Origin: Bacillota bacterium
Lineage (GTDB): Bacteria > Bacillota > Ch66 > Ch109
Assembly (NCBI GenBank): GCA_050952625.1
Contig: JBMNLH010000001.1
Location: 256,001-320,000 of the forward strand
Direction of reading: 5' to 3'
DNA: 64,000 nucleotides
A program made the position numbers and the translations under genes. This document shows, one piece after another, positions 1 to 64,000 of this stretch (its first letter is position 1; each line of letters opens with the position of its first letter). Below the pieces are notes generated by a model. That model was given only the letters and a program-made list of their open reading frames with translations. It was not told the DNA's origin and did not search any database.

Positions 1-50
1 AATAGTCTAGGATACTATCATCTATAAGATTTTGTTTCGGGAGGTAGAAT

Positions 51-434
51 GTGTTTAACGATATGTTAACAGATGCGTATCATTTTAAGGTGTGCCATGA
101 CGAGGTTAAACCCTGGGAGGCAAGCCAAATAACCTGCTTTAATCAAGATAATCAAGAAATTGGCAGGCTACAATTCACTGGACCTGAATACGATTACTGT
201 GTACGGATTGAAGATTTATATGTCAAGCCTGATTGTAGACGCCAAGGTGTTGGTAGCGCGATGCTTAATTATTTAATCAAGCGAAACCCAGCGGTTCCGA
301 TTTTTGTGAATATAGTACCTGTTTATCGAGGTGTAGATCTGAATGGATTAATTGAATTCTACACGGTTAACGGTTTTTATGTGAAAAGAACGTCGACTAT
401 TCAGGCTGAAGGATATTTTAATTTTGGGGATTGA
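51..434 (+). CDS. GNAT family N-acetyltransferase
   Basis: Acetyl-CoA motif A 'LYVKPDCRRQGVGSAML' and late 'FYTVNGF'; RBS GGGAGG upstream of GTG. Confidence 0.85.
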   Translation: MFNDMLTDAYHFKVCHDEVKPWEASQITCFNQDNQEIGRLQFTGPEYDYCVRIEDLYVKPDCRRQGVGSAMLNYLIKRNPAVPIFVNIVPVYRGVDLNGLIEFYTVNGFYVKRTSTIQAEGYFNFGD

Positions 435-440
435 TGAAAG

Positions 441-677
441 ATGATTCATTTAATCACAGTATATCCTCCAGAAGACCTCTTTCTTGAGGATGTACTTAAA
501 CAGGCCGGAATTTCCGTCATCAAGATTAGGGAAGCCATTGGGACTGTCCATGGTATAAGTATTGGTCCTCTAGCCGAGATAAAATTGTATGTTCCAAAAG
601 CACAAGAGCAAGCAGCTAATGAGATTATCAGAGATATAGAAAAATTTTCGATATGCAATAATAACGAAAGCGATTAA
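441..677 (+). CDS. DUF2007-like putative signal-transducing protein
   Basis: 'L..AGI' and 'IKLYVP...A..II' pattern typical of DUF2007. Confidence 0.65.
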   Translation: MIHLITVYPPEDLFLEDVLKQAGISVIKIREAIGTVHGISIGPLAEIKLYVPKAQEQAANEIIRDIEKFSICNNNESD

Positions 678-707
678 AACAAAATCCAAAAATGGGAGGC
701 AGTAAAT

Positions 708-1016
708 ATGTGGTTAGCCGAGGAAATGATTAAATTTTTTGATTTTCCTCCTTTACAAGGCACAGACAACCAAGTCGCCGTGGCAGAAAAAATACGAGTC
801 AGGATCTTGCTTGATTTGATTGATGAAATAGCTCGGCGGCACCAAAATTCGGTAAGTAAATTTGGTGATGAACTTTACCAAAAAATTTTTCAGTTAATTC
901 AGGAGAATTCGATACCAGAAAGCAATGTTTTCTGGGAGATTAGTCGACAAGATTGGGCAATTTGGTGGATCGAAAATCGATTTAGCACAGTTGCAGACTT
1001 CCTGGGGCATATATAA
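708..1016 (+). CDS. hypothetical protein (phage/plasmid-type 'GxxxQ...IR...WWI.NR' family)
   Basis: RBS GGGAGG; motifs LQGTDNQVAVAEKIR and AIWWIENR. Confidence 0.6.
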   Translation: MWLAEEMIKFFDFPPLQGTDNQVAVAEKIRVRILLDLIDEIARRHQNSVSKFGDELYQKIFQLIQENSIPESNVFWEISRQDWAIWWIENRFSTVADFLGHI

Positions 1017-1869
1017 AACAGACAAACATTATGTTTGGAAATTACCGATCAGTTTTCAATCTGTAAAACTTCGGATTCAATCTGTTTTCTCGCTTCCAGC
1101 CCCGGTAATTTCAGGATGGACCGGTCGTTGCTCCCGGTCCAAATTCACCGGAAGCTCTGCTGTCGAATTTTGTTGTTCTTTAGGATTTTATATTTCTTGC
1201 CTTTTATCTTTCCCGCATGTTATTATAGGGTCAACCTGATAGATTATTTTGAAAATGAAGTACAAATCTTTAAACTCGTTTTATTCTTACTAATAGTTGG
1301 CAATAGCCAATTTTTGCATTAGTACATCAGCCCACTTTTTATTAAAGCATTTTTAATATTAACACTATTGAGTTTAAAAAAAATCATCGTAATTTTTTGA
1401 ATAATAAGAGGAATTAGAAAGAATGCGTCGAATATATATTTATAAATAGAAGGGTACTTAGCTTTAACCACTAAGACGTTATCTAAATGCCAATAATCAT
1501 TCAAGTAGTGGAAGCTTTAAAAGAATAGGAAAGGAGGTGGGAGCCGGGGCCCCGACCCTTAAGGATTCGACAATCGTACCGTTATGGAATCTGGTGATTA
1601 ATTCTGCATCATAACATTTTAAGTTAATACGAAACTCTCAACTCCTCATTGGCCAGTGTGTAGGAATTCATCGGGGGTCCCTTCAAACAAATAACAAACA
1701 AAAAAGGGGGTGGATAAATGGAGAGAGCTTCTCCCGGGTAATCTGCTAGGGAACTGGCAGATTGGTAACCATTTTTATTTTTATTGCATTATGATTTTTA
1801 TTGTGTGAATCTTTTGTTTCTTCTAAATCAAATGATTAATCCTTTAAATATTTAGAAGGGGGTTATGAT

Positions 1870-2469
1870 ATGTCAGATCATGAACACGTATTTGCGAATC
1901 CAGCCCCGGCGGGGTTGATTGCCCTGGCGATGGCGTGCTGGACTTTCTGGGCGATGTATACTGGACGGGTAACTGGTGATGCGGCACCGGTTCTGGCTTG
2001 CTGGATGGTTGGCGGCGGCCTGGTCCAATATGTGGTAGGGATGTTTGAATTAAGAAACGGTGTTCAGTTAGGTGGTAACGTGTTCTTGTTCTTTGGTGCT
2101 TTCTTTATGTTTGTTACCGCTTTGAGTCTGATGACCAAGTATTTGCTGGCTAAAAATGGTATGCCAATGGACGCAAGAATCGAAGGTTATGCCTGGATGG
2201 CTTGTGCAATCGGTTTAATCGGATTTACCCCAGCATACCTTAAGGGTCCCAAATTGATGTTCCTCTTGGTTGTCATCGTGGATATTTGTCTAGTTTTCAT
2301 TGCTTTAATAGATATGGCTGCGGTTCCGAAAGCAGTCTATGCTCCTCCTGTTGGCTGGATGCTCTTCTTAGTCGGAGTTATGGGTCTATACCTGTCAACG
2401 GCAGTGATGCTTAATACAGCTTTTGGCAAGTCTGTATTACCGACTACCACTCCGTTTATCACTGGCTAA
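1870..2469 (+). CDS. satP: GPR1/FUN34/YaaH (SatP) family acetate uptake transporter
   Basis: N-terminal signature FANPAPAGL; about six hydrophobic helices. Confidence 0.85.
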   Translation: MSDHEHVFANPAPAGLIALAMACWTFWAMYTGRVTGDAAPVLACWMVGGGLVQYVVGMFELRNGVQLGGNVFLFFGAFFMFVTALSLMTKYLLAKNGMPMDARIEGYAWMACAIGLIGFTPAYLKGPKLMFLLVVIVDICLVFIALIDMAAVPKAVYAPPVGWMLFLVGVMGLYLSTAVMLNTAFGKSVLPTTTPFITG

Positions 2470-2583
2470 GAAGATTGGTGCTTAAGCCTATTAATGTCAG
2501 TGGGCTATTATCCTTGCGATTTGTGAAAATTATCTGTCTTTTGAATTACCATTAAATTAACTAATTATGAATAGTTGATTAAA

Positions 2584-2637
2584 CACGGGGATAGGACTTC
2601 GTAAACTACGAAAGTTCTATCCCTGAGTTTTTTATTT
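2584..2637 (+). terminator. intrinsic terminator after satP
   Basis: ggggataggacttcgta/tacgaaagttctatccct hairpin followed by a T-run. Confidence 0.6.
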
Positions 2638-2651
2638 GATTCTTACACAGC

Positions 2652-2679
2652 TAAAGATTTGACGGGTTTTTTCCGATAT
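2652..2679 (+). promoter_or_regulatory. sigma-28 (SigD/FliA) promoter
   Basis: TAAA-N16-TCCGATAT, close to consensus TAAA-N15/16-GCCGATAT. Confidence 0.65.
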
Positions 2680-2720
2680 TAGTATTAATCAGCAAATTTA
2701 GAAAATGGGGGCGGTCAGGA

Positions 2721-3788
2721 GTGAAAATTGACAGTTCAATTATTTCGATGACCAGTCAGCAAAGCGTTTATCAAGAATACAACAAACGCGAGACCCTAAG
2801 AGTCTGGACGGCTCCCGGTCAGCCGAATTTGGCGAAGCAGGGATCAAGCTTGCAACCAGTGGCGGCTAATTATACCTTGGAATTATCGCCGGAGGCCTTA
2901 GAGGCATTGCAGCAAAATTCGGAAGAGATTGAGATCGATATCGAAGCCGAATTACCGGAAAAAGACAAACAAAGGATTATGGTATTGCAGAAAATGCTGA
3001 GTTTACTTACCGGGAAGGAATTTAAGTTTGTTCTGCCGAAGAAAATTAGAATTAACCCTAACTCGGCTACTTTAAAATTGGGAGTCAGACAAATCAGCGG
3101 GAATGGACCGCAGCGGTTGGGATGGGGACTGGAGTATACTCGGTATGAATCTTACCGAGAAAGTGAACGACTGTCTTTTAATGCTTCAGGGATTATTAAG
3201 ACTGCTGACGGCCGAGAGATTGTTTTTACCACTGAGTTGAACATGAGCCGGCAATTCGTGCAGGAAAACAATATTGCGATACGGGCTGGCGATGCTCCTT
3301 TAACTGATCCCTTGATTATTAACTATAAAGGGGCCGCGGCTGAACTGACTACAACCAAATTTAGTTTTGATTTAGATACAGATGGCCTAATGGATCAGAT
3401 TTCTTTTGTCAAAGGAGGCAGTGGCTTCTTGGCCCTGGATCGAAATGGCGACGGTGTGATCAATAATGGCAGTGAATTGTTCGGCCCGAAAACCGGTAAT
3501 GGGTTTGCAGAATTAGGTCAATATGACGTTGACGGTAACGGTTGGATAGACGAATCTGATCCGATCTACCAGCAGTTATGCATTTGGACCAAGGATGCCG
3601 AGGGAAAAGATTGTCTGTTGGCCCTAGGCCAAGTAGGGGTAGGGGCCATTTATCTGGGTCATCTGGCGGCCGGTTTTAGCTACAAAGACGAAGACAATCA
3701 ATTGTTGGGGGTAGCGCGAAAGGCCGGCATCTTTGTCCGTGAAAACGGCACAGTCGGAACAGTGCAGCAGGTCGATTTGGCGATATAG
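2721..3788 (+). CDS. conserved hypothetical protein with DxDGD/DxNGDG Ca-binding-like motifs, flagellar-region associated
   Basis: 355 aa; FDLDTDG, LALDRNGDGVINNGSELFG and YDVDGNGWID motifs; SigD-like promoter upstream. Confidence 0.75.
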   Translation: MKIDSSIISMTSQQSVYQEYNKRETLRVWTAPGQPNLAKQGSSLQPVAANYTLELSPEALEALQQNSEEIEIDIEAELPEKDKQRIMVLQKMLSLLTGKEFKFVLPKKIRINPNSATLKLGVRQISGNGPQRLGWGLEYTRYESYRESERLSFNASGIIKTADGREIVFTTELNMSRQFVQENNIAIRAGDAPLTDPLIINYKGAAAELTTTKFSFDLDTDGLMDQISFVKGGSGFLALDRNGDGVINNGSELFGPKTGNGFAELGQYDVDGNGWIDESDPIYQQLCIWTKDAEGKDCLLALGQVGVGAIYLGHLAAGFSYKDEDNQLLGVARKAGIFVRENGTVGTVQQVDLAI

Positions 3789-4000
3789 GCGAGAGAATGA
3801 GTAGGTTTTATTTTGTTTATTAACTTAAGGTCGATAGGGGTAACTTTTCAGGATTTTTTCGGGATAATGTCTATTAGAAGTAGTGTGGTTTAGACCGAGA
3901 TAAATATATTATGTTATGCAATTATACGATATGAACATATTATGGTATTTTAATGGAATTATAAGCTTTCAGAGTTTTTTTTGAGTCAGGGGCAGAGGTT

Positions 4001-4561
4001 ATGGATTTAAGGATACATCAGCAGTTTGGACAAATAGGACTTAATATTAAGAAACCATTTCTCAACCTGGAAATAAGGCCTCAACGTTTTGAAGTCAAGA
4101 CTAGCTTGCCGAAAGTATCAATCCACCATGAATTAGTCCCCCTGAAGATCGATCAGCAAGAATTTTTTGCTACCCTGGGTTACCGAAATTTACGACAGAT
4201 TGCCCAACATTTTTTAAGCATTGCCAAGAGTGCAGTCCTGGAGGGTATAGGACGCAGGGCGGCTGAAGGTGATATGCTGGGGGCAATTGAGAAGAATATT
4301 AGTGTAGCCGATATTGCTCGGATGAACGCTGATAGATACGTAGAGTCTAATCTGGTTTTTCCGGGACCTGCGCCAGCCCCAGAGGTTGATGTTCCTCGGG
4401 TCCCAGTCAAAGTGGACGTGGAACCGGGCCGGCTTGATGTCAACAATGTAAAAGGAAACGTCAAGGTGAAACTGGATTGGGGGCAAGTAAATGTCTATCT
4501 GAAGCAAAAGCCCTACCTACAGTTGGAGTATACCGGTAAAATGATTGATACTGTAGTGTAA
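4001..4561 (+). CDS. YviE/DUF6470 family protein
   Basis: 'IDQ..F...G', 'EGIGRRAAEGD' and 'YLKQKPYLQLEYTG' pattern of the flagellar-linked YviE family. Confidence 0.7.
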   Translation: MDLRIHQQFGQIGLNIKKPFLNLEIRPQRFEVKTSLPKVSIHHELVPLKIDQQEFFATLGYRNLRQIAQHFLSIAKSAVLEGIGRRAAEGDMLGAIEKNISVADIARMNADRYVESNLVFPGPAPAPEVDVPRVPVKVDVEPGRLDVNNVKGNVKVKLDWGQVNVYLKQKPYLQLEYTGKMIDTVV

Positions 4562-4889
4562 GGCCTCTCCCGCCTACGCTTAATAAAAGGCGAAAGCTTC
4601 TTGCCTGATCGACCATAGTCGCATGAGTCCTGCGCAATCTCGGCCGGCGTGAGTTCGGACACTCTTTGTCGTGGGGCTTTAATTATTTCTTGCCGAGATT
4701 ATTTGTCTGAGTTTAAAGGTTCGTTACTTTGATGAAGAGAGAGAGACAGGCCTAAGATTATAAAGTAGATCTCTGACGCTATCAGTCTAATGATTTATGA
4801 GTATACTTTAACGGAAAATAATGTTAATATATTTAAAGGTAAGTTTAAATATAAGACTACTCTAAGAAATGGGAAAGGGGACCGGTTCA

Positions 4890-5312
4890 ATGTCAGAAGA
4901 CCGTTTAACTCATATCGAATTAATGCTGACTGAATTAATTCGAATAACGGGCAATACAAACAGTATTGTTGAGGAGTTGCGTCTTCGAGTTGATAATATT
5001 GAAACTGCTTTTCTTGAACTGAATTCAGATGTAAGCACCTTGAAATCTGATGTGGCAACCCTTAAGTCAGATGTAGCAATCTTGAAATCTGATGTGACTG
5101 CCCTTAAATCGGATGTGGCAACGTTGAAATCAGACGTAGCTGTCTTAAAATCAGATGTGGCCACCCTAAAGTCTGACGTAGCGGAGCTTAAGGCTGGCCA
5201 AAAACGAATTGAAGCAGATATAGAAACTATCAAAGAAAATCATCTATCTCTTTTTGAAATGTTTGGAGAACACGATGTTGCGATTAGAAACCTGCGTCGT
5301 CGGATAGTATAA
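4890..5312 (+). CDS. coiled-coil heptad-repeat hypothetical protein
   Basis: ATG 4890 after AAGGGG; eight SDVAxLK repeats. Confidence 0.75.
   Translation: MSEDRLTHIELMLTELIRITGNTNSIVEELRLRVDNIETAFLELNSDVSTLKSDVATLKSDVAILKSDVTALKSDVATLKSDVAVLKSDVATLKSDVAELKAGQKRIEADIETIKENHLSLFEMFGEHDVAIRNLRRRIV
5025..5192 (+). repeat. 8 x 21-nt coding tandem repeat (SDVATLK)
   Basis: tcNgaYgtN...aaR units with 21-nt period. Confidence 0.9.
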
Positions 5313-5472
5313 GAACATTATAAGATAAATTGAGTGAATGTCTTACTAAATCGCTAGGTTTATCCATATTTTTTAATTTAGCAGGTCATTCCTTGCGGCA
5401 GTTTTTCTTATGGATTCAGCTTAACAGCGGTCATAACCCTGAAGAAACCAGGCTATTCTGTTGAAATAATGA

Positions 5473-5507
5473 AAAAGGATTCCTGTTGAAAAGGGAATCT
5501 TTTTTAT
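5473..5507 (+). terminator. intrinsic terminator (possibly bidirectional)
   Basis: aaaaaggattcc...gggaatctttttt. Confidence 0.6.
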
Positions 5508-5589
5508 TTGTGACGGAAATAAAATTAGAGATTAGAGTGATTCGATAAATGGGATTTAACCCAAACACCATTTTTCAAACAAATTAGAT

Positions 5590-5617
5590 TAAAGAAGCAA
5601 GCAAACGCTTTCGATGA
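5590..5617 (+). promoter_or_regulatory. candidate SigD promoter of the fliK-like gene
   Basis: TAAA-N16-TTCGATGA; a second candidate at 5520-5548 (TTCGATAA). Confidence 0.4.
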
Positions 5618-5667
5618 TTTTATTGAGAATTAAAAAGTTTAGAGATAAGGGTCTGAGAGGTGGAACG

Positions 5668-8022
5668 GTGAACAAGATTAACCTTAATAATCAGTATAAT
5701 CAGTCTGTCAATAATAAACATACCCTGGATGGTCAACCAGCGGAAATAAAAAATGGAGAAACCTATTTATGCACCGTGAAAGAAAAAAAACCAGGCAACG
5801 AGGCGATCATAAAAATCAAAGGGAAAGAATTGACAGCGAAGTTTGAGAGTGCGATCCCGCGGAATGACCGTTTTATGGTCGAGGTTGTCGGGGTTGAGGG
5901 GGATAAATTAAGGGTTAAAGCTATTTCACCCAATCAGGCGAGGTCCCAAGCAAACATCGACACCTCAAAAACGGCGCGGGATTTTGGTGGTGGCTCTCTT
6001 TTTTCTTCCGCTGCCTTAAAGGAAGCAACTGCGATCCTGGCCAAATACAACGTTTCACCTAATCCAACAGAGATAAATTGTGTCAAATCATTTCTGAGGC
6101 AGGGAACGGGCAGCCTTGAAGATAAACTAGATACCATTAGGGCTTTAGCCAGTAAAGGTTTGGAAATAAGCCCCCAAAACTTGCGGGCCGTTCATGAGGC
6201 TTTACATGGCCAGCCATTTAGTGATGTGCTGCAAGACCTGGCTAAGGACCTGTCGATTGAGTTAAAAGATATACTTAGCCAAACTACCCCGGGATCCAGC
6301 CCATCGTCCTTTCAGCCAGGGGCGGCTGACCTGCGCCTTATTCAGCAGGTAGAGAAAGCGATCCGGCAATTGATAGAGCAGCTCACCAGCAATCCCCAGG
6401 TTGGTGAGCAGACAGAACAAGCAATCAAGCAACTAGTTGAACAGGTAATTAATAATTCACAGGCCAGTGAGCAAATTGAAAAGGCGATTAGGCTGCTAGT
6501 GGAACAGTTAACCACCTCGCGTCCCGGTGAGCTAGAAAACGCCATCAAACAGTTGGTTGAACAGATGGGCCACCTTCAAACCAGTCAACAAGCCGAACAA
6601 GTTTCTAATCAGCGGGTTGGAGAGGCGGTTAATGCGCCACAATCCGGCGAGTCGCCAGAAAAAGCAACCAGACCACATATTGAACAAGTAACTAGTTCTT
6701 CTGCACAATCAACAGATAAGGATTACGCTCATAACCTTAAGCACTCCCATAAGCCCAGCTCAGAGTCTAGTTTCCTCACTAATATTAACCCGGAAAGCGG
6801 AATTAATACTGACCAGACTGACTTAAACGAATTATGGCAAGCCAGCCCAATTGGCAAAGATTATTTGATTACCGAAATTACTAAAAAGCTGAGTCAAGTG
6901 GCCAAATCCTTTACCGACTTGCGCCGGGAAGTGGTTAGAAATTTAGAGAACATAAACCGAATCATTCATGCATCGCGAACTAATGCTTACCCCCAGGTAA
7001 AACCTTTGCTGGAATCGACGATTGATCTTTTGGATCGGGCTATCCTGAAAAGCGACCTTACCCTTTATACTGATCTGCAGACTGAAAAGCACCTAATGGT
7101 GGCCAGCAGCCGATTAGCCGAAGCGAGAAAATTATTAGCCCAGGGTTCCGCCAGTCAGGCCGCCGCGATCGTGGAGGAAGTAAAACAGAAGCTAGAGGTC
7201 TTGAACTGGCGGCCGGTCATTAACCGGGCTATCCATACCCTGCCGAAAGACGGCTTTAATCTGCATCAGTTGAACTCGTATTCTGAAGATATTTGGCAAC
7301 TAAGACAGGCTGCCGCTAAAATCCTGGCCCCTGATCACGGGGCACGTAATCTTTTTGAAACGCTCCGGGCTCTGGGCTTGAATCATGATTCAGAAGTCGG
7401 TCAGGCTTTAACCGCCGGGCAATCAGGCCGGGATCAGCCAGAACTGCGAGAGAATTTGAAAGCGGTCCTGCTTAAACTATCGGGGAATCAGCTGGAATTC
7501 AATTTAAACCAGGCCGCGCATCAAAAAATGGCCCACATATTGGACAATTTGACCGGGCAGCAATTGCTCAGCAAATTTGAAAGCAGTACTGAACTGCAGA
7601 GCATGTTCTTTAACCTGGCGGTTAATGTGGGGGGAGATTTGGCGAGTGTAAAAGTATTTATTAATTCGCGTAAGGAAAGGCAAAAAATTGACTGGGCCAA
7701 TTGCAATATTTATTTCTTAATCAAAACGAAAGAATTGGGCGAAACCGGTATCCAGCTTACCGCGGTTGACAGCAACTTAACCCTTACCTTAAAAAATGAC
7801 CGGTCGGATTTTGTTAAGCACACCGAGAGATTGGTTGATAAGTATACCTCAAAGCTGCAAGAGGTTGGCTATAACGTTGTGGGGGTGAATTTTGCTCGGC
7901 TGAATGAGCCACCCCAAGAACCTCAGTTTTCTGCGAACACTGGTCCCAGCAGCAGTAATCCGGCCAACAACCTGAGTAGTAAGGGGGCCAATCTAATGAA
8001 AGGGTTTGATTTTAAAGCATGA
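5668..8022 (+). CDS. flagellar hook-length control FliK-like protein
   Basis: C-terminal 'TKELGETGIQL...L..KLQEVGY' FliK-like domain ending in FDFKA; adjacent to an FlhB-like gene; start moved to GTG 5668 after GAGGTGG (open frame from 5614). Confidence 0.7.
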   Translation: MNKINLNNQYNQSVNNKHTLDGQPAEIKNGETYLCTVKEKKPGNEAIIKIKGKELTAKFESAIPRNDRFMVEVVGVEGDKLRVKAISPNQARSQANIDTSKTARDFGGGSLFSSAALKEATAILAKYNVSPNPTEINCVKSFLRQGTGSLEDKLDTIRALASKGLEISPQNLRAVHEALHGQPFSDVLQDLAKDLSIELKDILSQTTPGSSPSSFQPGAADLRLIQQVEKAIRQLIEQLTSNPQVGEQTEQAIKQLVEQVINNSQASEQIEKAIRLLVEQLTTSRPGELENAIKQLVEQMGHLQTSQQAEQVSNQRVGEAVNAPQSGESPEKATRPHIEQVTSSSAQSTDKDYAHNLKHSHKPSSESSFLTNINPESGINTDQTDLNELWQASPIGKDYLITEITKKLSQVAKSFTDLRREVVRNLENINRIIHASRTNAYPQVKPLLESTIDLLDRAILKSDLTLYTDLQTEKHLMVASSRLAEARKLLAQGSASQAAAIVEEVKQKLEVLNWRPVINRAIHTLPKDGFNLHQLNSYSEDIWQLRQAAAKILAPDHGARNLFETLRALGLNHDSEVGQALTAGQSGRDQPELRENLKAVLLKLSGNQLEFNLNQAAHQKMAHILDNLTGQQLLSKFESSTELQSMFFNLAVNVGGDLASVKVFINSRKERQKIDWANCNIYFLIKTKELGETGIQLTAVDSNLTLTLKNDRSDFVKHTERLVDKYTSKLQEVGYNVVGVNFARLNEPPQEPQFSANTGPSSSNPANNLSSKGANLMKGFDFKA

Positions 8023-8321
8023 TCTACAAATGGTTCGGAAATCCCCGCCAAAAGCCAGGCAATCAGACAAGAGCCGTGGCGATCCATTTCGAAGAAGGTA
8101 AAAATCAAGCCCCGCAAGTAATTGCCCAGGGTAAGGGGGCTATTGCCAACAGAATCATTGAACTGGCGCAAAAAAATGGCATCCCCCTGCAGGAAGATCC
8201 CTTGCTGGTCGAAAACCTGCTGGATATGGATTTAGGGGATAATATCCCGCCCCAGCTCTATCTGGCGATTGCGGATATCCTGCTCATGATCTCCGAATTG
8301 GAAAACAGTGTGAGAGAATAG
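8019..8321 (+). CDS. EscU/YscU/HrcU family FlhB C-terminal-related protein (YlqH-like)
   Basis: AVA....APQVIAQGKG.IA..II..A....IP; IPPQLY. Confidence 0.9.
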   Translation: MIYKWFGNPRQKPGNQTRAVAIHFEEGKNQAPQVIAQGKGAIANRIIELAQKNGIPLQEDPLLVENLLDMDLGDNIPPQLYLAIADILLMISELENSVRE

Positions 8322-8368
8322 GAGGAAGGGGCCGGTTGGGTGCCTGGATGGGCAACGGGAAATACCTT

Positions 8369-8396
8369 TAAAGAGAACCCGGTGAATTAACGATAA
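8369..8396 (+). promoter_or_regulatory. candidate SigD promoter for fliS-flagellin
   Basis: TAAA-N16-AACGATAA. Confidence 0.5.
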
Positions 8397-8438
8397 TAAT
8401 ACTAATAATCAGATGTTATTTCTGTTGGAGGGGGATAA

Positions 8439-8858
8439 ATGGGTTTAACCGAGGAGGTATTATACACAAAATCTTCTCAGGAACTGACCAGTATTTTATA
8501 CCAGGGCTGCCTGAAAAAACTGGAATTAGCCATTAAAGCAATTGAAGATAAGGATTACCTCAGAGCAAATTATATCCTGCAACGGGTAAATGACATCTTA
8601 TACCGTCTCGGAGCAGGCTTAAACTATGATGCGGGGGTTATTGCTTATCAATTGGAGGCTCTCTATAACTATATGGCGGATAAGGTTATAGAAGCAAATT
8701 TAAAGAAGAGCATTCTGCCGCTTAAAGAAGTGCTGGTTATTTTGAACATCATTGCTGATGCCTGGAAGGCTGCCTGCGAGAAGAACCCCACCGTTCCGGC
8801 TTCCCAGTTTCAAAAATTAAGGCAATCCTATGAATCGAGATTTTGTGCCTTACGATAA
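8439..8858 (+). CDS. fliS: flagellar export chaperone FliS
   Basis: 'S.QEL..ILYQG', 'LN...G.IA..L..LYNYM', 'DAW'. Confidence 0.9.
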   Translation: MGLTEEVLYTKSSQELTSILYQGCLKKLELAIKAIEDKDYLRANYILQRVNDILYRLGAGLNYDAGVIAYQLEALYNYMADKVIEANLKKSILPLKEVLVILNIIADAWKAACEKNPTVPASQFQKLRQSYESRFCALR

Positions 8859-8925
8859 ACCAGGTTTTGACTTAACCGAATAAGAATAATTACTAGACAA
8901 TAATTACTAGACAAGGAGGAACAGA

Positions 8926-10940
8926 ATGCGAATAAACCATAATATTGCTGCCTTGAACGCTTACCGGCAGTTATCGCAAAACCAACTCAATGTTTCTAAA
9001 CATTTGGAAAAGTTATCTTCTGGCTTAAGAATCAACCGGGCAGCTGATGACGCAGCAGGTCTGGCGATTTCGGAGAAAATGCGGTCCCAGATAAGAGGCT
9101 TAAGCCAGGCCAGTAGAAATGCGCTAGACGCGGTCTCGCTTATTCAGACCGCTGAAGCGGCCTTGTCTTCCGTACATAGCATGCTGCAAAGAATGCGCGA
9201 ATTAGCGGTCCAAGCAGCTAATGATACCAATACTGAAGACGATCGCAATGCTATTCAAGAAGAGGTTAATCAATTAACCTCGGAGATCAACCGCATTGGC
9301 AACACGACTGAATTTAACACCAGGAAGCTATTAATGGGCGGCGAGGGGGCCGTAACCCATAACGCAGAAATTGGGCAAACACAGCTAACGGGTGGGACTA
9401 ATAAAATAGAGTATGATATGGTAGTATCAGTATCAGATGTTAATATGGGCGATAGTGGTGTCCCAGCAAGTGCAAAAATAACTTTCAATGGCGTTCCGGA
9501 TGAAGGAGCCACCATAAAAATCGGTGATAAGGTGATCGGTTTCTGGGACAGCAGCAGTGGGGCTTTTGCCAATGAAGCAGCGGCGAGATCAAGATTGGGA
9601 GCAGATTTCGTAGTGGATATTAACGGACATAGCTAATGAAGCGGCAGTAGGAGATGCCATTGCCGGTCTTGATGTGGTGATTGATGATTGGGTTATTACA
9701 AATTCTGGGGCCGTTGTAACTGTTGAAGCAGCAGCTTCCGGAGCGCAAGATAAGCAGTTTGTCGGAGTAGGCTCGCTTGCCACTGGTAGTGATAGTGGTC
9801 TCAGTCTCAGTATTTCTATTGAAGGGGCCTATCATGATTATACGGTTGAGTTCGACGTTAGTGGCACTAATCCTGATAAGGTTGTAGTTGACCACGAAAA
9901 TGGCACAATAACTGTGCAGGTGGACTCATCCGGTTCTCCAACAGTAGCTAGCATTCAGCAGCTTATGGCCGATGAACTTGGAGTTAACGTTACCCTTGAG
10001 TATACGGGAGCCGTTTCCGATTTAGGTGGAAAATCTGTTAACTTAAGTGCCGACGTAACAACAGCCACCGACGCTACTGGCTCTATTTCCTTTACGGGCG
10101 TGCCAACAGATGGAGCGACTTTCACGATTGGGGAAAAAACAGTTCTCGCTTATAATAGTGCAAAGGAAAAGTATATCGGTAAAACTGAGGCAGAAATCAT
10201 CGCCACCTTAGCACCCGAGCTGGATGTAGCTAATGTCATATTATTTGATGTCAAGGATCTAGAAGCGGAAAAAGAATTAGACCCGGCAGCCGATCCGGCA
10301 GCGATAGCAAAGGAAGTGGCAGACGGCGTTTGCCAGCTTAGGCTCAGACATTACTGGTGTTACTCTGGCAGTAGATGATCCACCTGATCCAACCAAAGTT
10401 ATTATCACCGCGGCCACGCCGGGCTTTGCCGGCAACAACATTGCAACTGCAATTGGCGAGGACGTACCGGATGGGATCAACATGACAATGCAGATTGGCG
10501 CGAACGAGGGGCAAAATTTTGTGGTTAACCTACAGGATATGCGAGCGGCAGCTTTGGGAATTACTGGTACTGGAAAGGGATTTTCTGAGACTAATAACGT
10601 AACCGATGGAACAACGGAGATACTTATTGAGAAAGCCTTAAGCTTCTTAACTGCTGAAGATGCGGGAAATGCCATTACTGTTCTGGATAAGGCCATTAGC
10701 ATAGTATCTTACCAACGTTCTAAACTGGGTGCCTTTCAAAACCGGCTGGAACACACCATTGACAATCTTTCCACCACAACTGAAAACCTGACAGCAGCCG
10801 AATCCCGGGTGCGTGACGCAGATATGGCCTTGGAAATGACCGAATTTACCAAGAATAACATCCTCAATCAGGCTGCTACCGCTATGTTAGCCCAGGCTAA
10901 CCAGCTACCACAGGGCGTATTGCAGTTGCTTGGGGGCTAG
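8926..10940 (+). pseudogene. fliC: flagellin, split by two +1 frameshifts (~9622 and ~10331); ~670 aa if repaired
   Basis: N-term [10 protein letters not shown]...[23 protein letters not shown]; C-term RSKLGAFQNRLEH...AQANQLPQGVLQLL; the three frames join by removing one base at each site. Confidence 0.9.
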
Positions 10941-11104
10941 ACAGTAGTTGTTAGATTTGACGCTCATTAAAAATAGTTTAAATAATAGTATTAGCTGACA
11001 AACGTTAATGCTTAATGGGACGCAGTAATGTGAAATAATGATGAATATTTTTGAACGTGTGACTTTCTGATTGGGAAAACAAGATGAAATAATGGAGAAA
11101 ACTG

Positions 11105-11536
11105 ATGAGCGAAATCAGTCGTGTGGAGCGGGCTGGTCTGACTAGACCAGCCGCTAAATCCGAAGTCTCGGGGGAAAAGCTGTCCTTCACCGAAATCCTC
11201 GCCGAACGTCGGGGGACCTTAAACATCGAAAAACTGAAGAAAACCTTAAAAGACATTGAAAAACAGGGAAAAGTCCTGGCAAATACCTGTACCGCTGAAG
11301 ATCTAATGAAGTACAAGAAGATGATCAAGGATTTTTTTGATGAGGTGCTTAAACACAGCCTCAAGGTGGAACAAAGAACCGGTTTTCGTCGGATGAAGAT
11401 TTATAAAACCATTGAGATCGTCGACCAGAAACTGCTTGACCTATCCGATGCCATTCTTAAGGAGCAGGAGAAGGGCTTAAACATCCTGGCCCGAATCGGG
11501 CAGATCCAGGGGATGCTGGTGGATATCCTGGCTTAG
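11105..11536 (+). CDS. YaaR/DUF327 family protein
   Basis: 'I..QG..L', 'YKKMIKDF', 'VDQKL..L', 'IQGMLVD'. Confidence 0.85.
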   Translation: MSEISRVERAGLTRPAAKSEVSGEKLSFTEILAERRGTLNIEKLKKTLKDIEKQGKVLANTCTAEDLMKYKKMIKDFFDEVLKHSLKVEQRTGFRRMKIYKTIEIVDQKLLDLSDAILKEQEKGLNILARIGQIQGMLVDILA

Positions 11537-11934
11537 TTTTTAGCGGGCTTTTTTCGGCTTTTCTCTATTTTTAGAAACAAGAATAAAAAGACAAAATAAG
11601 ATACGACAGCAATTAATGTGGCATTTATCGCACTTCCGAGCAGATAAGCACTGCCGACATTGGCGAAAAAGTCTAGCACTTGGTCAAAAAAAGAGAGGTC
11701 ATAAACAATATCGTACTGTTGCGCCGGGGCTGGGCCAGTGTTCAGGAAGATCGCCCCGGTCTTATAGTTCAGCACATACAAAAAGGGAGATACATAGGCT
11801 AGCAAGATAGCTGGGATAGACGTAGCCACAATGTTTAACCTGAAAAACTTCGCCAACACAATCCCCAAAGGTAGATTTAGACCAGGCAAGGGCAATAGAG
11901 CTAACCCAAATCCCAGGGAAACACTTTTCGCCAA
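11533..11934 (-). CDS. DUF2062 family membrane protein (5' end possibly frameshifted)
   Basis: 'SP..LA.S.SLG...LLP.PG' and 'PFLY.LNY..G' pattern; in-frame similarity extends upstream to a TAA at ~11970. Confidence 0.7.
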   Translation of the reverse strand: MAKSVSLGFGLALLPLPGLNLPLGIVLAKFFRLNIVATSIPAILLAYVSPFLYVLNYKTGAIFLNTGPAPAQQYDIVYDLSFFDQVLDFFANVGSAYLLGSAINATLIAVVSYFVFLFLFLKIEKSRKKPAKN

Positions 11935-12065
11935 TTTATATGGTGATCCTTTAATGGATAATAGCTTTTAAATAAATCTTTTTTTAATAAATTTTTAATT
12001 TCGGTGCTAGTTCCAGATGTAGAGGCATACTCTTCCAAGATTATTATCACCACTTTATCTAAGTT

Positions 12066-12172
12066 CAAAAGACCCCTGCTTCTATAAGTGGGGGTTACCT
12101 TGTTTAAACGATGTTCAGCAAAGCTGGAGAGTTCACTAGTGTGATTAGTGAAGGATCACCTTTGGTCTTTTA
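12066..12172 (-). repeat. interspersed ~110-nt repeat, family C (CCCACTTATAGAAG hairpin)
   Basis: Reverse complement matches 63358-63465 and, more weakly, 45950-46032. Confidence 0.6.
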
Positions 12173-12350
12173 TAAGACATCAAATAAGATAACCCAGGAG
12201 GGTTATTGAAACCATCCGGGCATTTTTCTCAAACTAACATTCTCAACTAACATAATTAGACCAATACGACAACTGCTTAAGACAAAAGGATAGTTTTGTT
12301 AACAGGCAAGCTTATACCTTCACTAAAACTAGAAAATACCTAGAAAATAC

Positions 12351-12836
12351 CTAGAACTTTGCTATCTCTTGTTCAACCCATTGCTGAATATCCGGATCCT
12401 CCCAGGTAGAGCCGTCCAAATACTCTACTCGAGCCAGCCGAACTTTCATTTTGAAGGCATCCATAGTTACATTCCAGACACCGGAGCCGGAGGCCTGGGG
12501 TGCTAGTTGTTTCTTTGTTGTAATACGTTTAAGACTACTCTGGCTGTGCGAATCGATTGCCGGCTTACCTTCTTGATCAAATAACAGCAAAGCAAATTCT
12601 ATCTTTGTAATGAACTTGTCCGTCTTATTGGTGTAATTAATCGGGACATCGTGATATAATGGGGCTTTTTGTACTTGGGCACTATCGATTGTCACAGGTG
12701 CATTATCCAGGTTTTCAAATAGAGCTGATTGTTCTGCTTGACCCTGATTGTTTGATCCTTCTTGGCCCCCGGTGTTTCCACACCCAACTAAAAACAGAGC
12801 TGAGCCGAGTAGAATCACCATGCCTAATAAGGCCAT
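12351..12836 (-). CDS. putative lipoprotein
   Basis: Lipobox FLVG-C after a hydrophobic stretch; true start may be ATT at 12851/12854. Confidence 0.75.
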   Translation of the reverse strand: MALLGMVILLGSALFLVGCGNTGGQEGSNNQGQAEQSALFENLDNAPVTIDSAQVQKAPLYHDVPINYTNKTDKFITKIEFALLLFDQEGKPAIDSHSQSSLKRITTKKQLAPQASGSGVWNVTMDAFKMKVRLARVEYLDGSTWEDPDIQQWVEQEIAKF

Positions 12837-13031
12837 CCATTTTGGTTTAATAATAATTCCACCTCCATTTAGTAAAGTTGCCTAAAATTGCAATTAACTT
12901 TTTTGTTGGTTTATATTTTATCACAATTCTACCAAAGAGTAACCAGGTTGTTATCAGAATTGACTGTAAATATGCTGCCTCGCCAGTAGTCTAATACGGG
13001 GGCATGTTTTAGATTAGCATTGGCTGCTCGG

Positions 13032-13259
13032 TTAGACCTCAACATTGTCGGATTGTTCGATTCCGAACGTTCCGAGCCTTTTAGTCCCGAAATGATCATG
13101 TGTCTGGATATCGGGATTATGCTCAGGCGAGGTAAGCGGTTCAGACTCTGGAGTGATCGGCGGAATTTCGGGGATAAATTCCCGGTATATTTCCGGCTGT
13201 TGCTCAAGCAAAGCCTCGTTCAGGGGGACGCTAGTATTACTGCTGTTAGTCTTTTTCAT
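13032..13259 (-). CDS. small acidic Pro-rich hypothetical protein
   Basis: Strong RBS AAAGGAGG (13271-13278, minus strand) upstream of the ATG. Confidence 0.6.
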   Translation of the reverse strand: MKKTNSSNTSVPLNEALLEQQPEIYREFIPEIPPITPESEPLTSPEHNPDIQTHDHFGTKRLGTFGIEQSDNVEV

Positions 13260-13387
13260 CTTTTAATTTGCCTCCTTTAAACCTTGTTCATTTTTTCTTA
13301 AGTTAAGAAAATAAGATATCAGTATTACGGTCGTCATTGGGTATGAATATAACCATTATTCGTTTATCGTGGTGCGGGCAACGCATG

Positions 13388-13460
13388 ATAATTCTAAGTG
13401 AGGCGGAGGATCCTTCCCACGCTGAGAAGTAAGATCCTTCGCTAACGCTCCAGGATGACA
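13388..13460. repeat. degenerate REP-like palindrome (GTCATYCTGAGCG...GATC / GATCCTTCGCT...CAGGATGACA type)
   Basis: attctaagtgaggcggaggatc ... gatccttcgctaacgctccaggatgaca inverted arms. Confidence 0.45.
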
Positions 13461-13574
13461 TCTGCCCGCTATTCTTTGTGCCTAACGGACATGGGTGTAA
13501 CTAGCCCTAGTTGTGTCTAGTTTTAGCAGCAAAGCATAAATTCATTAATTTATTGTCGATTTTTCTAATACCTC

Positions 13575-13604
13575 TTGACATAGGGTGAAAAGGTGTGGTA
13601 AATT
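13575..13604 (+). promoter_or_regulatory. sigma-A promoter of the tRNA operon
   Basis: TTGACA-N18-TAAATT with TG extension. Confidence 0.65.
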
Positions 13605-13734
13605 AGGATTCGCGAAAGTTGGTTCATCTAGACTGGATCTGGCGCGGTAGGCCGACTGCCCGACGGTGTAGACTTGCAGATTATCAGAGATTAGCCAGGA
13701 AGATGTGGACGGTCTGGCAAGAACCATATTGTAT

Positions 13735-13817
13735 GCGGGAGTGGCGGAATTGGCAGACGCACCAGACTTAGGATCTGGCGGGAAACCGTGGGGGTTCAAG
13801 TCCCTTCTCCCGCACCA
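13735..13817 (+). tRNA. tRNA-Leu(TAG)
   Basis: Cloverleaf; anticodon stem ccaga/tctgg with loop cttagga; long variable arm; encoded CCA. Confidence 0.97.
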
Positions 13818-13833
13818 AACTTTAATTAATCGT

Positions 13834-13908
13834 GCGGAAATAGCTCAGTGGTAGAGCATCGCCTTGCCAAGGCGAGGGTCGCGGGTTCGAATCCCGTTTT
13901 CCGCTCCA
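13834..13908 (+). tRNA. tRNA-Gly(GCC)
   Basis: Cloverleaf; loop ttgccaa; GTTCGAATCC; ends TCCA. Confidence 0.97.
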
Positions 13909-14081
13909 TTCGTTAATTCATAATTTTTTATTTGCCTCGGCCGTAATCCTATTGCCGAGGTATAATGTTTTACTTATGTTTCAGATTGGAAATGGCTAAA
14001 CTAATTGGTAATAGTTAACCGGCCCCCATGTTTTCAGGAATCATGGTCAGGGTTGAGTAGAGCAAGGAGGAGCAAGCATAA

Positions 14082-15401
14082 ATGAAATTTAGTGTGGAGA
14101 AGATACAGTCAAATCTGGCTACTCTGGAAATTGAGGTAGAAGAACAAAGAGTTGAAGAAGCTCTCGACCAGTCCTATCGGAAAATTGTCAAGCAGGTTAA
14201 TATACCCGGTTTTCGAAAAGGCAAGGTACCTCGACCAATACTGGAAGCTCAATTAGGCCGGGGAGTTCTTTATGAGGAAGCCCTTGATATCCTCCTAAAT
14301 CAAACCTACTCAGAGGCCCTTAAAGAGTCTGCCCTTGAGGCGGTCGGCGAACCCAAGGTCGAAGTTGTTCAGATGGACCGTGACTTGCCCCTGATTTATA
14401 AAGTGACGGTTTCCATTAAACCGGAGATTGTTTTGCCTGATTTTAGCGAAATAGAGGTTGAAGACGAGCTTCCCCAGGAGCCAACCGACGAAGATGTCCA
14501 AAAGGTTTTGAATAATTATCAGCAGCGAATGGCCCGATTGGAAAACGTTGAATCCGGCACAGTTGAACAAGGACATATTGTCCTGATTGACTTTGCTGGC
14601 TATTTGGATGGTGTTCAATTTGAGGGTGGAACCTCTCAAGACTATTCCCTCGAGATTGGCTCGCAGACCTTTATCCCGGGGTTTGAAGACCAGATGGTCG
14701 GGATGCAGCTTAACGAAGAGAGGGACATTGAGGTTACTTTCCCGGAAGAGTATCCCCAGCCGGATCTAGCCGGAAAACCCGCCACCTTTAAGGTAAAGGT
14801 AAAAGAAATAAAGCAACGTGTCTACCCGGCAATAGACGATGAGTTAGCCAAAGATGTCAGTGAATTTGAAACCCTGGCTGAACTGAAAGAAGAAATTCGG
14901 CATAACCTCAGGGAAAAAGCGGAAAAAGACGCCAAACGGGAGATGCGGGAAAAAGTTGTGGAGAAAGTAGTTGCGCCGATTGAAGTAGAGGTGCCGGAGC
15001 CCCTGGTTGAGGAACGGTTGAAGGATATGGTTACCAAATTCGCGCAGCAAATCAGCATTCAGGGGACTACGCTAGAACAATATCTGAAGATGACCAATAA
15101 GAGTATGAAGGATTTGTTGGAATTTTTACGCCCGCAAGCAGAAACATGGGCGAAGTCTACCCTGGTTTTAGAAGCGATTGCCAAAAAGGAAAACATAACC
15201 GTTACTGATCAGGATGTTGAGGACCGCATTACCCGGGCTAGTGAAGAGTTCGGGATGAAACGAGAAGACGTCAGTGAATCAGTGAATGGCGTTTTGGAAT
15301 CTTTCAAAAAGGAAATACTGCTGGATAAAGTAGTTAATTATCTATTGACTACTGTAAAGATTGTACCGCCAACGGCCGATTTGGTAGCGGAGAATGCTTA
15401 A
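14082..15401 (+). CDS. tig: trigger factor
   Basis: IPGFRKGKVP ribosome-binding motif; FKBP domain (FIPGFE). Confidence 0.97.
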   Translation: MKFSVEKIQSNLATLEIEVEEQRVEEALDQSYRKIVKQVNIPGFRKGKVPRPILEAQLGRGVLYEEALDILLNQTYSEALKESALEAVGEPKVEVVQMDRDLPLIYKVTVSIKPEIVLPDFSEIEVEDELPQEPTDEDVQKVLNNYQQRMARLENVESGTVEQGHIVLIDFAGYLDGVQFEGGTSQDYSLEIGSQTFIPGFEDQMVGMQLNEERDIEVTFPEEYPQPDLAGKPATFKVKVKEIKQRVYPAIDDELAKDVSEFETLAELKEEIRHNLREKAEKDAKREMREKVVEKVVAPIEVEVPEPLVEERLKDMVTKFAQQISIQGTTLEQYLKMTNKSMKDLLEFLRPQAETWAKSTLVLEAIAKKENITVTDQDVEDRITRASEEFGMKREDVSESVNGVLESFKKEILLDKVVNYLLTTVKIVPPTADLVAENA

Positions 15402-15557
15402 AGTGAGTTATTGGGGTAATTTTTTGTTATTCTTTTCCGTATTATTTTAAGAAGACTTTGGTATTTAAGAACACGGGGGTATTCTTTAAGAAAGCATAAA
15501 GTAACGAGGCAACCCCTTTAGGAATATTTTATTTTAAGGAAGGTGGTGTCCTAAACC

Positions 15558-16160
15558 GTGTCATTTCTTGTTCCAATGGTAGTGGAGCAGACTAACCGGG
15601 GAGAAAGGGCTTATGACATTTATTCACGTCTGCTCAAGGACCGGATCATCTTTTTAGGTAGCGCGATTGATGATCATGTGGCAAATTTAGTAATTGCTCA
15701 ATTACTTTTCCTGGAGGCTGAGGACCCGGACAAGGATATTCATCTTTATATTAATTCTCCTGGTGGGTCGATAACGGCTGGGATGGCGATTTACGACACG
15801 ATGCAGTACATTCGTCCGGATGTCTCAACTATTTGCGTTGGTTTGGCAGCGAGCATGGGGGCATTTCTCCTGGCGGCCGGGACCAAAAATAAGCGTTTTG
15901 CTTTACCCAACAGTGAGGTTATGATTCATCAGCCACTGGGGGGTACCCAGGGTCAGGCGACCGATATTGAGATCCATGCCCGTCGAATTCTGCAGATACG
16001 GGAAAGATTAAATGTGATTTTATCTGAAAGGACCGGGCAGCCGCTGGAGCGAATCCGAAAAGATACTGAAAGAGATTTTTTCATGTCCGCGGAAGAGGCT
16101 CGAAAATATGGTATAATAGACGGGGTGATGATCAAAGCCGGGACTCTAAAGGGAGTTTAG
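15558..16160 (+). CDS. clpP: ATP-dependent Clp protease proteolytic subunit
   Basis: [26 protein letters not shown]. Confidence 0.98.
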
Positions 16161-16176
16161 GGCGAGAGGTGATAAC

Positions 16177-17436
16177 ATGTACAAATTCGGAGACGACAAG
16201 GGTCAACTCAAGTGTTCCTTCTGTGGGAAACTCCAGGATCAGGTTAAGAAGCTGGTAGCAGGACCCGGGGTATACATTTGTGACGAGTGTATTGAACTCT
16301 GTAATGAAATTATCGAGGAAGAACTAAATGAAGAGGTCGGGTTCGAACTGGGCGACATTCCCAAACCTAAGGAGATCAAGGAAATACTTGACCAGTATGT
16401 AATCGGTCAGGAAAAGGCCAAGAAATCTCTGGCAGTTGCTGTTTACAACCACTATAAGCGGATCAATATCGGGATGAAGATTGATGATGTGGAACTCCAA
16501 AAGAGTAATATCGTCATGTTAGGCCCTACCGGTAGTGGTAAAACCCTTTTGGCACAGACCTTGGCTAAAATCTTGAATGTACCCTTTGCCATCGCCGATG
16601 CCACCTCTCTAACCGAAGCCGGTTATGTAGGGGAAGACGTAGAAAACATCCTGTTAAAGCTAATCCAAGCAGCAGATTATGATGTGGAAAAAGCCGAAAA
16701 AGGAATCGTCTATATTGACGAAATTGATAAGATAGCCCGCAAAACGGAGAATCCATCAATTACTCGGGACGTTTCCGGTGAAGGGGTCCAACAGGCTCTC
16801 CTGAAGATCCTGGAAGGAACGGTGGCCAGCGTGCCGCCGCAGGGAGGCCGTAAGCACCCTCATCAGGAGTTTATTCAACTAGATACGACCAACATCCTGT
16901 TTATTTGCGGGGGAGCGTTTGATGGCATAGAAAAGATCATTCAGAATCGGACTGGCCGCAAGTCATTGGGCTTTGGTGCTGAGATTCAGACTAAGAGTGA
17001 AAAAAAGATTGGCGAGATTCTGGAGAATATTATGCCGGTTGACCTGTTAAAGTATGGCTTAATCCCAGAATTTGTAGGTCGTTTACCCATTATTGTGACA
17101 TTAGATGCTTTGGACGAAGAGGCTCTGATTCGAATTTTAACTGAACCCAGAAACGCATTAGTTAAACAGTATCAGAAATTCTTTGAACTGGACGGAGTAA
17201 CCTTGGAGTTTAAAGAGGAAGCTCTAGCCGGGATTGCCAAAGAGGCGATTAAACGAAATACGGGGGCCCGGGGATTAAGGGCTATTTTTGAAGACATCAT
17301 GTTGGATGTAATGTACGATATTCCTTCGCGGGGTGATATTACTAAGTGTGTCGTCACTAAAGAGGTAGTGGCGCGTAAAGAGGAACCCCTCCTGGTAACG
17401 GTGGAGAGGAAAAAGAAAAAAGAAGAGACGGCGTAA
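16177..17436 (+). CDS. clpX: ATP-dependent Clp protease ATP-binding subunit ClpX
   Basis: CSFCGK zinc finger, [18 protein letters not shown]. Confidence 0.98.
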
Positions 17437-17674
17437 TGGCAGTAATCTGATAGTGATTGCTAAGAAAGACTGTTTACTGAATTAATAATTAGGTTGATAC
17501 TAACAAGTTGCTCAGGCGATGCTAGACCGAAATAAGGTCCATCGCCTTTTTATTTGAGTTTAAAATTTGAGTTCAAAAGGCCTCCGGCTGCTCCTGTTTT
17601 TGCCCTAACAATATGCTGCCGGTTATTCATCCCTCTTACAGGTAATAATAGGCTGTGAGAGGGGTGAGACTTTA

Positions 17675-19387
17675 ATGGGAGATCTTATAGGTGGCTTTGG
17701 GGCAATTTTAATTGTTATTCAAGTATTTTTCGGTGTAGTCATTGGTGTTTATTTTTGGAACCTGTTACGGGTGCAGCAGGGGAACCGTCAAACAGTTTGT
17801 CGGGAGTCGCAGAAGGAGATGGATAAGTTAAAGCGCTTGCGGCAGATTTCCTTGACTGAACCGCTGTCCGAGCGGACTCGGCCTACCCGTTTCGAAGAAA
17901 TTATCGGTCAGGCAGAGGGTTTAAAGGCCTTGAGGGCAGCCATCTGTGGGCCAAACCCGCAGCATGTGATTATTTATGGTCCTCCCGGTGTGGGGAAAAC
18001 AGCCGCTGCCCGTCTCGTTTTGGAGGAGGCTAAGAATAACCCATTTTCGCCTTTTCTGGAAGATGCTTGTTTTGTTGAACTTGATGCCACTACCGCCCGT
18101 TTTGATGAGCGAGGAATTGCCGACCCCCTGATTGGCTCAGTTCACGATCCGATCTATCAGGGAGCCGGCCCAATGGGTATGGCCGGGATTCCCCAGCCAA
18201 AACCAGGAGCCGTGACCAAGGCGCATGGGGGTATGTTGTTTATCGACGAAATTGGTGAGCTGCATCCAATTCAGTTAAATAAATTATTAAAGGTTTTAGA
18301 AGACCGTAAGGTATACTTGGAAAGTGCTTATTACAGTGCGGAGGATACCAACATCCCGGCCCATATTCATGATATTTTTCAAAACGGACTGCCGGCTGAC
18401 TTCCGAATGGTCGGGGCAACAACCCGGATGCCCCACGATTTACCGCCGGCTATTCGTTCTCGGTGTCTGGAAGTATATTTTCGAGCCTTGCTTCCTTCAG
18501 AAATTGGCATAATCGCCGCTAATGCGGCCCGCAAGATTGACTTTAATCTGGGCGATGACGCGATTGAGGTAGTCAAAAAATATGCGACCAATGGTCGGGA
18601 AGCGGTTAACATTATTCAAATAGCCGCGGGTCTAGCCTTGACCCGAGGCAGCCAAAACATACGAGTTGAAGAAGTGGAGTGGGTCGTAAACAGCGGCCAA
18701 TACACTCCTCGGTCGGATAAGAAGATCCCACCTCAACCACAGGTGGGCCTAGTGAATGGATTAGCGGTTTTTGGGCCAAATTTGGGCACCTTGATTGAGG
18801 TAGAGGCCTCAGCCATGCCAGCCACCCGCTCGCGCGGCAAGATCACGGTTACCGGGGTGGTTGAGGAAGAGGAAATACCTGGGTTTGGTCATACCATGCG
18901 GCGAAAAAGTCTGGCTCGCGGTTCGGTGGAAAACGTGCTAACTGCCTTGCGTCGCTATACTCGAGTCGATCCTCGAGATTATGATATTCACATTAATTTT
19001 CCCGGGGGAACGCCAGTAGACGGACCGTCAGCCGGCGTAACGATTGCGACCGCTGCCTACTCAGCCATGTTAAATGTCCCGGTGGACAACCGCGTAGCAA
19101 TGACTGGTGAAGTATCGGTTCGCGGCGAAATCAAACCGATTGGCGGAGTAGTCGCTAAAGTGGAAGCAGCCCGTCAGGCGGGAGTTAAACGCGTTTTAAT
19201 CCCTAAAGAAAACTGGCAGGAACTGTTTCGTGACCTGGAGGGAATGGAGGTTATCCCAGTCACCAGCCTGGAAGAAGTATTACAGTTGGCGATTAACTCA
19301 GCTTCGGTTCCTTCCCTGGAGGTACGTAAGCCCGGTCTGGAAATTGTCCCACCCCCCACCTCGAACTTTGGCGGAGTCGTCGGTTAA
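17675..19387 (+). CDS. lonB: ATP-dependent protease LonB (sporulation type)
   Basis: N-terminal TM helix, [14 protein letters not shown]; lies between clpX and lon. Confidence 0.93.
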   Translation: MGDLIGGFGAILIVIQVFFGVVIGVYFWNLLRVQQGNRQTVCRESQKEMDKLKRLRQISLTEPLSERTRPTRFEEIIGQAEGLKALRAAICGPNPQHVIIYGPPGVGKTAAARLVLEEAKNNPFSPFLEDACFVELDATTARFDERGIADPLIGSVHDPIYQGAGPMGMAGIPQPKPGAVTKAHGGMLFIDEIGELHPIQLNKLLKVLEDRKVYLESAYYSAEDTNIPAHIHDIFQNGLPADFRMVGATTRMPHDLPPAIRSRCLEVYFRALLPSEIGIIAANAARKIDFNLGDDAIEVVKKYATNGREAVNIIQIAAGLALTRGSQNIRVEEVEWVVNSGQYTPRSDKKIPPQPQVGLVNGLAVFGPNLGTLIEVEASAMPATRSRGKITVTGVVEEEEIPGFGHTMRRKSLARGSVENVLTALRRYTRVDPRDYDIHINFPGGTPVDGPSAGVTIATAAYSAMLNVPVDNRVAMTGEVSVRGEIKPIGGVVAKVEAARQAGVKRVLIPKENWQELFRDLEGMEVIPVTSLEEVLQLAINSASVPSLEVRKPGLEIVPPPTSNFGGVVG

Positions 19388-19418
19388 ATGATTAAGTTAA
19401 ATCTGCCCCATAATACCA

Positions 19419-19452
19419 GGAACGCCAGGAATTAACCCTGGCGTTCTTTATT
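19419..19452 (+). terminator. intrinsic terminator after lonB
   Basis: gaacgccagg/cctggcgttc hairpin. Confidence 0.55.
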
Positions 19453-19606
19453 GCTTTTACGGTATATTATAATAGTTCGCCGGGCTGGAGGGCTATATCT
19501 TGCGGCTGTTGCCGGAAATGAGGTTTCGGGGTAAAATATTGTTAATAAAAATAGAGAAACAGAATCACATTTTTATGGTTGACTATTATCAGGGGAGGTG
19601 TCCGGA

Positions 19607-22129
19607 ATGATTGACCAGACAGATCAAATCAGGATTCGTGAACTGCCTCTTCTGCCTCTGCGAGGTATACTTGTATTTCCATATATGGTGATACATCTGG
19701 ATGTGGGTAGGGAGAAGTCGGTCAAGGCGATTGAGGAAGCCATGATTCAGAACCGTGAGATATTCTTAGTAACGCAGAAGGAGGCTCAGACTGACGAACC
19801 CGAGGAGGACGATATTTATCAGGTAGGAACCGTCGCTGAAGTGAAGCAATTGCTCAAGCTGCCAGGCGGAACAATTCGCGTTTTGGTTGAAGGGTTGGCG
19901 CGGGGACGAGTGACTCAGTATCTGCAGCGCGAGCCATATTTGAAAGTAGAACTGGAACAATTCAGTGAACAACGGGTCAAAAATCCCGAAGTAGAAGCCC
20001 TGATGCGCAGCCTGGTTTACCAGTTTGAACAGTACGTTAAAATCAGCAAAAAAATTCCGCCGGAAACGGTGGTCTCAGTGGTTTCGGTGGAGGATCCCGG
20101 TCGCCTGGCCGATATCATCGCCTCTCATTTATCCTTGCGGGTGGGGGATAAACAAACAATTTTAGAAGCGATTGTGGTTAAAGATCGCCTGGAAGCCCTT
20201 TGCGATATTTTGGCCAAGGAAATGGAAATCCTGGAACTGGAACGGAAAATAAATATCCGAGTTCGGAAACAGATGGAAAAAACGCAAAAAGAGTACTATC
20301 TGCGGGAGCAGATGAAGGCGATTCAGAAAGAACTAGGTGATAAAGACGAACGCTTGGCTGAAGTGGAGGATCTTCGAGATCGGATCAGTAAGGCTAATTT
20401 GCCTAAAGAAGTAGAAGAAAAGGCTCTTAAAGAGGTAGAACGATTAGAGAAGATGCCGCCAATGGTGGCTGAGGCCGTGGTTGTCCGTAATTATCTGGAT
20501 TGGCTGTTATCCTTGCCGTGGAGTACGGAAACAAAGGATCGGCTTGATTTGGACCTAGCAGAAAAAATCTTGGATGAAGACCATTATGGACTGCAAAAGC
20601 CCAAAGAACGGATTCTAGAGTATCTGGCGATTAGAAAGCTGGCTAACAAAATGAAAGGGCCAATTCTGTGTTTGGTTGGGCCGCCCGGGGTGGGGAAAAC
20701 CTCCTTGGGTAAATCGGTCGCCAGGGCCTTGGAACGCAAATTTGTCCGGATGTCCCTTGGCGGGGTCCGTGACGAAGCAGAAATCCGGGGTCATCGCCGG
20801 ACTTATGTTGGGGCCATGCCCGGTCGAGTTATTCAGGGAATGAAGCAGGCTGGCTCGAAAAATCCTGTCTTTCTCTTAGATGAGATTGATAAGATGAGTA
20901 TGGACTTTAGGGGTGATCCCTCTTCGGCCCTGCTCGAAGTGCTTGACCCGGAACAGAATCACGCCTTCAGCGATCATTACCTGGAAGTACCTTTCGACTT
21001 ATCTAGTGTCATGTTTATTACGACCGCTAATGGACAGCACAACATCCCCCGGGCTTTGTTGGATCGGATGGAGGTTATTCAGATTTCTGGCTACACCGAG
21101 GAGGAGAAGCTACAGATCGCGATTAATTATCTCCTCCCCAAACAGATCAAAGAACATGGCCTGGAGCCGTCACAACTGCAGATTTCAGAAAATGCAATTC
21201 GGAAACTAATTAGAGAATATACCCGGGAAGCAGGCGTCCGTAATCTGGAGCGGGAGATTGCTTCTATCTGCCGCAAGTCAGCCCGGGAAATAGTTAGGGA
21301 TCCAGATAAAAAAATCAAGGTCAATACCCAATCCTTAGAGGCATATCTGGGGATTCCCCGCTACCGCTACGGGGTGACGGAGGCAGCTGATCAAGTCGGT
21401 GTAGTTACTGGTTTAGCCTGGACTGAAGTAGGCGGCGATGTCCTTTCGATTGAAGTAGCCTTGCTTAAAGGAAAGGGTAATCTCACTTTAACCGGCAAGC
21501 TAGGAGAAGTAATGCGCGAATCGGCTCAGGCCGGTTTCAGCTACGTTCGTTCACGGGCGAAAGAATTGGGAATTGAAGAGGATTTTCATGAAAAATTCGA
21601 TATCCATATACACGTCCCGGAAGGGGCAATTCCGAAAGACGGCCCTTCAGCCGGAATTACCATGGCCACAGCCCTGGCCTCGGCCCTAAGTAACCGGCCG
21701 GTCCGGAAAGATGTGGCGATGACTGGTGAGATTACCCTGCGGGGTCGGGTATTGCCGATTGGCGGGGTAAAAGAGAAAGTGCTGGCCGCCCATCGGGCCG
21801 GTACCACAACGGTCATTCTCCCGATTGAAAACAAAAAAGATTTGGAAGATATCCCGGCCAATGTGCGGCGCAAGTTGGAGTTTGTGTTAGTCGAGCATAT
21901 GGACCAGGTGTTGCAGCATGCTCTGGTAAATGTCATCTTAGGCGAAGAAGGCACCGCTCAGATCCTGGCTCGGGAAGAAGAAGTTGTTGAGGTGGTGGAC
22001 GACCTTTACATTGAAGATCAAGAAGGGATTAACGATCCATCAGATTCGCCTTTGAATCGCCCTCATAGTCCCTTGGCGGAACCGCCGATAGGTGACGTGG
22101 TTGACGTACCGTCTAACTCAATCGTGTAG
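19607..22129 (+). CDS. lon: endopeptidase La (LonA)
   Basis: LPLLPLR N-domain, [17 protein letters not shown]; ATG 19607 after GGGAGG. Confidence 0.98.
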
Positions 22130-22190
22130 GTTTACCGGCTAATCTAGCTTAACCGGCTGACCGAGTTATAAACACAAGTGCCAGTAACAT

Positions 22191-22374
22191 AAAAAAGTCC
22201 ATCGCGCAGTGTTATAACGAAGGTCAGCGATTGGCGACTTACATCAGAGAACGGAGGAGGCAGAGGATCAGCAGGCATCACCTGTCTGAGCCCGCAGGGC
22301 GAGTTTGATGCCGGCCCGAAGCCGACGAGGTTCGTTCCCAGTTAAGCCTGCTGACCGAGTTATAACACAAGTGC
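22191..22374 (-). repeat. ~185-bp palindromic MITE-like repeat, family A (plus an extra end fragment at 22147-22181)
   Basis: Near-identical reverse complement of 42685-42868. Confidence 0.9.
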
Positions 22375-22489
22375 CGGAATAGGTTGCTCCCTCTGGGGGC
22401 AACCTTTGTTATCTGGGAATCCTATTGATTCAGCTCAATGTAAATGAGGGTAAGGACTCTATTAGCGAAGGTGGTGAACTGTCAAAGAA

Positions 22490-23074
22490 ATGAAGATTAC
22501 CTCAGCAGAATTCGTCTTAAGCGTGGCCTCCCCTGCCCAGTACCCGCAGGATAATCTGCCGGAACTAGCCCTGGTGGGCCGCTCGAATGTGGGTAAATCT
22601 TCCTTGATTAATAAACTAGTCGGTCGGCGGGCCCTAGCCCGAACCAGCAGTACCCCGGGTAAGACCCGGCTCCTTAATTTCTACCGGATCAATAACTGCT
22701 GGTATTGGGTTGATTTGCCGGGATATGGCTTTGCCCGTGTCTCAAAGAGCATGCGCGGCGAATGGCAGAAGTTGATTGAGCGTTACCTGAAGAACCGCCA
22801 AACCCTGCGGGGGGTTATTCAATTGTTGGATATCCGACATCCGCCCACCGCGGATGACATTCAGATGTATCAGTGGCTCCGTTATTATGAATTGCCGACT
22901 ATTTTGGTTGTTACCAAAGCGGATAAGATTTCGCGGGGCCGTTGGCCGCAGCATTTGAAAGTGATTCGCCAAGCTTTGGGGTTACCCTCAGAGCAGCCGC
23001 TGATAATTTTTTCAGCCGAAACCGGCGTCGGGGTTGAGGAATTGGGAGCCCAGATTGAACAGCTATTAGGCTAA
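22490..23074 (+). CDS. engB: ribosome biogenesis GTPase YsxC/EngB
   Basis: GRSNVGKSS, DLPGYG, TKADK. Confidence 0.96.
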   Translation: MKITSAEFVLSVASPAQYPQDNLPELALVGRSNVGKSSLINKLVGRRALARTSSTPGKTRLLNFYRINNCWYWVDLPGYGFARVSKSMRGEWQKLIERYLKNRQTLRGVIQLLDIRHPPTADDIQMYQWLRYYELPTILVVTKADKISRGRWPQHLKVIRQALGLPSEQPLIIFSAETGVGVEELGAQIEQLLG

Positions 23075-23171
23075 AATTTTTCATTCCTCCATGGAAAAAC
23101 ATTCTATTAATCTTATTTGTGGCATAATATGGTAACAGATTAATAGATTCCATGAGGGGAGGATTTTTCTA

Positions 23172-24011
23172 ATGATCAGATCAAGAGCATTAAAGCGGAA
23201 AGAACATATGGGATTGGTATGGACACCGGCAACCAAGCAATTTGCCCAATCAGCTCCGGCACAACCAGACGAAAGATCGGCGATTTTTCATACCCAGGTT
23301 AGTGTCTTGTCGCCAGATGAGCATATCGCTCCCTTGAACAGTGTACCGATTCAAGATGAGCTGGTTGGACCGGCTAAGCAAGCTGACTTTACTGATGAAA
23401 CTGGTGCTGATGTTCTTTCGCGGACAAAAAAGTTTTGCCTGGATAAAGTAAAAGCATGGTCCGCCGGAGAGACGGTGTTTCGGCAGGGTCTGAATGTCTG
23501 GAGAAATATGGATAATGATGAAGAAGAACCCCCGACTGGCAAGCGCGCTTACCGTTTCCGCTGGCAAGGCCGGGATCTGTCCTTGCTAAAAGGGATTAAC
23601 TGGCCGGCGGTAGCCTGGGGATGGGTAACGGCCTTGGCCTTGACTGTCGCGGTCCTGGGGGCAGCAGCTATTTATGTCGCTCTGACCCCGGGTTCTGTGT
23701 TTTACCTGTCTACTTACTTGTTGTTGAATAAGGTCGTCAGTCCGCTGTTAGGAGGAGTGGTAACCGGGTGGAAAGTAGAACAGAAAGGGTGGCAGGCCGG
23801 TCTCTGGGTTGGAGTTGGTTATGGTTTGACCATTATGGTTTTCCGAATGTACGGAGGCCTATTCTCCTTCTGGTTAGAGGCCCTTACCGGTTTAGTAATA
23901 AGCATGGTTGCGGGGATGGTGGGTGGTCTCTTAGGCCGTATCCTTACGCCCAAACACCGGGCTGCGAAAACCGAGGCAAATAAATCCTGGCAGCCATCTG
24001 AAGTGCATTGA
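23172..24011 (+). CDS. membrane protein (TIGR04086/DUF3792-like C-terminal domain)
   Basis: Polar N-terminal half, four TM helices with 'KGW..G..VG..Y'. Confidence 0.65.
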   Translation: MIRSRALKRKEHMGLVWTPATKQFAQSAPAQPDERSAIFHTQVSVLSPDEHIAPLNSVPIQDELVGPAKQADFTDETGADVLSRTKKFCLDKVKAWSAGETVFRQGLNVWRNMDNDEEEPPTGKRAYRFRWQGRDLSLLKGINWPAVAWGWVTALALTVAVLGAAAIYVALTPGSVFYLSTYLLLNKVVSPLLGGVVTGWKVEQKGWQAGLWVGVGYGLTIMVFRMYGGLFSFWLEALTGLVISMVAGMVGGLLGRILTPKHRAAKTEANKSWQPSEVH

Positions 24012-24036
24012 CAAAGGTTTGATCTATCAGTAAAAT
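24008..24036 (+). promoter_or_regulatory. sigma-A promoter of valS
   Basis: TTGACA-N17-TAAAAT. Confidence 0.7.
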
Positions 24037-24079
24037 CAGCTTATAGACTTTAATTTGATTGTTACTTAGAATTATTTAC

Positions 24080-24192
24080 AAGCCGGGCCTAAAAAGGGCG
24101 CACTTGAGAGCGTATCGTTGGATGTGAACAAGGTAGTACCACGGAAGCGAGACTCCTTTCGTCCTTTGAGGATAAAGGAGTCTACTTGTTTT
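24080..24192 (+). promoter_or_regulatory. degenerate or partial T-box leader of valS
   Basis: AAGGTAGTACCACGG (T-box-like), then antiterminator/terminator gactcctttcgtcct/aggataaaggagtc; no recognisable Stem I. Confidence 0.6.
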
Positions 24193-24280
24193 GGAAGATT
24201 AATGGTTATATTCATAGCAATGACAACCGGAGTTGACTTAGGCTTTGACTAGCTAAAGGACCTTCAGGAAGGAGAAATCT

Positions 24281-26956
24281 ATGAAACAAATGACCCTGGC
24301 CACTGTTTATGATCCAAAAACAGTGGAGGAGAATTGGTATCAGTTTTGGACGGAACATAATTATTTTCGGGCGGAAGTTGATCCGGCCAAAAAACCTTTT
24401 TGTATAGTCATGCCCCCGCCGAATGTGACCGGCTCACTCCATTTGGGGCATGCCCTGGACAATACCCTGCAGGATATTCTGACTCGGTGGCGGAGAATGC
24501 AGGGGTACAGTACTTTATGGTTGCCGGGAACTGATCATGCCGGGATCGCGACCCAGGCTCGGGTAGAAGAGCAGCTGGCTACCGAAGGGGTAAGCAAGTA
24601 TGACTTGGGACGAGAAAAATTTTTGGAGCGGGTATGGGAATGGAAGCACCAATACGGTACCCGGATCACCAACCAACTTCGGTTACTGGGCTCCTCATGT
24701 GATTGGTCTCGGGAAAGGTTTACAATGGATGAAGGGTGCTCCGAAGCGGTTCGAGAAGTTTTTATCGACCTGTATCACCGGGGCCTTATCTACCGGGGTG
24801 ATTACATTATCAATTGGTGCCCCAAATGTCAGACTACTATTTCGGATATTGAAGTAGAGCATGTGGAACGGGATGGGAACCTTTGGCACCTTAAATACCC
24901 GATAAAAGACAGCCGGGAACACATTGTCGTTGCCACGACCCGGCCAGAGACGATGCTGGGCGATACGGCTGTCGCGGTTCACCCAGAGGATAGCCGATAT
25001 AAGCACCTGATTGGCCAGACCGTTATCCTGCCTTTGATGTGGCGGGAAATTCCAATTATTGCTGACGAGTATGTGGAATCCGAATTTGGTACTGGCGCGG
25101 TTAAGGTTACTCCAGCTCATGATCCGAATGACTTTGAAATGGGGCTGCGCCACCAATTGCCGCAAGTGGTCGTGATTGGCCAAGACGCACGGATGACTGA
25201 GCAGGCCGGCCGTTATGCCGGCATGGACCGGTACGCCTGTCGGGCTCAGGTGGTTCAAGATTTGGAAAACCTTGGCCTGCTGCACAAGAAAGAAGAGCAC
25301 CATCATGCGGTCGGTCAGTGCTACCGGTGTGATTCGGTCGTTGAGCCGCTAGTCTCCAAACAATGGTTTGTCCGGATGAAACCCTTGGCTGAACCGGCGA
25401 TGGAAGTAGTCAAGCAGGGCCGAACCCGGTTTGTCCCGGAACGGTTTTCGCGGATCTATCTGAATTGGTTAGAAAACATCCGCGACTGGTGTATTTCCCG
25501 GCAGTTGTGGTGGGGACACCGTATTCCCGTTTGGTACTGTCAAGCTTGCGGCGAAGTGATATGTCAAAAAGACGATCCGACAAACTGCCCGCAGTGCGGG
25601 GGTCAGAACCTGCGGCAGGACCCGGATGTTCTGGATACCTGGTTCAGTTCTGGTTTGTGGCCTTTTTCAACCCTGGGCTGGCCGGAAAAAACCGCAGAGT
25701 TGACGTACTATTATCCGACAACAGTTCTGGTCACCGGCCGGGATATTATCTTTTTCTGGGTAGCCCGGATGATTTTCAGCGGGCTGGCTTTCATGAATGA
25801 AGTGCCCTTCCGAGAGGTATTGATTCACGGATTAATCCTTGATGCCCAAGGTCGGAAGATGAGCAAATCTTTAGGCAATGGGGTTGATCCTATTGAAGTG
25901 ATTGAGAAATATGGGGCGGATACCCTCCGCTTTATGCTCATTACCGGAACCACGCCGGGTAATGATGTGCGTTTTCACCTGGAAAAGCTGGACCAGACCC
26001 GAAATTTTGCCAACAAGGTTTGGAATGCCTCGCGTTTTGCGATTCTCAACCTAACCGACTTTGTCCCGGACTCAAGCGAAGAAGAGGCACCGCAGACCGA
26101 CACCAGCTTAGCCTTGGCCGATCGCTGGATTTTGAGCCGGTATAACCGGGCGGTAGACGAAGTTACGCGGCATTTAAATAATTACGATATTGGCGAGGCG
26201 GCTAGGGAGGTCTATGAGTTTATTTGGAATGAGTTCTGTGACTGGTATATTGAACTAGTCAAGCCGCGTCTTTATGGCCGCGAAACGGAAGAATCCAAAC
26301 GGCAGGCCCAAAAGATTTTACACTATGTGTTGAATAATACCCTAAAACTATTGCACCCCTTCATGCCTTTTATGACTGAAGAGCTTTACCAGCACCTGCC
26401 CCACCAGCATGAGAGTATTATGATTGCTCCCTGGCCGATATTTAGGGAAGCTCAGGCCTCCGCGGCGGCGGAAAGAGAAATGGGCCTGCTGATGGACATT
26501 ATTCGTTCGATTCGCAACCTGCGGGCCGAATTAAAATTGCCCCCGGGTCGAGAAGTGGAGATTATTCTGGTCTGCGGCGATCAGGAAATCTTGTCAACCA
26601 TCAATCAAGGGACCGGGTACATTCAAAACCTGGCTACTGTCTCAAAGATCGAGGTTTATTCAGAACTAGCCGAACGACCGCGCCAAGCACTCACGGCCGT
26701 TGTGGGTTCGGCAGAAATCTATTTGCCTTTAGCCGGGCTAGTTGATCTGAATAAAGAGATTGCCCGTCTGGAAAAGGAAGTTGACCTGATGGACAAGGAA
26801 ATTAGCCGGTTGGATAAAAAGCTGAGCAATCAAGGCTTCTTGGCCAAGGCACCGGCAGCAGTGATTGACAAAGAAAAAGCGAAGCTGGTTGAATACCAGG
26901 TTAAGAAAGAAACCCTTGTCAAAAGACTGGCCGCTTTGCGAGCAGCCGATGGTTAA
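24281..26956 (+). CDS. valS: valine--tRNA ligase
   Basis: [19 protein letters not shown]-terminal coiled coil. Confidence 0.98.
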
Positions 26957-27144
26957 AAAAGCCAGAAGCTGCTGGATTATTCTATCCCGATTGTTTATAA
27001 TTATTTTAGAAAATAAGACGTCAATATTATGGCTGTCATTGCTATGAATATACCGGGATGACAGATGTCCGCAATTCTATTAGTAGTTGTGCCCTATGGG
27101 CAGGTACGGTTAATTTAGAATAAAAGTTAACCTGAGGTTGAGCC

Positions 27145-28542
27145 GTGAATTATTTAGAGGCTTTAGCGTATTTAAACCAGTTGACAAAATTTGGCATCAA
27201 TCTAGGCCTTTCCAGAATGGAAAGGCTTTTAGCCATTTGGGGAAATCCCCATCAACAATTAGCTTGCGTTCATGTCGGAGGGACGAACGGCAAAGGGTCA
27301 GTTTGTGCGATGGTGAGCAGCATTCTCCAGGCCGCCGGCTTCAAGGTGGGTATGTTTACCTCACCCCATCTGGAAAGCTATACTGAACGGTTTCAGATAA
27401 ACGGAGAGGCGATTCCAGAAGCAGAAGTGGCTCAATTAATAACCGAATTGCGACCTCATCTCGAGCAGATGGTGGCAGAAGGATTTGAGCATCCGACTGA
27501 ATTTGAGGTTAACACGGCCCTTGCTTTTCAGTATTTCCACCGAGCCGGGGTAGATCTGGCGGTAATAGAAGTCGGAATGGGTGGCGACTTAGACTCGACC
27601 AACCTGATTACCCCTTCGGTTTCCATCATTACGAATGTTTCACTAGAGCATGAGCGGGTCCTAGGGCACTCCCTTCGGGACATTGCCAGGACCAAAGCCG
27701 GTATAATTAAGCCGAAGGTGCCATTAGTTACGGCGGCCGAAGGAGAGGCTTGGCCCGTGTTACGCCGGGTAGCCAGTCAGTTGGCGGCACCAGTGATCCG
27801 TATACTTCCCGGCCCGCCAGCCCAGAATGAATTTACGCCGTCTTACCGAACTGTTTGGTTAAACTCGATCCAGTCTAGGAATTCTGGGTTACCCCAGCCG
27901 ACTGCGGTCCAGGTGATGAAGGGACAAACCCTTAGTGTGCGGGGGTTACAACGGGAGTATCGGGACCTTTGGATCCCGCTGCTTGGGGAACACCAAAAGA
28001 TAAATGCAACGGTGGCGGTAGCGACGATTGAGTTATTACGAGAACAAGGCTTACCGATCAGCGATGCTGACATTTACCAGGGGCTTCAGGAGACAATCTG
28101 GCCAGGTCGCCTAGAATTGGTAAGCCAAAATCCAATAATCTTACTAGATGGGGCGCACAACCCGGCCGGAGCCCGCTGTCTGGCTAGTTTTTTAGGCGAG
28201 AGTTTTCCAGATCACCGGCTAGTTTTAGTTATCGGAGTGTTAGAGGATAAAAATCGGGACCTAATTGTTCAAGCGATTGCTCCTTTAGCCAATGAGATTA
28301 TCGTTACCGAACCGCCCGGACCCCGATCTGGTAATTGGACCGAGGTTGCCCGACTGGCGGAACATTATACTGATCGCGTGATTATTCAGGATCGACTGCC
28401 CGATGCTCTAGCAAGTGGGGTTGAGTTGGTGCAAAAATACCAGCACAATGGCCAAGCCGCCTTATTGTGTGTGACTGGTTCTCTTTATCTGATCGCGGAG
28501 GCTAGGGGGATATTAAAGTTCCAAGAGAGGGAGAATACTTAA
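27145..28542 (+). CDS. folC: folylpolyglutamate synthase/dihydrofolate synthase
   Basis: GTNGKGS, FTSPHL, DGAHNP. Confidence 0.96.
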   Translation: MNYLEALAYLNQLTKFGINLGLSRMERLLAIWGNPHQQLACVHVGGTNGKGSVCAMVSSILQAAGFKVGMFTSPHLESYTERFQINGEAIPEAEVAQLITELRPHLEQMVAEGFEHPTEFEVNTALAFQYFHRAGVDLAVIEVGMGGDLDSTNLITPSVSIITNVSLEHERVLGHSLRDIARTKAGIIKPKVPLVTAAEGEAWPVLRRVASQLAAPVIRILPGPPAQNEFTPSYRTVWLNSIQSRNSGLPQPTAVQVMKGQTLSVRGLQREYRDLWIPLLGEHQKINATVAVATIELLREQGLPISDADIYQGLQETIWPGRLELVSQNPIILLDGAHNPAGARCLASFLGESFPDHRLVLVIGVLEDKNRDLIVQAIAPLANEIIVTEPPGPRSGNWTEVARLAEHYTDRVIIQDRLPDALASGVELVQKYQHNGQAALLCVTGSLYLIAEARGILKFQERENT

Positions 28543-28785
28543 TTATAACAATCGAGAAGAATCCCGATGACATTTCTCGTTAGAAGTATGATATAATTAA
28601 CGATGGTTTACATGTAGATTAGTTTTAGGGTCATAATGGTTCATTCTGGCAAACTTGATGCAACCTTACTTATGCGTTCTAGCGGTTAAAGATCCAGATT
28701 AATTAGCCGATGGATTGGATTAATAAACTGGATATCAGGGCACTACTAAGGGCGTATGTCTGGTCTACTCGAAAGAGAGGGATGA

Positions 28786-29418
28786 TTGTTGATTTTTAAC
28801 CTCAAATCTCGGGAAGACAAGTTTTATCAATTTTTCCGAGAGGGTTCCGAAACAGTCTGCAACGGTGTCGCCATTTTACGAGATGCGCTAAATGATTACG
28901 AACGATTGCCGGCCAGACTAGACGAATTAACGGCCATTGAACAGGTTGGAGATTCTATCACTCGATCAATCCTAGAGAAATTGAATCAGAGCTTAGTGAC
29001 GCCTCTTGATCGAGAAGATATCTACATGCTGGCCCGAGAATTGGATCGGATCTTAGACCACGTCCATGGTACTCTGGAAAAGATGGTTTTGTATAAGACC
29101 GGTAAACCGACTGAAGCTGCCAAGGAATTGGTGAGAATTTTGGTTCAGGCAACGGAGGAAATTAAAAAAGCCTTCGCCGTGCTCAATGATTTGAAAACCA
29201 ACTATAACCTAGTGTTAGAATTATGCGAGGATATTAAATTTCAGGAGAATCTGGGAGATCATTGTTATCGTAAGGCAGTAGCAGCTCTTTTTGAAGGAGG
29301 ATTGGATCCGATTGAGGTCATCAAATGGAAGGAAGTCTATGAGCATCTGGAAACTGCATTGGACCATTGCGAAGATGTAGCGAACCTCCTCAAAGGGGTG
29401 GCTCTCAAATATGCCTAG
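28786..29418 (+). CDS. DUF47 phosphate transport regulator (PhoU-like)
   Basis: TPLDREDI motif; overlaps the pit start. Confidence 0.9.
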   Translation: MLIFNLKSREDKFYQFFREGSETVCNGVAILRDALNDYERLPARLDELTAIEQVGDSITRSILEKLNQSLVTPLDREDIYMLARELDRILDHVHGTLEKMVLYKTGKPTEAAKELVRILVQATEEIKKAFAVLNDLKTNYNLVLELCEDIKFQENLGDHCYRKAVAALFEGGLDPIEVIKWKEVYEHLETALDHCEDVANLLKGVALKYA

Positions 29419-30403
29419 CGGAATAGTCTGGTTAGTGATCGTTGTACTGGCTGCTCTCTTATTTGACTACATTAACGGTTTTCATGACACAGCTAACGCT
29501 ATCGCTACTTCGGTGTCAACTAAAGCTCTTACACCGCAGCGGGCAGTAATGTTAGCGGCAGTATTAAATTTTATTGGTGCTTTAAGCGGCACAGCTGTGG
29601 CCGGAACTATCGGGAAAGGGATTGTCGCGCCTCAGGACATTACCCAAGAGGTGGTGGTGGCTAGTCTAATAGGTGCTATTTGCTGGAATATTATTACTTG
29701 GCTATCTGGTATTCCCAGTAGCTCTTCCCATGCTTTAATTGGCGGAATTGTGGGTGCGGTAGTTGCGGGATATGGATTTGGAGCACTTATTTGGGCTGGC
29801 CTGCAAAAAATTATCCTCATTCTTATCCTTTCTCCAATTCTTGGGTTCACCAGTGGCTATTTGATTATGACCATCCTTTTCTTTGTTTTTGGGCGGAAGT
29901 CACCGGTTAAAGTAAATGAGGTTTTTCGGCGACTCCAGGTTTTTTCAGCGAGTATGATGTCTTTTTCCCACGGCTCCAATGATGCTCAGAAATCGATGGG
30001 AATTATCACCATGGCCTTAGTGAGTGCCGGGTTAATAACCGAGTTTCATGTACCGCTGTGGGTTATTCTGGCCTGTGCGACTGCGATGGCCTTAGGAACC
30101 GCTGCCGGCGGTTGGCGAATAATTAAGACAATGGGTGGCAAGATTTTTAAGTTGGAACCAATTAATGGTTTTGCGGCAGACCTGAACTCATCCTTAGTTA
30201 TTCTGACCGCCACTCATTTCGGCATGCCGGTAAGCACGACTCATGTTGTTTCAACCTCAATCATGGGAGTGGGGACTGCCAAAAGAGTTAAGGCTGTGCG
30301 TTGGGGGACAGCCCGTTCGATTGTTATGGCCTGGATTTTAACTATCCCGCTTAGTGCGATAATATCCGCCTTGGTGTATAAAGTTATTATCTTGGTATCA
30401 TAA
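29411..30403 (+). CDS. pit: inorganic phosphate transporter (PiT family)
   Basis: GFHDTANAIAT, HGSNDAQK, PVSTTH. Confidence 0.95.
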   Translation: MPSGIVWLVIVVLAALLFDYINGFHDTANAIATSVSTKALTPQRAVMLAAVLNFIGALSGTAVAGTIGKGIVAPQDITQEVVVASLIGAICWNIITWLSGIPSSSSHALIGGIVGAVVAGYGFGALIWAGLQKIILILILSPILGFTSGYLIMTILFFVFGRKSPVKVNEVFRRLQVFSASMMSFSHGSNDAQKSMGIITMALVSAGLITEFHVPLWVILACATAMALGTAAGGWRIIKTMGGKIFKLEPINGFAADLNSSLVILTATHFGMPVSTTHVVSTSIMGVGTAKRVKAVRWGTARSIVMAWILTIPLSAIISALVYKVIILVS

Positions 30404-30473
30404 TTACTAGCTCATTAAGGATCAGCAATCACTAAAGATCAGCTTGAGATAAACAAATTTGACAGGGAGGGAT

Positions 30474-31109
30474 ATGGTGAAAACCCTTAAGATACCTGAA
30501 GCAACCATTATCCGTCTATCCGTATATTCACGATATTTGGCTCAGATTAAACGAAAAGGCGTTGTAACTATATCATCTGGAGAAATTGCCCGAGGAGTAG
30601 GTGTTAGTTCGGCCCAGGTTCGTAAGGATTTAGCCTATTTCGGTGAATTTGGCACGCGTGGCGTTGGTTATAACGTGGGCGAGCTTTATGGGTACCTAAT
30701 GAAGATTCTCGGGTTAACTACCCAGTGGAAGTTGGTAATCGTGGGGGCTGGTAAGCTTGGCTCAGCTTTGGCGATGTATGGCGGTTTTGCTGAGCGCGGC
30801 TTTAAGGTCGTTGGTATTTTTGATAATGACCCTCGAAAGATTGGTCAGAAGTTAGATAACCTTGAAATAATGGATATCAGCCAACTCCCCAAGATTGTCG
30901 AGGCCAATGAGGCCAAGATAGGTATTATCGCGGTGCCGGTAGAAGAGGCGCAAGAAGTAGCCGATACTCTGATCAAGAATGGTTTAAAGGCGATTCTCAA
31001 TTTTTCACCCCGGGTTCTGTCAGTTCCAGATGATGTGGTACTCCGGAGTGTTGACCTTTCTGTCAATCTGGAAATACTGAGTTTTTATCTGGATGCGCAG
31101 AAACGCTGA
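30474..31109 (+). CDS. rex: redox-sensing transcriptional repressor Rex
   Basis: IPEATI.RL..Y, QVRKDL.YFG.FG.RG.GY, Rossmann VGAGKLG. Confidence 0.96.
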   Translation: MVKTLKIPEATIIRLSVYSRYLAQIKRKGVVTISSGEIARGVGVSSAQVRKDLAYFGEFGTRGVGYNVGELYGYLMKILGLTTQWKLVIVGAGKLGSALAMYGGFAERGFKVVGIFDNDPRKIGQKLDNLEIMDISQLPKIVEANEAKIGIIAVPVEEAQEVADTLIKNGLKAILNFSPRVLSVPDDVVLRSVDLSVNLEILSFYLDAQKR

Positions 31110-31195
31110 GGCAGGAGCAGTGGTCAACTGACGTCTTCCACTTGGAAGGCGTTATTTCTGTTTGTTGATCATTGAGTCTGGAAATGGGGGGTAGC

Positions 31196-31456
31196 ATGAG
31201 AGGACTTAGTGATAAAAGTGTCTGGATATTGCTAATCCTACTGGTAATTGGGGGCATTATTGGCAGTTGGCTTGGCGTTGTTTTAGTAAAAATGTGGCCC
31301 GGGTTTGGTTTGCTTGGTCAGACCGAGGTAATCGGCTTACCTCCCACAACCCTTGATTTGCAGATTCTTTCAGTAACTTTCGGTTTTGCCCTTAGATTAA
31401 ATCTACTGACAGTCTTAGGGTTTATTCTAGCTTACTTGGTTTTCCGACGGCTGTAG
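31196..31456 (+). CDS. DUF4321 domain membrane protein
   Basis: 'LDL..L..TFG..L.LN' pattern; usual position before maf. Confidence 0.75.
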   Translation: MRGLSDKSVWILLILLVIGGIIGSWLGVVLVKMWPGFGLLGQTEVIGLPPTTLDLQILSVTFGFALRLNLLTVLGFILAYLVFRRL

Positions 31457-31761
31457 CCAAACATTTTTTATGACAACCATGACAAACCGGCGTGCGACTA
31501 ACGTATTTAATAGGTATACCTTCTTGTGGCTGCGATCTGTGCCCATGGGTTTCGGCGTCATTATGTCCGCTATTCTTCATAAGTGGTTTTGTCCTTGGGG
31601 CAGGGCATGGGTGGTTAATAAGTATATCCTCTTGTGGCAGCGATCTGTTCACCATAGGTTTCGGCGTTGAAAACTGTGAAATGTGAAGTGTATGGAATTT
31701 GCCGGCCAACTCATACTACTCAAAATAGTTAAGATTAAAAAACGACAAAGGAATTGGTTCC

Positions 31762-32346
31762 ATGCAGTTAGTGTTAGCTTCCGCTTCACCGCGGAGAGCG
31801 GAGTTGTTAAAAAAGATTGGTCTGGACTTTATAGTCCGGCCAGCAGTTACTGAGGAAATTATTAAACCAAATCTAGATCTGCTTGAACAGGTTAAAAGCT
31901 TGGCCTTGCAAAAAGCCCGGGTTGTAGCGGAAACGCTATCAACGGGTCTGGTTATTGGAGCGGATACGATAGTTGTGATGGGTCAAGAAGTGCTTGGAAA
32001 ACCGGATTCCCGCGAGATGGCCGTTCAAATGTTATCGCGTCTTAGTGGACAACAACATCAAGTGCTGACCGGGGTGGCCTTGGTCGATAGCCAAAGCGGA
32101 CAAGCGTTAAGCGAGGTCGAATCGACTTTGGTCCAGTTTCGAACCTTGACTTTAGAAGAAATCACCGCCTATGTCAAGACGGGTGAACCGCTGGATAAGG
32201 CCGGAGCTTACGGCATTCAAGAAAAAGGAGCAATCCTGGTCGAGCGAATTGAAGGCTGTTATTTCAATGTGGTTGGTTTGCCGCTGGCCCGGCTGGTCCG
32301 GATGTTAAAGGAGATGGGCGTTGAGGTTCATCAGAGTTGGCACTAA
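31762..32346 (+). CDS. maf: Maf family nucleoside triphosphate pyrophosphatase
   Basis: LASASPRR, GADT, DKAGAYGIQ. Confidence 0.96.
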   Translation: MQLVLASASPRRAELLKKIGLDFIVRPAVTEEIIKPNLDLLEQVKSLALQKARVVAETLSTGLVIGADTIVVMGQEVLGKPDSREMAVQMLSRLSGQQHQVLTGVALVDSQSGQALSEVESTLVQFRTLTLEEITAYVKTGEPLDKAGAYGIQEKGAILVERIEGCYFNVVGLPLARLVRMLKEMGVEVHQSWH

Positions 32347-32449
32347 TTACAAGCTCGGGCTTTAACTCGTAATTTTTGATGTTCTGATAGTGCTGTCAAG
32401 CAGGATAGAGGTCTACTCTAAAATACTCTCGGTCGGAGGATCCCCGTTA

Positions 32450-33151
32450 ATGCTGAAAGATACCGAATACCATTATACTATTAAGGACCTGCCGGCAGAC
32501 AGTCGACCGCGCGAACGCATAACTTTGCAGGGCGCAGCTTCGTTATCCAATACAGAACTACTAGCAATCTTGTTGCGGACCGGCACTCCGGAATACACTG
32601 CTTTGGAGTTAGCCGGCCAGATTTTGGCGCATCCCGGGGGACTACGTTACTTAGCGGAAGCCACGCCAGAGGAATTAAGGCGACACAAAGGGATTGGACT
32701 GGCTAAAGTGGCCCAAATCAAAGCTGCGCTTGAACTGGGGAAAAGATTAGTATCCCTGAGCCCGGAAGTGCGACCAGTGATTAAGTGCCCCGAAGATGTG
32801 GCTCACTTAGTTATGGAAGAGATGCGTTTCCTGGATCGAGAACACTTTCGGGCCTTGTGTTTGAATACTAAAAATCAGGTGTTAGGGGTAGAGACAATTT
32901 CGATCGGGAGTCTTAGTTCTTCTTTGGTGCATCCTCGGGAACTTTTTAAGACTGCGATTGGGAAAAGTGCGGCTAATCTGATTTTGGTGCATAACCACCC
33001 CAGTGGCGACCCAACGCCCAGCCGGGAAGATATTGAGGTAACCCGGCGATTAGTGGAGGTAGGTAAGTTAATTGGCATTGAGGTACTTGACCATGTAGTG
33101 ATCGGTGATACCCGGTTTGTCAGTTTAAAAGAGCAGGCACTGATCCCTTAA
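32450..33151 (+). CDS. radC: RadC/JAB domain protein
   Basis: RPRE, HPRE, HNHPSGDP.PS..D; ATG 32450 after GGAGG. Confidence 0.95.
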   Translation: MLKDTEYHYTIKDLPADSRPRERITLQGAASLSNTELLAILLRTGTPEYTALELAGQILAHPGGLRYLAEATPEELRRHKGIGLAKVAQIKAALELGKRLVSLSPEVRPVIKCPEDVAHLVMEEMRFLDREHFRALCLNTKNQVLGVETISIGSLSSSLVHPRELFKTAIGKSAANLILVHNHPSGDPTPSREDIEVTRRLVEVGKLIGIEVLDHVVIGDTRFVSLKEQALIP

Positions 33152-33256
33152 TCGGTAATTTGATGGTTTATATTTCTAGCACAGCGGGAGTGGCTAAGCA
33201 TTGATAGTTTTGTACCAGTTCCTATATAATTAGGCTTTAGGAAGGGGTATTATAAT

Positions 33257-34279
33257 ATGCTTTTTGCAAAAGATCTGGGTATCGATTTGGGTACTGCCAA
33301 TACTTTGGTACATCTAAAAGGGAAAGGAATTGTCGTGCGGGAGCCATCCGTGGTGGCCATTCAGCGTGATACCAAACAAGTGCTGGCAGTTGGTGAAGAA
33401 GCCAAAGAAATGATTGGCCGAACACCAGGCAATATTATTGCCATTCGTCCCATGAAAGATGGAGTTATCGCTGATTTTGATACGACACAGGCCATGTTAA
33501 GGCATTTTATCACCAAGGTTTTGAAGCGGCATAGCTTCCTGGTTCGGCCCAGGGTAATCATTAGTGTTCCTTCCGGGGTAACCGCCGTTGAAGAGCGAGC
33601 CGTTAGAGAAGCAGCTATGTCGGCCAGTGCCAAAGAGGCTTATTTAATTGAGGAGCCCATGGCGGCGGCTATTGGGGCTGGTCTGCCAGTCCATGAACCG
33701 ACGGGTAACATGATCGTCGATATTGGCGGAGGCACAACTGAGGTGGCCGTGATCTCTCTGGGGGGGATTGTTAACAGCAAGTCGATTCGGACCGCCGGTG
33801 ATGAGATGGACGATTCGATTATTCAACATTTGAAAAAATACTATAATTTACTGATCGGGGAACGAACCGCGGAGTCCATAAAAATTCAAATCGGATCAGC
33901 AATTTGGGATGGTCAGCCAGCTGATTATGAGGTGCGGGGACGGGATCTTGTCTCTGGCTTGCCGAAGACGGTTAGTGTAACCTCGGAAGAGATTCAGAAG
34001 GCTTTAGCTGATCCGGTCAATCAGATTGTGGACGGAATTAAGATTTGTCTGGAAAGGACACCGCCAGAACTGGCGGCTGACATTATGGATCGGGGGATAG
34101 TTTTGGCTGGAGGCGGCTCTTTGCTAAAAGGATTAGATAGCCTTGTTAGTGAGGAGACCGGCATGCCGGTCCATATTGCCGAGGAGGCTTTATCTGCAGT
34201 AGCCCTGGGAACCGGCAAAGTCCTTGAAAACATTGAAGTGTTAAAGCGGGTCCTTATTTCGCCCAAAAAGTTTTCCTAA
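33257..34279 (+). CDS. mreB: rod shape-determining protein MreB
   Basis: [16 protein letters not shown]. Confidence 0.97.
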
Positions 34280-34303
34280 AATGATTTGAGATGTTGGGGG
34301 TGG

Positions 34304-35158
34304 ATGGTCTTGCCCCGATGGTTTTCCCGCTCCATTCTGGGAACAGTTGTTGTTGTGGTAATCATAATGCTGATAATGCGGGTTACGTCTGTCGAAAGGA
34401 CCGGGCTTACAGCACTGGAAAGAGCGATTCGGGATGGATTTGCTCCAATTCAGGGTGGATTAACTATCTTTATGGATGGAGTTCGCGGGATTACGGGGTA
34501 TTTTGACGAAGTAGATCGTCTCATAGCCGATAATGATAATTTGCGGCAACAAATTAGTATGTTGCAGTGGGAGAATAACCAGTTGCTTGAAGCCAAGCAA
34601 GAGGTTGTCCGACTGCAGGGTTTGCTGGCCTTTAAGGAGGAAAACCCTCAGTATGAATTATTAAGTGCTTCCGTAATTGCGCGCAGTCCAAGTAATTGGT
34701 ACAGTAATTTAGTTTTAAATCGAGGGACCGATGATGGAGTAGCGAAAAATATGGTAGTGATTACTCCTGAAGGGCTCATTGGTCGGGTCATGACTGTTAG
34801 CCGTCATAGTGCTGAGGTTCTGCTAATCACCGACCGGGAAGGACCGGTAGGTTCTGTGGTGTTGCTTCAGGATAGTCGTATCCCTGGTATTGTTGAGGGT
34901 GTAGGCGATGGGACAGACACCCTGATTATGAAGCATATTCCTTACGACGCTCTGGTAGAGCCTGGTCAGTATGTGGTAACCTCTGGTCTGGGAGATATTT
35001 TTCCGACTGGCATTCGAATTGGACAGGTATCAATGGTTGATCGTGAGGCTGAGCCTAGTGGCTTGCAGAAATATGCCATTATCGAACCAAGCGTAGACTT
35101 TGATCGATTGGAAGAGGTATTTATAATTTTAAACGGTGCTCCAGTTGTTAGTGAATAA
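34304..35158 (+). CDS. mreC: rod shape-determining protein MreC
   Basis: TM helix, coiled coil, TSGLG.IFP.GI; synteny. Confidence 0.93.
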   Translation: MVLPRWFSRSILGTVVVVVIIMLIMRVTSVERTGLTALERAIRDGFAPIQGGLTIFMDGVRGITGYFDEVDRLIADNDNLRQQISMLQWENNQLLEAKQEVVRLQGLLAFKEENPQYELLSASVIARSPSNWYSNLVLNRGTDDGVAKNMVVITPEGLIGRVMTVSRHSAEVLLITDREGPVGSVVLLQDSRIPGIVEGVGDGTDTLIMKHIPYDALVEPGQYVVTSGLGDIFPTGIRIGQVSMVDREAEPSGLQKYAIIEPSVDFDRLEEVFIILNGAPVVSE

Positions 35159-35184
35159 CATGGTAAGATTAGGAGATTCAAATT

Positions 35185-35676
35185 GTGCGCCGATATGGAA
35201 TCATCGCCTTATTATTGTTAGGCAGTTTATTGCTTCAGTCAACGTTGATAGGCGTACTCCCACTTAAAATTAAACCAGATCTAGTCTTGATCCTGGTGAT
35301 TTTTTTTGCGTTGTTCAACGGAGTGCGGGGTGGAACAGTCTTTGGGGCGGTAGCCGGATTGTTGCAGGATTTGCTCCGGGGAAGATTAGTTGGCATGAAC
35401 TTGCTAGCTTTAGCCATTACCGGTTACCTTACCGGGTGGTTAGCTAACAAAGTCTTTAAAGAAAATATTTTTGTTCCCCTGGTGGTTGTTTTTGTGTTTA
35501 CTATATTGCACGGTTTGTTAATGGTGCTGTTTACTAAGTTTGCCGGCATTGACTTTTCCTGCTTCACTGCCTTGCGCATCGGCCTGATCGAAGCTTTGTA
35601 TAATACATTTTTAGTTCCTCTGTTTTATGGTAAATTTCTTATTTCTAGTACGCGAGGTAGCCTTAAGCCTGATTAA
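35185..35676 (+). CDS. mreD: rod shape-determining protein MreD
   Basis: 'KPDL.LI', 'GLLQD'; synteny. Confidence 0.93.
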   Translation: MRRYGIIALLLLGSLLLQSTLIGVLPLKIKPDLVLILVIFFALFNGVRGGTVFGAVAGLLQDLLRGRLVGMNLLALAITGYLTGWLANKVFKENIFVPLVVVFVFTILHGLLMVLFTKFAGIDFSCFTALRIGLIEALYNTFLVPLFYGKFLISSTRGSLKPD

Positions 35677-35679
35677 GCG

Positions 35680-35892
35680 AAACATAAAATATGAAACGAA
35701 AAATGTAAACGAGAAACACAAAATAAAAACGTGAAACGAAAAACACAAAGCGTAAAACAAAAAACGCAAAAGTGAACGCAAAACGTAAAACCCGATTATA
35801 GACCTTTACGCCTTACCCCTTACACCTCACACCTCACGTTTTACGACTTGCGTCTAACATCCAACGTCCAATGTCCAATGTCTAACATCTAG
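35680..35892. repeat. degenerate 7-nt-period repeat arrays
   Basis: aaacgNa units, then cctYacN and tccaaYg units. Confidence 0.7.
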
Positions 35893-35905
35893 ACAGGGTG
35901 GTAAT

Positions 35906-38242
35906 ATGAAAACCAAGCAAGTGGAAGATCGCCTAAGAATTTACTGGCTAATCGTCGTCGGCATCTTTGTGATCATTTTGGTGCGGTTGTTTATGCTGCA
36001 GGTCGTTGAGGCCAGTGCTTACCGCACCCAATCCGAGGAGAACCGGGTTCGGATAATTCCCATCCAAGCCCCACGTGGCGAAATATTAGACCGTAATGGA
36101 GTTGTGTTGGCTAAAAACAAACAAGTCTTTTCAGTTACCTTGGACCAAAGCGGGGGAACTATCCCCGATGCAGTGATCAATCGGCTAGCGGAAATACTAG
36201 GATTAACCTATCCAGAGATAACGCCGGCTTCAATTCAAGAACAGATTAAGCAACATCAAGGACGTCGGTACGAACCGATCTTAATTAAGCGGGACATTGA
36301 TATGACCATGATTACCCGGCTTGAAGAAGCCCGGCGTGATTTACCCGGCGTAAATATCGAAGTTGAACCAATTCGGGACTATCCCTTATCTCAGGAGAAT
36401 GGCGGCCCTTTAGCCGGTCATTTGTTGGGATTTGTCCGCGAAATCAATGCGGATGAATTAAATCAACGCAACCAGCAAGCTGAAGAGGGTGGTTATTACC
36501 AACCGGGCGACCTGATTGGCAAAGATGGTCTGGAAAAGGTTTACGAAGAATACCTTCGAGGCTTAGACGGTGCCCGTCAGGTTGAGGTTAATACCTATAA
36601 TCGGCCAATTTCCGAATTGACGACAGTATCGGCTACGCCCGGGAATAGCCTGGTCCTTACTCTGGATGCCAAATTGCAGCAGACTCTGGAAAACAGTCTG
36701 GATGAGACTTTACTGGCGATGCAACAGCAGGGGAAGGAAAAGGCTAAGGCTGGGGCGGCGGTCGTGATTGACGTTAAGACCGGGGCTATTTTAGCGATGG
36801 CCAGTCGGCCTTACCTGAACCCCAATGATTTTGTCGGTTCGATGTCCCAAGACATGGTTGATTTTTATTACCGTTCGCAACCCGCTGCGGCGATTAACCG
36901 AGCAATTGCGGGTGTGTATCCACCCGGGTCAACTTTTAAACCGATTACGGCGCTGGCCGCTTTGGAATCACAGGCCGTAAAACCGCAGCAAAGATTGATT
37001 AGCTGTGCCGGGTATTATCCGGTGAAACCATTTATTGGCTGTACCGGTGCCCACGGACCAATGAACCTTTATACGGGAATGGCAAAATCATGCAATACCT
37101 ATTTCCAAGAGGCCGGCCGGCTGGCCGGACCGGAACGGATGGTGATGGTTGGCCAGCAATTTGGTTTGGGGGGCCGGACCGGGATTGATCTGCCGGGTGA
37201 ATCCCAGGGGTTATTACCTAATCCGCAATGGAAAAGGGAGTTAAATGCCGCTATTCTAGAAAAACGGTATCAAAAACGTTTCGAGGAACTGGAACAAAAA
37301 TACGCCGACCTGCTGGCCCAAGCGCCGGATGAGAAGACGTATAACGACTTGTTAAAAAAGAAGGAACGAGAACGAAAGCAGCAGCAAGCTCTTTACGACA
37401 TTGACTATCGCTTTGCGACCTCCTGGCAACCTTATGATACCTTTAATATGTCAATTGGTCAGGGCAATAATAACTATACCCCCCTGCAGCTGGCCAATTA
37501 TGTGGCTACCCTGGCTAATGGCGGGCAGCATTATAAGCCCTATCTAGTGGACCGCATTGTCTCTCCGCAAGGGAAAACTGTTCGGCAGTTTGGACCGACT
37601 CTCTTGAATCAGGTAGCGATTTCCCCGGAGAATCTAGATGCGGTAAAAACAGCAATGGCCGCGGTTATGCAACCAGGAGGGACTGCTTGGTCGCTTTTCC
37701 GTGATTTTCCAGACACGATTCAGGTAGCCGGTAAAACTGGCACTGCTCAAACCGGGCGGCTGGGCGATGATAAAAACAAAGATTTTCACGGCGTATTTGT
37801 TGCTTTTGCCCCGGTAGATAATCCTCAGATTGCTTTTGCCGGGATAGTCGAGTACGGCGGACATGGCAGTACTTCATCCGGTTATGTTTGCCGAGCGGTA
37901 TTTCAAGAATACTTTGGCCTGAATCAGCAGCCAGAAACAGGGGTGCCGGTCAATCGAGAAGTAACTTTGCCAGAGGATCGGTCACCGGTGGAGATTGATT
38001 CTCCTGGAACTGAATCAGATAATCAATCAGCAAACGATGTAAATAGCGAATCACAAAACGAGTCGGAAAACGACCGGCCGAACGAATCAGAAGACGAATC
38101 CGACATACAGAATGAAGTCGAAAACGAGCCGGAAAAACCATCGCCCGGTTCAACTGACGACGAGACCGGTGAATCATCAAGTAACTCAGCGGACCAGGCG
38201 GACTCAAAACCACCTTCCTCTGGATCTGAAACCGGGCCGTAA
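35906..38242 (+). CDS. mrdA: penicillin-binding protein 2
   Basis: APRG, PGSTFK, SCN, GKTGTAQ; acidic C-terminal tail. Confidence 0.95.
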   Translation: MKTKQVEDRLRIYWLIVVGIFVIILVRLFMLQVVEASAYRTQSEENRVRIIPIQAPRGEILDRNGVVLAKNKQVFSVTLDQSGGTIPDAVINRLAEILGLTYPEITPASIQEQIKQHQGRRYEPILIKRDIDMTMITRLEEARRDLPGVNIEVEPIRDYPLSQENGGPLAGHLLGFVREINADELNQRNQQAEEGGYYQPGDLIGKDGLEKVYEEYLRGLDGARQVEVNTYNRPISELTTVSATPGNSLVLTLDAKLQQTLENSLDETLLAMQQQGKEKAKAGAAVVIDVKTGAILAMASRPYLNPNDFVGSMSQDMVDFYYRSQPAAAINRAIAGVYPPGSTFKPITALAALESQAVKPQQRLISCAGYYPVKPFIGCTGAHGPMNLYTGMAKSCNTYFQEAGRLAGPERMVMVGQQFGLGGRTGIDLPGESQGLLPNPQWKRELNAAILEKRYQKRFEELEQKYADLLAQAPDEKTYNDLLKKKERERKQQQALYDIDYRFATSWQPYDTFNMSIGQGNNNYTPLQLANYVATLANGGQHYKPYLVDRIVSPQGKTVRQFGPTLLNQVAISPENLDAVKTAMAAVMQPGGTAWSLFRDFPDTIQVAGKTGTAQTGRLGDDKNKDFHGVFVAFAPVDNPQIAFAGIVEYGGHGSTSSGYVCRAVFQEYFGLNQQPETGVPVNREVTLPEDRSPVEIDSPGTESDNQSANDVNSESQNESENDRPNESEDESDIQNEVENEPEKPSPGSTDDETGESSSNSADQADSKPPSSGSETGP

Positions 38243-38423
38243 TCGGGGGCGAGCCGTTGGTCCTGAGACCTGAAAATGCTGAAAAATGAAGATTGATTAA
38301 GAAATTGCGAGGAAAAAAGCCCTCGTTTTTTCTTTGGAAATGGAAGGAATTAAAGAGTAAATGTAGAATTTGTACTCACGGAACGGTGAATTGCAATTTG
38401 AATTTGGGGGTTGCTGGCAGTCC

Positions 38424-39437
38424 ATGAAGAAGGAGGACATCGTAATCAAGGGAACCAAGCAGGGTATCGTGGTTTCTCTGGATAGTTCTTCAGGATTAGA
38501 GGAACTATTAGGTGAACTGCGAATTCGTTTACAGGATTCTAAGATTAAAGATTTACACGATGGCGGACAAGTTATTCTGGATTTGGGTAGTAGGGATGTC
38601 TCACAGGTAGATTTTTCAACACTTGAATCAATAATTTCAGAAAACGGTCTATTCTTAAAACGGATAATTTCTCGTCCGGATCTACCGACTACCCAATTGG
38701 ACACCAGAAACACTGCCAAAACAAAAACTGGTTCCTCGGGAGGCAAGAATAGTAAGGCGAAGAGTGCTTCTAAAAAGGACCAGGCCAAAGGAAATTCTAG
38801 CTCGCGAAAAGGGACTTCCGTAGCGGAGGTGATTCAGATAAATAGCTCGGTTAATAAGTCGAAGCCTGAAGAGAATTTATCTGGGCCACCGCTGCAGACG
38901 CCGGCGGATAGTAATATGCCAGATCTTCTCGATCTTTCAGACTTTTCCGGGCATGCGGAATCAGCGGCAGCTATAGAACAAGACACGGCAACAACGCAGC
39001 GGGAGAAAAACGAGGGGTTGGTAAATGGCGATAACTTTTCGGTAGATAGTACGACCGAGTCTAGAGGACCTAAAGAAGAAGTAAGGGATATTTTTAGGCA
39101 GGCGATTAACCAGCCGGATACCGTCTTGGTTCAGCGATCACTGCGATCTGGCCAAAGTATTCAGTATCCCGGTAATGTTGTCGTCATGGGTGATGTTAAC
39201 CCAGGGGCTGAAGTAATTGCGAGCGGCAACATTGTGGTTATGGGGTCGTTTCGGGGAGTCGCCCATGCTGGGGCAACCGGGGATGAATCGGCGACAATTA
39301 CCGCTTTTCGACTCAGACCAACTCAGCTTAGGATTGCCGGTCATATTACCCGTCCCCCGGATGGTGAACCGGCTGGACCAGATGTTCCCGAGACCGCTCG
39401 AATTCGGGACGGGATTGTGGTCATTGAAAGATATTAA
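38424..39437 (+). CDS. minC: septum site-determining protein MinC (long linker)
   Basis: IKGTK.G N-domain; LRSGQ/GDVNPGAE/HAG C-domain. Confidence 0.9.
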   Translation: MKKEDIVIKGTKQGIVVSLDSSSGLEELLGELRIRLQDSKIKDLHDGGQVILDLGSRDVSQVDFSTLESIISENGLFLKRIISRPDLPTTQLDTRNTAKTKTGSSGGKNSKAKSASKKDQAKGNSSSRKGTSVAEVIQINSSVNKSKPEENLSGPPLQTPADSNMPDLLDLSDFSGHAESAAAIEQDTATTQREKNEGLVNGDNFSVDSTTESRGPKEEVRDIFRQAINQPDTVLVQRSLRSGQSIQYPGNVVVMGDVNPGAEVIASGNIVVMGSFRGVAHAGATGDESATITAFRLRPTQLRIAGHITRPPDGEPAGPDVPETARIRDGIVVIERY

Positions 39438-39466
39438 GTCTTAGAAAGCATTGAGGAGGAAACAGA

Positions 39467-40267
39467 ATGGGAGAAGTTGTGGTCATTACTTCTGGTAAAG
39501 GAGGAGTGGGGAAGACCACTGCAACTGCCAACATTGGGACGGCTTTAGCAATGATGGGAAAAAAAGTGGCCCTAGTTGATACAGATATCGGCTTACGCAA
39601 ACTTGATTTGGTGTTGGGGTTGGAAAATCGGATTGTTTTCCATTTGGTCGATGTTACCAGTGGAAACTGTCGACTAAAGCAAGCATTAATCCGGGACAAG
39701 CGTCTGGATGGGTTATATTTTCTACCAGCAGCCCAGACTCGCGATAAAACCGCGGTAATTCCAGAACAGATGCAGGAATTATGTCTAGAACTAAAACGCG
39801 AGTTTGATTATGTGTTAATTGATTGCCCGGCCGGCATTGAACAAGGTTTTAAAAACGCCGTCGCTGGTGCTGATCAGGCCTTAGTTGTTACCAATCCAGA
39901 AATTTCAGCGGTTCGAGACGCGGACCGAATTATTGGTCTGCTGGAATCATCTGAGATCAAAAATTCCCGTTTAATTGTCAACCGTATTCGGCCACAGATG
40001 GTCAAACGAGGGAATATGCTGGATGTAAATGACATTTTGGATAACCTAAGAATTGACCTGATTGGTATAGTGCCGGAGGATGAATCCATCCTTATCTCAA
40101 CTAATAAGGGAGAACCCGCGGTTTATAACTCCTCGTCTAAAGCAGGAGAGGCATTCCGTAATATCGCCAGGCGGTTAACCGGGGAGGAGATTCCTTTTTT
40201 GAATCTGGAAGCCAGCGAGGGCTGGGGTTGGATTAGACGGCTTTTCGGTCTTAGACACGCAAGATAA
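39467..40267 (+). CDS. minD: septum site-determining ATPase MinD
   Basis: SGKGGVGKTT, DCPAGIE, C-terminal amphipathic helix. Confidence 0.97.
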   Translation: MGEVVVITSGKGGVGKTTATANIGTALAMMGKKVALVDTDIGLRKLDLVLGLENRIVFHLVDVTSGNCRLKQALIRDKRLDGLYFLPAAQTRDKTAVIPEQMQELCLELKREFDYVLIDCPAGIEQGFKNAVAGADQALVVTNPEISAVRDADRIIGLLESSEIKNSRLIVNRIRPQMVKRGNMLDVNDILDNLRIDLIGIVPEDESILISTNKGEPAVYNSSSKAGEAFRNIARRLTGEEIPFLNLEASEGWGWIRRLFGLRHAR

Positions 40268-40303
40268 CCCTGGCTGACAGTATTCGAAAGGGGGGGAGGG
40301 TTC

Positions 40304-40603
40304 TTGCTTGAGTTTTTATTACGTTTTTTCGGAAGGGATTCAACTTCCAGCAGTAAGAATATCGCTAAGGAACGTTTGCGTTTGGTTTTAGTACATGACC
40401 GGATAAATGTATCACCTCAACTACTCGAATCCCTTAAGGAAGATCTGATTAGAGTTATCTCGCATTACATGGAGATTGATGAGAGTTCGCTGGAAGTAAG
40501 TCTAAACAACGTCGATGATAGTTCGGTCGCCTTGGTGGCCAATATTCCAGTTTTAAAAATGAAGCGAATTACCCGGGAATCCACGATGTATCAGGAAGGA
40601 TGA
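40304..40603 (+). CDS. minE: cell division topological specificity factor MinE
   Basis: AKERLRLVLVHDR, ANIP. Confidence 0.95.
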   Translation: MLEFLLRFFGRDSTSSSKNIAKERLRLVLVHDRINVSPQLLESLKEDLIRVISHYMEIDESSLEVSLNNVDDSSVALVANIPVLKMKRITRESTMYQEG

Positions 40604-40680
40604 CTACTAGACTATCGGTCATCCCTGGTCTATAATTTAAGGGAATTAAAGTGGGGATATAGTCCGGGGGTAATAAAAAA

Positions 40681-41820
40681 TTGATTAGCCGTAAATTGTT
40701 AAAGAATCTAGACGTGCCCTTTATTATTGCGGTGGTACTTGTTCTAATCATGGGTATCCTGATTTTGAGCAGTGCCACCTTAAATGTTAATACAGACCAA
40801 TGGTTTTATGTAAAAAAACAAATAGTGGGGATTACCCTAGGCCTTATTTGCTTGAGTTTTGTACTAATTTTTGATTATGGGATATTCTTGCGTTATGCCA
40901 ACTACATCTATGGCTTTAATCTGTTTTTGTTAACCGCTGTTTTGGTAACTGGAAGAACTGCCAAGGGGGCGCAGTCCTGGCTTGACTTAGGCCCTCTTGG
41001 TGGTATTCAGCCCTCCGAGCTAGCCAAGGTTATGGTAATTATAACGCTAGCCGCTTTTTTGGTAAAACGCCAGGATAATCTAGATAGTTTGCGCGGTTTA
41101 ATCCCAGTCTTTGTCCATGTGGGAATTCCGCTAGTTTTAATCATGCTGGAGCCTGATTTAGGAACCTCCTTGGTGTTTATTGCCATCACTTTTGGGATGT
41201 TGTTTATTGCTGGGGCCCGGTCCAGCCTGCTTCTGAAGATTCTGGGAAGTGGTGCGCTGGTAATAGCCCTTGCTTTAATCGCCCACTTTAAGTTTGGCTT
41301 GCCTTTGCCGCTAGAGGATTACCAACTTAAGCGATTAATTGTCTTTATCAACCCTTACCTGGACGGACGTGGGGGCCGGGGAGCTGGCTGGCATGTTATC
41401 CAGTCCCTGGTGGCGGTTGGTTCCGGCGGATTTTGGGGAAAGGGTCTATTTAATGGTACCCAAGTGCAGGGCAACTTCCTGCCTGAACACCATACTGACT
41501 TTATTTTCTCAGTGGTCGGCGAAGAATTGGGCTTTATCGGAACAACCTTCTTGCTGGCTATCTACTTTACGCTACTATACCGGGCCATACGAATCGCCTT
41601 AAAAGCTCGGGATAGCTTTGGGACCTTGATTGCGATTGGCATAGCTTCAATGTGGGGTTTCCACATTCTTGAGAATGTCGGCATGTCGATTGGGATCATG
41701 CCGATCACCGGTATTCCCCTGCCCTTTCTAAGCTACGGAGGCAGTTCGATGCTGGCGAACCTGATTTCTGTAGGTCTCCTGCTTAACATTAACCTAAGAA
41801 GGGAAAAGATTCTTTTTTAG
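40681..41820 (+). CDS. rodA: rod shape-determining protein RodA
   Basis: QPSE, EPDLGT, PEHHTDFIF, SYGGSS. Confidence 0.95.
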   Translation: MISRKLLKNLDVPFIIAVVLVLIMGILILSSATLNVNTDQWFYVKKQIVGITLGLICLSFVLIFDYGIFLRYANYIYGFNLFLLTAVLVTGRTAKGAQSWLDLGPLGGIQPSELAKVMVIITLAAFLVKRQDNLDSLRGLIPVFVHVGIPLVLIMLEPDLGTSLVFIAITFGMLFIAGARSSLLLKILGSGALVIALALIAHFKFGLPLPLEDYQLKRLIVFINPYLDGRGGRGAGWHVIQSLVAVGSGGFWGKGLFNGTQVQGNFLPEHHTDFIFSVVGEELGFIGTTFLLAIYFTLLYRAIRIALKARDSFGTLIAIGIASMWGFHILENVGMSIGIMPITGIPLPFLSYGGSSMLANLISVGLLLNINLRREKILF

Positions 41821-41903
41821 AGGTAATAATTCCCTCGTCGCTGACGTAATATTTACCAGGTATAAGCCGTCGTTGGTTTGGTGTTACGCAGCAGGAGGGT
41901 GTT

Positions 41904-42662
41904 ATGAGCTCAAAAAAAGATTATAACTTGGAAGATAATTATTTACCGCCAGTTACACCGCGAAAAACCGGTCCGCCGATGCCGCTATGGTTTTGTGGGA
42001 GTTGGTTGTGGCGGGGGTTAATCTGTCTAATTTTATTGGTGGTTATCCTAAGTGCGCAGCAAGGTGTTTTACCTGGTTCGAAAGGAATTCGGGCGGTTGT
42101 CAATTATACCTTCACCACTAATTATGATCTTACTCCCTGGTTGCAAAAATTTGCCGGGATAGCGTTTTCAGGCGATTCATTATTACCGGTCCAAGTTGGG
42201 GTTCCCTGGATAGATCCCAAAATTTCCTCTAATCAACCAGAGAATCAGTCGGACCCTTCTTCAGCCCAGTCATCGTACCGCTTTATTTATCCCGTTGCTT
42301 CTGGACGAATAGTTAGTAAGTTTAATCCGCAAGGAACTGGTGGTGACCCGGCCTATTTTAGTGGAGGTATTACCATTGAGACCGATCCAAAACAGCCGGT
42401 GCGGGCCGGCTATCCTGGTCGGGTAGTTTCTGTTACCGGGGACCAAAAATTTGGCTATACGGTTCAGTTGGACCACGGACAAGGGGTAATTTCTCTTACG
42501 ACTGGTTGTGCTGAAGTAATGGTCAAGCCCGGTGACCAATTAACCGCCGGGCAGATTATCGGACAGATGAGTTCGAATGTCACGGAACAACCGCAGCTTT
42601 ATTTTGAGGTCAGGGTTCAGGGGCGACCCGTGGATCCTTTAAGCTTTATTTTGGCGGATTAA
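41904..42662 (+). CDS. M23-fold protein lacking catalytic residues (SpoIVFA-like)
   Basis: TM helix plus LytM fold 'QLYFEVR..G.PVDP' without HxxxD/HxH; position after rodA. Confidence 0.75.
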   Translation: MSSKKDYNLEDNYLPPVTPRKTGPPMPLWFCGSWLWRGLICLILLVVILSAQQGVLPGSKGIRAVVNYTFTTNYDLTPWLQKFAGIAFSGDSLLPVQVGVPWIDPKISSNQPENQSDPSSAQSSYRFIYPVASGRIVSKFNPQGTGGDPAYFSGGITIETDPKQPVRAGYPGRVVSVTGDQKFGYTVQLDHGQGVISLTTGCAEVMVKPGDQLTAGQIIGQMSSNVTEQPQLYFEVRVQGRPVDPLSFILAD

Positions 42663-42684
42663 AGTATGTGACAGAGAAATAGTC

Positions 42685-43058
42685 TGCGCTTGTGTTATAA
42701 CTCGGTCAGCAGGCTAAACTGGGAACGAACCTCGTCGGCTTCGGGCCGGCCTCAAACTCGCCCTGCGGGCTCAGACAGGTGATGCCTGCTGATCCTCAGC
42801 CTCCTCCGTTCTCTGATGTAAGTCGCCAATCGCTGACCTCCGTTATAACACTGCGCGATGGATTTTTATATTACTTGCGCTTGTGTTATAACTCGGTCAG
42901 CAAGCTAAACTGGGAACGAACCTCGTCGGCTTCGGGCCGGCCTCAAACTCGCCCTGCGGGCTCAGACAGGTGATGCCTGCTGATCCTCAGCCTCCTCCGT
43001 TCTCTGATGTAAACCGCCAATCGCTGACCTTCGTTATAACACTGCGCGATGGATTTTT
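42685..43058 (+). repeat. tandem pair of family A MITE-like repeat (191-bp period)
   Basis: 42685-42868 and 42876-43058 differ by only a few bases. Confidence 0.95.
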
Positions 43059-43303
43059 CATGGTCCGATGTCTGATAGTGCTATCAGGCGCATCGAGTTC
43101 TACTTTCTAGTACCGGGGGATAAAAGCTGCGGATAGCTAAACAATGCACCTATTGAAACTGGGTTCTTGTGAGAGGATCCGGTTTTTTTTTAACACGATT
43201 TCTCCTGCTTAAAGGGTCGACCATTATGATTTTTTGCGTTGGTTTACAATCTGTGGTATATTTTATTCAAGTTTTTATAGATATCGCGAGGAGGCCTAAA
43301 TTA

Positions 43304-45232
43304 TTGAAAATTCCCTTGCCGGTTTTAGATAGGATTTTGCCGCGGGTGAAACGCCCCGGTCGCTATGTGGGCGGTGAATTAAACGCCGTTTATAAAGATT
43401 GGAACCAAGTCAAGGTCCGGATGGCTTTTGCCTTCCCGGATGTGTATGAGGTGGGAATGTCTCACCTAGGTTTGCGGATTCTTTATGGTTTAGTTAATCA
43501 ACGCGAAGATTGGCTAATGGAAAGAGTCTTCGCCCCTTGGCCGGATATGGAGCAAGAACTGCGCGAGCACGGATTGCCCCTTTTTTCTCTGGAATCCCGT
43601 CGGGCACTGGTAGACTTTGAGGTGGTTGGCTTTACCTTGCAGTATGAAATGAGTTATACCAACCTGCTGAATATTCTAGATTTAGGGCAAATCCCCCTTC
43701 GAAGTCGGCACCGGACCGCAGAGCATCCGCTGGTTATTGCCGGAGGTCCAGGAGCCCTTAATCCGGAACCGCTGGCTGATTTTATTGATGCCTTTGTGCT
43801 GGGCGAAGGCGAGCAAGTATTACTGGAGATTCTAGAAATCGTTGAACGTTACCGTCAGGGATTAAGTAAAGAAAGCGGGCCTAAATATAAGGACCGGCTG
43901 GCCTTGCTGCGTGAGCTAGCCCGGGTACCGGGAGTTTATGTGCCTTCATTATACGAAGTTGCTTATCGCGAAGATGGAACGATTATCCGGATTGGGCCGC
44001 GGGAAGCCGGGATCCCGCGACAGGTGCAGCGTCGGGCCATTGCTGATTTGGATCAGGCTTATTTTCCGACCGCGCCCATTGTCCCCAACATTGAAGTGGT
44101 CCATGACCGAATCATGCTAGAGGTGTTTCGGGGTTGCCAGCGAGGGTGCCGGTTTTGCCAGGCGGGAATGATCTACCGACCAACGCGAGAAAGGTCGGTC
44201 TCTACGCTGGTGCAGCAAACAGAGGAATTAGTCAGGAACACCGGTTATGATGAAATTTCCCTAACCTCGCTTAGCACTGGTGACTACGGGGAAATACAAG
44301 AACTGGTCCGCCGTCTGCTGCAAAAGTATCAGGACCAGGGGGTCGCTGTTTCTTTACCGTCTTTGCGGATTGATTCATTTTCGGTGGGTCTGGCTAAAGA
44401 GGTGCAAAAGGGTCGTAAAACTGGGTTGACCTTTGCCCCAGAGGCCGGAACCCAGAGGTTGCGGGATGTAATCAATAAAGGAGTGACCGAGGACGACCTT
44501 TTTGCCGCAGCCGGGGCGGCGTTTGAAGAGGGCTGGTCATCTTTAAAACTTTACTTTATGATTGGATTACCGACAGAAGAAATGACAGACCTGGATGGGA
44601 TCGTTGCCCTGGCTCGGCGAGTTGCTGATCTGGGTACTGCCGCTGCCCGGCGGGGACGGTTTAAGAAGCGGGTCCAGGTGACGGTTAGCGTTTCTAATTT
44701 TGTGCCCAAGGCGCACACTCCCTTTCAGTGGGAAGGTCAGCATCCGATTGAGGAGTTAAAAGCAAAACAGGAGTACCTGCGGCAAAGACTACGGGACAAA
44801 CGGATAAGTTATAACTGGCATGAGGCGGAGCTGAGTTTCTGGGAGGCAGTCATTGCCAGAGGAGACCGGCGGTTGGGACCGGCTTTGGAAAAAGCCTGGC
44901 AGAAGGGCTGTCGTTTCGATGGCTGGAGCGAATACTTCCAGCCAGAAAAGTGGCGAGAGGCCTTGGCGGAAACGGGGCTTAATCCGGAGTTTTACGCTAA
45001 CCGCCAAATACCGCTTACGGATACCCTGCCCTGGGATCACTTGAGTTCTGGGGTAACGCGGGATTTTCTGGTTGATGAATATCAGGCAGCGAAGAGTGGG
45101 ATCACCACCGAGGATTGTCGACTGGCGGGTTGTACGACCTGCGGGGTCTGCGCGGCCTTGGGGGTTGACTTGAATTTAACCAGTTTGGAAAGGGACGGGT
45201 CTGGAAATGTATCGGTATCGGATAGAATATAG
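43304..45232 (+). CDS. TIGR03960-type B12-binding radical SAM protein
   Basis: CQRGCRFC motif, FAPEAGTQRLR; TTG 43304 after GAGGAGG. Confidence 0.9.
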   Translation: MKIPLPVLDRILPRVKRPGRYVGGELNAVYKDWNQVKVRMAFAFPDVYEVGMSHLGLRILYGLVNQREDWLMERVFAPWPDMEQELREHGLPLFSLESRRALVDFEVVGFTLQYEMSYTNLLNILDLGQIPLRSRHRTAEHPLVIAGGPGALNPEPLADFIDAFVLGEGEQVLLEILEIVERYRQGLSKESGPKYKDRLALLRELARVPGVYVPSLYEVAYREDGTIIRIGPREAGIPRQVQRRAIADLDQAYFPTAPIVPNIEVVHDRIMLEVFRGCQRGCRFCQAGMIYRPTRERSVSTLVQQTEELVRNTGYDEISLTSLSTGDYGEIQELVRRLLQKYQDQGVAVSLPSLRIDSFSVGLAKEVQKGRKTGLTFAPEAGTQRLRDVINKGVTEDDLFAAAGAAFEEGWSSLKLYFMIGLPTEEMTDLDGIVALARRVADLGTAAARRGRFKKRVQVTVSVSNFVPKAHTPFQWEGQHPIEELKAKQEYLRQRLRDKRISYNWHEAELSFWEAVIARGDRRLGPALEKAWQKGCRFDGWSEYFQPEKWREALAETGLNPEFYANRQIPLTDTLPWDHLSSGVTRDFLVDEYQAAKSGITTEDCRLAGCTTCGVCAALGVDLNLTSLERDGSGNVSVSDRI

Positions 45233-45920
45233 TAAACAGGGACCAATGGCCTATATTTCCCATCTGGATTTAACCCGGACCTTTGAACGGGCCGCCAGAC
45301 GGGCGGGATTGCCAGTTGCCCTTTCCCAGGGTTACCATCCTCACTATAAGTTTTCTTTTGGTTCGGTTTTGCCGGTTGGAATGGAGGGAGAAAGGGAATA
45401 CCTGGATATGGAACTAAATGGTCAGTCTGCGCCGGCCGAGATAGGCCAGACCTTACAGCAGCAGATGCCGCTTGGTTTAAAGATTCGCCAGGTTCGAATG
45501 GTACCACTAGAAGCACCATCCTTAATGGCCTTAATTGATATCGCTCGCTACGCGATAACGGCTCAGCTTTGTCCGGTTGCGGGAATTCTATCTTCGGCTG
45601 AATTTACCCAAAGCCTGGCTCAGGCCCTGGCCCGGGAATCCTGGCCAATCGTTCGTTCCAGTGTTAAGGGGACCCGCGAGATCGAAGCCCGAGACTCGGT
45701 GATTCAATTAGATTTGACCTGGCAAAACCAGTTGGTGCAGGGCGATATCTGGTTAAGACTCAACGCATCCAAGGCAATCCGGCCGATTGAAGTGATGGAA
45801 TCTCTGGAGTGCTATGGCGGACTAATTTGGGATAAAAATAATCTGCGAATTCGGCGGACCGGCCTATTTGTCAGCCGGGAAGGTCGATATCTATCGCCAA
45901 TGGACGTAATTACCCGGTAA
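45207..45920 (+). CDS. TIGR03936/DUF2344 radical SAM-associated protein
   Basis: YISHLDL.R.FERA.RRA.LP...SQGYHP. Confidence 0.9.
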   Translation: MYRYRIEYSKQGPMAYISHLDLTRTFERAARRAGLPVALSQGYHPHYKFSFGSVLPVGMEGEREYLDMELNGQSAPAEIGQTLQQQMPLGLKIRQVRMVPLEAPSLMALIDIARYAITAQLCPVAGILSSAEFTQSLAQALARESWPIVRSSVKGTREIEARDSVIQLDLTWQNQLVQGDIWLRLNASKAIRPIEVMESLECYGGLIWDKNNLRIRRTGLFVSREGRYLSPMDVITR

Positions 45921-46081
45921 TAGCTGCCGGGATCACTTGTTCAGCTTCGTTGTAGTTCAAGGCTTCAGCTGGCGACGCTGCTTTACCTGAAGTTTTACCA
46001 AGATGAACTCCATTTATAGTAGTGGGAGTCTGATAATTACGATAACAGCCGTTAGTTACTGTAGGCGAGGAGGTGAGATTT

Positions 46082-47798
46082 ATGGTTAAGGATATCTTAG
46101 TTCAGGCATCCGGAGGAGAAACACAGGTTGCCGTATTGGAAAACCGCCAGCTAGTCGAGATCTATCTAGAAAGGGACACGGAACAACGCTTGGTTGGCAA
46201 CATTTATAAGGGTCGGATCGAAAACGTGCTGCCCGGGATGCAGGCTGCTTTTGTCAATATCGGGTTAGATAAAAATGCCTTTCTTTATGTTGAGGATGTT
46301 ACCGGGGCCAGGACCTTAAAAGAAGTCCAGGAGGGACAAGAACCAAATGCAAATATCCCCCACCCCCATCATACTTCGATCGATGAATTAGTTAAAGAGG
46401 GACAGGAAATTCTCGTCCAGGTGGTTAAGGAACCGATAGGTACCAAAGGGGCCCCGGGTCACGACCCACATTACTTTACCCGGACGACATCTGGTCCTGA
46501 TGCCGACCATGGATTATATTGGGATTTCCCGACGGATTGATCATGAACGGGAAAGAGAGAGACTGCGGAACCTGGCGGAGACTGTCAAGGCTCCCGGGAT
46601 GGGTTTAATTGTTCGGACCGTCGCTGAGGGGGTAGGTGAGGACCCTCTCCAGCATGAAGCTAGAGCCCTGGCCAGATTATGGGAAAAAATTTTGTTTCGG
46701 AGTAGGTTTGCTAGTGCCCCCTCGTTAATTCACCGTGATTTAGAACTTGTGCAGCGGATTATGCGGGATCTGTTTACCGAAGAGGTTAACCGGATGATTG
46801 TTAATTCCCGGTGGGTTTACGACAAAATTTTGGACGTGCTGGAACTAGATGAGCGGCAGGTAAGGCTGAGGCAGCGGATTAGTTATGAGCCAGTTGATTT
46901 ATTTGAAAGATTCAGCGTTGAATTGGAAATAGAAAAGGCCTTGAAACGGAAGGTTTGGTTAAAATCGGGCGGATACTTAGTTATTGATCAGATGGAAGCC
47001 CTTACAGCCGTTGATGTGAATACTGGCAAATACGTTGGCAGTATTAACCTGGCTGATACAGTATTAAAAACTAATTTGGAAGCGGCCAGTGAAATTGCCC
47101 GTCAGCTTCGCTTGCGAAATATCGGTGGCATTATTATTATTGATTTTATTGATATGGAGAGTATCCAAGATCAATCCCGAGTGCTGTCCGTGTTAGAGGA
47201 AGAGCTGAAAAAGGATAAAACACGGGCCAAGATTTTAGGCTTAACTCAGCTAGGGCTGGTGGAAATGACCCGGAAGAAGGTACAGCAGGGTCTGGACAGT
47301 TTGCTCCAGCGGTCCTGTCCTTATTGTGAAGGTAAAGGAAAGGTTCTCTCAGAAGAGACGGTTAGTCTTCGGGCCCAAAAACGTCTAATGTCCCTAGCGA
47401 CCAAAAGTGATGCCCCAGCTTTTCTGCTTGAAGCGCATCCAAGCGTCGCTTCCATGCTCATTGGGGCTAGCGGCAACCATTTGCGGCAGATGGAGGAAGC
47501 GGTCAACAAGCAGCTAATCATCAAGGGTCGAGACGACTTGCATTTAGAACATGTTCAAATCAAGAGTCTTTACGGGCGTCAGGAAATTGAGGAGCTAGCC
47601 GTGCCGGTTAAGGTCGGTCAGATTTTAGAGGTCCGGATTGAGGAGGCCCATATCGTTAACGGATATGATGGAATTGCCCGGCTCAATGGTTACGTTTTAG
47701 ATGTGGAGGGGGCCGGCGGTCACGTTGGCGAGGTCGTTCGAATAGAAGTAACCCGGGTCTTTAGGACCTATGCCCGGGCCCGGTTGCTGGAGCATTAG
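46082..47798 (+). pseudogene. rng: Rne/Rng family ribonuclease, split by one +1 frameshift at ~46452-46455
   Basis: S1 domain (VGNIYKG, PGMQAAFV) continues as 'GARVTTHITLPGRHLVLMP' if one C is removed; DVNTG, IDFIDM, C-terminal TRAM. Confidence 0.9.
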
Positions 47799-47801
47799 TG
47801 A

Positions 47802-47977
47802 CGTTCGTGTTTTAAAGCGGTAAGCCGGCTAGACCGGGAACGAACCTCGTCGGCTTCGGGCAGGGCAGCAAACTCGCCCTGCGGACTCAAGCAGTGATGA
47901 CTGCTGATCCTCAGCCGCTTTTGTTCTCTGATGTAAACCTCTAATCGCTGACTTCCGTTATCACAAAAGCGGCATAG
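47802..47977 (+). repeat. diverged copy of family A repeat
   Basis: Shares gggaacgaacctcgtcggcttcgggc, caaactcgccctgcgg and ctgctgatcctcagcc with the 42685 copy. Confidence 0.85.
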
Positions 47978-48074
47978 TGTAAAATTGTTGTAGGAAAAAA
48001 GAAACAAGAGACTACTCTTTTTGGTAAAATAAAGTCAACCTAAAACCAAAATTACCGAAGGAGTGTTCTCGTGG

Positions 48075-48103
48075 TTGACAGAATAGCCGTTCTGTGTTAA
48101 AGT
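48075..48103 (+). promoter_or_regulatory. sigma-A promoter of the rplU operon
   Basis: TTGACA-N17-TAAAGT with TG extension. Confidence 0.65.
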
Positions 48104-48111
48104 TAATGTCT

Positions 48112-48192
48112 GCAGGTAGGAAATGTCCTACCCCAACCGCCCGATTCGGGTTGCAAAAGCCGTAAGGCTTACCTAGGAATCGGCGAGTCTAG
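48112..48192 (+). ncRNA. ribosomal protein L21 leader
   Basis: aggtagg...ccccaaccgccc...aggtt-like/acct...ggcgagtc directly upstream of rplU. Confidence 0.7.
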
Positions 48193-48208
48193 GGCAGGGA
48201 GGTGCAAA

Positions 48209-48520
48209 ATGTACGCGATTATTGAAACTGGTGGTAAGCAGTATCGGGTTCAGGAAGGTGATGTCCTGAAAGTCGAGAAGCTGGATGTGGTTGAGGGAGA
48301 AACCGTTAACCTGGATAAGGTGCTAGCCCTCAAAAAAGGCGAAGAGCTGATTATGGGTTCTCCGTTGGTGGAGGGAGCTCGAGTGGTCGCTCAAGTGTTG
48401 GAGCATGGCCGAGGCAAGAAGATTATCGTCTTCAAGTACAAGCCTAAGAAAAACTACCGCCGGAAACAGGGGCATCGACAACCTTATACTCAGTTGCGGA
48501 TCGAAAAGATCGAGGGCTAG
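48209..48520 (+). CDS. rplU: 50S ribosomal protein L21
   Basis: [19 protein letters not shown]. Confidence 0.98.
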
Positions 48521-48529
48521 ATATCGTCT

Positions 48530-48868
48530 ATGGTTAAGGTTAAGATATCGACTACCTCTAATGGGGAAATTGTCAGCTTTGAGGTCAAGGGACACGCGAA
48601 TTACGCTGAACACGGGCAGGATATTGTCTGTGCCGGGGTTTCTGCAGTTGTCCAGACCGCCATTCTAGGTTTGGAGCATTTCCTGGATGGTGCTCCCGCA
48701 GTTATTATTCGAGAAGGTTATTTAAAATGTTCTTTACCCGGGGCCTTAACCCTCGAAGAAAGTGCCCGGGCTGCCGTGGTTCTGAAAACAATGGCTCTGG
48801 GAATTGAGATGACTGCCCGGAGTTATCCCAAAAACCTGCAACTGGTCTGGCAGATAGTTGCAGATTAA
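48530..48868 (+). CDS. prp: ribosomal-processing cysteine protease Prp
   Basis: GHA....G.DIVCAGVS; between rplU and rpmA. Confidence 0.93.
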   Translation: MVKVKISTTSNGEIVSFEVKGHANYAEHGQDIVCAGVSAVVQTAILGLEHFLDGAPAVIIREGYLKCSLPGALTLEESARAAVVLKTMALGIEMTARSYPKNLQLVWQIVAD

Positions 48869-48970
48869 TTTGGTTCTTAAGCTTGGCCTTATCATTTTGT
48901 TTCGCCAGATATACAAGATATAAATGTAATGTAAATGTAGGATTATACTTTATTCAAGGAGGTGTGATCC

Positions 48971-49270
48971 GTGATCCTGCAAAAAATTGAGCTTCAGTTG
49001 TTTGCCCATAAAAAGGGAGTTGGTAGTTCTCGCAATGGTCGAGACAGTAACCCCAAAATGCTCGGGGTGAAGCGGTCCGATGGCCAATTTGTTACGGCTG
49101 GTAATATCATTGTTCGGCAACGAGGTACCCGAATTCATCCGGGCAACAATGTCGCTATCGGCAGAGATGATACCCTTTATGCTCTAACCGATGGCATCGT
49201 TCGGTTTGAACGGAAGAGCCGTGATAAAAAGAAGGTTAGTGTCTATAATGAATCGGCTCTGGTAATGTAA
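48971..49270 (+). CDS. rpmA: 50S ribosomal protein L27 with cleavable N-terminal extension
   Basis: [22 protein letters not shown]. Confidence 0.98.
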
Positions 49271-49316
49271 CGTTAACAATAACGTTTAACTTTCGTTATA
49301 AACAACCCGATATTGC

Positions 49317-49347
49317 ACCCCCCTGGAGTCGCCAGGGGGGTTCGTTG
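49317..49347 (+). terminator. hairpin terminator after rpmA
   Basis: acccccctgg/ccaggggggtt. Confidence 0.55.
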
Positions 49348-49367
49348 TATCCTAATTATACCAAAAA

Positions 49368-49490
49368 CATGGTCGCACGGTTTATAATGAAGGTTAGCGA
49401 TTGGCGAGCTGTATCTTATTAGTTTATGTCATTAGTTTATGTTATTAGTTTATGCCGGTTGAGCCTGCCAACGAGTAAAAACTGCATCGC
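49368..49490 (-). repeat. internally deleted family A repeat with 3 x 13-nt attagtttatgtY in place of the core
   Basis: Both ends resemble the 22191-22374 copy. Confidence 0.6.
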
Positions 49491-49520
49491 TAATTATCAG
49501 AGTATAAAGGTGGGATAATA

Positions 49521-50108
49521 ATGGAGAATGGCCCGGAAACCGTTGAATGTGTTCCTATTTCTGAACTAATCTATCTTATGCGAACACAGCGTCATGACTT
49601 TATTAATCATTTACAGGTAATAATGGGTTACTTGCAATTGAATAAGGTAGATATGGCGATAAAATATATCAAGCATACCAGTGGAGAACTGCAGGAAGCC
49701 GGTCGATTAATGCAGACAGCTTGGCCTGAATTACCGGTTATCTTGATGTTAAAGAACAGACGGGTCAAGGAAGAGCTGGGCGAAGTCAAAGTTGCTTTAC
49801 ATAATGTGGATAAAATTGACAAAAAGCCACCGATAGAATTGACCGAAGTTATTGGGGAAATTTACGAGATAATCTGCCGGCAAATGGCCAACTGTCCGCT
49901 TGAAGGACAACAGCTATCAGTGGATATTGACGAAACAAACGGGACTTATGTGCTGCATTTTACCTGGCCTCAAGGCGAGAAAGTCTTTGATAAGATCGGG
50001 TTTCTAACTGATCCAGTCGTGGAAGAGGCCCGTAAGAGTTTCCCAAAGGTTGAGTTGTTTGAGCAGGGAGAAGAGTTGAGGCTGTCGATGTATTTGCCAG
50101 TTAAGTAA
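49521..50108 (+). CDS. spo0B: Spo0B-domain sporulation phosphotransferase-like protein
   Basis: QRHDFINHLQVIMGYLQL helix; rpmA-spo0B-obg synteny. Confidence 0.8.
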   Translation: MENGPETVECVPISELIYLMRTQRHDFINHLQVIMGYLQLNKVDMAIKYIKHTSGELQEAGRLMQTAWPELPVILMLKNRRVKEELGEVKVALHNVDKIDKKPPIELTEVIGEIYEIICRQMANCPLEGQQLSVDIDETNGTYVLHFTWPQGEKVFDKIGFLTDPVVEEARKSFPKVELFEQGEELRLSMYLPVK

Positions 50109-50180
50109 TGTCCGGATTATATTTTTATAGGTGCTTGTGTCCTTGGGGGCATGGGTGGTTAATAGCAAATTCAGATATAG

Positions 50181-51473
<1,293 letters not shown>

Positions 51474-51495
51474 GATATTAAGGGCAAGGGACCAT

Positions 51496-51600
51496 TTCTG
51501 GCATAATCAGAAAGTATAAGTGGACTTTCTGATTATCAGTAAGGGCAACTAGGGCTTCCGCCGGTGCCTAAGGCTTGGCGCAAGCCAAGTTTTCTTTATC
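51496..51600. repeat. interspersed palindromic repeat (AGAAAGTATAAG / GGCTTGGCGCAAGCCAAGTTTTCTT type)
   Basis: Hairpins ataatcagaaag/ctttctgattat and ggcttg.cg.caagcc. Confidence 0.5.
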
Positions 51601-51681
51601 CTGGCGAGGTAGAAACAATTCCATCTAACGTCGAACTAACGTCGAACGTTAACCTCTAATATCTAGATGAGGGTGGTTTTG

Positions 51682-52815
51682 GTGAATCGGGAACAGTTTA
51701 AAGCAGTAATTAGTGGTGCTAAACGAGTCGTAATTAAGGTCGGAACCAGTTCGCTGACTTATCCCACCGGCAAACTTAATCTTTCCCGACTGGAGAAGCT
51801 GGCACGGGAGATATCAGATATCCGTAATCAGGGTCGAGAAGTGATCCTGGTCTCATCTGGAGCGGTGGGGGCCGGTTTAGGCAAACTAGGTTTCAGTCGA
51901 CGGCCAAAAACAATTCCAGAGAAGCAGGCGGCTGCCGCAGTTGGCCAGGGCATTCTGATGCATATCTATGAAAAACTTTTTTCTGAGTACAGCCAGGTGG
52001 TCGCCCAGGTGCTGCTCACTCGGTTTGACCTGATGGATCGGCGGTGTTATCTTAACGCGCGAAATGCGCTGAGCACTTTACTTAGTTTTGGGGTTATTCC
52101 CATCGTGAACGAGAATGATACGATTACTGTAGAAGGGTTGCAATTTGGGGATAATGATACTCTTTCAGCACTGGTCGCCGGCTTAGTAGATGCGGACCTG
52201 TTGATTATTCTTTCAGATATTGACGGTGTGTATACAGCAGACCCACGGGAAGACAGTCAGGCGGTCCTGCTGCCGGTGATTGAGGAGGTCAGTGAAGAGA
52301 TTGAGCGATTAGCCGGTGGAACTGGTTCGGAAATGGCTTCCGGAGGAATGGTGACCAAGATACAGGCCGCCCGAATGGCGGGCAGTTCTGGAATGTATCT
52401 GGTTATCGCTAACAGTCAGGAAGACCAGGTCATTCGACGGATCCTCGCCGGTGAGTCTCTAGGAACATTATTTGTGCCTCGCGAACATAAATTGGATGCG
52501 CGTCAGCGTTGGATTGCTTTTGGTTCTACCCTGCGGGGGAGCGTGTTTTTGGATGCCGGGGCGGTTGAGGCTTTGCAGCTGAGAGGTAAAAGCTTATTAC
52601 CAAGCGGCATTAGCCGCGTCGAAGGAGTTTTTGAAGCCGGCCAGGTGATCAGTATTAAGTCAGCTGAAGGATTGGAAATAGCCCGCGGCATTGTTAATTA
52701 TTCTTCCGGGGCGATTGAGCGGATTAAAGGCCGAAAAACCGCAGAGATTGAGAAAGTCCTGGGTTATAAGGAGTTTGATGAGGTCGTTCACCGAAACAAC
52801 TTGATCTTGGTTTAA
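51682..52815 (+). CDS. proB: glutamate 5-kinase
   Basis: VIKVGTS, NENDT, FGDND.L, C-terminal PUA domain. Confidence 0.96.
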   Translation: MNREQFKAVISGAKRVVIKVGTSSLTYPTGKLNLSRLEKLAREISDIRNQGREVILVSSGAVGAGLGKLGFSRRPKTIPEKQAAAAVGQGILMHIYEKLFSEYSQVVAQVLLTRFDLMDRRCYLNARNALSTLLSFGVIPIVNENDTITVEGLQFGDNDTLSALVAGLVDADLLIILSDIDGVYTADPREDSQAVLLPVIEEVSEEIERLAGGTGSEMASGGMVTKIQAARMAGSSGMYLVIANSQEDQVIRRILAGESLGTLFVPREHKLDARQRWIAFGSTLRGSVFLDAGAVEALQLRGKSLLPSGISRVEGVFEAGQVISIKSAEGLEIARGIVNYSSGAIERIKGRKTAEIEKVLGYKEFDEVVHRNNLILV

Positions 52816-52887
52816 TGGGTGAGGTGTGAGGTGTGAGGTGTGAGGCTATCGGTTCGCGTCTAACGTCACATGGGAGCAGGATCAATT

Positions 52888-53604
52888 ATGGATCTAAGTC
52901 ATCAGGTTAGTCGGGCTATTGCCATCAATCGAGATAAACAACTAGAGACAGTGCAGGCCTGCCGGACGGGGGACCACCAACATAAATACCGTTTGGGTAT
53001 TATGGGAGGGACTTTTGATCCGATTCATTATGGCCATTTGGTTACTGCCGAAACAAGTCGGTGGAAGTTTGGCTTGGATAAAGTAGTGTTCATGCCAACC
53101 GGTCAGCCGCCCCATAAACCGGATCGAATCATTTCCGCCGCAGAGCACCGTTACCGGATGAGTTTATTAGCGACTTTTAATAATGCTTATTTTTTGGTTT
53201 CTCGTCTCGAAATTGACCGGCCTGGCTATTCTTATACGATCGATACTGTCAAAGAGATTTTGCGCCAGGTGGGTCCGCACGTTGACCTGTTCTTTATTAC
53301 TGGGGCCGATGCGGTGCTGGAAATTTTAAGTTGGAAAAATGTTCAGGAACTCGTGGAACTATGTACTTTTATTGCGGCTAATCGTCCCGGGTTTGACTTA
53401 AGTGAGCCCAGTCTCAGCGGCCAACAGCCAAAAAGTTTGATTCAGCAAATTAAAACCATTGAGGTTCCTTCGCTGGCCATTTCTTCAACAGAAATACGGC
53501 ACCGAATTATTGCCGGCCATTCGATACGGTATCTGCTTCCAGAATCAGTGGAAGAGTATATTAAACGGCATCAATTATACCGAGACGGTATAAACATTGA
53601 TTGA
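52888..53604 (+). CDS. nadD: nicotinate-nucleotide adenylyltransferase
   Basis: GGTFDPIHYGH, ISSTEIR. Confidence 0.96.
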   Translation: MDLSHQVSRAIAINRDKQLETVQACRTGDHQHKYRLGIMGGTFDPIHYGHLVTAETSRWKFGLDKVVFMPTGQPPHKPDRIISAAEHRYRMSLLATFNNAYFLVSRLEIDRPGYSYTIDTVKEILRQVGPHVDLFFITGADAVLEILSWKNVQELVELCTFIAANRPGFDLSEPSLSGQQPKSLIQQIKTIEVPSLAISSTEIRHRIIAGHSIRYLLPESVEEYIKRHQLYRDGINID

Positions 53605-53660
53605 TCGCGCATACTACCTAGTGAAGTTTTCAGTTTAGATTATCAAGTTAAGTTTGCGAG

Positions 53661-53930
53661 GTGAAGTTTTTGGTGAGGACTCTTTATGTAGGAAATCTCC
53701 CCTGGGCGACCCGGGCAGAGGATCTCATTAACGCTTTTTCGACTCATGGTCAGGTAATTAGCGGACGAGTCATTTCTGACCGAGAAACTGGGCGTTCTCG
53801 TGGTTTCGGTTTTGTAGAAGTGGCGGATGAAGACGCTGAACGAATGATCGAAAGCATGAACGGAACTGAGTTGAACGGACGGATTATCACCGTCAATGAG
53901 GCTAAGCCCAAACAACAGGAAATACAATAG
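53661..53930 (+). CDS. RRM-domain RNA-binding protein
   Basis: RNP2 LYVGNL and RNP1 RGFGFV. Confidence 0.93.
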   Translation: MKFLVRTLYVGNLPWATRAEDLINAFSTHGQVISGRVISDRETGRSRGFGFVEVADEDAERMIESMNGTELNGRIITVNEAKPKQQEIQ

Positions 53931-54293
53931 GATAAGCGATTCAGTCAATAGTCAATTAATATCCCATGGTATAAACGGAAACTGAAAAAATATATAGAAA
54001 AACCTCCTTCGATCCCCTGAATCGATAGAGGTTTTTTCGTTTTCAGAGCAACTCTCTCTTTGTTCCAGTCTAGCCTGCTGACCAGTTAAAACCTGAGCGT
54101 TAGGGTTTTATATTAGTAGATTACCCGGGACGGTTAACCTGTCCCCGTGTCCCACACGACTAACTTGTTTTCAAAAAACTGCTTGAGTCAAAGATGAACT
54201 TTAGGTACCATTGAACTGTCCTAAGGCAAGAAACGAGAACTATTATAATTAGAAAGATGGCTCGATCGAGAACCGCTAAAGAGGGATGCTCTA

Positions 54294-54878
54294 GTGAATT
54301 TTGACCAATTGCTGCCCATATTAACCCAAAAACTTCCTCCGCGACGTTTAAGCCATTCTCTAGGCGTTGCCGAGACGGCTGTCGGCTTAGCCAAGCAGTA
54401 TGGAGGCAGAGTTGAGACTGCTAGAATGGCTGGCTTGCTGCACGATTATGCCCGAGACCTGCCCTCCGATACTCTGTTAGAGGTAGCCGAACAAGCTGGT
54501 TTAATTACTTGTTCGGTCGAAAGACTGATGCCGGATTTGTTGCACGGGCCAGTGGCGGCTTGGCTTATACCTCGGGAACTGGGAATTAAGGATTCAGAAG
54601 TATTAAGGGCGATCGCTTTGCACACCTTGGGAGCCGAGGAGATGGCTTTGCTGGACAAAATTATCTACATTGCCGATGCTATTGAGCCGGGCCGGAAATA
54701 TCCGGGAGTGGAATACCTGCGGCAGTTAGTCAAGGTTGACCTTGATCAGGCTTTGCTCGCTGGTTATAATCAAACAATTAAATACTGTCTTGACCGAAAT
54801 TACCTGTTACATCCGCGAACGATCTTGGCGCGAAATACACTCGTGCAGATATTATATTCCAGGGTAAGTTCAGACTAA
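54294..54878 (+). CDS. yqeK: YqeK HD-domain Ap4A hydrolase
   Basis: HSLGV, GLLHD, IYIADAIEPGR. Confidence 0.92.
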   Translation: MNFDQLLPILTQKLPPRRLSHSLGVAETAVGLAKQYGGRVETARMAGLLHDYARDLPSDTLLEVAEQAGLITCSVERLMPDLLHGPVAAWLIPRELGIKDSEVLRAIALHTLGAEEMALLDKIIYIADAIEPGRKYPGVEYLRQLVKVDLDQALLAGYNQTIKYCLDRNYLLHPRTILARNTLVQILYSRVSSD

Positions 54879-54946
54879 TTCTGGTTAAAGCCTGGATTTC
54901 GTGGTAAAATATATATAGAAAGTTTAATTTAAAGGAGGAGCCATTA

Positions 54947-55324
54947 TTGAATGATTCCATTCAACTAGTCCAATGGATAGCCGAGGCTGCTGGTGAGCAG
55001 AAGGCTTTTGATCTGGTGACTTTGGATCTGCGTGGGGTATCTTTGATTGCTGATTATTTTGTCATCTGCAGCGGGAGATCAACCGTCCAGGTAAAAGCCA
55101 TCGCCGAACATATTGAGAAATTCCTGGAGGATAAGGGGATCCGGGTTTTGCACAGGGAAGGGAAGCGAGAGGGGCAGTGGCTGCTTTTGGACTATGGCTC
55201 GGTAGTGGTTCACGTGTTTCGGGAAGAAGAACGTCGGTTTTATGGTCTGGAACGCCTGTGGGCTGATGCAAGATTAGTCGAAGATCCTAAAGAGGATAAA
55301 GGGTTGACATTTGTCGGACCGTAA
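54947..55324 (+). CDS. rsfS: ribosome silencing factor
   Basis: ADYFVICSG, WLLLDYG.VVVHVF....R.FY.LE.LW. Confidence 0.95.
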   Translation: MNDSIQLVQWIAEAAGEQKAFDLVTLDLRGVSLIADYFVICSGRSTVQVKAIAEHIEKFLEDKGIRVLHREGKREGQWLLLDYGSVVVHVFREEERRFYGLERLWADARLVEDPKEDKGLTFVGP

Positions 55325-55332
55325 CTTATAAT
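55304..55332 (+). promoter_or_regulatory. consensus sigma-A promoter of the leuS leader
   Basis: TTGACA-N17-TATAAT. Confidence 0.85.
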
Positions 55333-55351
55333 AAACTCCGTCGACAAGATA

Positions 55352-55680
55352 AAAGCCTTGAACCGGAGTAGTAGACTAGTAGGTTTTCAGCAGAGAGCTG
55401 TTGGTGGGTGAAAAACAGTAAGCCGCTAGCCGAAACTCGCCGGGGAGCTGCGTTGGTGAATGATTAATCAACGACGGATATCCACCGTTATGGGATGTTA
55501 AAGCTGGGTAAAACACATAAAGTGGGGCTGTGGCGCAGAGGGAGCGCGCCTCCTTGGCATGGAGGAGGTCACGGGTTCAAGTCCCGTCAGCTCCACCATT
55601 TACTATTTAGTGTTTTATCAATGAGGGTGGTACCGCGGGAATGACAACCTCTCGTCCCTTTGAGGATGAGAGGTTTTTTT
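55352..55680 (+). ncRNA. T-box riboswitch (Leu, specifier CUC) upstream of leuS
   Basis: GA motif, AGUA box, AGAGA bulge, GGUG loop, specifier gaaaCTCg (55436-55438), F-box CCGTTA, T-box AGGGTGGTACCGCG (55624-55637), terminator 55646-55680. Confidence 0.93.
55524..55598 (+). tRNA. tRNA-Ala(GGC), nested in T-box Stem III
   Basis: Acceptor GGGGCTG/CAGCTCC with G3:U70; anticodon stem cctcc/ggagg with loop ttGGCat; GTTCAAGTCC; encoded ACCA. Confidence 0.95.
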
Positions 55681-55706
55681 GATTTTTCCGGAAGGAGAGA
55701 TGCTCA

Positions 55707-58193
55707 ATGAAGGACCGTTATGTTTTTTCAGAAGTGGAAGCATACTGGCAAAAGAAATGGGCTGACGAGGGTTTTTACCAAGTAACGGAAGATCCCAATA
55801 AGCCAAAGTATTATAACCTGGAAATGTTTCCTTATCCATCGGGCAATCTACATATGGGTCATGTGCGCAACTACGCCATTGGTGATGTAGTAGCCCGATT
55901 TAAGACGATGCAAGGGTACAATGTCTTGCACCCAATGGGCTGGGATGCTTTTGGTCTGCCGGCAGAAAACGCGGCGATCAAAAATCAGACTCATCCCTTT
56001 AAATGGACCGCGTCAAATATCGCTAACATGCGGCGGCAGTTAAAAGAAATGGGAATAAGTTATGACTGGGATCGTGAGATTGCTTCCTGTTACCCGGATT
56101 ATTATCGCTGGACCCAGTGGCTGTTTTTGCGGCTATATGAAAAGGGACTGGCATACCGGAAGGAAGCTGCGGTCAACTGGTGCCCTTCCTGTGCGACGGT
56201 TTTAGCTAATGAGCAAGTTATCGATGGGGCCTGCGAACGCTGTGAGAGCATTGTCGAGAAAAAGAAGCTGGAACAGTGGTTTTTTAAGATTACTGACTAC
56301 GCGGAACGGCTGCTGCGGGATTTAGAGACCCTGCCTGGCTGGCCGGATAAAGTTAAGACTATGCAGACGAACTGGATTGGCCGCAGTGAAGGGGTAGAAT
56401 TTAGTTTTACCGTCGCCAATAGTGACCAGAAAATACCGGTCTTTACTACTCGACACGATACCGTTTTTGGCGTGACATATGTGGTCCTAGCTCCGGAGCA
56501 TCCTTTGGTTGAAGAATTAACCAAGGGGACCGCTTATGAAAAGCCGGTTCAGGAATTCATCAAGCGGATGGCACACATGAACGAGATAACCCGGACCTCC
56601 GCGGAATTAGAAAAAGAGGGGATGCTGATCGGGGCCCAGGCGATCAATCCAATGACAGGCGAAGCGGTCCCGATCTTAATTGCCAACTATGTTTTAATGG
56701 AGTATGGAACGGGTGCCGTTATGGGGGTACCGGCCCATGATGAGCGGGACTTTGAGTTTGCCCGTAAGTATGACCTGCCAATTCGCGTCGTGATTCAACC
56801 GGCTGGTCAGGAATTAAGTGTTGAGACAATGGAGCAGGCTTACACCGGCGAAGGAATTATGGTTAATTCTGGACGTTTCAACGGCCTGCCTAACGAGGAA
56901 GGCAAAAAAGCCATTGCTGATGATATGGAAGCGCGAGGAATCGGCAGCCGGCAGATCAATTACCGGCTGCGGGATTGGCTGATTTCGCGGCAGCGTTATT
57001 GGGGAGCACCGATTCCGATTATTTACTGCGAGCAATGTGGTCCAAAGCCAGTCCCGGATCAGGATCTGCCGGTTATCTTACCGACTGATGTGGAGTTCAA
57101 GGGAGGCGGCGGCAATCCGCTGGTGGAGTCGCCGACCTTTGTCGCGACTGTTTGCCCTGAATGTGGGAGCCCGGCGCGTCGGGAAACTGATACCATGGAT
57201 ACCTTTGTCTGTTCATCCTGGTATTTTATGCGGTTTACCAGTCCCCATTCTGATCAAGCACCCTTTGCTTCAGAGCATGTAGATTACTGGATGAATGTGG
57301 ATCAGTACATCGGGGGAGTAGAACACGCCATTTTACACTTGATGTACGCTCGGTTTTTCACTAAAGTTCTGTATGATTTTGGCTTGGTGAAAGTACAGGA
57401 ACCATTTCAAAATCTCCTGACGCAAGGTATGGTGCTTAAGGATGGAGCAAAAATGTCCAAATCTAAAGGCAATGTGGTTAGTCCAGAGGAGATTATCAGC
57501 ACCTATGGGGCAGATACGGCTCGGTTGTTTATCTTGTTTGCTTCACCGCCGGAGAAAGACTTGGAGTGGAGCGATCAGGGGGTTGAAGGCAGTTATCGTT
57601 TTCTTAACCGGGTCTGGCGTCTGGTTGCCGGTTATGCGGATCAAGTGACCGGGATCGTAGTGCCGAAGCCATTCCCAGCCGTGAGTGGGGCGGAACGGGA
57701 ACTAAGACGCTGGACCCACTACGCCCTGCGTAAGGTCACCCAAGATATTGAAACCCGATTTAACTTTAATACCGCCATCAGTGCCATCATGGAACTGGTC
57801 AACGCTCTCTACCATTACCAGGCCCGGGTTGCTCCAGAGCAACAAGACCTGCAAGTGGTGAAAGAGGGCTTGGAATCTTTAATTTTGCTGCTGGCTCCCT
57901 TTACACCGCACATTGCTGAGGAACTGTGGAGTGCGATCGGACATCCGGACAGCGTTCACCTTCAGTCGTGGCCAATCTATGATGAAGCAGCCCTGGTGGA
58001 GGATGAAGTAACGGTGGTCATCCAGGTGAACGGCCGGGTGCGGGAAAAAGTCCAGGTGCCAGCCGGTTTGACGAGCCAAGCCTTGCAAGAGCAGGTGCTG
58101 GCAATGGAACGGGTTAAAAAACTATACCAGGACAAACAGCTTATCAAAGTAGTAGCTATTCCAGATAAACTGGTTAGCCTAGTGATTAAATGA
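55707..58193 (+). CDS. leuS: leucine--tRNA ligase
   Basis: MFPYPSG.LHMGH, KMSKS. Confidence 0.98.
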
Positions 58194-58232
58194 GTCAACT
58201 AAATGGGTTATCCATATTTAACATCAGACGGA

Positions 58233-58296
58233 AAGAAGTCTCCCGCCTTTAAGCTGCCTTGCTCGCAAAGCGAGAGCGAAGGCGGGAGATGAATGG
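58233..58296. mobile_element. IS200/IS605-type end hairpin remnant (no transposase)
   Basis: gaagtctcccgcctttaagc...gaaggcgggagatgaat subterminal-type palindrome. Confidence 0.4.
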
Positions 58297-58586
58297 TCGT
58301 TTGTTTCATAATTTCATTTGTTGTACTATACTATTATGATGTATTATGATGATACAATCAGGCTATTGATCCTGATAAACATTTTAGCCAACCAGCCTGT
58401 CCTGTTTCGAGGACAGGTTTTTGTTGTCTAGGATTCAAGTGGGAGTCTTGTTATTCGATGAATCAATTAGCTAAATTTTGGAACAATTATTTATGGGATA
58501 CCGACGACTTGCTTTTACCCATTTAGCATGCTAAGATATTACCAATTTTGGGAGTAGGATTATCAGTAAGGCAGGAGGTCTTATGG

Positions 58587-59225
58587 ATGAGGCATTCACC
58601 AGAGGTAGCCCGTTACGAACAAATAGCCCTGGACATAGCGGGTCGAATTGTTCGAAAAGAATATAAGGAAGGCGACAAACTGTTTGGACGGTCTACCCTG
58701 GCGGGTAAATACAATGTCTCGCCAGAAACGGTCCGACGGGCAGTGGCCTTATTGCAGACAACCGGGATAGTGGATCCGCAACCCGGGCGAGGAATAATTA
58801 TTTGTTCCCGTCAGGCAGCAGAAGTCTTCCTGCGGGAATTTGAGAGCCGCCGGGTATTAGAAGACCTACAGGAACGGATTTCTAATTTGCTGGTCGAAAG
58901 AAGAAAGTTGGATCAAATTCTGGAGGAAGAACTTAACCAACTGGTTAACTTTACTTTTAAGAGCAATTCCAGGCTCCAGCAGATTGAAGAAATCGAGGTG
59001 CCCGATGACTCGGAACTAGTGGGGAAAAGCTTGGAATCTCTTCGCTTTCGAACGATTACTGGGGCCACGGTTTTGGCTTTAGAAAGAGGCGGGGAAGAAA
59101 TTTTTTCACCCGACAGCGGAATACCCATTGAGGCTGGGGACCTTTTGGTTTTCGTAGGAACTCCAGAAGCTAAGGAAAGGGTCCGTAAGTTGTTTGGGGA
59201 AAAATCGACAAAAAAGGACGTTTAA
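58587..59225 (+). CDS. GntR wHTH + TrkA_C (RCK_C) transcriptional regulator, BusR-like
   Basis: 'YEQIALDIA.RI', 'GRSTLAGKYNVSPETVRRA'; C-terminal 'TGATVLA..R......SP.....GD.L.FVG'. Confidence 0.88.
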   Translation: MRHSPEVARYEQIALDIAGRIVRKEYKEGDKLFGRSTLAGKYNVSPETVRRAVALLQTTGIVDPQPGRGIIICSRQAAEVFLREFESRRVLEDLQERISNLLVERRKLDQILEEELNQLVNFTFKSNSRLQQIEEIEVPDDSELVGKSLESLRFRTITGATVLALERGGEEIFSPDSGIPIEAGDLLVFVGTPEAKERVRKLFGEKSTKKDV

Positions 59226-59437
59226 TTAGGCCTTAGATGCAGGAATTTTGATGTGTTATGTAGAATCTAAACTATGTAGAACAATTGGTTAAAATCAATC
59301 TTATGTAGATTTAATCTTAGATTTAAATCTTATGTATTTTTAATGGAGCATATCCTTTTAATATTTCTTTTAATATTCAGTATTAGAATTTATAATTGAG
59401 GTTAACCAGGAATTAACCGAATTTCAATTGCATAAAG

Positions 59438-59532
59438 TGCTCCGAGCCGGACTGCCCTAAGGTATGAACTATGGCTGTCGGCCGATAGGGTGCATCGGGA
59501 AACGGATGTGCCTCCCTTTTTGGAAAGGAGCC
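59438..59532 (+). ncRNA. Moco RNA motif riboswitch, Tuco-like (P3-less) variant
   Basis: CTCCGAGC...CCTAAGG...TATGG...AGGG..GAAA..CCTCCC...GGAAAGGAG upstream of a tungstate ABC transporter. Confidence 0.85.
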
Positions 59533-59903
59533 GGTGCTTCATCAAGTCAGAGAAGCCCATCTTTCGGTAAACGTCAATAACTGAAAGCAGGCAGATAATT
59601 CAGTTTGTGTTTTGGTGCAGCACTTTTAACAATTCTCGGCAGTTTAGATGTGGGCTGTAATTGGTAACTTTCCAAAAACGGTCCATTTTATTTTGTCCAA
59701 TTTAAATGGATTTAGTTAGAACGGGGATCGGCCCAGCTTTAATCAGATTGGAGGTGGATAACAAACTTGTAGGCTTGTTAGCCACTTATTACTCAACCCT
59801 TGAGCTAGGGAAGTGTACTATATCAATAGGATAAATTAAAGCGGGTAACTAAGTAATATTTAAAATAATTTTTATGTAGACCAAAATTGTCTAACTAAGG
59901 AGA

Positions 59904-60818
59904 GTGAACTCTTTGTTCAAAAAGCAACGTTTTGTCGGGCTTTTAGTCTTGGTTTTAATTTTAGGGCTAATCGCCGGCTGTTCGGGGAGTAATCCAGCAC
60001 CGGCCCCCGATAATACACCCCCACCAGTATCAGAGAAAAAAGACGTTATCTTAGCGTCCACTACCAGCACCCTTGATACCGGCTTGCTTGACGTCTTAAA
60101 GCCAAAGTTTGAAGAGCAGACGGGTTATATTTTGAAACCGATCGGGGTTGGATCTGGCGCAGCCTTGAAGATGGGCGAAAATGGAGAGGCGGATGCCTTG
60201 CTAGTCCATGCCCCGAAGGATGAAGAAAAACTGGTCGAACAAGGGGTTGTGAACAATCGGCAGTTAGTCATGCACAATGATTTCATTTTTGTTGGCCCGG
60301 AAAAGGATCCTGCCGGGATCAAAGGGAATAAATCCGCAGTCGATGCGCTGAAGAAGATTGCCGAAAGCAAGAGCCTCTTTGTCTCGCGGGGAGATGAGTC
60401 CGGCACCCACAAAATGGAGAAAAATCTGTGGACTGAAGCTGGCATCCAGCCAAGCGGCTCCTGGTACCAACAGGCTGCCACTGGTATGGCGGCAACCTTG
60501 AAAATTGCCTCGGAAAAACAAGGCTACACCCTGACCGACCGGGGAACCTATTTGGCACAAAAAGGCAACCTCAGTCTAGTGCCAATGGTCGAAGGAGACA
60601 AGGTATTACTTAACATTTACCACGTGATGCAGGTCAACCCAGACAAGTTTTCCGATGAGATAAAAGCCAGGATGAATCCAGCGGGGGCGAAGGCTTTTGT
60701 CGAATTTATGGTTTCACCGGATGTGCAAAAGATCATTGAGACTTATGGCGTCGATAAATACGGCGAACCACTGTTCTTCCCGGATGCCGGCAAAAACGAA
60801 GCTGATTTGGGGAAGTAG
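59904..60818 (+). CDS. tupA: tungstate ABC transporter substrate-binding lipoprotein
   Basis: Lipobox IAGC, TTSTLDTGLL, SRGDESGTH..E; start may be TTG 59913. Confidence 0.92.
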   Translation: MNSLFKKQRFVGLLVLVLILGLIAGCSGSNPAPAPDNTPPPVSEKKDVILASTTSTLDTGLLDVLKPKFEEQTGYILKPIGVGSGAALKMGENGEADALLVHAPKDEEKLVEQGVVNNRQLVMHNDFIFVGPEKDPAGIKGNKSAVDALKKIAESKSLFVSRGDESGTHKMEKNLWTEAGIQPSGSWYQQAATGMAATLKIASEKQGYTLTDRGTYLAQKGNLSLVPMVEGDKVLLNIYHVMQVNPDKFSDEIKARMNPAGAKAFVEFMVSPDVQKIIETYGVDKYGEPLFFPDAGKNEADLGK

Positions 60819-60903
60819 TTTGGCAAATTGGGATAGCTTTTAACTTGAAGGACTATTCATTTGATGTTGTTTACTTAAATTAGACCTGGAGGTTGGAGCC
60901 GGC

Positions 60904-61599
60904 TTGGAGATGATTTACGAGGGTCTGGTTAAGGCCATTGAACTGATGCTCATGCTAGACCCTCAAGTGTTAGAGATTTCCTGGTTAACCTTAAAAGTTT
61001 CTGGAACTGCTACTTTTGTGAGTGTGCTATTAGGAGTCCCCTTGGGAACTTACTTGGCTTTGGCTGATTTTCCTGGTCGCCGGGTTATCGTGAGCATCGT
61101 TAATTTTGGTATGGGTTTGCCGCCAGTGGTAGTTGGCTTATGGGTAAGCATTTTTCTCTGGCGGAGCGGTCCCTTCGGGTCTTTGGGGATAATCTATACC
61201 CCGGCCGCGATGATTATCGCGCAGGCTATCATTGCGGCCCCAGTGGTGACCAGTTTTACTTTAGCCACAATGCAGCAGACTAGTTATAAACTGCGGCTGC
61301 AAATCTTAGCCCTTGGGGCAAATCGGTTTCAATTGCTCTGGTACCTGTTACGTGAAGCTCGCCTTGGGTTGCTTTCCGCGATTATCGCCGGGTTTGGGGC
61401 CGTTGTCTCTGAGGTAGGGGCATCGATGATGGTCGGCGGTAACATTTTAGGCGAGACCAGAGTTTTGACCACGGCAACTGTGATGGAGGTTAATAAGGGC
61501 AATTTTGAACTGGCGATAGCTTTAAGTCTCGTTCTGCTAGGTCTAGCCTACGGTGTAACCCTAATACTGACATTGATCCAGCAGAGGAGAACAGCATGA
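60904..61599 (+). CDS. tupB: tungstate ABC transporter permease
   Basis: MGLPPVVVGL, SEVGA.MMVGGNI...TRVLTTA. Confidence 0.92.
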   Translation: MEMIYEGLVKAIELMLMLDPQVLEISWLTLKVSGTATFVSVLLGVPLGTYLALADFPGRRVIVSIVNFGMGLPPVVVGLWVSIFLWRSGPFGSLGIIYTPAAMIIAQAIIAAPVVTSFTLATMQQTSYKLRLQILALGANRFQLLWYLLREARLGLLSAIIAGFGAVVSEVGASMMVGGNILGETRVLTTATVMEVNKGNFELAIALSLVLLGLAYGVTLILTLIQQRRTA

Positions 61600-62297
61600 T
61601 TGAAAAGATTCTCAAGGGGTATAATTTGCAGATAATTCTGCCAAAACAAAAGAAAACGATTTTAAATATTCCCGAGTTTCATTTGGATTCTGGCGAAATT
61701 CTAGCTTTAGTTGGCCCGAATGGGGCCGGCAAGAGCACTTTGATTAAGGTGCTGGCTTTGCTTAGTTTTCCTTCACCCGAAGGGTATATCGAGTTTCGAG
61801 GGGAAAGAGTCACCAAGCATCAGGTGCTGAGCCTGAGACGCCGGATGGCGGTGGTATTTCAAGAGCCGTTACTGTTGGATACAACTGTCTTTGAGAATGT
61901 GGCGGTCGGTTTAAAGATTCGCGGGGTTTCGGCCCAGTCAATCAAACCGCGGGTTAATGAATGGCTGGAACGGCTAGGGATAGCCCATTTAGCCCGCCGT
62001 TCTTCCCGCTATCTCTCCGGCGGCGAGGCCCAAAGAGTCAGTTTGGCACGAGCCTTTGTCTTGGAGCCTGAGGTTTTGTTTTTAGACGAACCTTTTTCTT
62101 CATTAGATACACCGACTCGAGTTTTGCTGATTAAGGAGCTAAAAGAGTTGCTCCTTGCCACTAAAGTCTCGACAGTAATGGTAAGTCATAATTACGCGGA
62201 GGTACAATCCCTGGCCGATCGGGTTCTGGTAATGCAGGATGGCCAGGTAATTAATCAGGGGAAACCGGATAGCATTTTTACGCAGCCCCTCTTTTAA
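61596..62297 (+). CDS. tupC: tungstate ABC transporter ATP-binding protein
   Basis: GPNGAGKST, LSGGE, LDEP. Confidence 0.88.
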   Translation: MIEKILKGYNLQIILPKQKKTILNIPEFHLDSGEILALVGPNGAGKSTLIKVLALLSFPSPEGYIEFRGERVTKHQVLSLRRRMAVVFQEPLLLDTTVFENVAVGLKIRGVSAQSIKPRVNEWLERLGIAHLARRSSRYLSGGEAQRVSLARAFVLEPEVLFLDEPFSSLDTPTRVLLIKELKELLLATKVSTVMVSHNYAEVQSLADRVLVMQDGQVINQGKPDSIFTQPLF

Positions 62298-62492
62298 AAC
62301 CAAATCCCAACCCTTTTCTTCCCCCTGTTATGGGGGTTTTTTATTTCCGTAGCCTATTCACTAGGTTAATAAAACAACTGAACACTACTTTAAAGTAGTT
62401 ATATATTGTTATAAATAAGTTATTTTTTTCAACTCATTTTGGAGGATTTTGTAATCTCTCGTCGTATTTAAGTTTATCAGGGATGAGTAAAC

Positions 62493-62587
62493 CTACTAAC
62501 CGCTCATGCCCTCCAGGCGTACCCACTAATGAAAACGGACAGCTTTTTGTCGGGGGTTGTGTCCTTGGGGCATGGGTGGTTAGTAGT
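62493..62587. repeat. complete copy of palindromic repeat family B
   Basis: ctactaaccgctcatgccc ... gggcatgggtggttagtag inverted arms; half copies elsewhere in the window. Confidence 0.7.
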
Positions 62588-62646
62588 AAATTAAAGGTAA
62601 TCGGGACATAAAGGTGACTAAGTGTAGTTGAAATGGGAGCGAAAGC

Positions 62647-63360
62647 ATGTTTTCGATTGAACGCCGTTATCAGGTTCTAATTCTGCTTCTTTTGGCCGGG
62701 CTTTTATTCGGGGGTGGGGTTAAGTACGCCCAACACTTCCTAAATCCGTCTGGGACAGTCGTAATTGAGGCTAACGGATTGACCGGCAACCAAGCAATGC
62801 AGACTAGTTCATCTAGCAGCGATTCGGTTTCTGCCGGTAAATCGGTCACTACGGGGGATCCAGAATTGGTACCCTCCTTAATTTATGTTCATGTAGTGGG
62901 GGCAGTGGAGAAACCTGGTTACTATCAATTGCTTGCCGGGGCTAGAGTTTTTGAGGCTGTAGAAAAAGCGATTCCTCTGCCTGAGGCAGATCTTCAGGCG
63001 ATTAATTTAGCGCAGATTTTATCGGACGAGCAACAGGTCTATGTTCCGAAAGCAGGCGAGTTTGCTGCGGGAGTGCCGGTTGGAGTAAGCGGTGGAACAG
63101 GAGTAAGCAGTGCTACAGCCCTAAATGCGTCAAGCAGTTTCGGGACTGCCGGGGGTTCAGCCGGCAAAGTTAATCTAAATACTGCTTCGGTTCAAGAGCT
63201 GGATGCTCAATTACCCGGGATTGGTCCAACCCTGGCCCAGCGTATTGTGGATTATCGGCAGCAACATGGCGGGTTTCGCAGCATCGAAGATATAAAAAAC
63301 GTCAGCGGCATTGGCGAAAAACGGTACGCCGAGCTTAAGGATCGGCTAACGGTTCATTAA
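62647..63360 (+). CDS. comEA: competence protein ComEA
   Basis: TM helix, SLBB (VHVVGAVEKPG), HhH (VNLNTAS...LPGIGP..A.RI). Confidence 0.93.
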   Translation: MFSIERRYQVLILLLLAGLLFGGGVKYAQHFLNPSGTVVIEANGLTGNQAMQTSSSSSDSVSAGKSVTTGDPELVPSLIYVHVVGAVEKPGYYQLLAGARVFEAVEKAIPLPEADLQAINLAQILSDEQQVYVPKAGEFAAGVPVGVSGGTGVSSATALNASSSFGTAGGSAGKVNLNTASVQELDAQLPGIGPTLAQRIVDYRQQHGGFRSIEDIKNVSGIGEKRYAELKDRLTVH

Positions 63361-63465
63361 GACGAGTGCTCCTTTGGTCACCTGAACATTGAGGCTTCAG
63401 ATGGAGAATTTACTTGACCCGAGGTTTAGACAAGGTAACCCCGCTTATAGAAGTGGGGGTCTTTT
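63358..63465 (+). repeat. family C repeat copy
   Basis: gtttagacaaggtaaccccgcttatagaagtgggggtctttt matches the 12066-12110 reverse complement. Confidence 0.6.
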
Positions 63466-63598
63466 ATTCAGATAAAACCTGAGCCCTCCATAAGGAGCGG
63501 TATGGGAAAGAAAAAACTTTTATAATTATTTCATTAAATGAATCTAATTAAGGCCTATAGAATATCGTTCAAACTGTTTTAAAAAATTTGTTGAGGCG

Positions 63599-64000
63599 AT
63601 GCACGTGGCCAACCCTATGGTACTGATTACTTTCGCCTTTATCCTGGGCATTATTCTCGGCCAGTATTTGAACGGACCGCCTTGGGCTTTCGGTATCCCG
63701 GCCTTAATCGCCGGCGTAATCACACTTGTGAAAATTAAGCAAAGATCTAAATTCTCAACCGAAGTCCTATTACTGTTCGCAGTTAGCTTAGGGGCTTTTT
63801 GGCTGAGTTTAGCCCAGGGACCTGGCTCTCAATTAGCCCAGCAGACTGGGACCTACTTGGATTTGACTGGTCGGGTGGCTGAGGAGGGGCGGGTCTATGA
63901 AAATCGGGAAACCTATCTGCTGCAGGTCCAAGAATTGCTTTTGCCGGAGGGTAATCAGGTAGCGTTAAGCGAGCCGGTTTTATTGACCATTTATCTTGAT
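63599..64000 (+). CDS. comEC: ComEC/Rec2 DNA-uptake channel, N-terminal part (runs off the window)
   Basis: Open frame to the window end with hydrophobic 'P......FILGI' start; follows comEA. Confidence 0.7.
   Translation, partial: MHVANPMVLITFAFILGIILGQYLNGPPWAFGIPALIAGVITLVKIKQRSKFSTEVLLLFAVSLGAFWLSLAQGPGSQLAQQTGTYLDLTGRVAEEGRVYENRETYLLQVQELLLPEGNQVALSEPVLLTIYLD

Follow-up and report, generated by a model that had tools for sequence, protein, structure and literature searches.

A tRNA-Ala(GGC) gene nested in the leuS T-box riboswitch of Bacillota and Chloroflexota

A complete alanine tRNA gene was found inside the T-box leader that precedes the leucyl-tRNA synthetase gene (leuS) of a Bacillota bacterium, and the same nesting is kept in well over a hundred species of two bacterial phyla, where it is usually the only match to a tRNA-Ala(GGC) pattern in the genome. 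The best reading of the data, to which we assign a probability of about 0.8, is that this is a working tRNA gene which uses the promoter of the leader and which, lying upstream of the attenuator, would be made whether or not leuS is read through. The arrangement had been pointed out in an earlier note, made from sequence alone; its observation was confirmed in every coordinate, while its interpretation was only partly supported, as detailed below.

Anatomy of the leuS leader

The DNA analysed (the window) is a stretch of 64,000 nucleotides from GenBank assembly GCA_050952625.1 (contig JBMNLH010000001.1, positions 256,001 to 320,000 of the forward strand), part of a 9-contig draft genome. It carries nadD, an HD-domain gene, rsfS and leuS in a row, and the element under study lies between the last two. 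Its features, in window coordinates, are as follows:
55304..55332 (+): sigma-70-type promoter TTGACA-17-TATAAT of the leader
55349..55506 (+): 5' part of the T-box leader, comprising Stem I with the specifier loop, Stem II, Stem IIA/B and the CCGUUA (F-box) linker; Rfam model positions 1 to about 165
55436..55438 (+): specifier codon CUC (Leu) within GAAACUCGCC, followed by the purine G
55507..55523 (+): 5' arm of Stem III (GGTAAAACAC, 55507-55516) and its extension (TAAAGT, 55518-55523), which is also the 5' leader of the tRNA; position -1 is U
55524..55598 (+): tRNA-Ala(GGC), 75 nt, with G3:U70, A73 and an encoded CCA (55596-55598)
55599..55619 (+): 3' trailer of the tRNA, which is the 3' arm of Stem III (extension 55602-55609, arm GTGTTTTATC 55610-55619)
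55624..55637 (+): T-box sequence AGGGTGGTACCGCG, whose UGGU bulge is complementary to an ACCA 3' end
55646..55682 (+): intrinsic terminator (12-bp stem and U run) that competes with the antiterminator
55707..58193 (+): leuS, leucyl-tRNA synthetase (828 aa), identified as a LeuRS by Pfam

To examine the leader, it was searched with the Rfam T-box model (RF00230), which matched 55349-55662 on the + strand end to end (model positions 1-219) at 124.2 bits against a cut-off of 93, the best of the 14 T-box matches in the genome. The alignment shows every T-box domain: Stem I with its AGAGA and GGUGNRA motifs, the specifier loop GAA-A-CUC-G (55433-55439), Stem II, Stem IIA/B, CCGUUA, Stem III, the T-box sequence AGGGUGGUACCGCG, and an antiterminator mutually exclusive with the 12-bp terminator (55646-55675), which is followed by a U run. 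The only large insertion is one of 95 nt in the Stem III loop, and within it ARAGORN called tRNA-Ala(GGC) at 55524-55598, while RF00005 scored 67.2 bits at 55524-55595. The Stem III arms are extended by pairing of 55518-55523 with 55602-55609, so that the tRNA sits on the tip of a long helix; the minimum-free-energy fold of 55340-55682 reproduced this extended stem, the cloverleaf and the terminator (z = -3.3). The promoter matches the consensus in 12 of 12 positions and is the only promoter-like site on the + strand in 54800-56000, so that none was found for the tRNA itself. A cognate tRNA-Leu(GAG), ending in A73-CCA and thus matching the UGGU bulge, is encoded elsewhere in the genome.

We also checked, as the earlier note had proposed, whether this is the only tRNA-Ala(GGC) of the genome. 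It is not: a second copy with a different sequence, its own promoter-like site and a terminator lies on another contig (C6:27461-27536), next to a defence island and on the contig whose tetranucleotide profile is least like that of the main contig (r = 0.93). The nested copy need not be essential in this particular genome. A further possibility, that the GCC following the specifier serves as a second codon for the nested tRNA, was dropped, as this triplet is not conserved and GUC, GUU and AUC occur in other leaders.

Conservation and decay of the nesting

To test whether the nesting is a chance event or an assembly artefact, the leader was compared by BLAST with 40 relatives. The same nesting was found in 12 of them, namely in 4 of 5 other genomes of the family and in 8 genomes each belonging to a different family of the phylum; nine of the 12 reached the Rfam T-box cut-off across the tRNA, and the other three scored 81-91 bits. 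One genome for each of 185,579 prokaryote species was then scanned for a generic tRNA T-arm followed within 20-50 nt by the T-box sequence, a pattern which does not presuppose alanine and which gave at least 120 hits. Of the 120 examined, 85 carried an ARAGORN tRNA-Ala(GGC) at the match, and 80 of the 85 had leuS downstream by tblastn; for the other five, only 46, 101, 316, 1126 and 1673 nt of downstream sequence were examined. The remaining 35 held another tRNA, no tRNA, or were cut by the locus end. Sixteen of these 35, the 14 holding another tRNA and 2 of the 21 with no tRNA called, were run through Rfam; none of the tRNAs lay in a T-box, and one locus (Oribacterium) held an ordinary T-box without a tRNA. 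Over all 96 nested leaders collected, 93 had enough sequence upstream of the tRNA to read the specifier, and of these 92 carried AACUCR while the last carried GAAGCUCG. The partners are therefore always the same, Ala(GGC) inside a Leu(CUC) leader of leuS.

Record titles name Bacillota lineages (Syntrophomonadaceae, Thermosyntropha, Peptococcaceae, Desulfofundulus, Desulfotruncus, Desulfitispora, Thermacetogeniaceae), Chloroflexota lineages (Ktedonobacteria, Thermomicrobiales, Limnocylindria, Chloroflexia, Anaerolineae, Caldilineae), one Coprothermobacterota MAG and a few MAGs with other labels. At least one of these odd labels is doubtful, since a locus titled 'proteobacterium' (L033) has the same matched sequence as a genome drawn from the phylum of Tengunoibacter. 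In even samples, the strict pattern hit 52 of 401 genomes of the window's phylum, with 1 hit for the reversed control, and 26 of 151 genomes of the Chloroflexota-type phylum, with 0 control hits; the nesting is also present in finished or isolate genomes, and cultured carriers include Thermosyntropha lipolytica DSM 11003, Desulfofundulus thermosubterraneus DSM 16057, Desulfitispora alkaliphila DSM 22410 and Tengunoibacter tsumagoiensis Uno3. These counts are lower bounds. Five pattern-negative members of two positive families were tested, and all five have tRNA-Ala(GGC) upstream of leuS: three inside a T-box above the cut-off, one inside a 52-bit partial T-box match, and one (G068) with no detectable T-box. 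The idea that pattern-negative relatives lack the nesting was therefore false for 4 of the 5.

Among one representative for each of 34 further families, 8 are nested, two more (G023 and G027) keep the tRNA with a lost or degenerate T-box, and about 7 of 24 others have, by a crude motif test, a leuS T-box sequence without a tRNA. Several genomes show that the two modules can be separated, and the same promoter is kept in relatives, including those with a decayed T-box. In G068 the rsfS-leuS spacer keeps the TTGACA-17-TATAAT promoter, 33 nt, the tRNA and a remnant terminator, whereas Stem I, Stem II and the T-box sequence are gone and leuS follows 190 nt later. G001, of the same genus as the window, has the same promoter, a large deletion of Stem I/II, a broken T-box sequence, an intact tRNA and the old terminator; its leuS lies on another short contig of an assembly that is only 78% complete. 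G023 has promoter, tRNA and terminator only. Conversely G006, from the sister family, has a 154.7-bit leuS T-box with a plain Stem III hairpin and no tRNA.

The history of the element was examined on a quick, unrooted LeuRS tree of 420 N-terminal residues from 98 sequences; of 120 sequences, 19 had been dropped for incomplete coverage or stops and 3 as duplicates, and the sample is enriched for nested cases by the way they were found. Nested and non-nested lineages are interspersed, at least 5 changes of the nested state are forced by well-supported branches, and the sequences fall roughly into a Chloroflexota-type group (40 of 42 nested) and a Bacillota-type group. We make no claim from this tree about donor or direction, nor as to whether the element predates the split of the two phyla or moved between them. 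As repeated independent capture of the same tRNA at the same spot of the same leader is implausible, one old origin followed by several losses or decays is the economical reading.

Selection on the nested tRNA and covariation of Stem III

To investigate whether the nested tRNA is under selection, 47 non-redundant copies out of 94 were aligned. G1-G3, U70, C71, C72, A73 and the GGC anticodon never vary, 99.7% of 987 cloverleaf cells pair, and 14 of 21 stem pairs show changes on both sides. G3:U70 is G:U in 47 of 47 copies and never drifts to G:C or A:U. None of 500 shuffles reached the observed values, and sliding the partner columns collapsed pairing to 38-60%. G3:U70 and A73 are the identity elements for AlaRS, and a wobble pair held invariant while its neighbours covary is what selection for AlaRS recognition would produce. 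The 3' CCA is encoded in 67 of the 85 scan hits and in 32 of the 47 non-redundant copies. Position -1 is U in 35 of 47, the base that bacterial RNase P prefers.

The number of tRNA-Ala(GGC) genes per genome was estimated with a sequence pattern for the 5' half of this tRNA, which recognised 93 of the 96 nested copies and found exactly the two ARAGORN copies in the window's genome. It found one match, at the nested site, in 47 of 51 pattern-positive relatives, no match in three, and two matches elsewhere in one; in each of five named genomes it found one match. Although these counts rest on a sequence pattern and partly on incomplete MAGs, they indicate that the nested gene is normally the only one of its kind.

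The arms that flank the tRNA are the genuine Stem III, as the 5' arm follows the conserved RAGYG motif and the 3' arm is followed by AA and the T-box sequence, as in ordinary T-boxes (PMC7778990) and in the leader of G006. Since an automatic best-helix search for Stem III is partly circular, the analysis was repeated with arms anchored on those motifs alone, using 44 of the 47 sequences; the 3 left out, including the window's own, lacked the anchor motif. Under this anchoring 80.3% of the cells of the six basal pairs form, against 55.9 +/- 2.2% when 3' arms are shuffled among sequences (maximum 63.3% in 1000 shuffles), and several pair types occur at each position. Beyond the base, the helix and the spacers between Stem III and the tRNA vary widely in length and sequence, with 2 to about 20 nt on the 5' side, while the tRNA is always at the tip of Stem III, 20 to 45 nt upstream of the T-box bulge. 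A T run follows the terminator-like hairpin in 41 of 47 copies, so most of these leaders are transcriptional attenuators in both phyla.

RNA evidence was sought among small-share sequencing runs, in the form of assembled (Logan) contigs of metatranscriptomes (X1 to X4). Exact contigs cover 55300-55504 (X1), 55365-55508 (X2) and 55300-55465 (X3) and do not continue into the tRNA; a 95%-alike contig (X4) spans leader, tRNA and T-box (55300-55638), and a depth-269 contig in X1 joins a relative's Stem III region to the 5' half of the tRNA. As contigs cannot show RNA ends, and two of them start upstream of the promoter and may be DNA or read-through transcripts, no conclusion about processing is drawn from them, nor from the absence of cover from 55640 onwards.

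Interpretation and comparison with known systems

Taken together, the analysis itself shows a single promoter, a tRNA lying upstream of the attenuator, a leader with all the parts of a T-box switch, and alanine-specific purifying selection on a tRNA that is usually the only pattern match in its genome; everything concerning its behaviour as RNA is inferred from sequence, including the response of the switch to tRNA-Leu, processing of the tRNA, its aminoacylation and its use in translation. In this view, every leader transcript, terminated or read through, carries the tRNA and is very probably a pre-tRNA, so that tRNA-Ala(GGC) supply would not depend on the leucine signal and would be drawn constitutively from transcripts that in other bacteria are discarded. 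This is the first inference of the earlier note, and it held up well under comparison. The tip of Stem III points away from the tRNA-Leu binding core, so the switch should still work. RNase P would cut at 55523/55524, and the 3' end would be made by exonucleases or an endonucleolytic cut in the AU-rich trailer or, where CCA is not encoded (18 of 85 scan hits), by RNase Z plus CCA addition. Processing may be slow, as the 5' leader of the tRNA is paired with its trailer and U-1/G-2 could pair with A73/C74, and leader-RCCA pairing is reported to inhibit RNase P (PMC9433436). The termination decision comes only about 80 nt after the tRNA is complete and so probably precedes cleavage. Release would separate Stem I/II from the antiterminator and the leuS mRNA, unless the Stem III helix holds the two pieces together. 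The second inference of the note, that excision splits the riboswitch and sets a new leuS mRNA 5' end with a regulatory effect, follows logically from excision but remains a hypothesis.

One possible explanation, to which we give somewhat less than even odds, is that the tRNA is a neutral passenger which landed once in a structurally tolerant loop and is retained only because it became the sole tRNA-Ala(GGC) gene, its excision having no meaning for leuS because termination is decided co-transcriptionally before processing. This differs from the main reading only on coupling, not on what the element is. The free separation of the two modules in evolution (tRNA without a T-box in G001, G068 and G023, T-box without the tRNA in G006 and, by the motif test, in about 7 others), the changes on the LeuRS tree and the variable spacers agree with it. 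On the other hand, if any tolerant loop would do, other tRNAs in other T-boxes would be expected, yet none was seen among the 120 hits examined, and retention across two phyla is long for a purely neutral linkage. An active role, in which excision, or docking of the nested tRNA's elbow or ACCA end onto Stem I or the T-box bulge, gates antitermination or sets the stability of the leuS mRNA, appears doubtful on present evidence. If true, excision would turn the one-chain riboswitch into a two-piece RNA held only by Stem III, or split it outright, and would define the 5' end and lifetime of the leuS message; LeuRS output would then be coupled to the tRNA-processing capacity of the cell as well as to tRNA-Leu charging, which would explain why this exact pairing of Ala(GGC) with Leu(CUC)-leuS has been kept in both Chloroflexota and Bacillota. 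The strictly conserved position, the complementarity of the nested ACCA to the UGGU bulge and the control of mRNA stability by cleavage of T-box leaders elsewhere speak in its favour, and the exact contigs from two studies that stop at 55504 and 55508, just before Stem III, are a weak hint only. Against it stand the unconserved spacer lengths and G006, which shows that the switch can exist without the tRNA.

It is very unlikely that the element is only a tRNA-like structural domain of the riboswitch, never released or charged. It is embedded in a helix of a structured leader, and sub-threshold hits of the Rfam tmRNA model on two such loci are a reminder that alanine-tRNA-like domains exist inside larger RNAs; however, the invariant GGC anticodon, G3:U70 and A73, the canonical T-loop and the compensatory stem changes are not needed for a mere scaffold, and the element is the only tRNA-Ala(GGC)-like sequence in most carrier genomes and persists as a free-standing gene after T-box decay. 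An assembly artefact or chance juxtaposition, which the draft state of the genome might have suggested, is refuted by the conservation described above.

T-box leaders and tRNA genes are both textbook elements, but no report of a tRNA inside a T-box was found in full-text searches or in passages of PMC7778990, PMC7583486, PMC2494555 and PMC12990946, although these searches did not extend to most subscription journals, to Vitreschak et al. 2008 (RNA 14:717), or to the TBDB tables and supplements of comparative T-box papers, which might list these long leaders. The nesting is not a curiosity of one genome, but the normal home of tRNA-Ala(GGC) in many lineages of two phyla, and in the reading favoured here abundantly made, prematurely terminated leader transcripts double as precursors of an essential RNA. 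It also poses a concrete mechanistic problem, as tRNA excision would have to sever the sensor from the expression platform, and thereby bears on the timing of riboswitch decisions relative to RNA processing, on whether a T-box can work as two pieces, and on how leader cleavage sets mRNA stability. As T-box models lose score on these leaders, three of which fell below the cut-off, annotation pipelines may list the tRNA and miss the switch around it.

Compared with canonical transcriptional T-box leaders (RF00230), such as the leuS leader of G006 or the B. subtilis tyrS, glyQS and leuS leaders, the present leader has Stem I with the CUC specifier, Stem II, IIA/B, the F-box, Stem III flanked by RAGYG and AA, the 14-nt T-box sequence with its UGGU bulge, the competing antiterminator and terminator, and an aaRS gene downstream; it differs in that the Stem III loop, an ordinary hairpin in G006, holds a complete 75-nt tRNA gene of a different amino-acid specificity. 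Lineage-specific insertions of structured RNA in the discriminator domain are known, such as stem Sa of staphylococcal glyS T-boxes (PMC9177973) and the insertions in Stem III and helix A2 which a review calls 'curious ... with unknown structure and function' without mention of a tRNA (PMC7583486). Those insertions are conserved within a lineage but are not genes, whereas the present one is a functional-looking tRNA that spans two phyla. A cut in a T-box leader can yield a new mRNA 5' end and set mRNA stability, as in RNase III cleavage of the S. aureus met leader (PMC7913692); the B. subtilis thrS leader is likewise cleaved. Here the presumed cuts would be made by the tRNA-maturation machinery and would release a useful product. 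Finally, tRNAs that are transcribed as part of a larger RNA and must be excised occur in GOLLD RNA (PMC12990946), and also in the E. coli tRNA-tufB operon and in mitochondrial tRNA punctuation; in the present case the host RNA is a riboswitch that itself senses another tRNA, and the nested tRNA sits inside one of the helices of the switch rather than between genes.

Second tRNA-Ala(GGC) gene and other elements in the genome

A second, free-standing tRNA-Ala(GGC) gene, different in sequence from the nested copy, was found in the genome under study (G000) on contig C6, at positions 27461-27536 (5462-5537 of L179, the locus covering this region). This gene borders a defence island on the opposite strand (L179 5807-13925), which holds a UvrD-type helicase next to an OLD-like TOPRIM/AAA_15 ATPase (a Gabija-like pair), followed by a type III restriction Res helicase and an N6/N4 DNA methylase. 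Contig C6 also displayed the lowest tetranucleotide correlation with the main contig, C1 (0.93).

Within the window, three further RNA features were observed, the second of which sits just at its gathering score:

13735-13908 (+), a tandem of tRNA-Leu(TAG) and tRNA-Gly(GCC) genes, 16 nt apart
48125-48200 (+), a ribosomal protein L21 leader (RF00559), 36.8 against a gathering score of 36
59428-59546 (+), a molybdenum cofactor (Moco) riboswitch, 65.9 bits against a cut-off of 36, downstream of a GntR/TrkA_C regulator gene (58548-59225)

Variation among nested leaders and their leuS genes

In five loci from Anaerolineae-type records (L072, L073, L076, L129 and L133), a further tRNA gene lies immediately upstream of the T-box leader, about 200-260 nt upstream of the nested tRNA. 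By eye, its anticodon loop reads CGC, which is suggestive of tRNA-Ala(CGC); the leader may therefore be part of a tRNA operon in these cases. Two other nested leaders, L112 (from a record with a Coprothermobacterota title) and L134, have a very short Stem I, in which the specifier lies close to the 5' end and no distal AGAGA/GGUG region is visible. In each of the two, only 7-8 nt separate the CCA from the AA that precedes the T-box sequence.

The distance to leuS also varied. In the Chloroflexota loci L026, L039, L041, L047, L052, L056 and others, leuS begins 650-1500 nt downstream of the T-box, indicating that at least one other ORF lies between the leader and leuS in these lineages. On the LeuRS tree, two genomes of the window's phylum that lack the nested tRNA, G024 (locus L172) and G014 (locus L173), have LeuRS N-terminal regions that group with Chloroflexota-type sequences (97% SH-aLRT). 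One possible explanation is a transfer of leuS.

Matches to other RNA families

In G006, the sister-family genome, a group II intron domain (RF01998, 57.6 bits; L016 1238-1322) was found about 180 nt from a tRNA-Ala(CGC) gene. The tmRNA model of Rfam yielded sub-threshold hits, against a cut-off of 47 bits, on two of the loci: L142 2543-2602 (31.6 bits) and L011 1572-1646 (43.6 bits). The former lies at the 5'-cut edge of its locus, where no tRNA is called by ARAGORN, while the latter lies on the nested tRNA-Ala, presumably because tmRNA has an alanine-tRNA-like domain.
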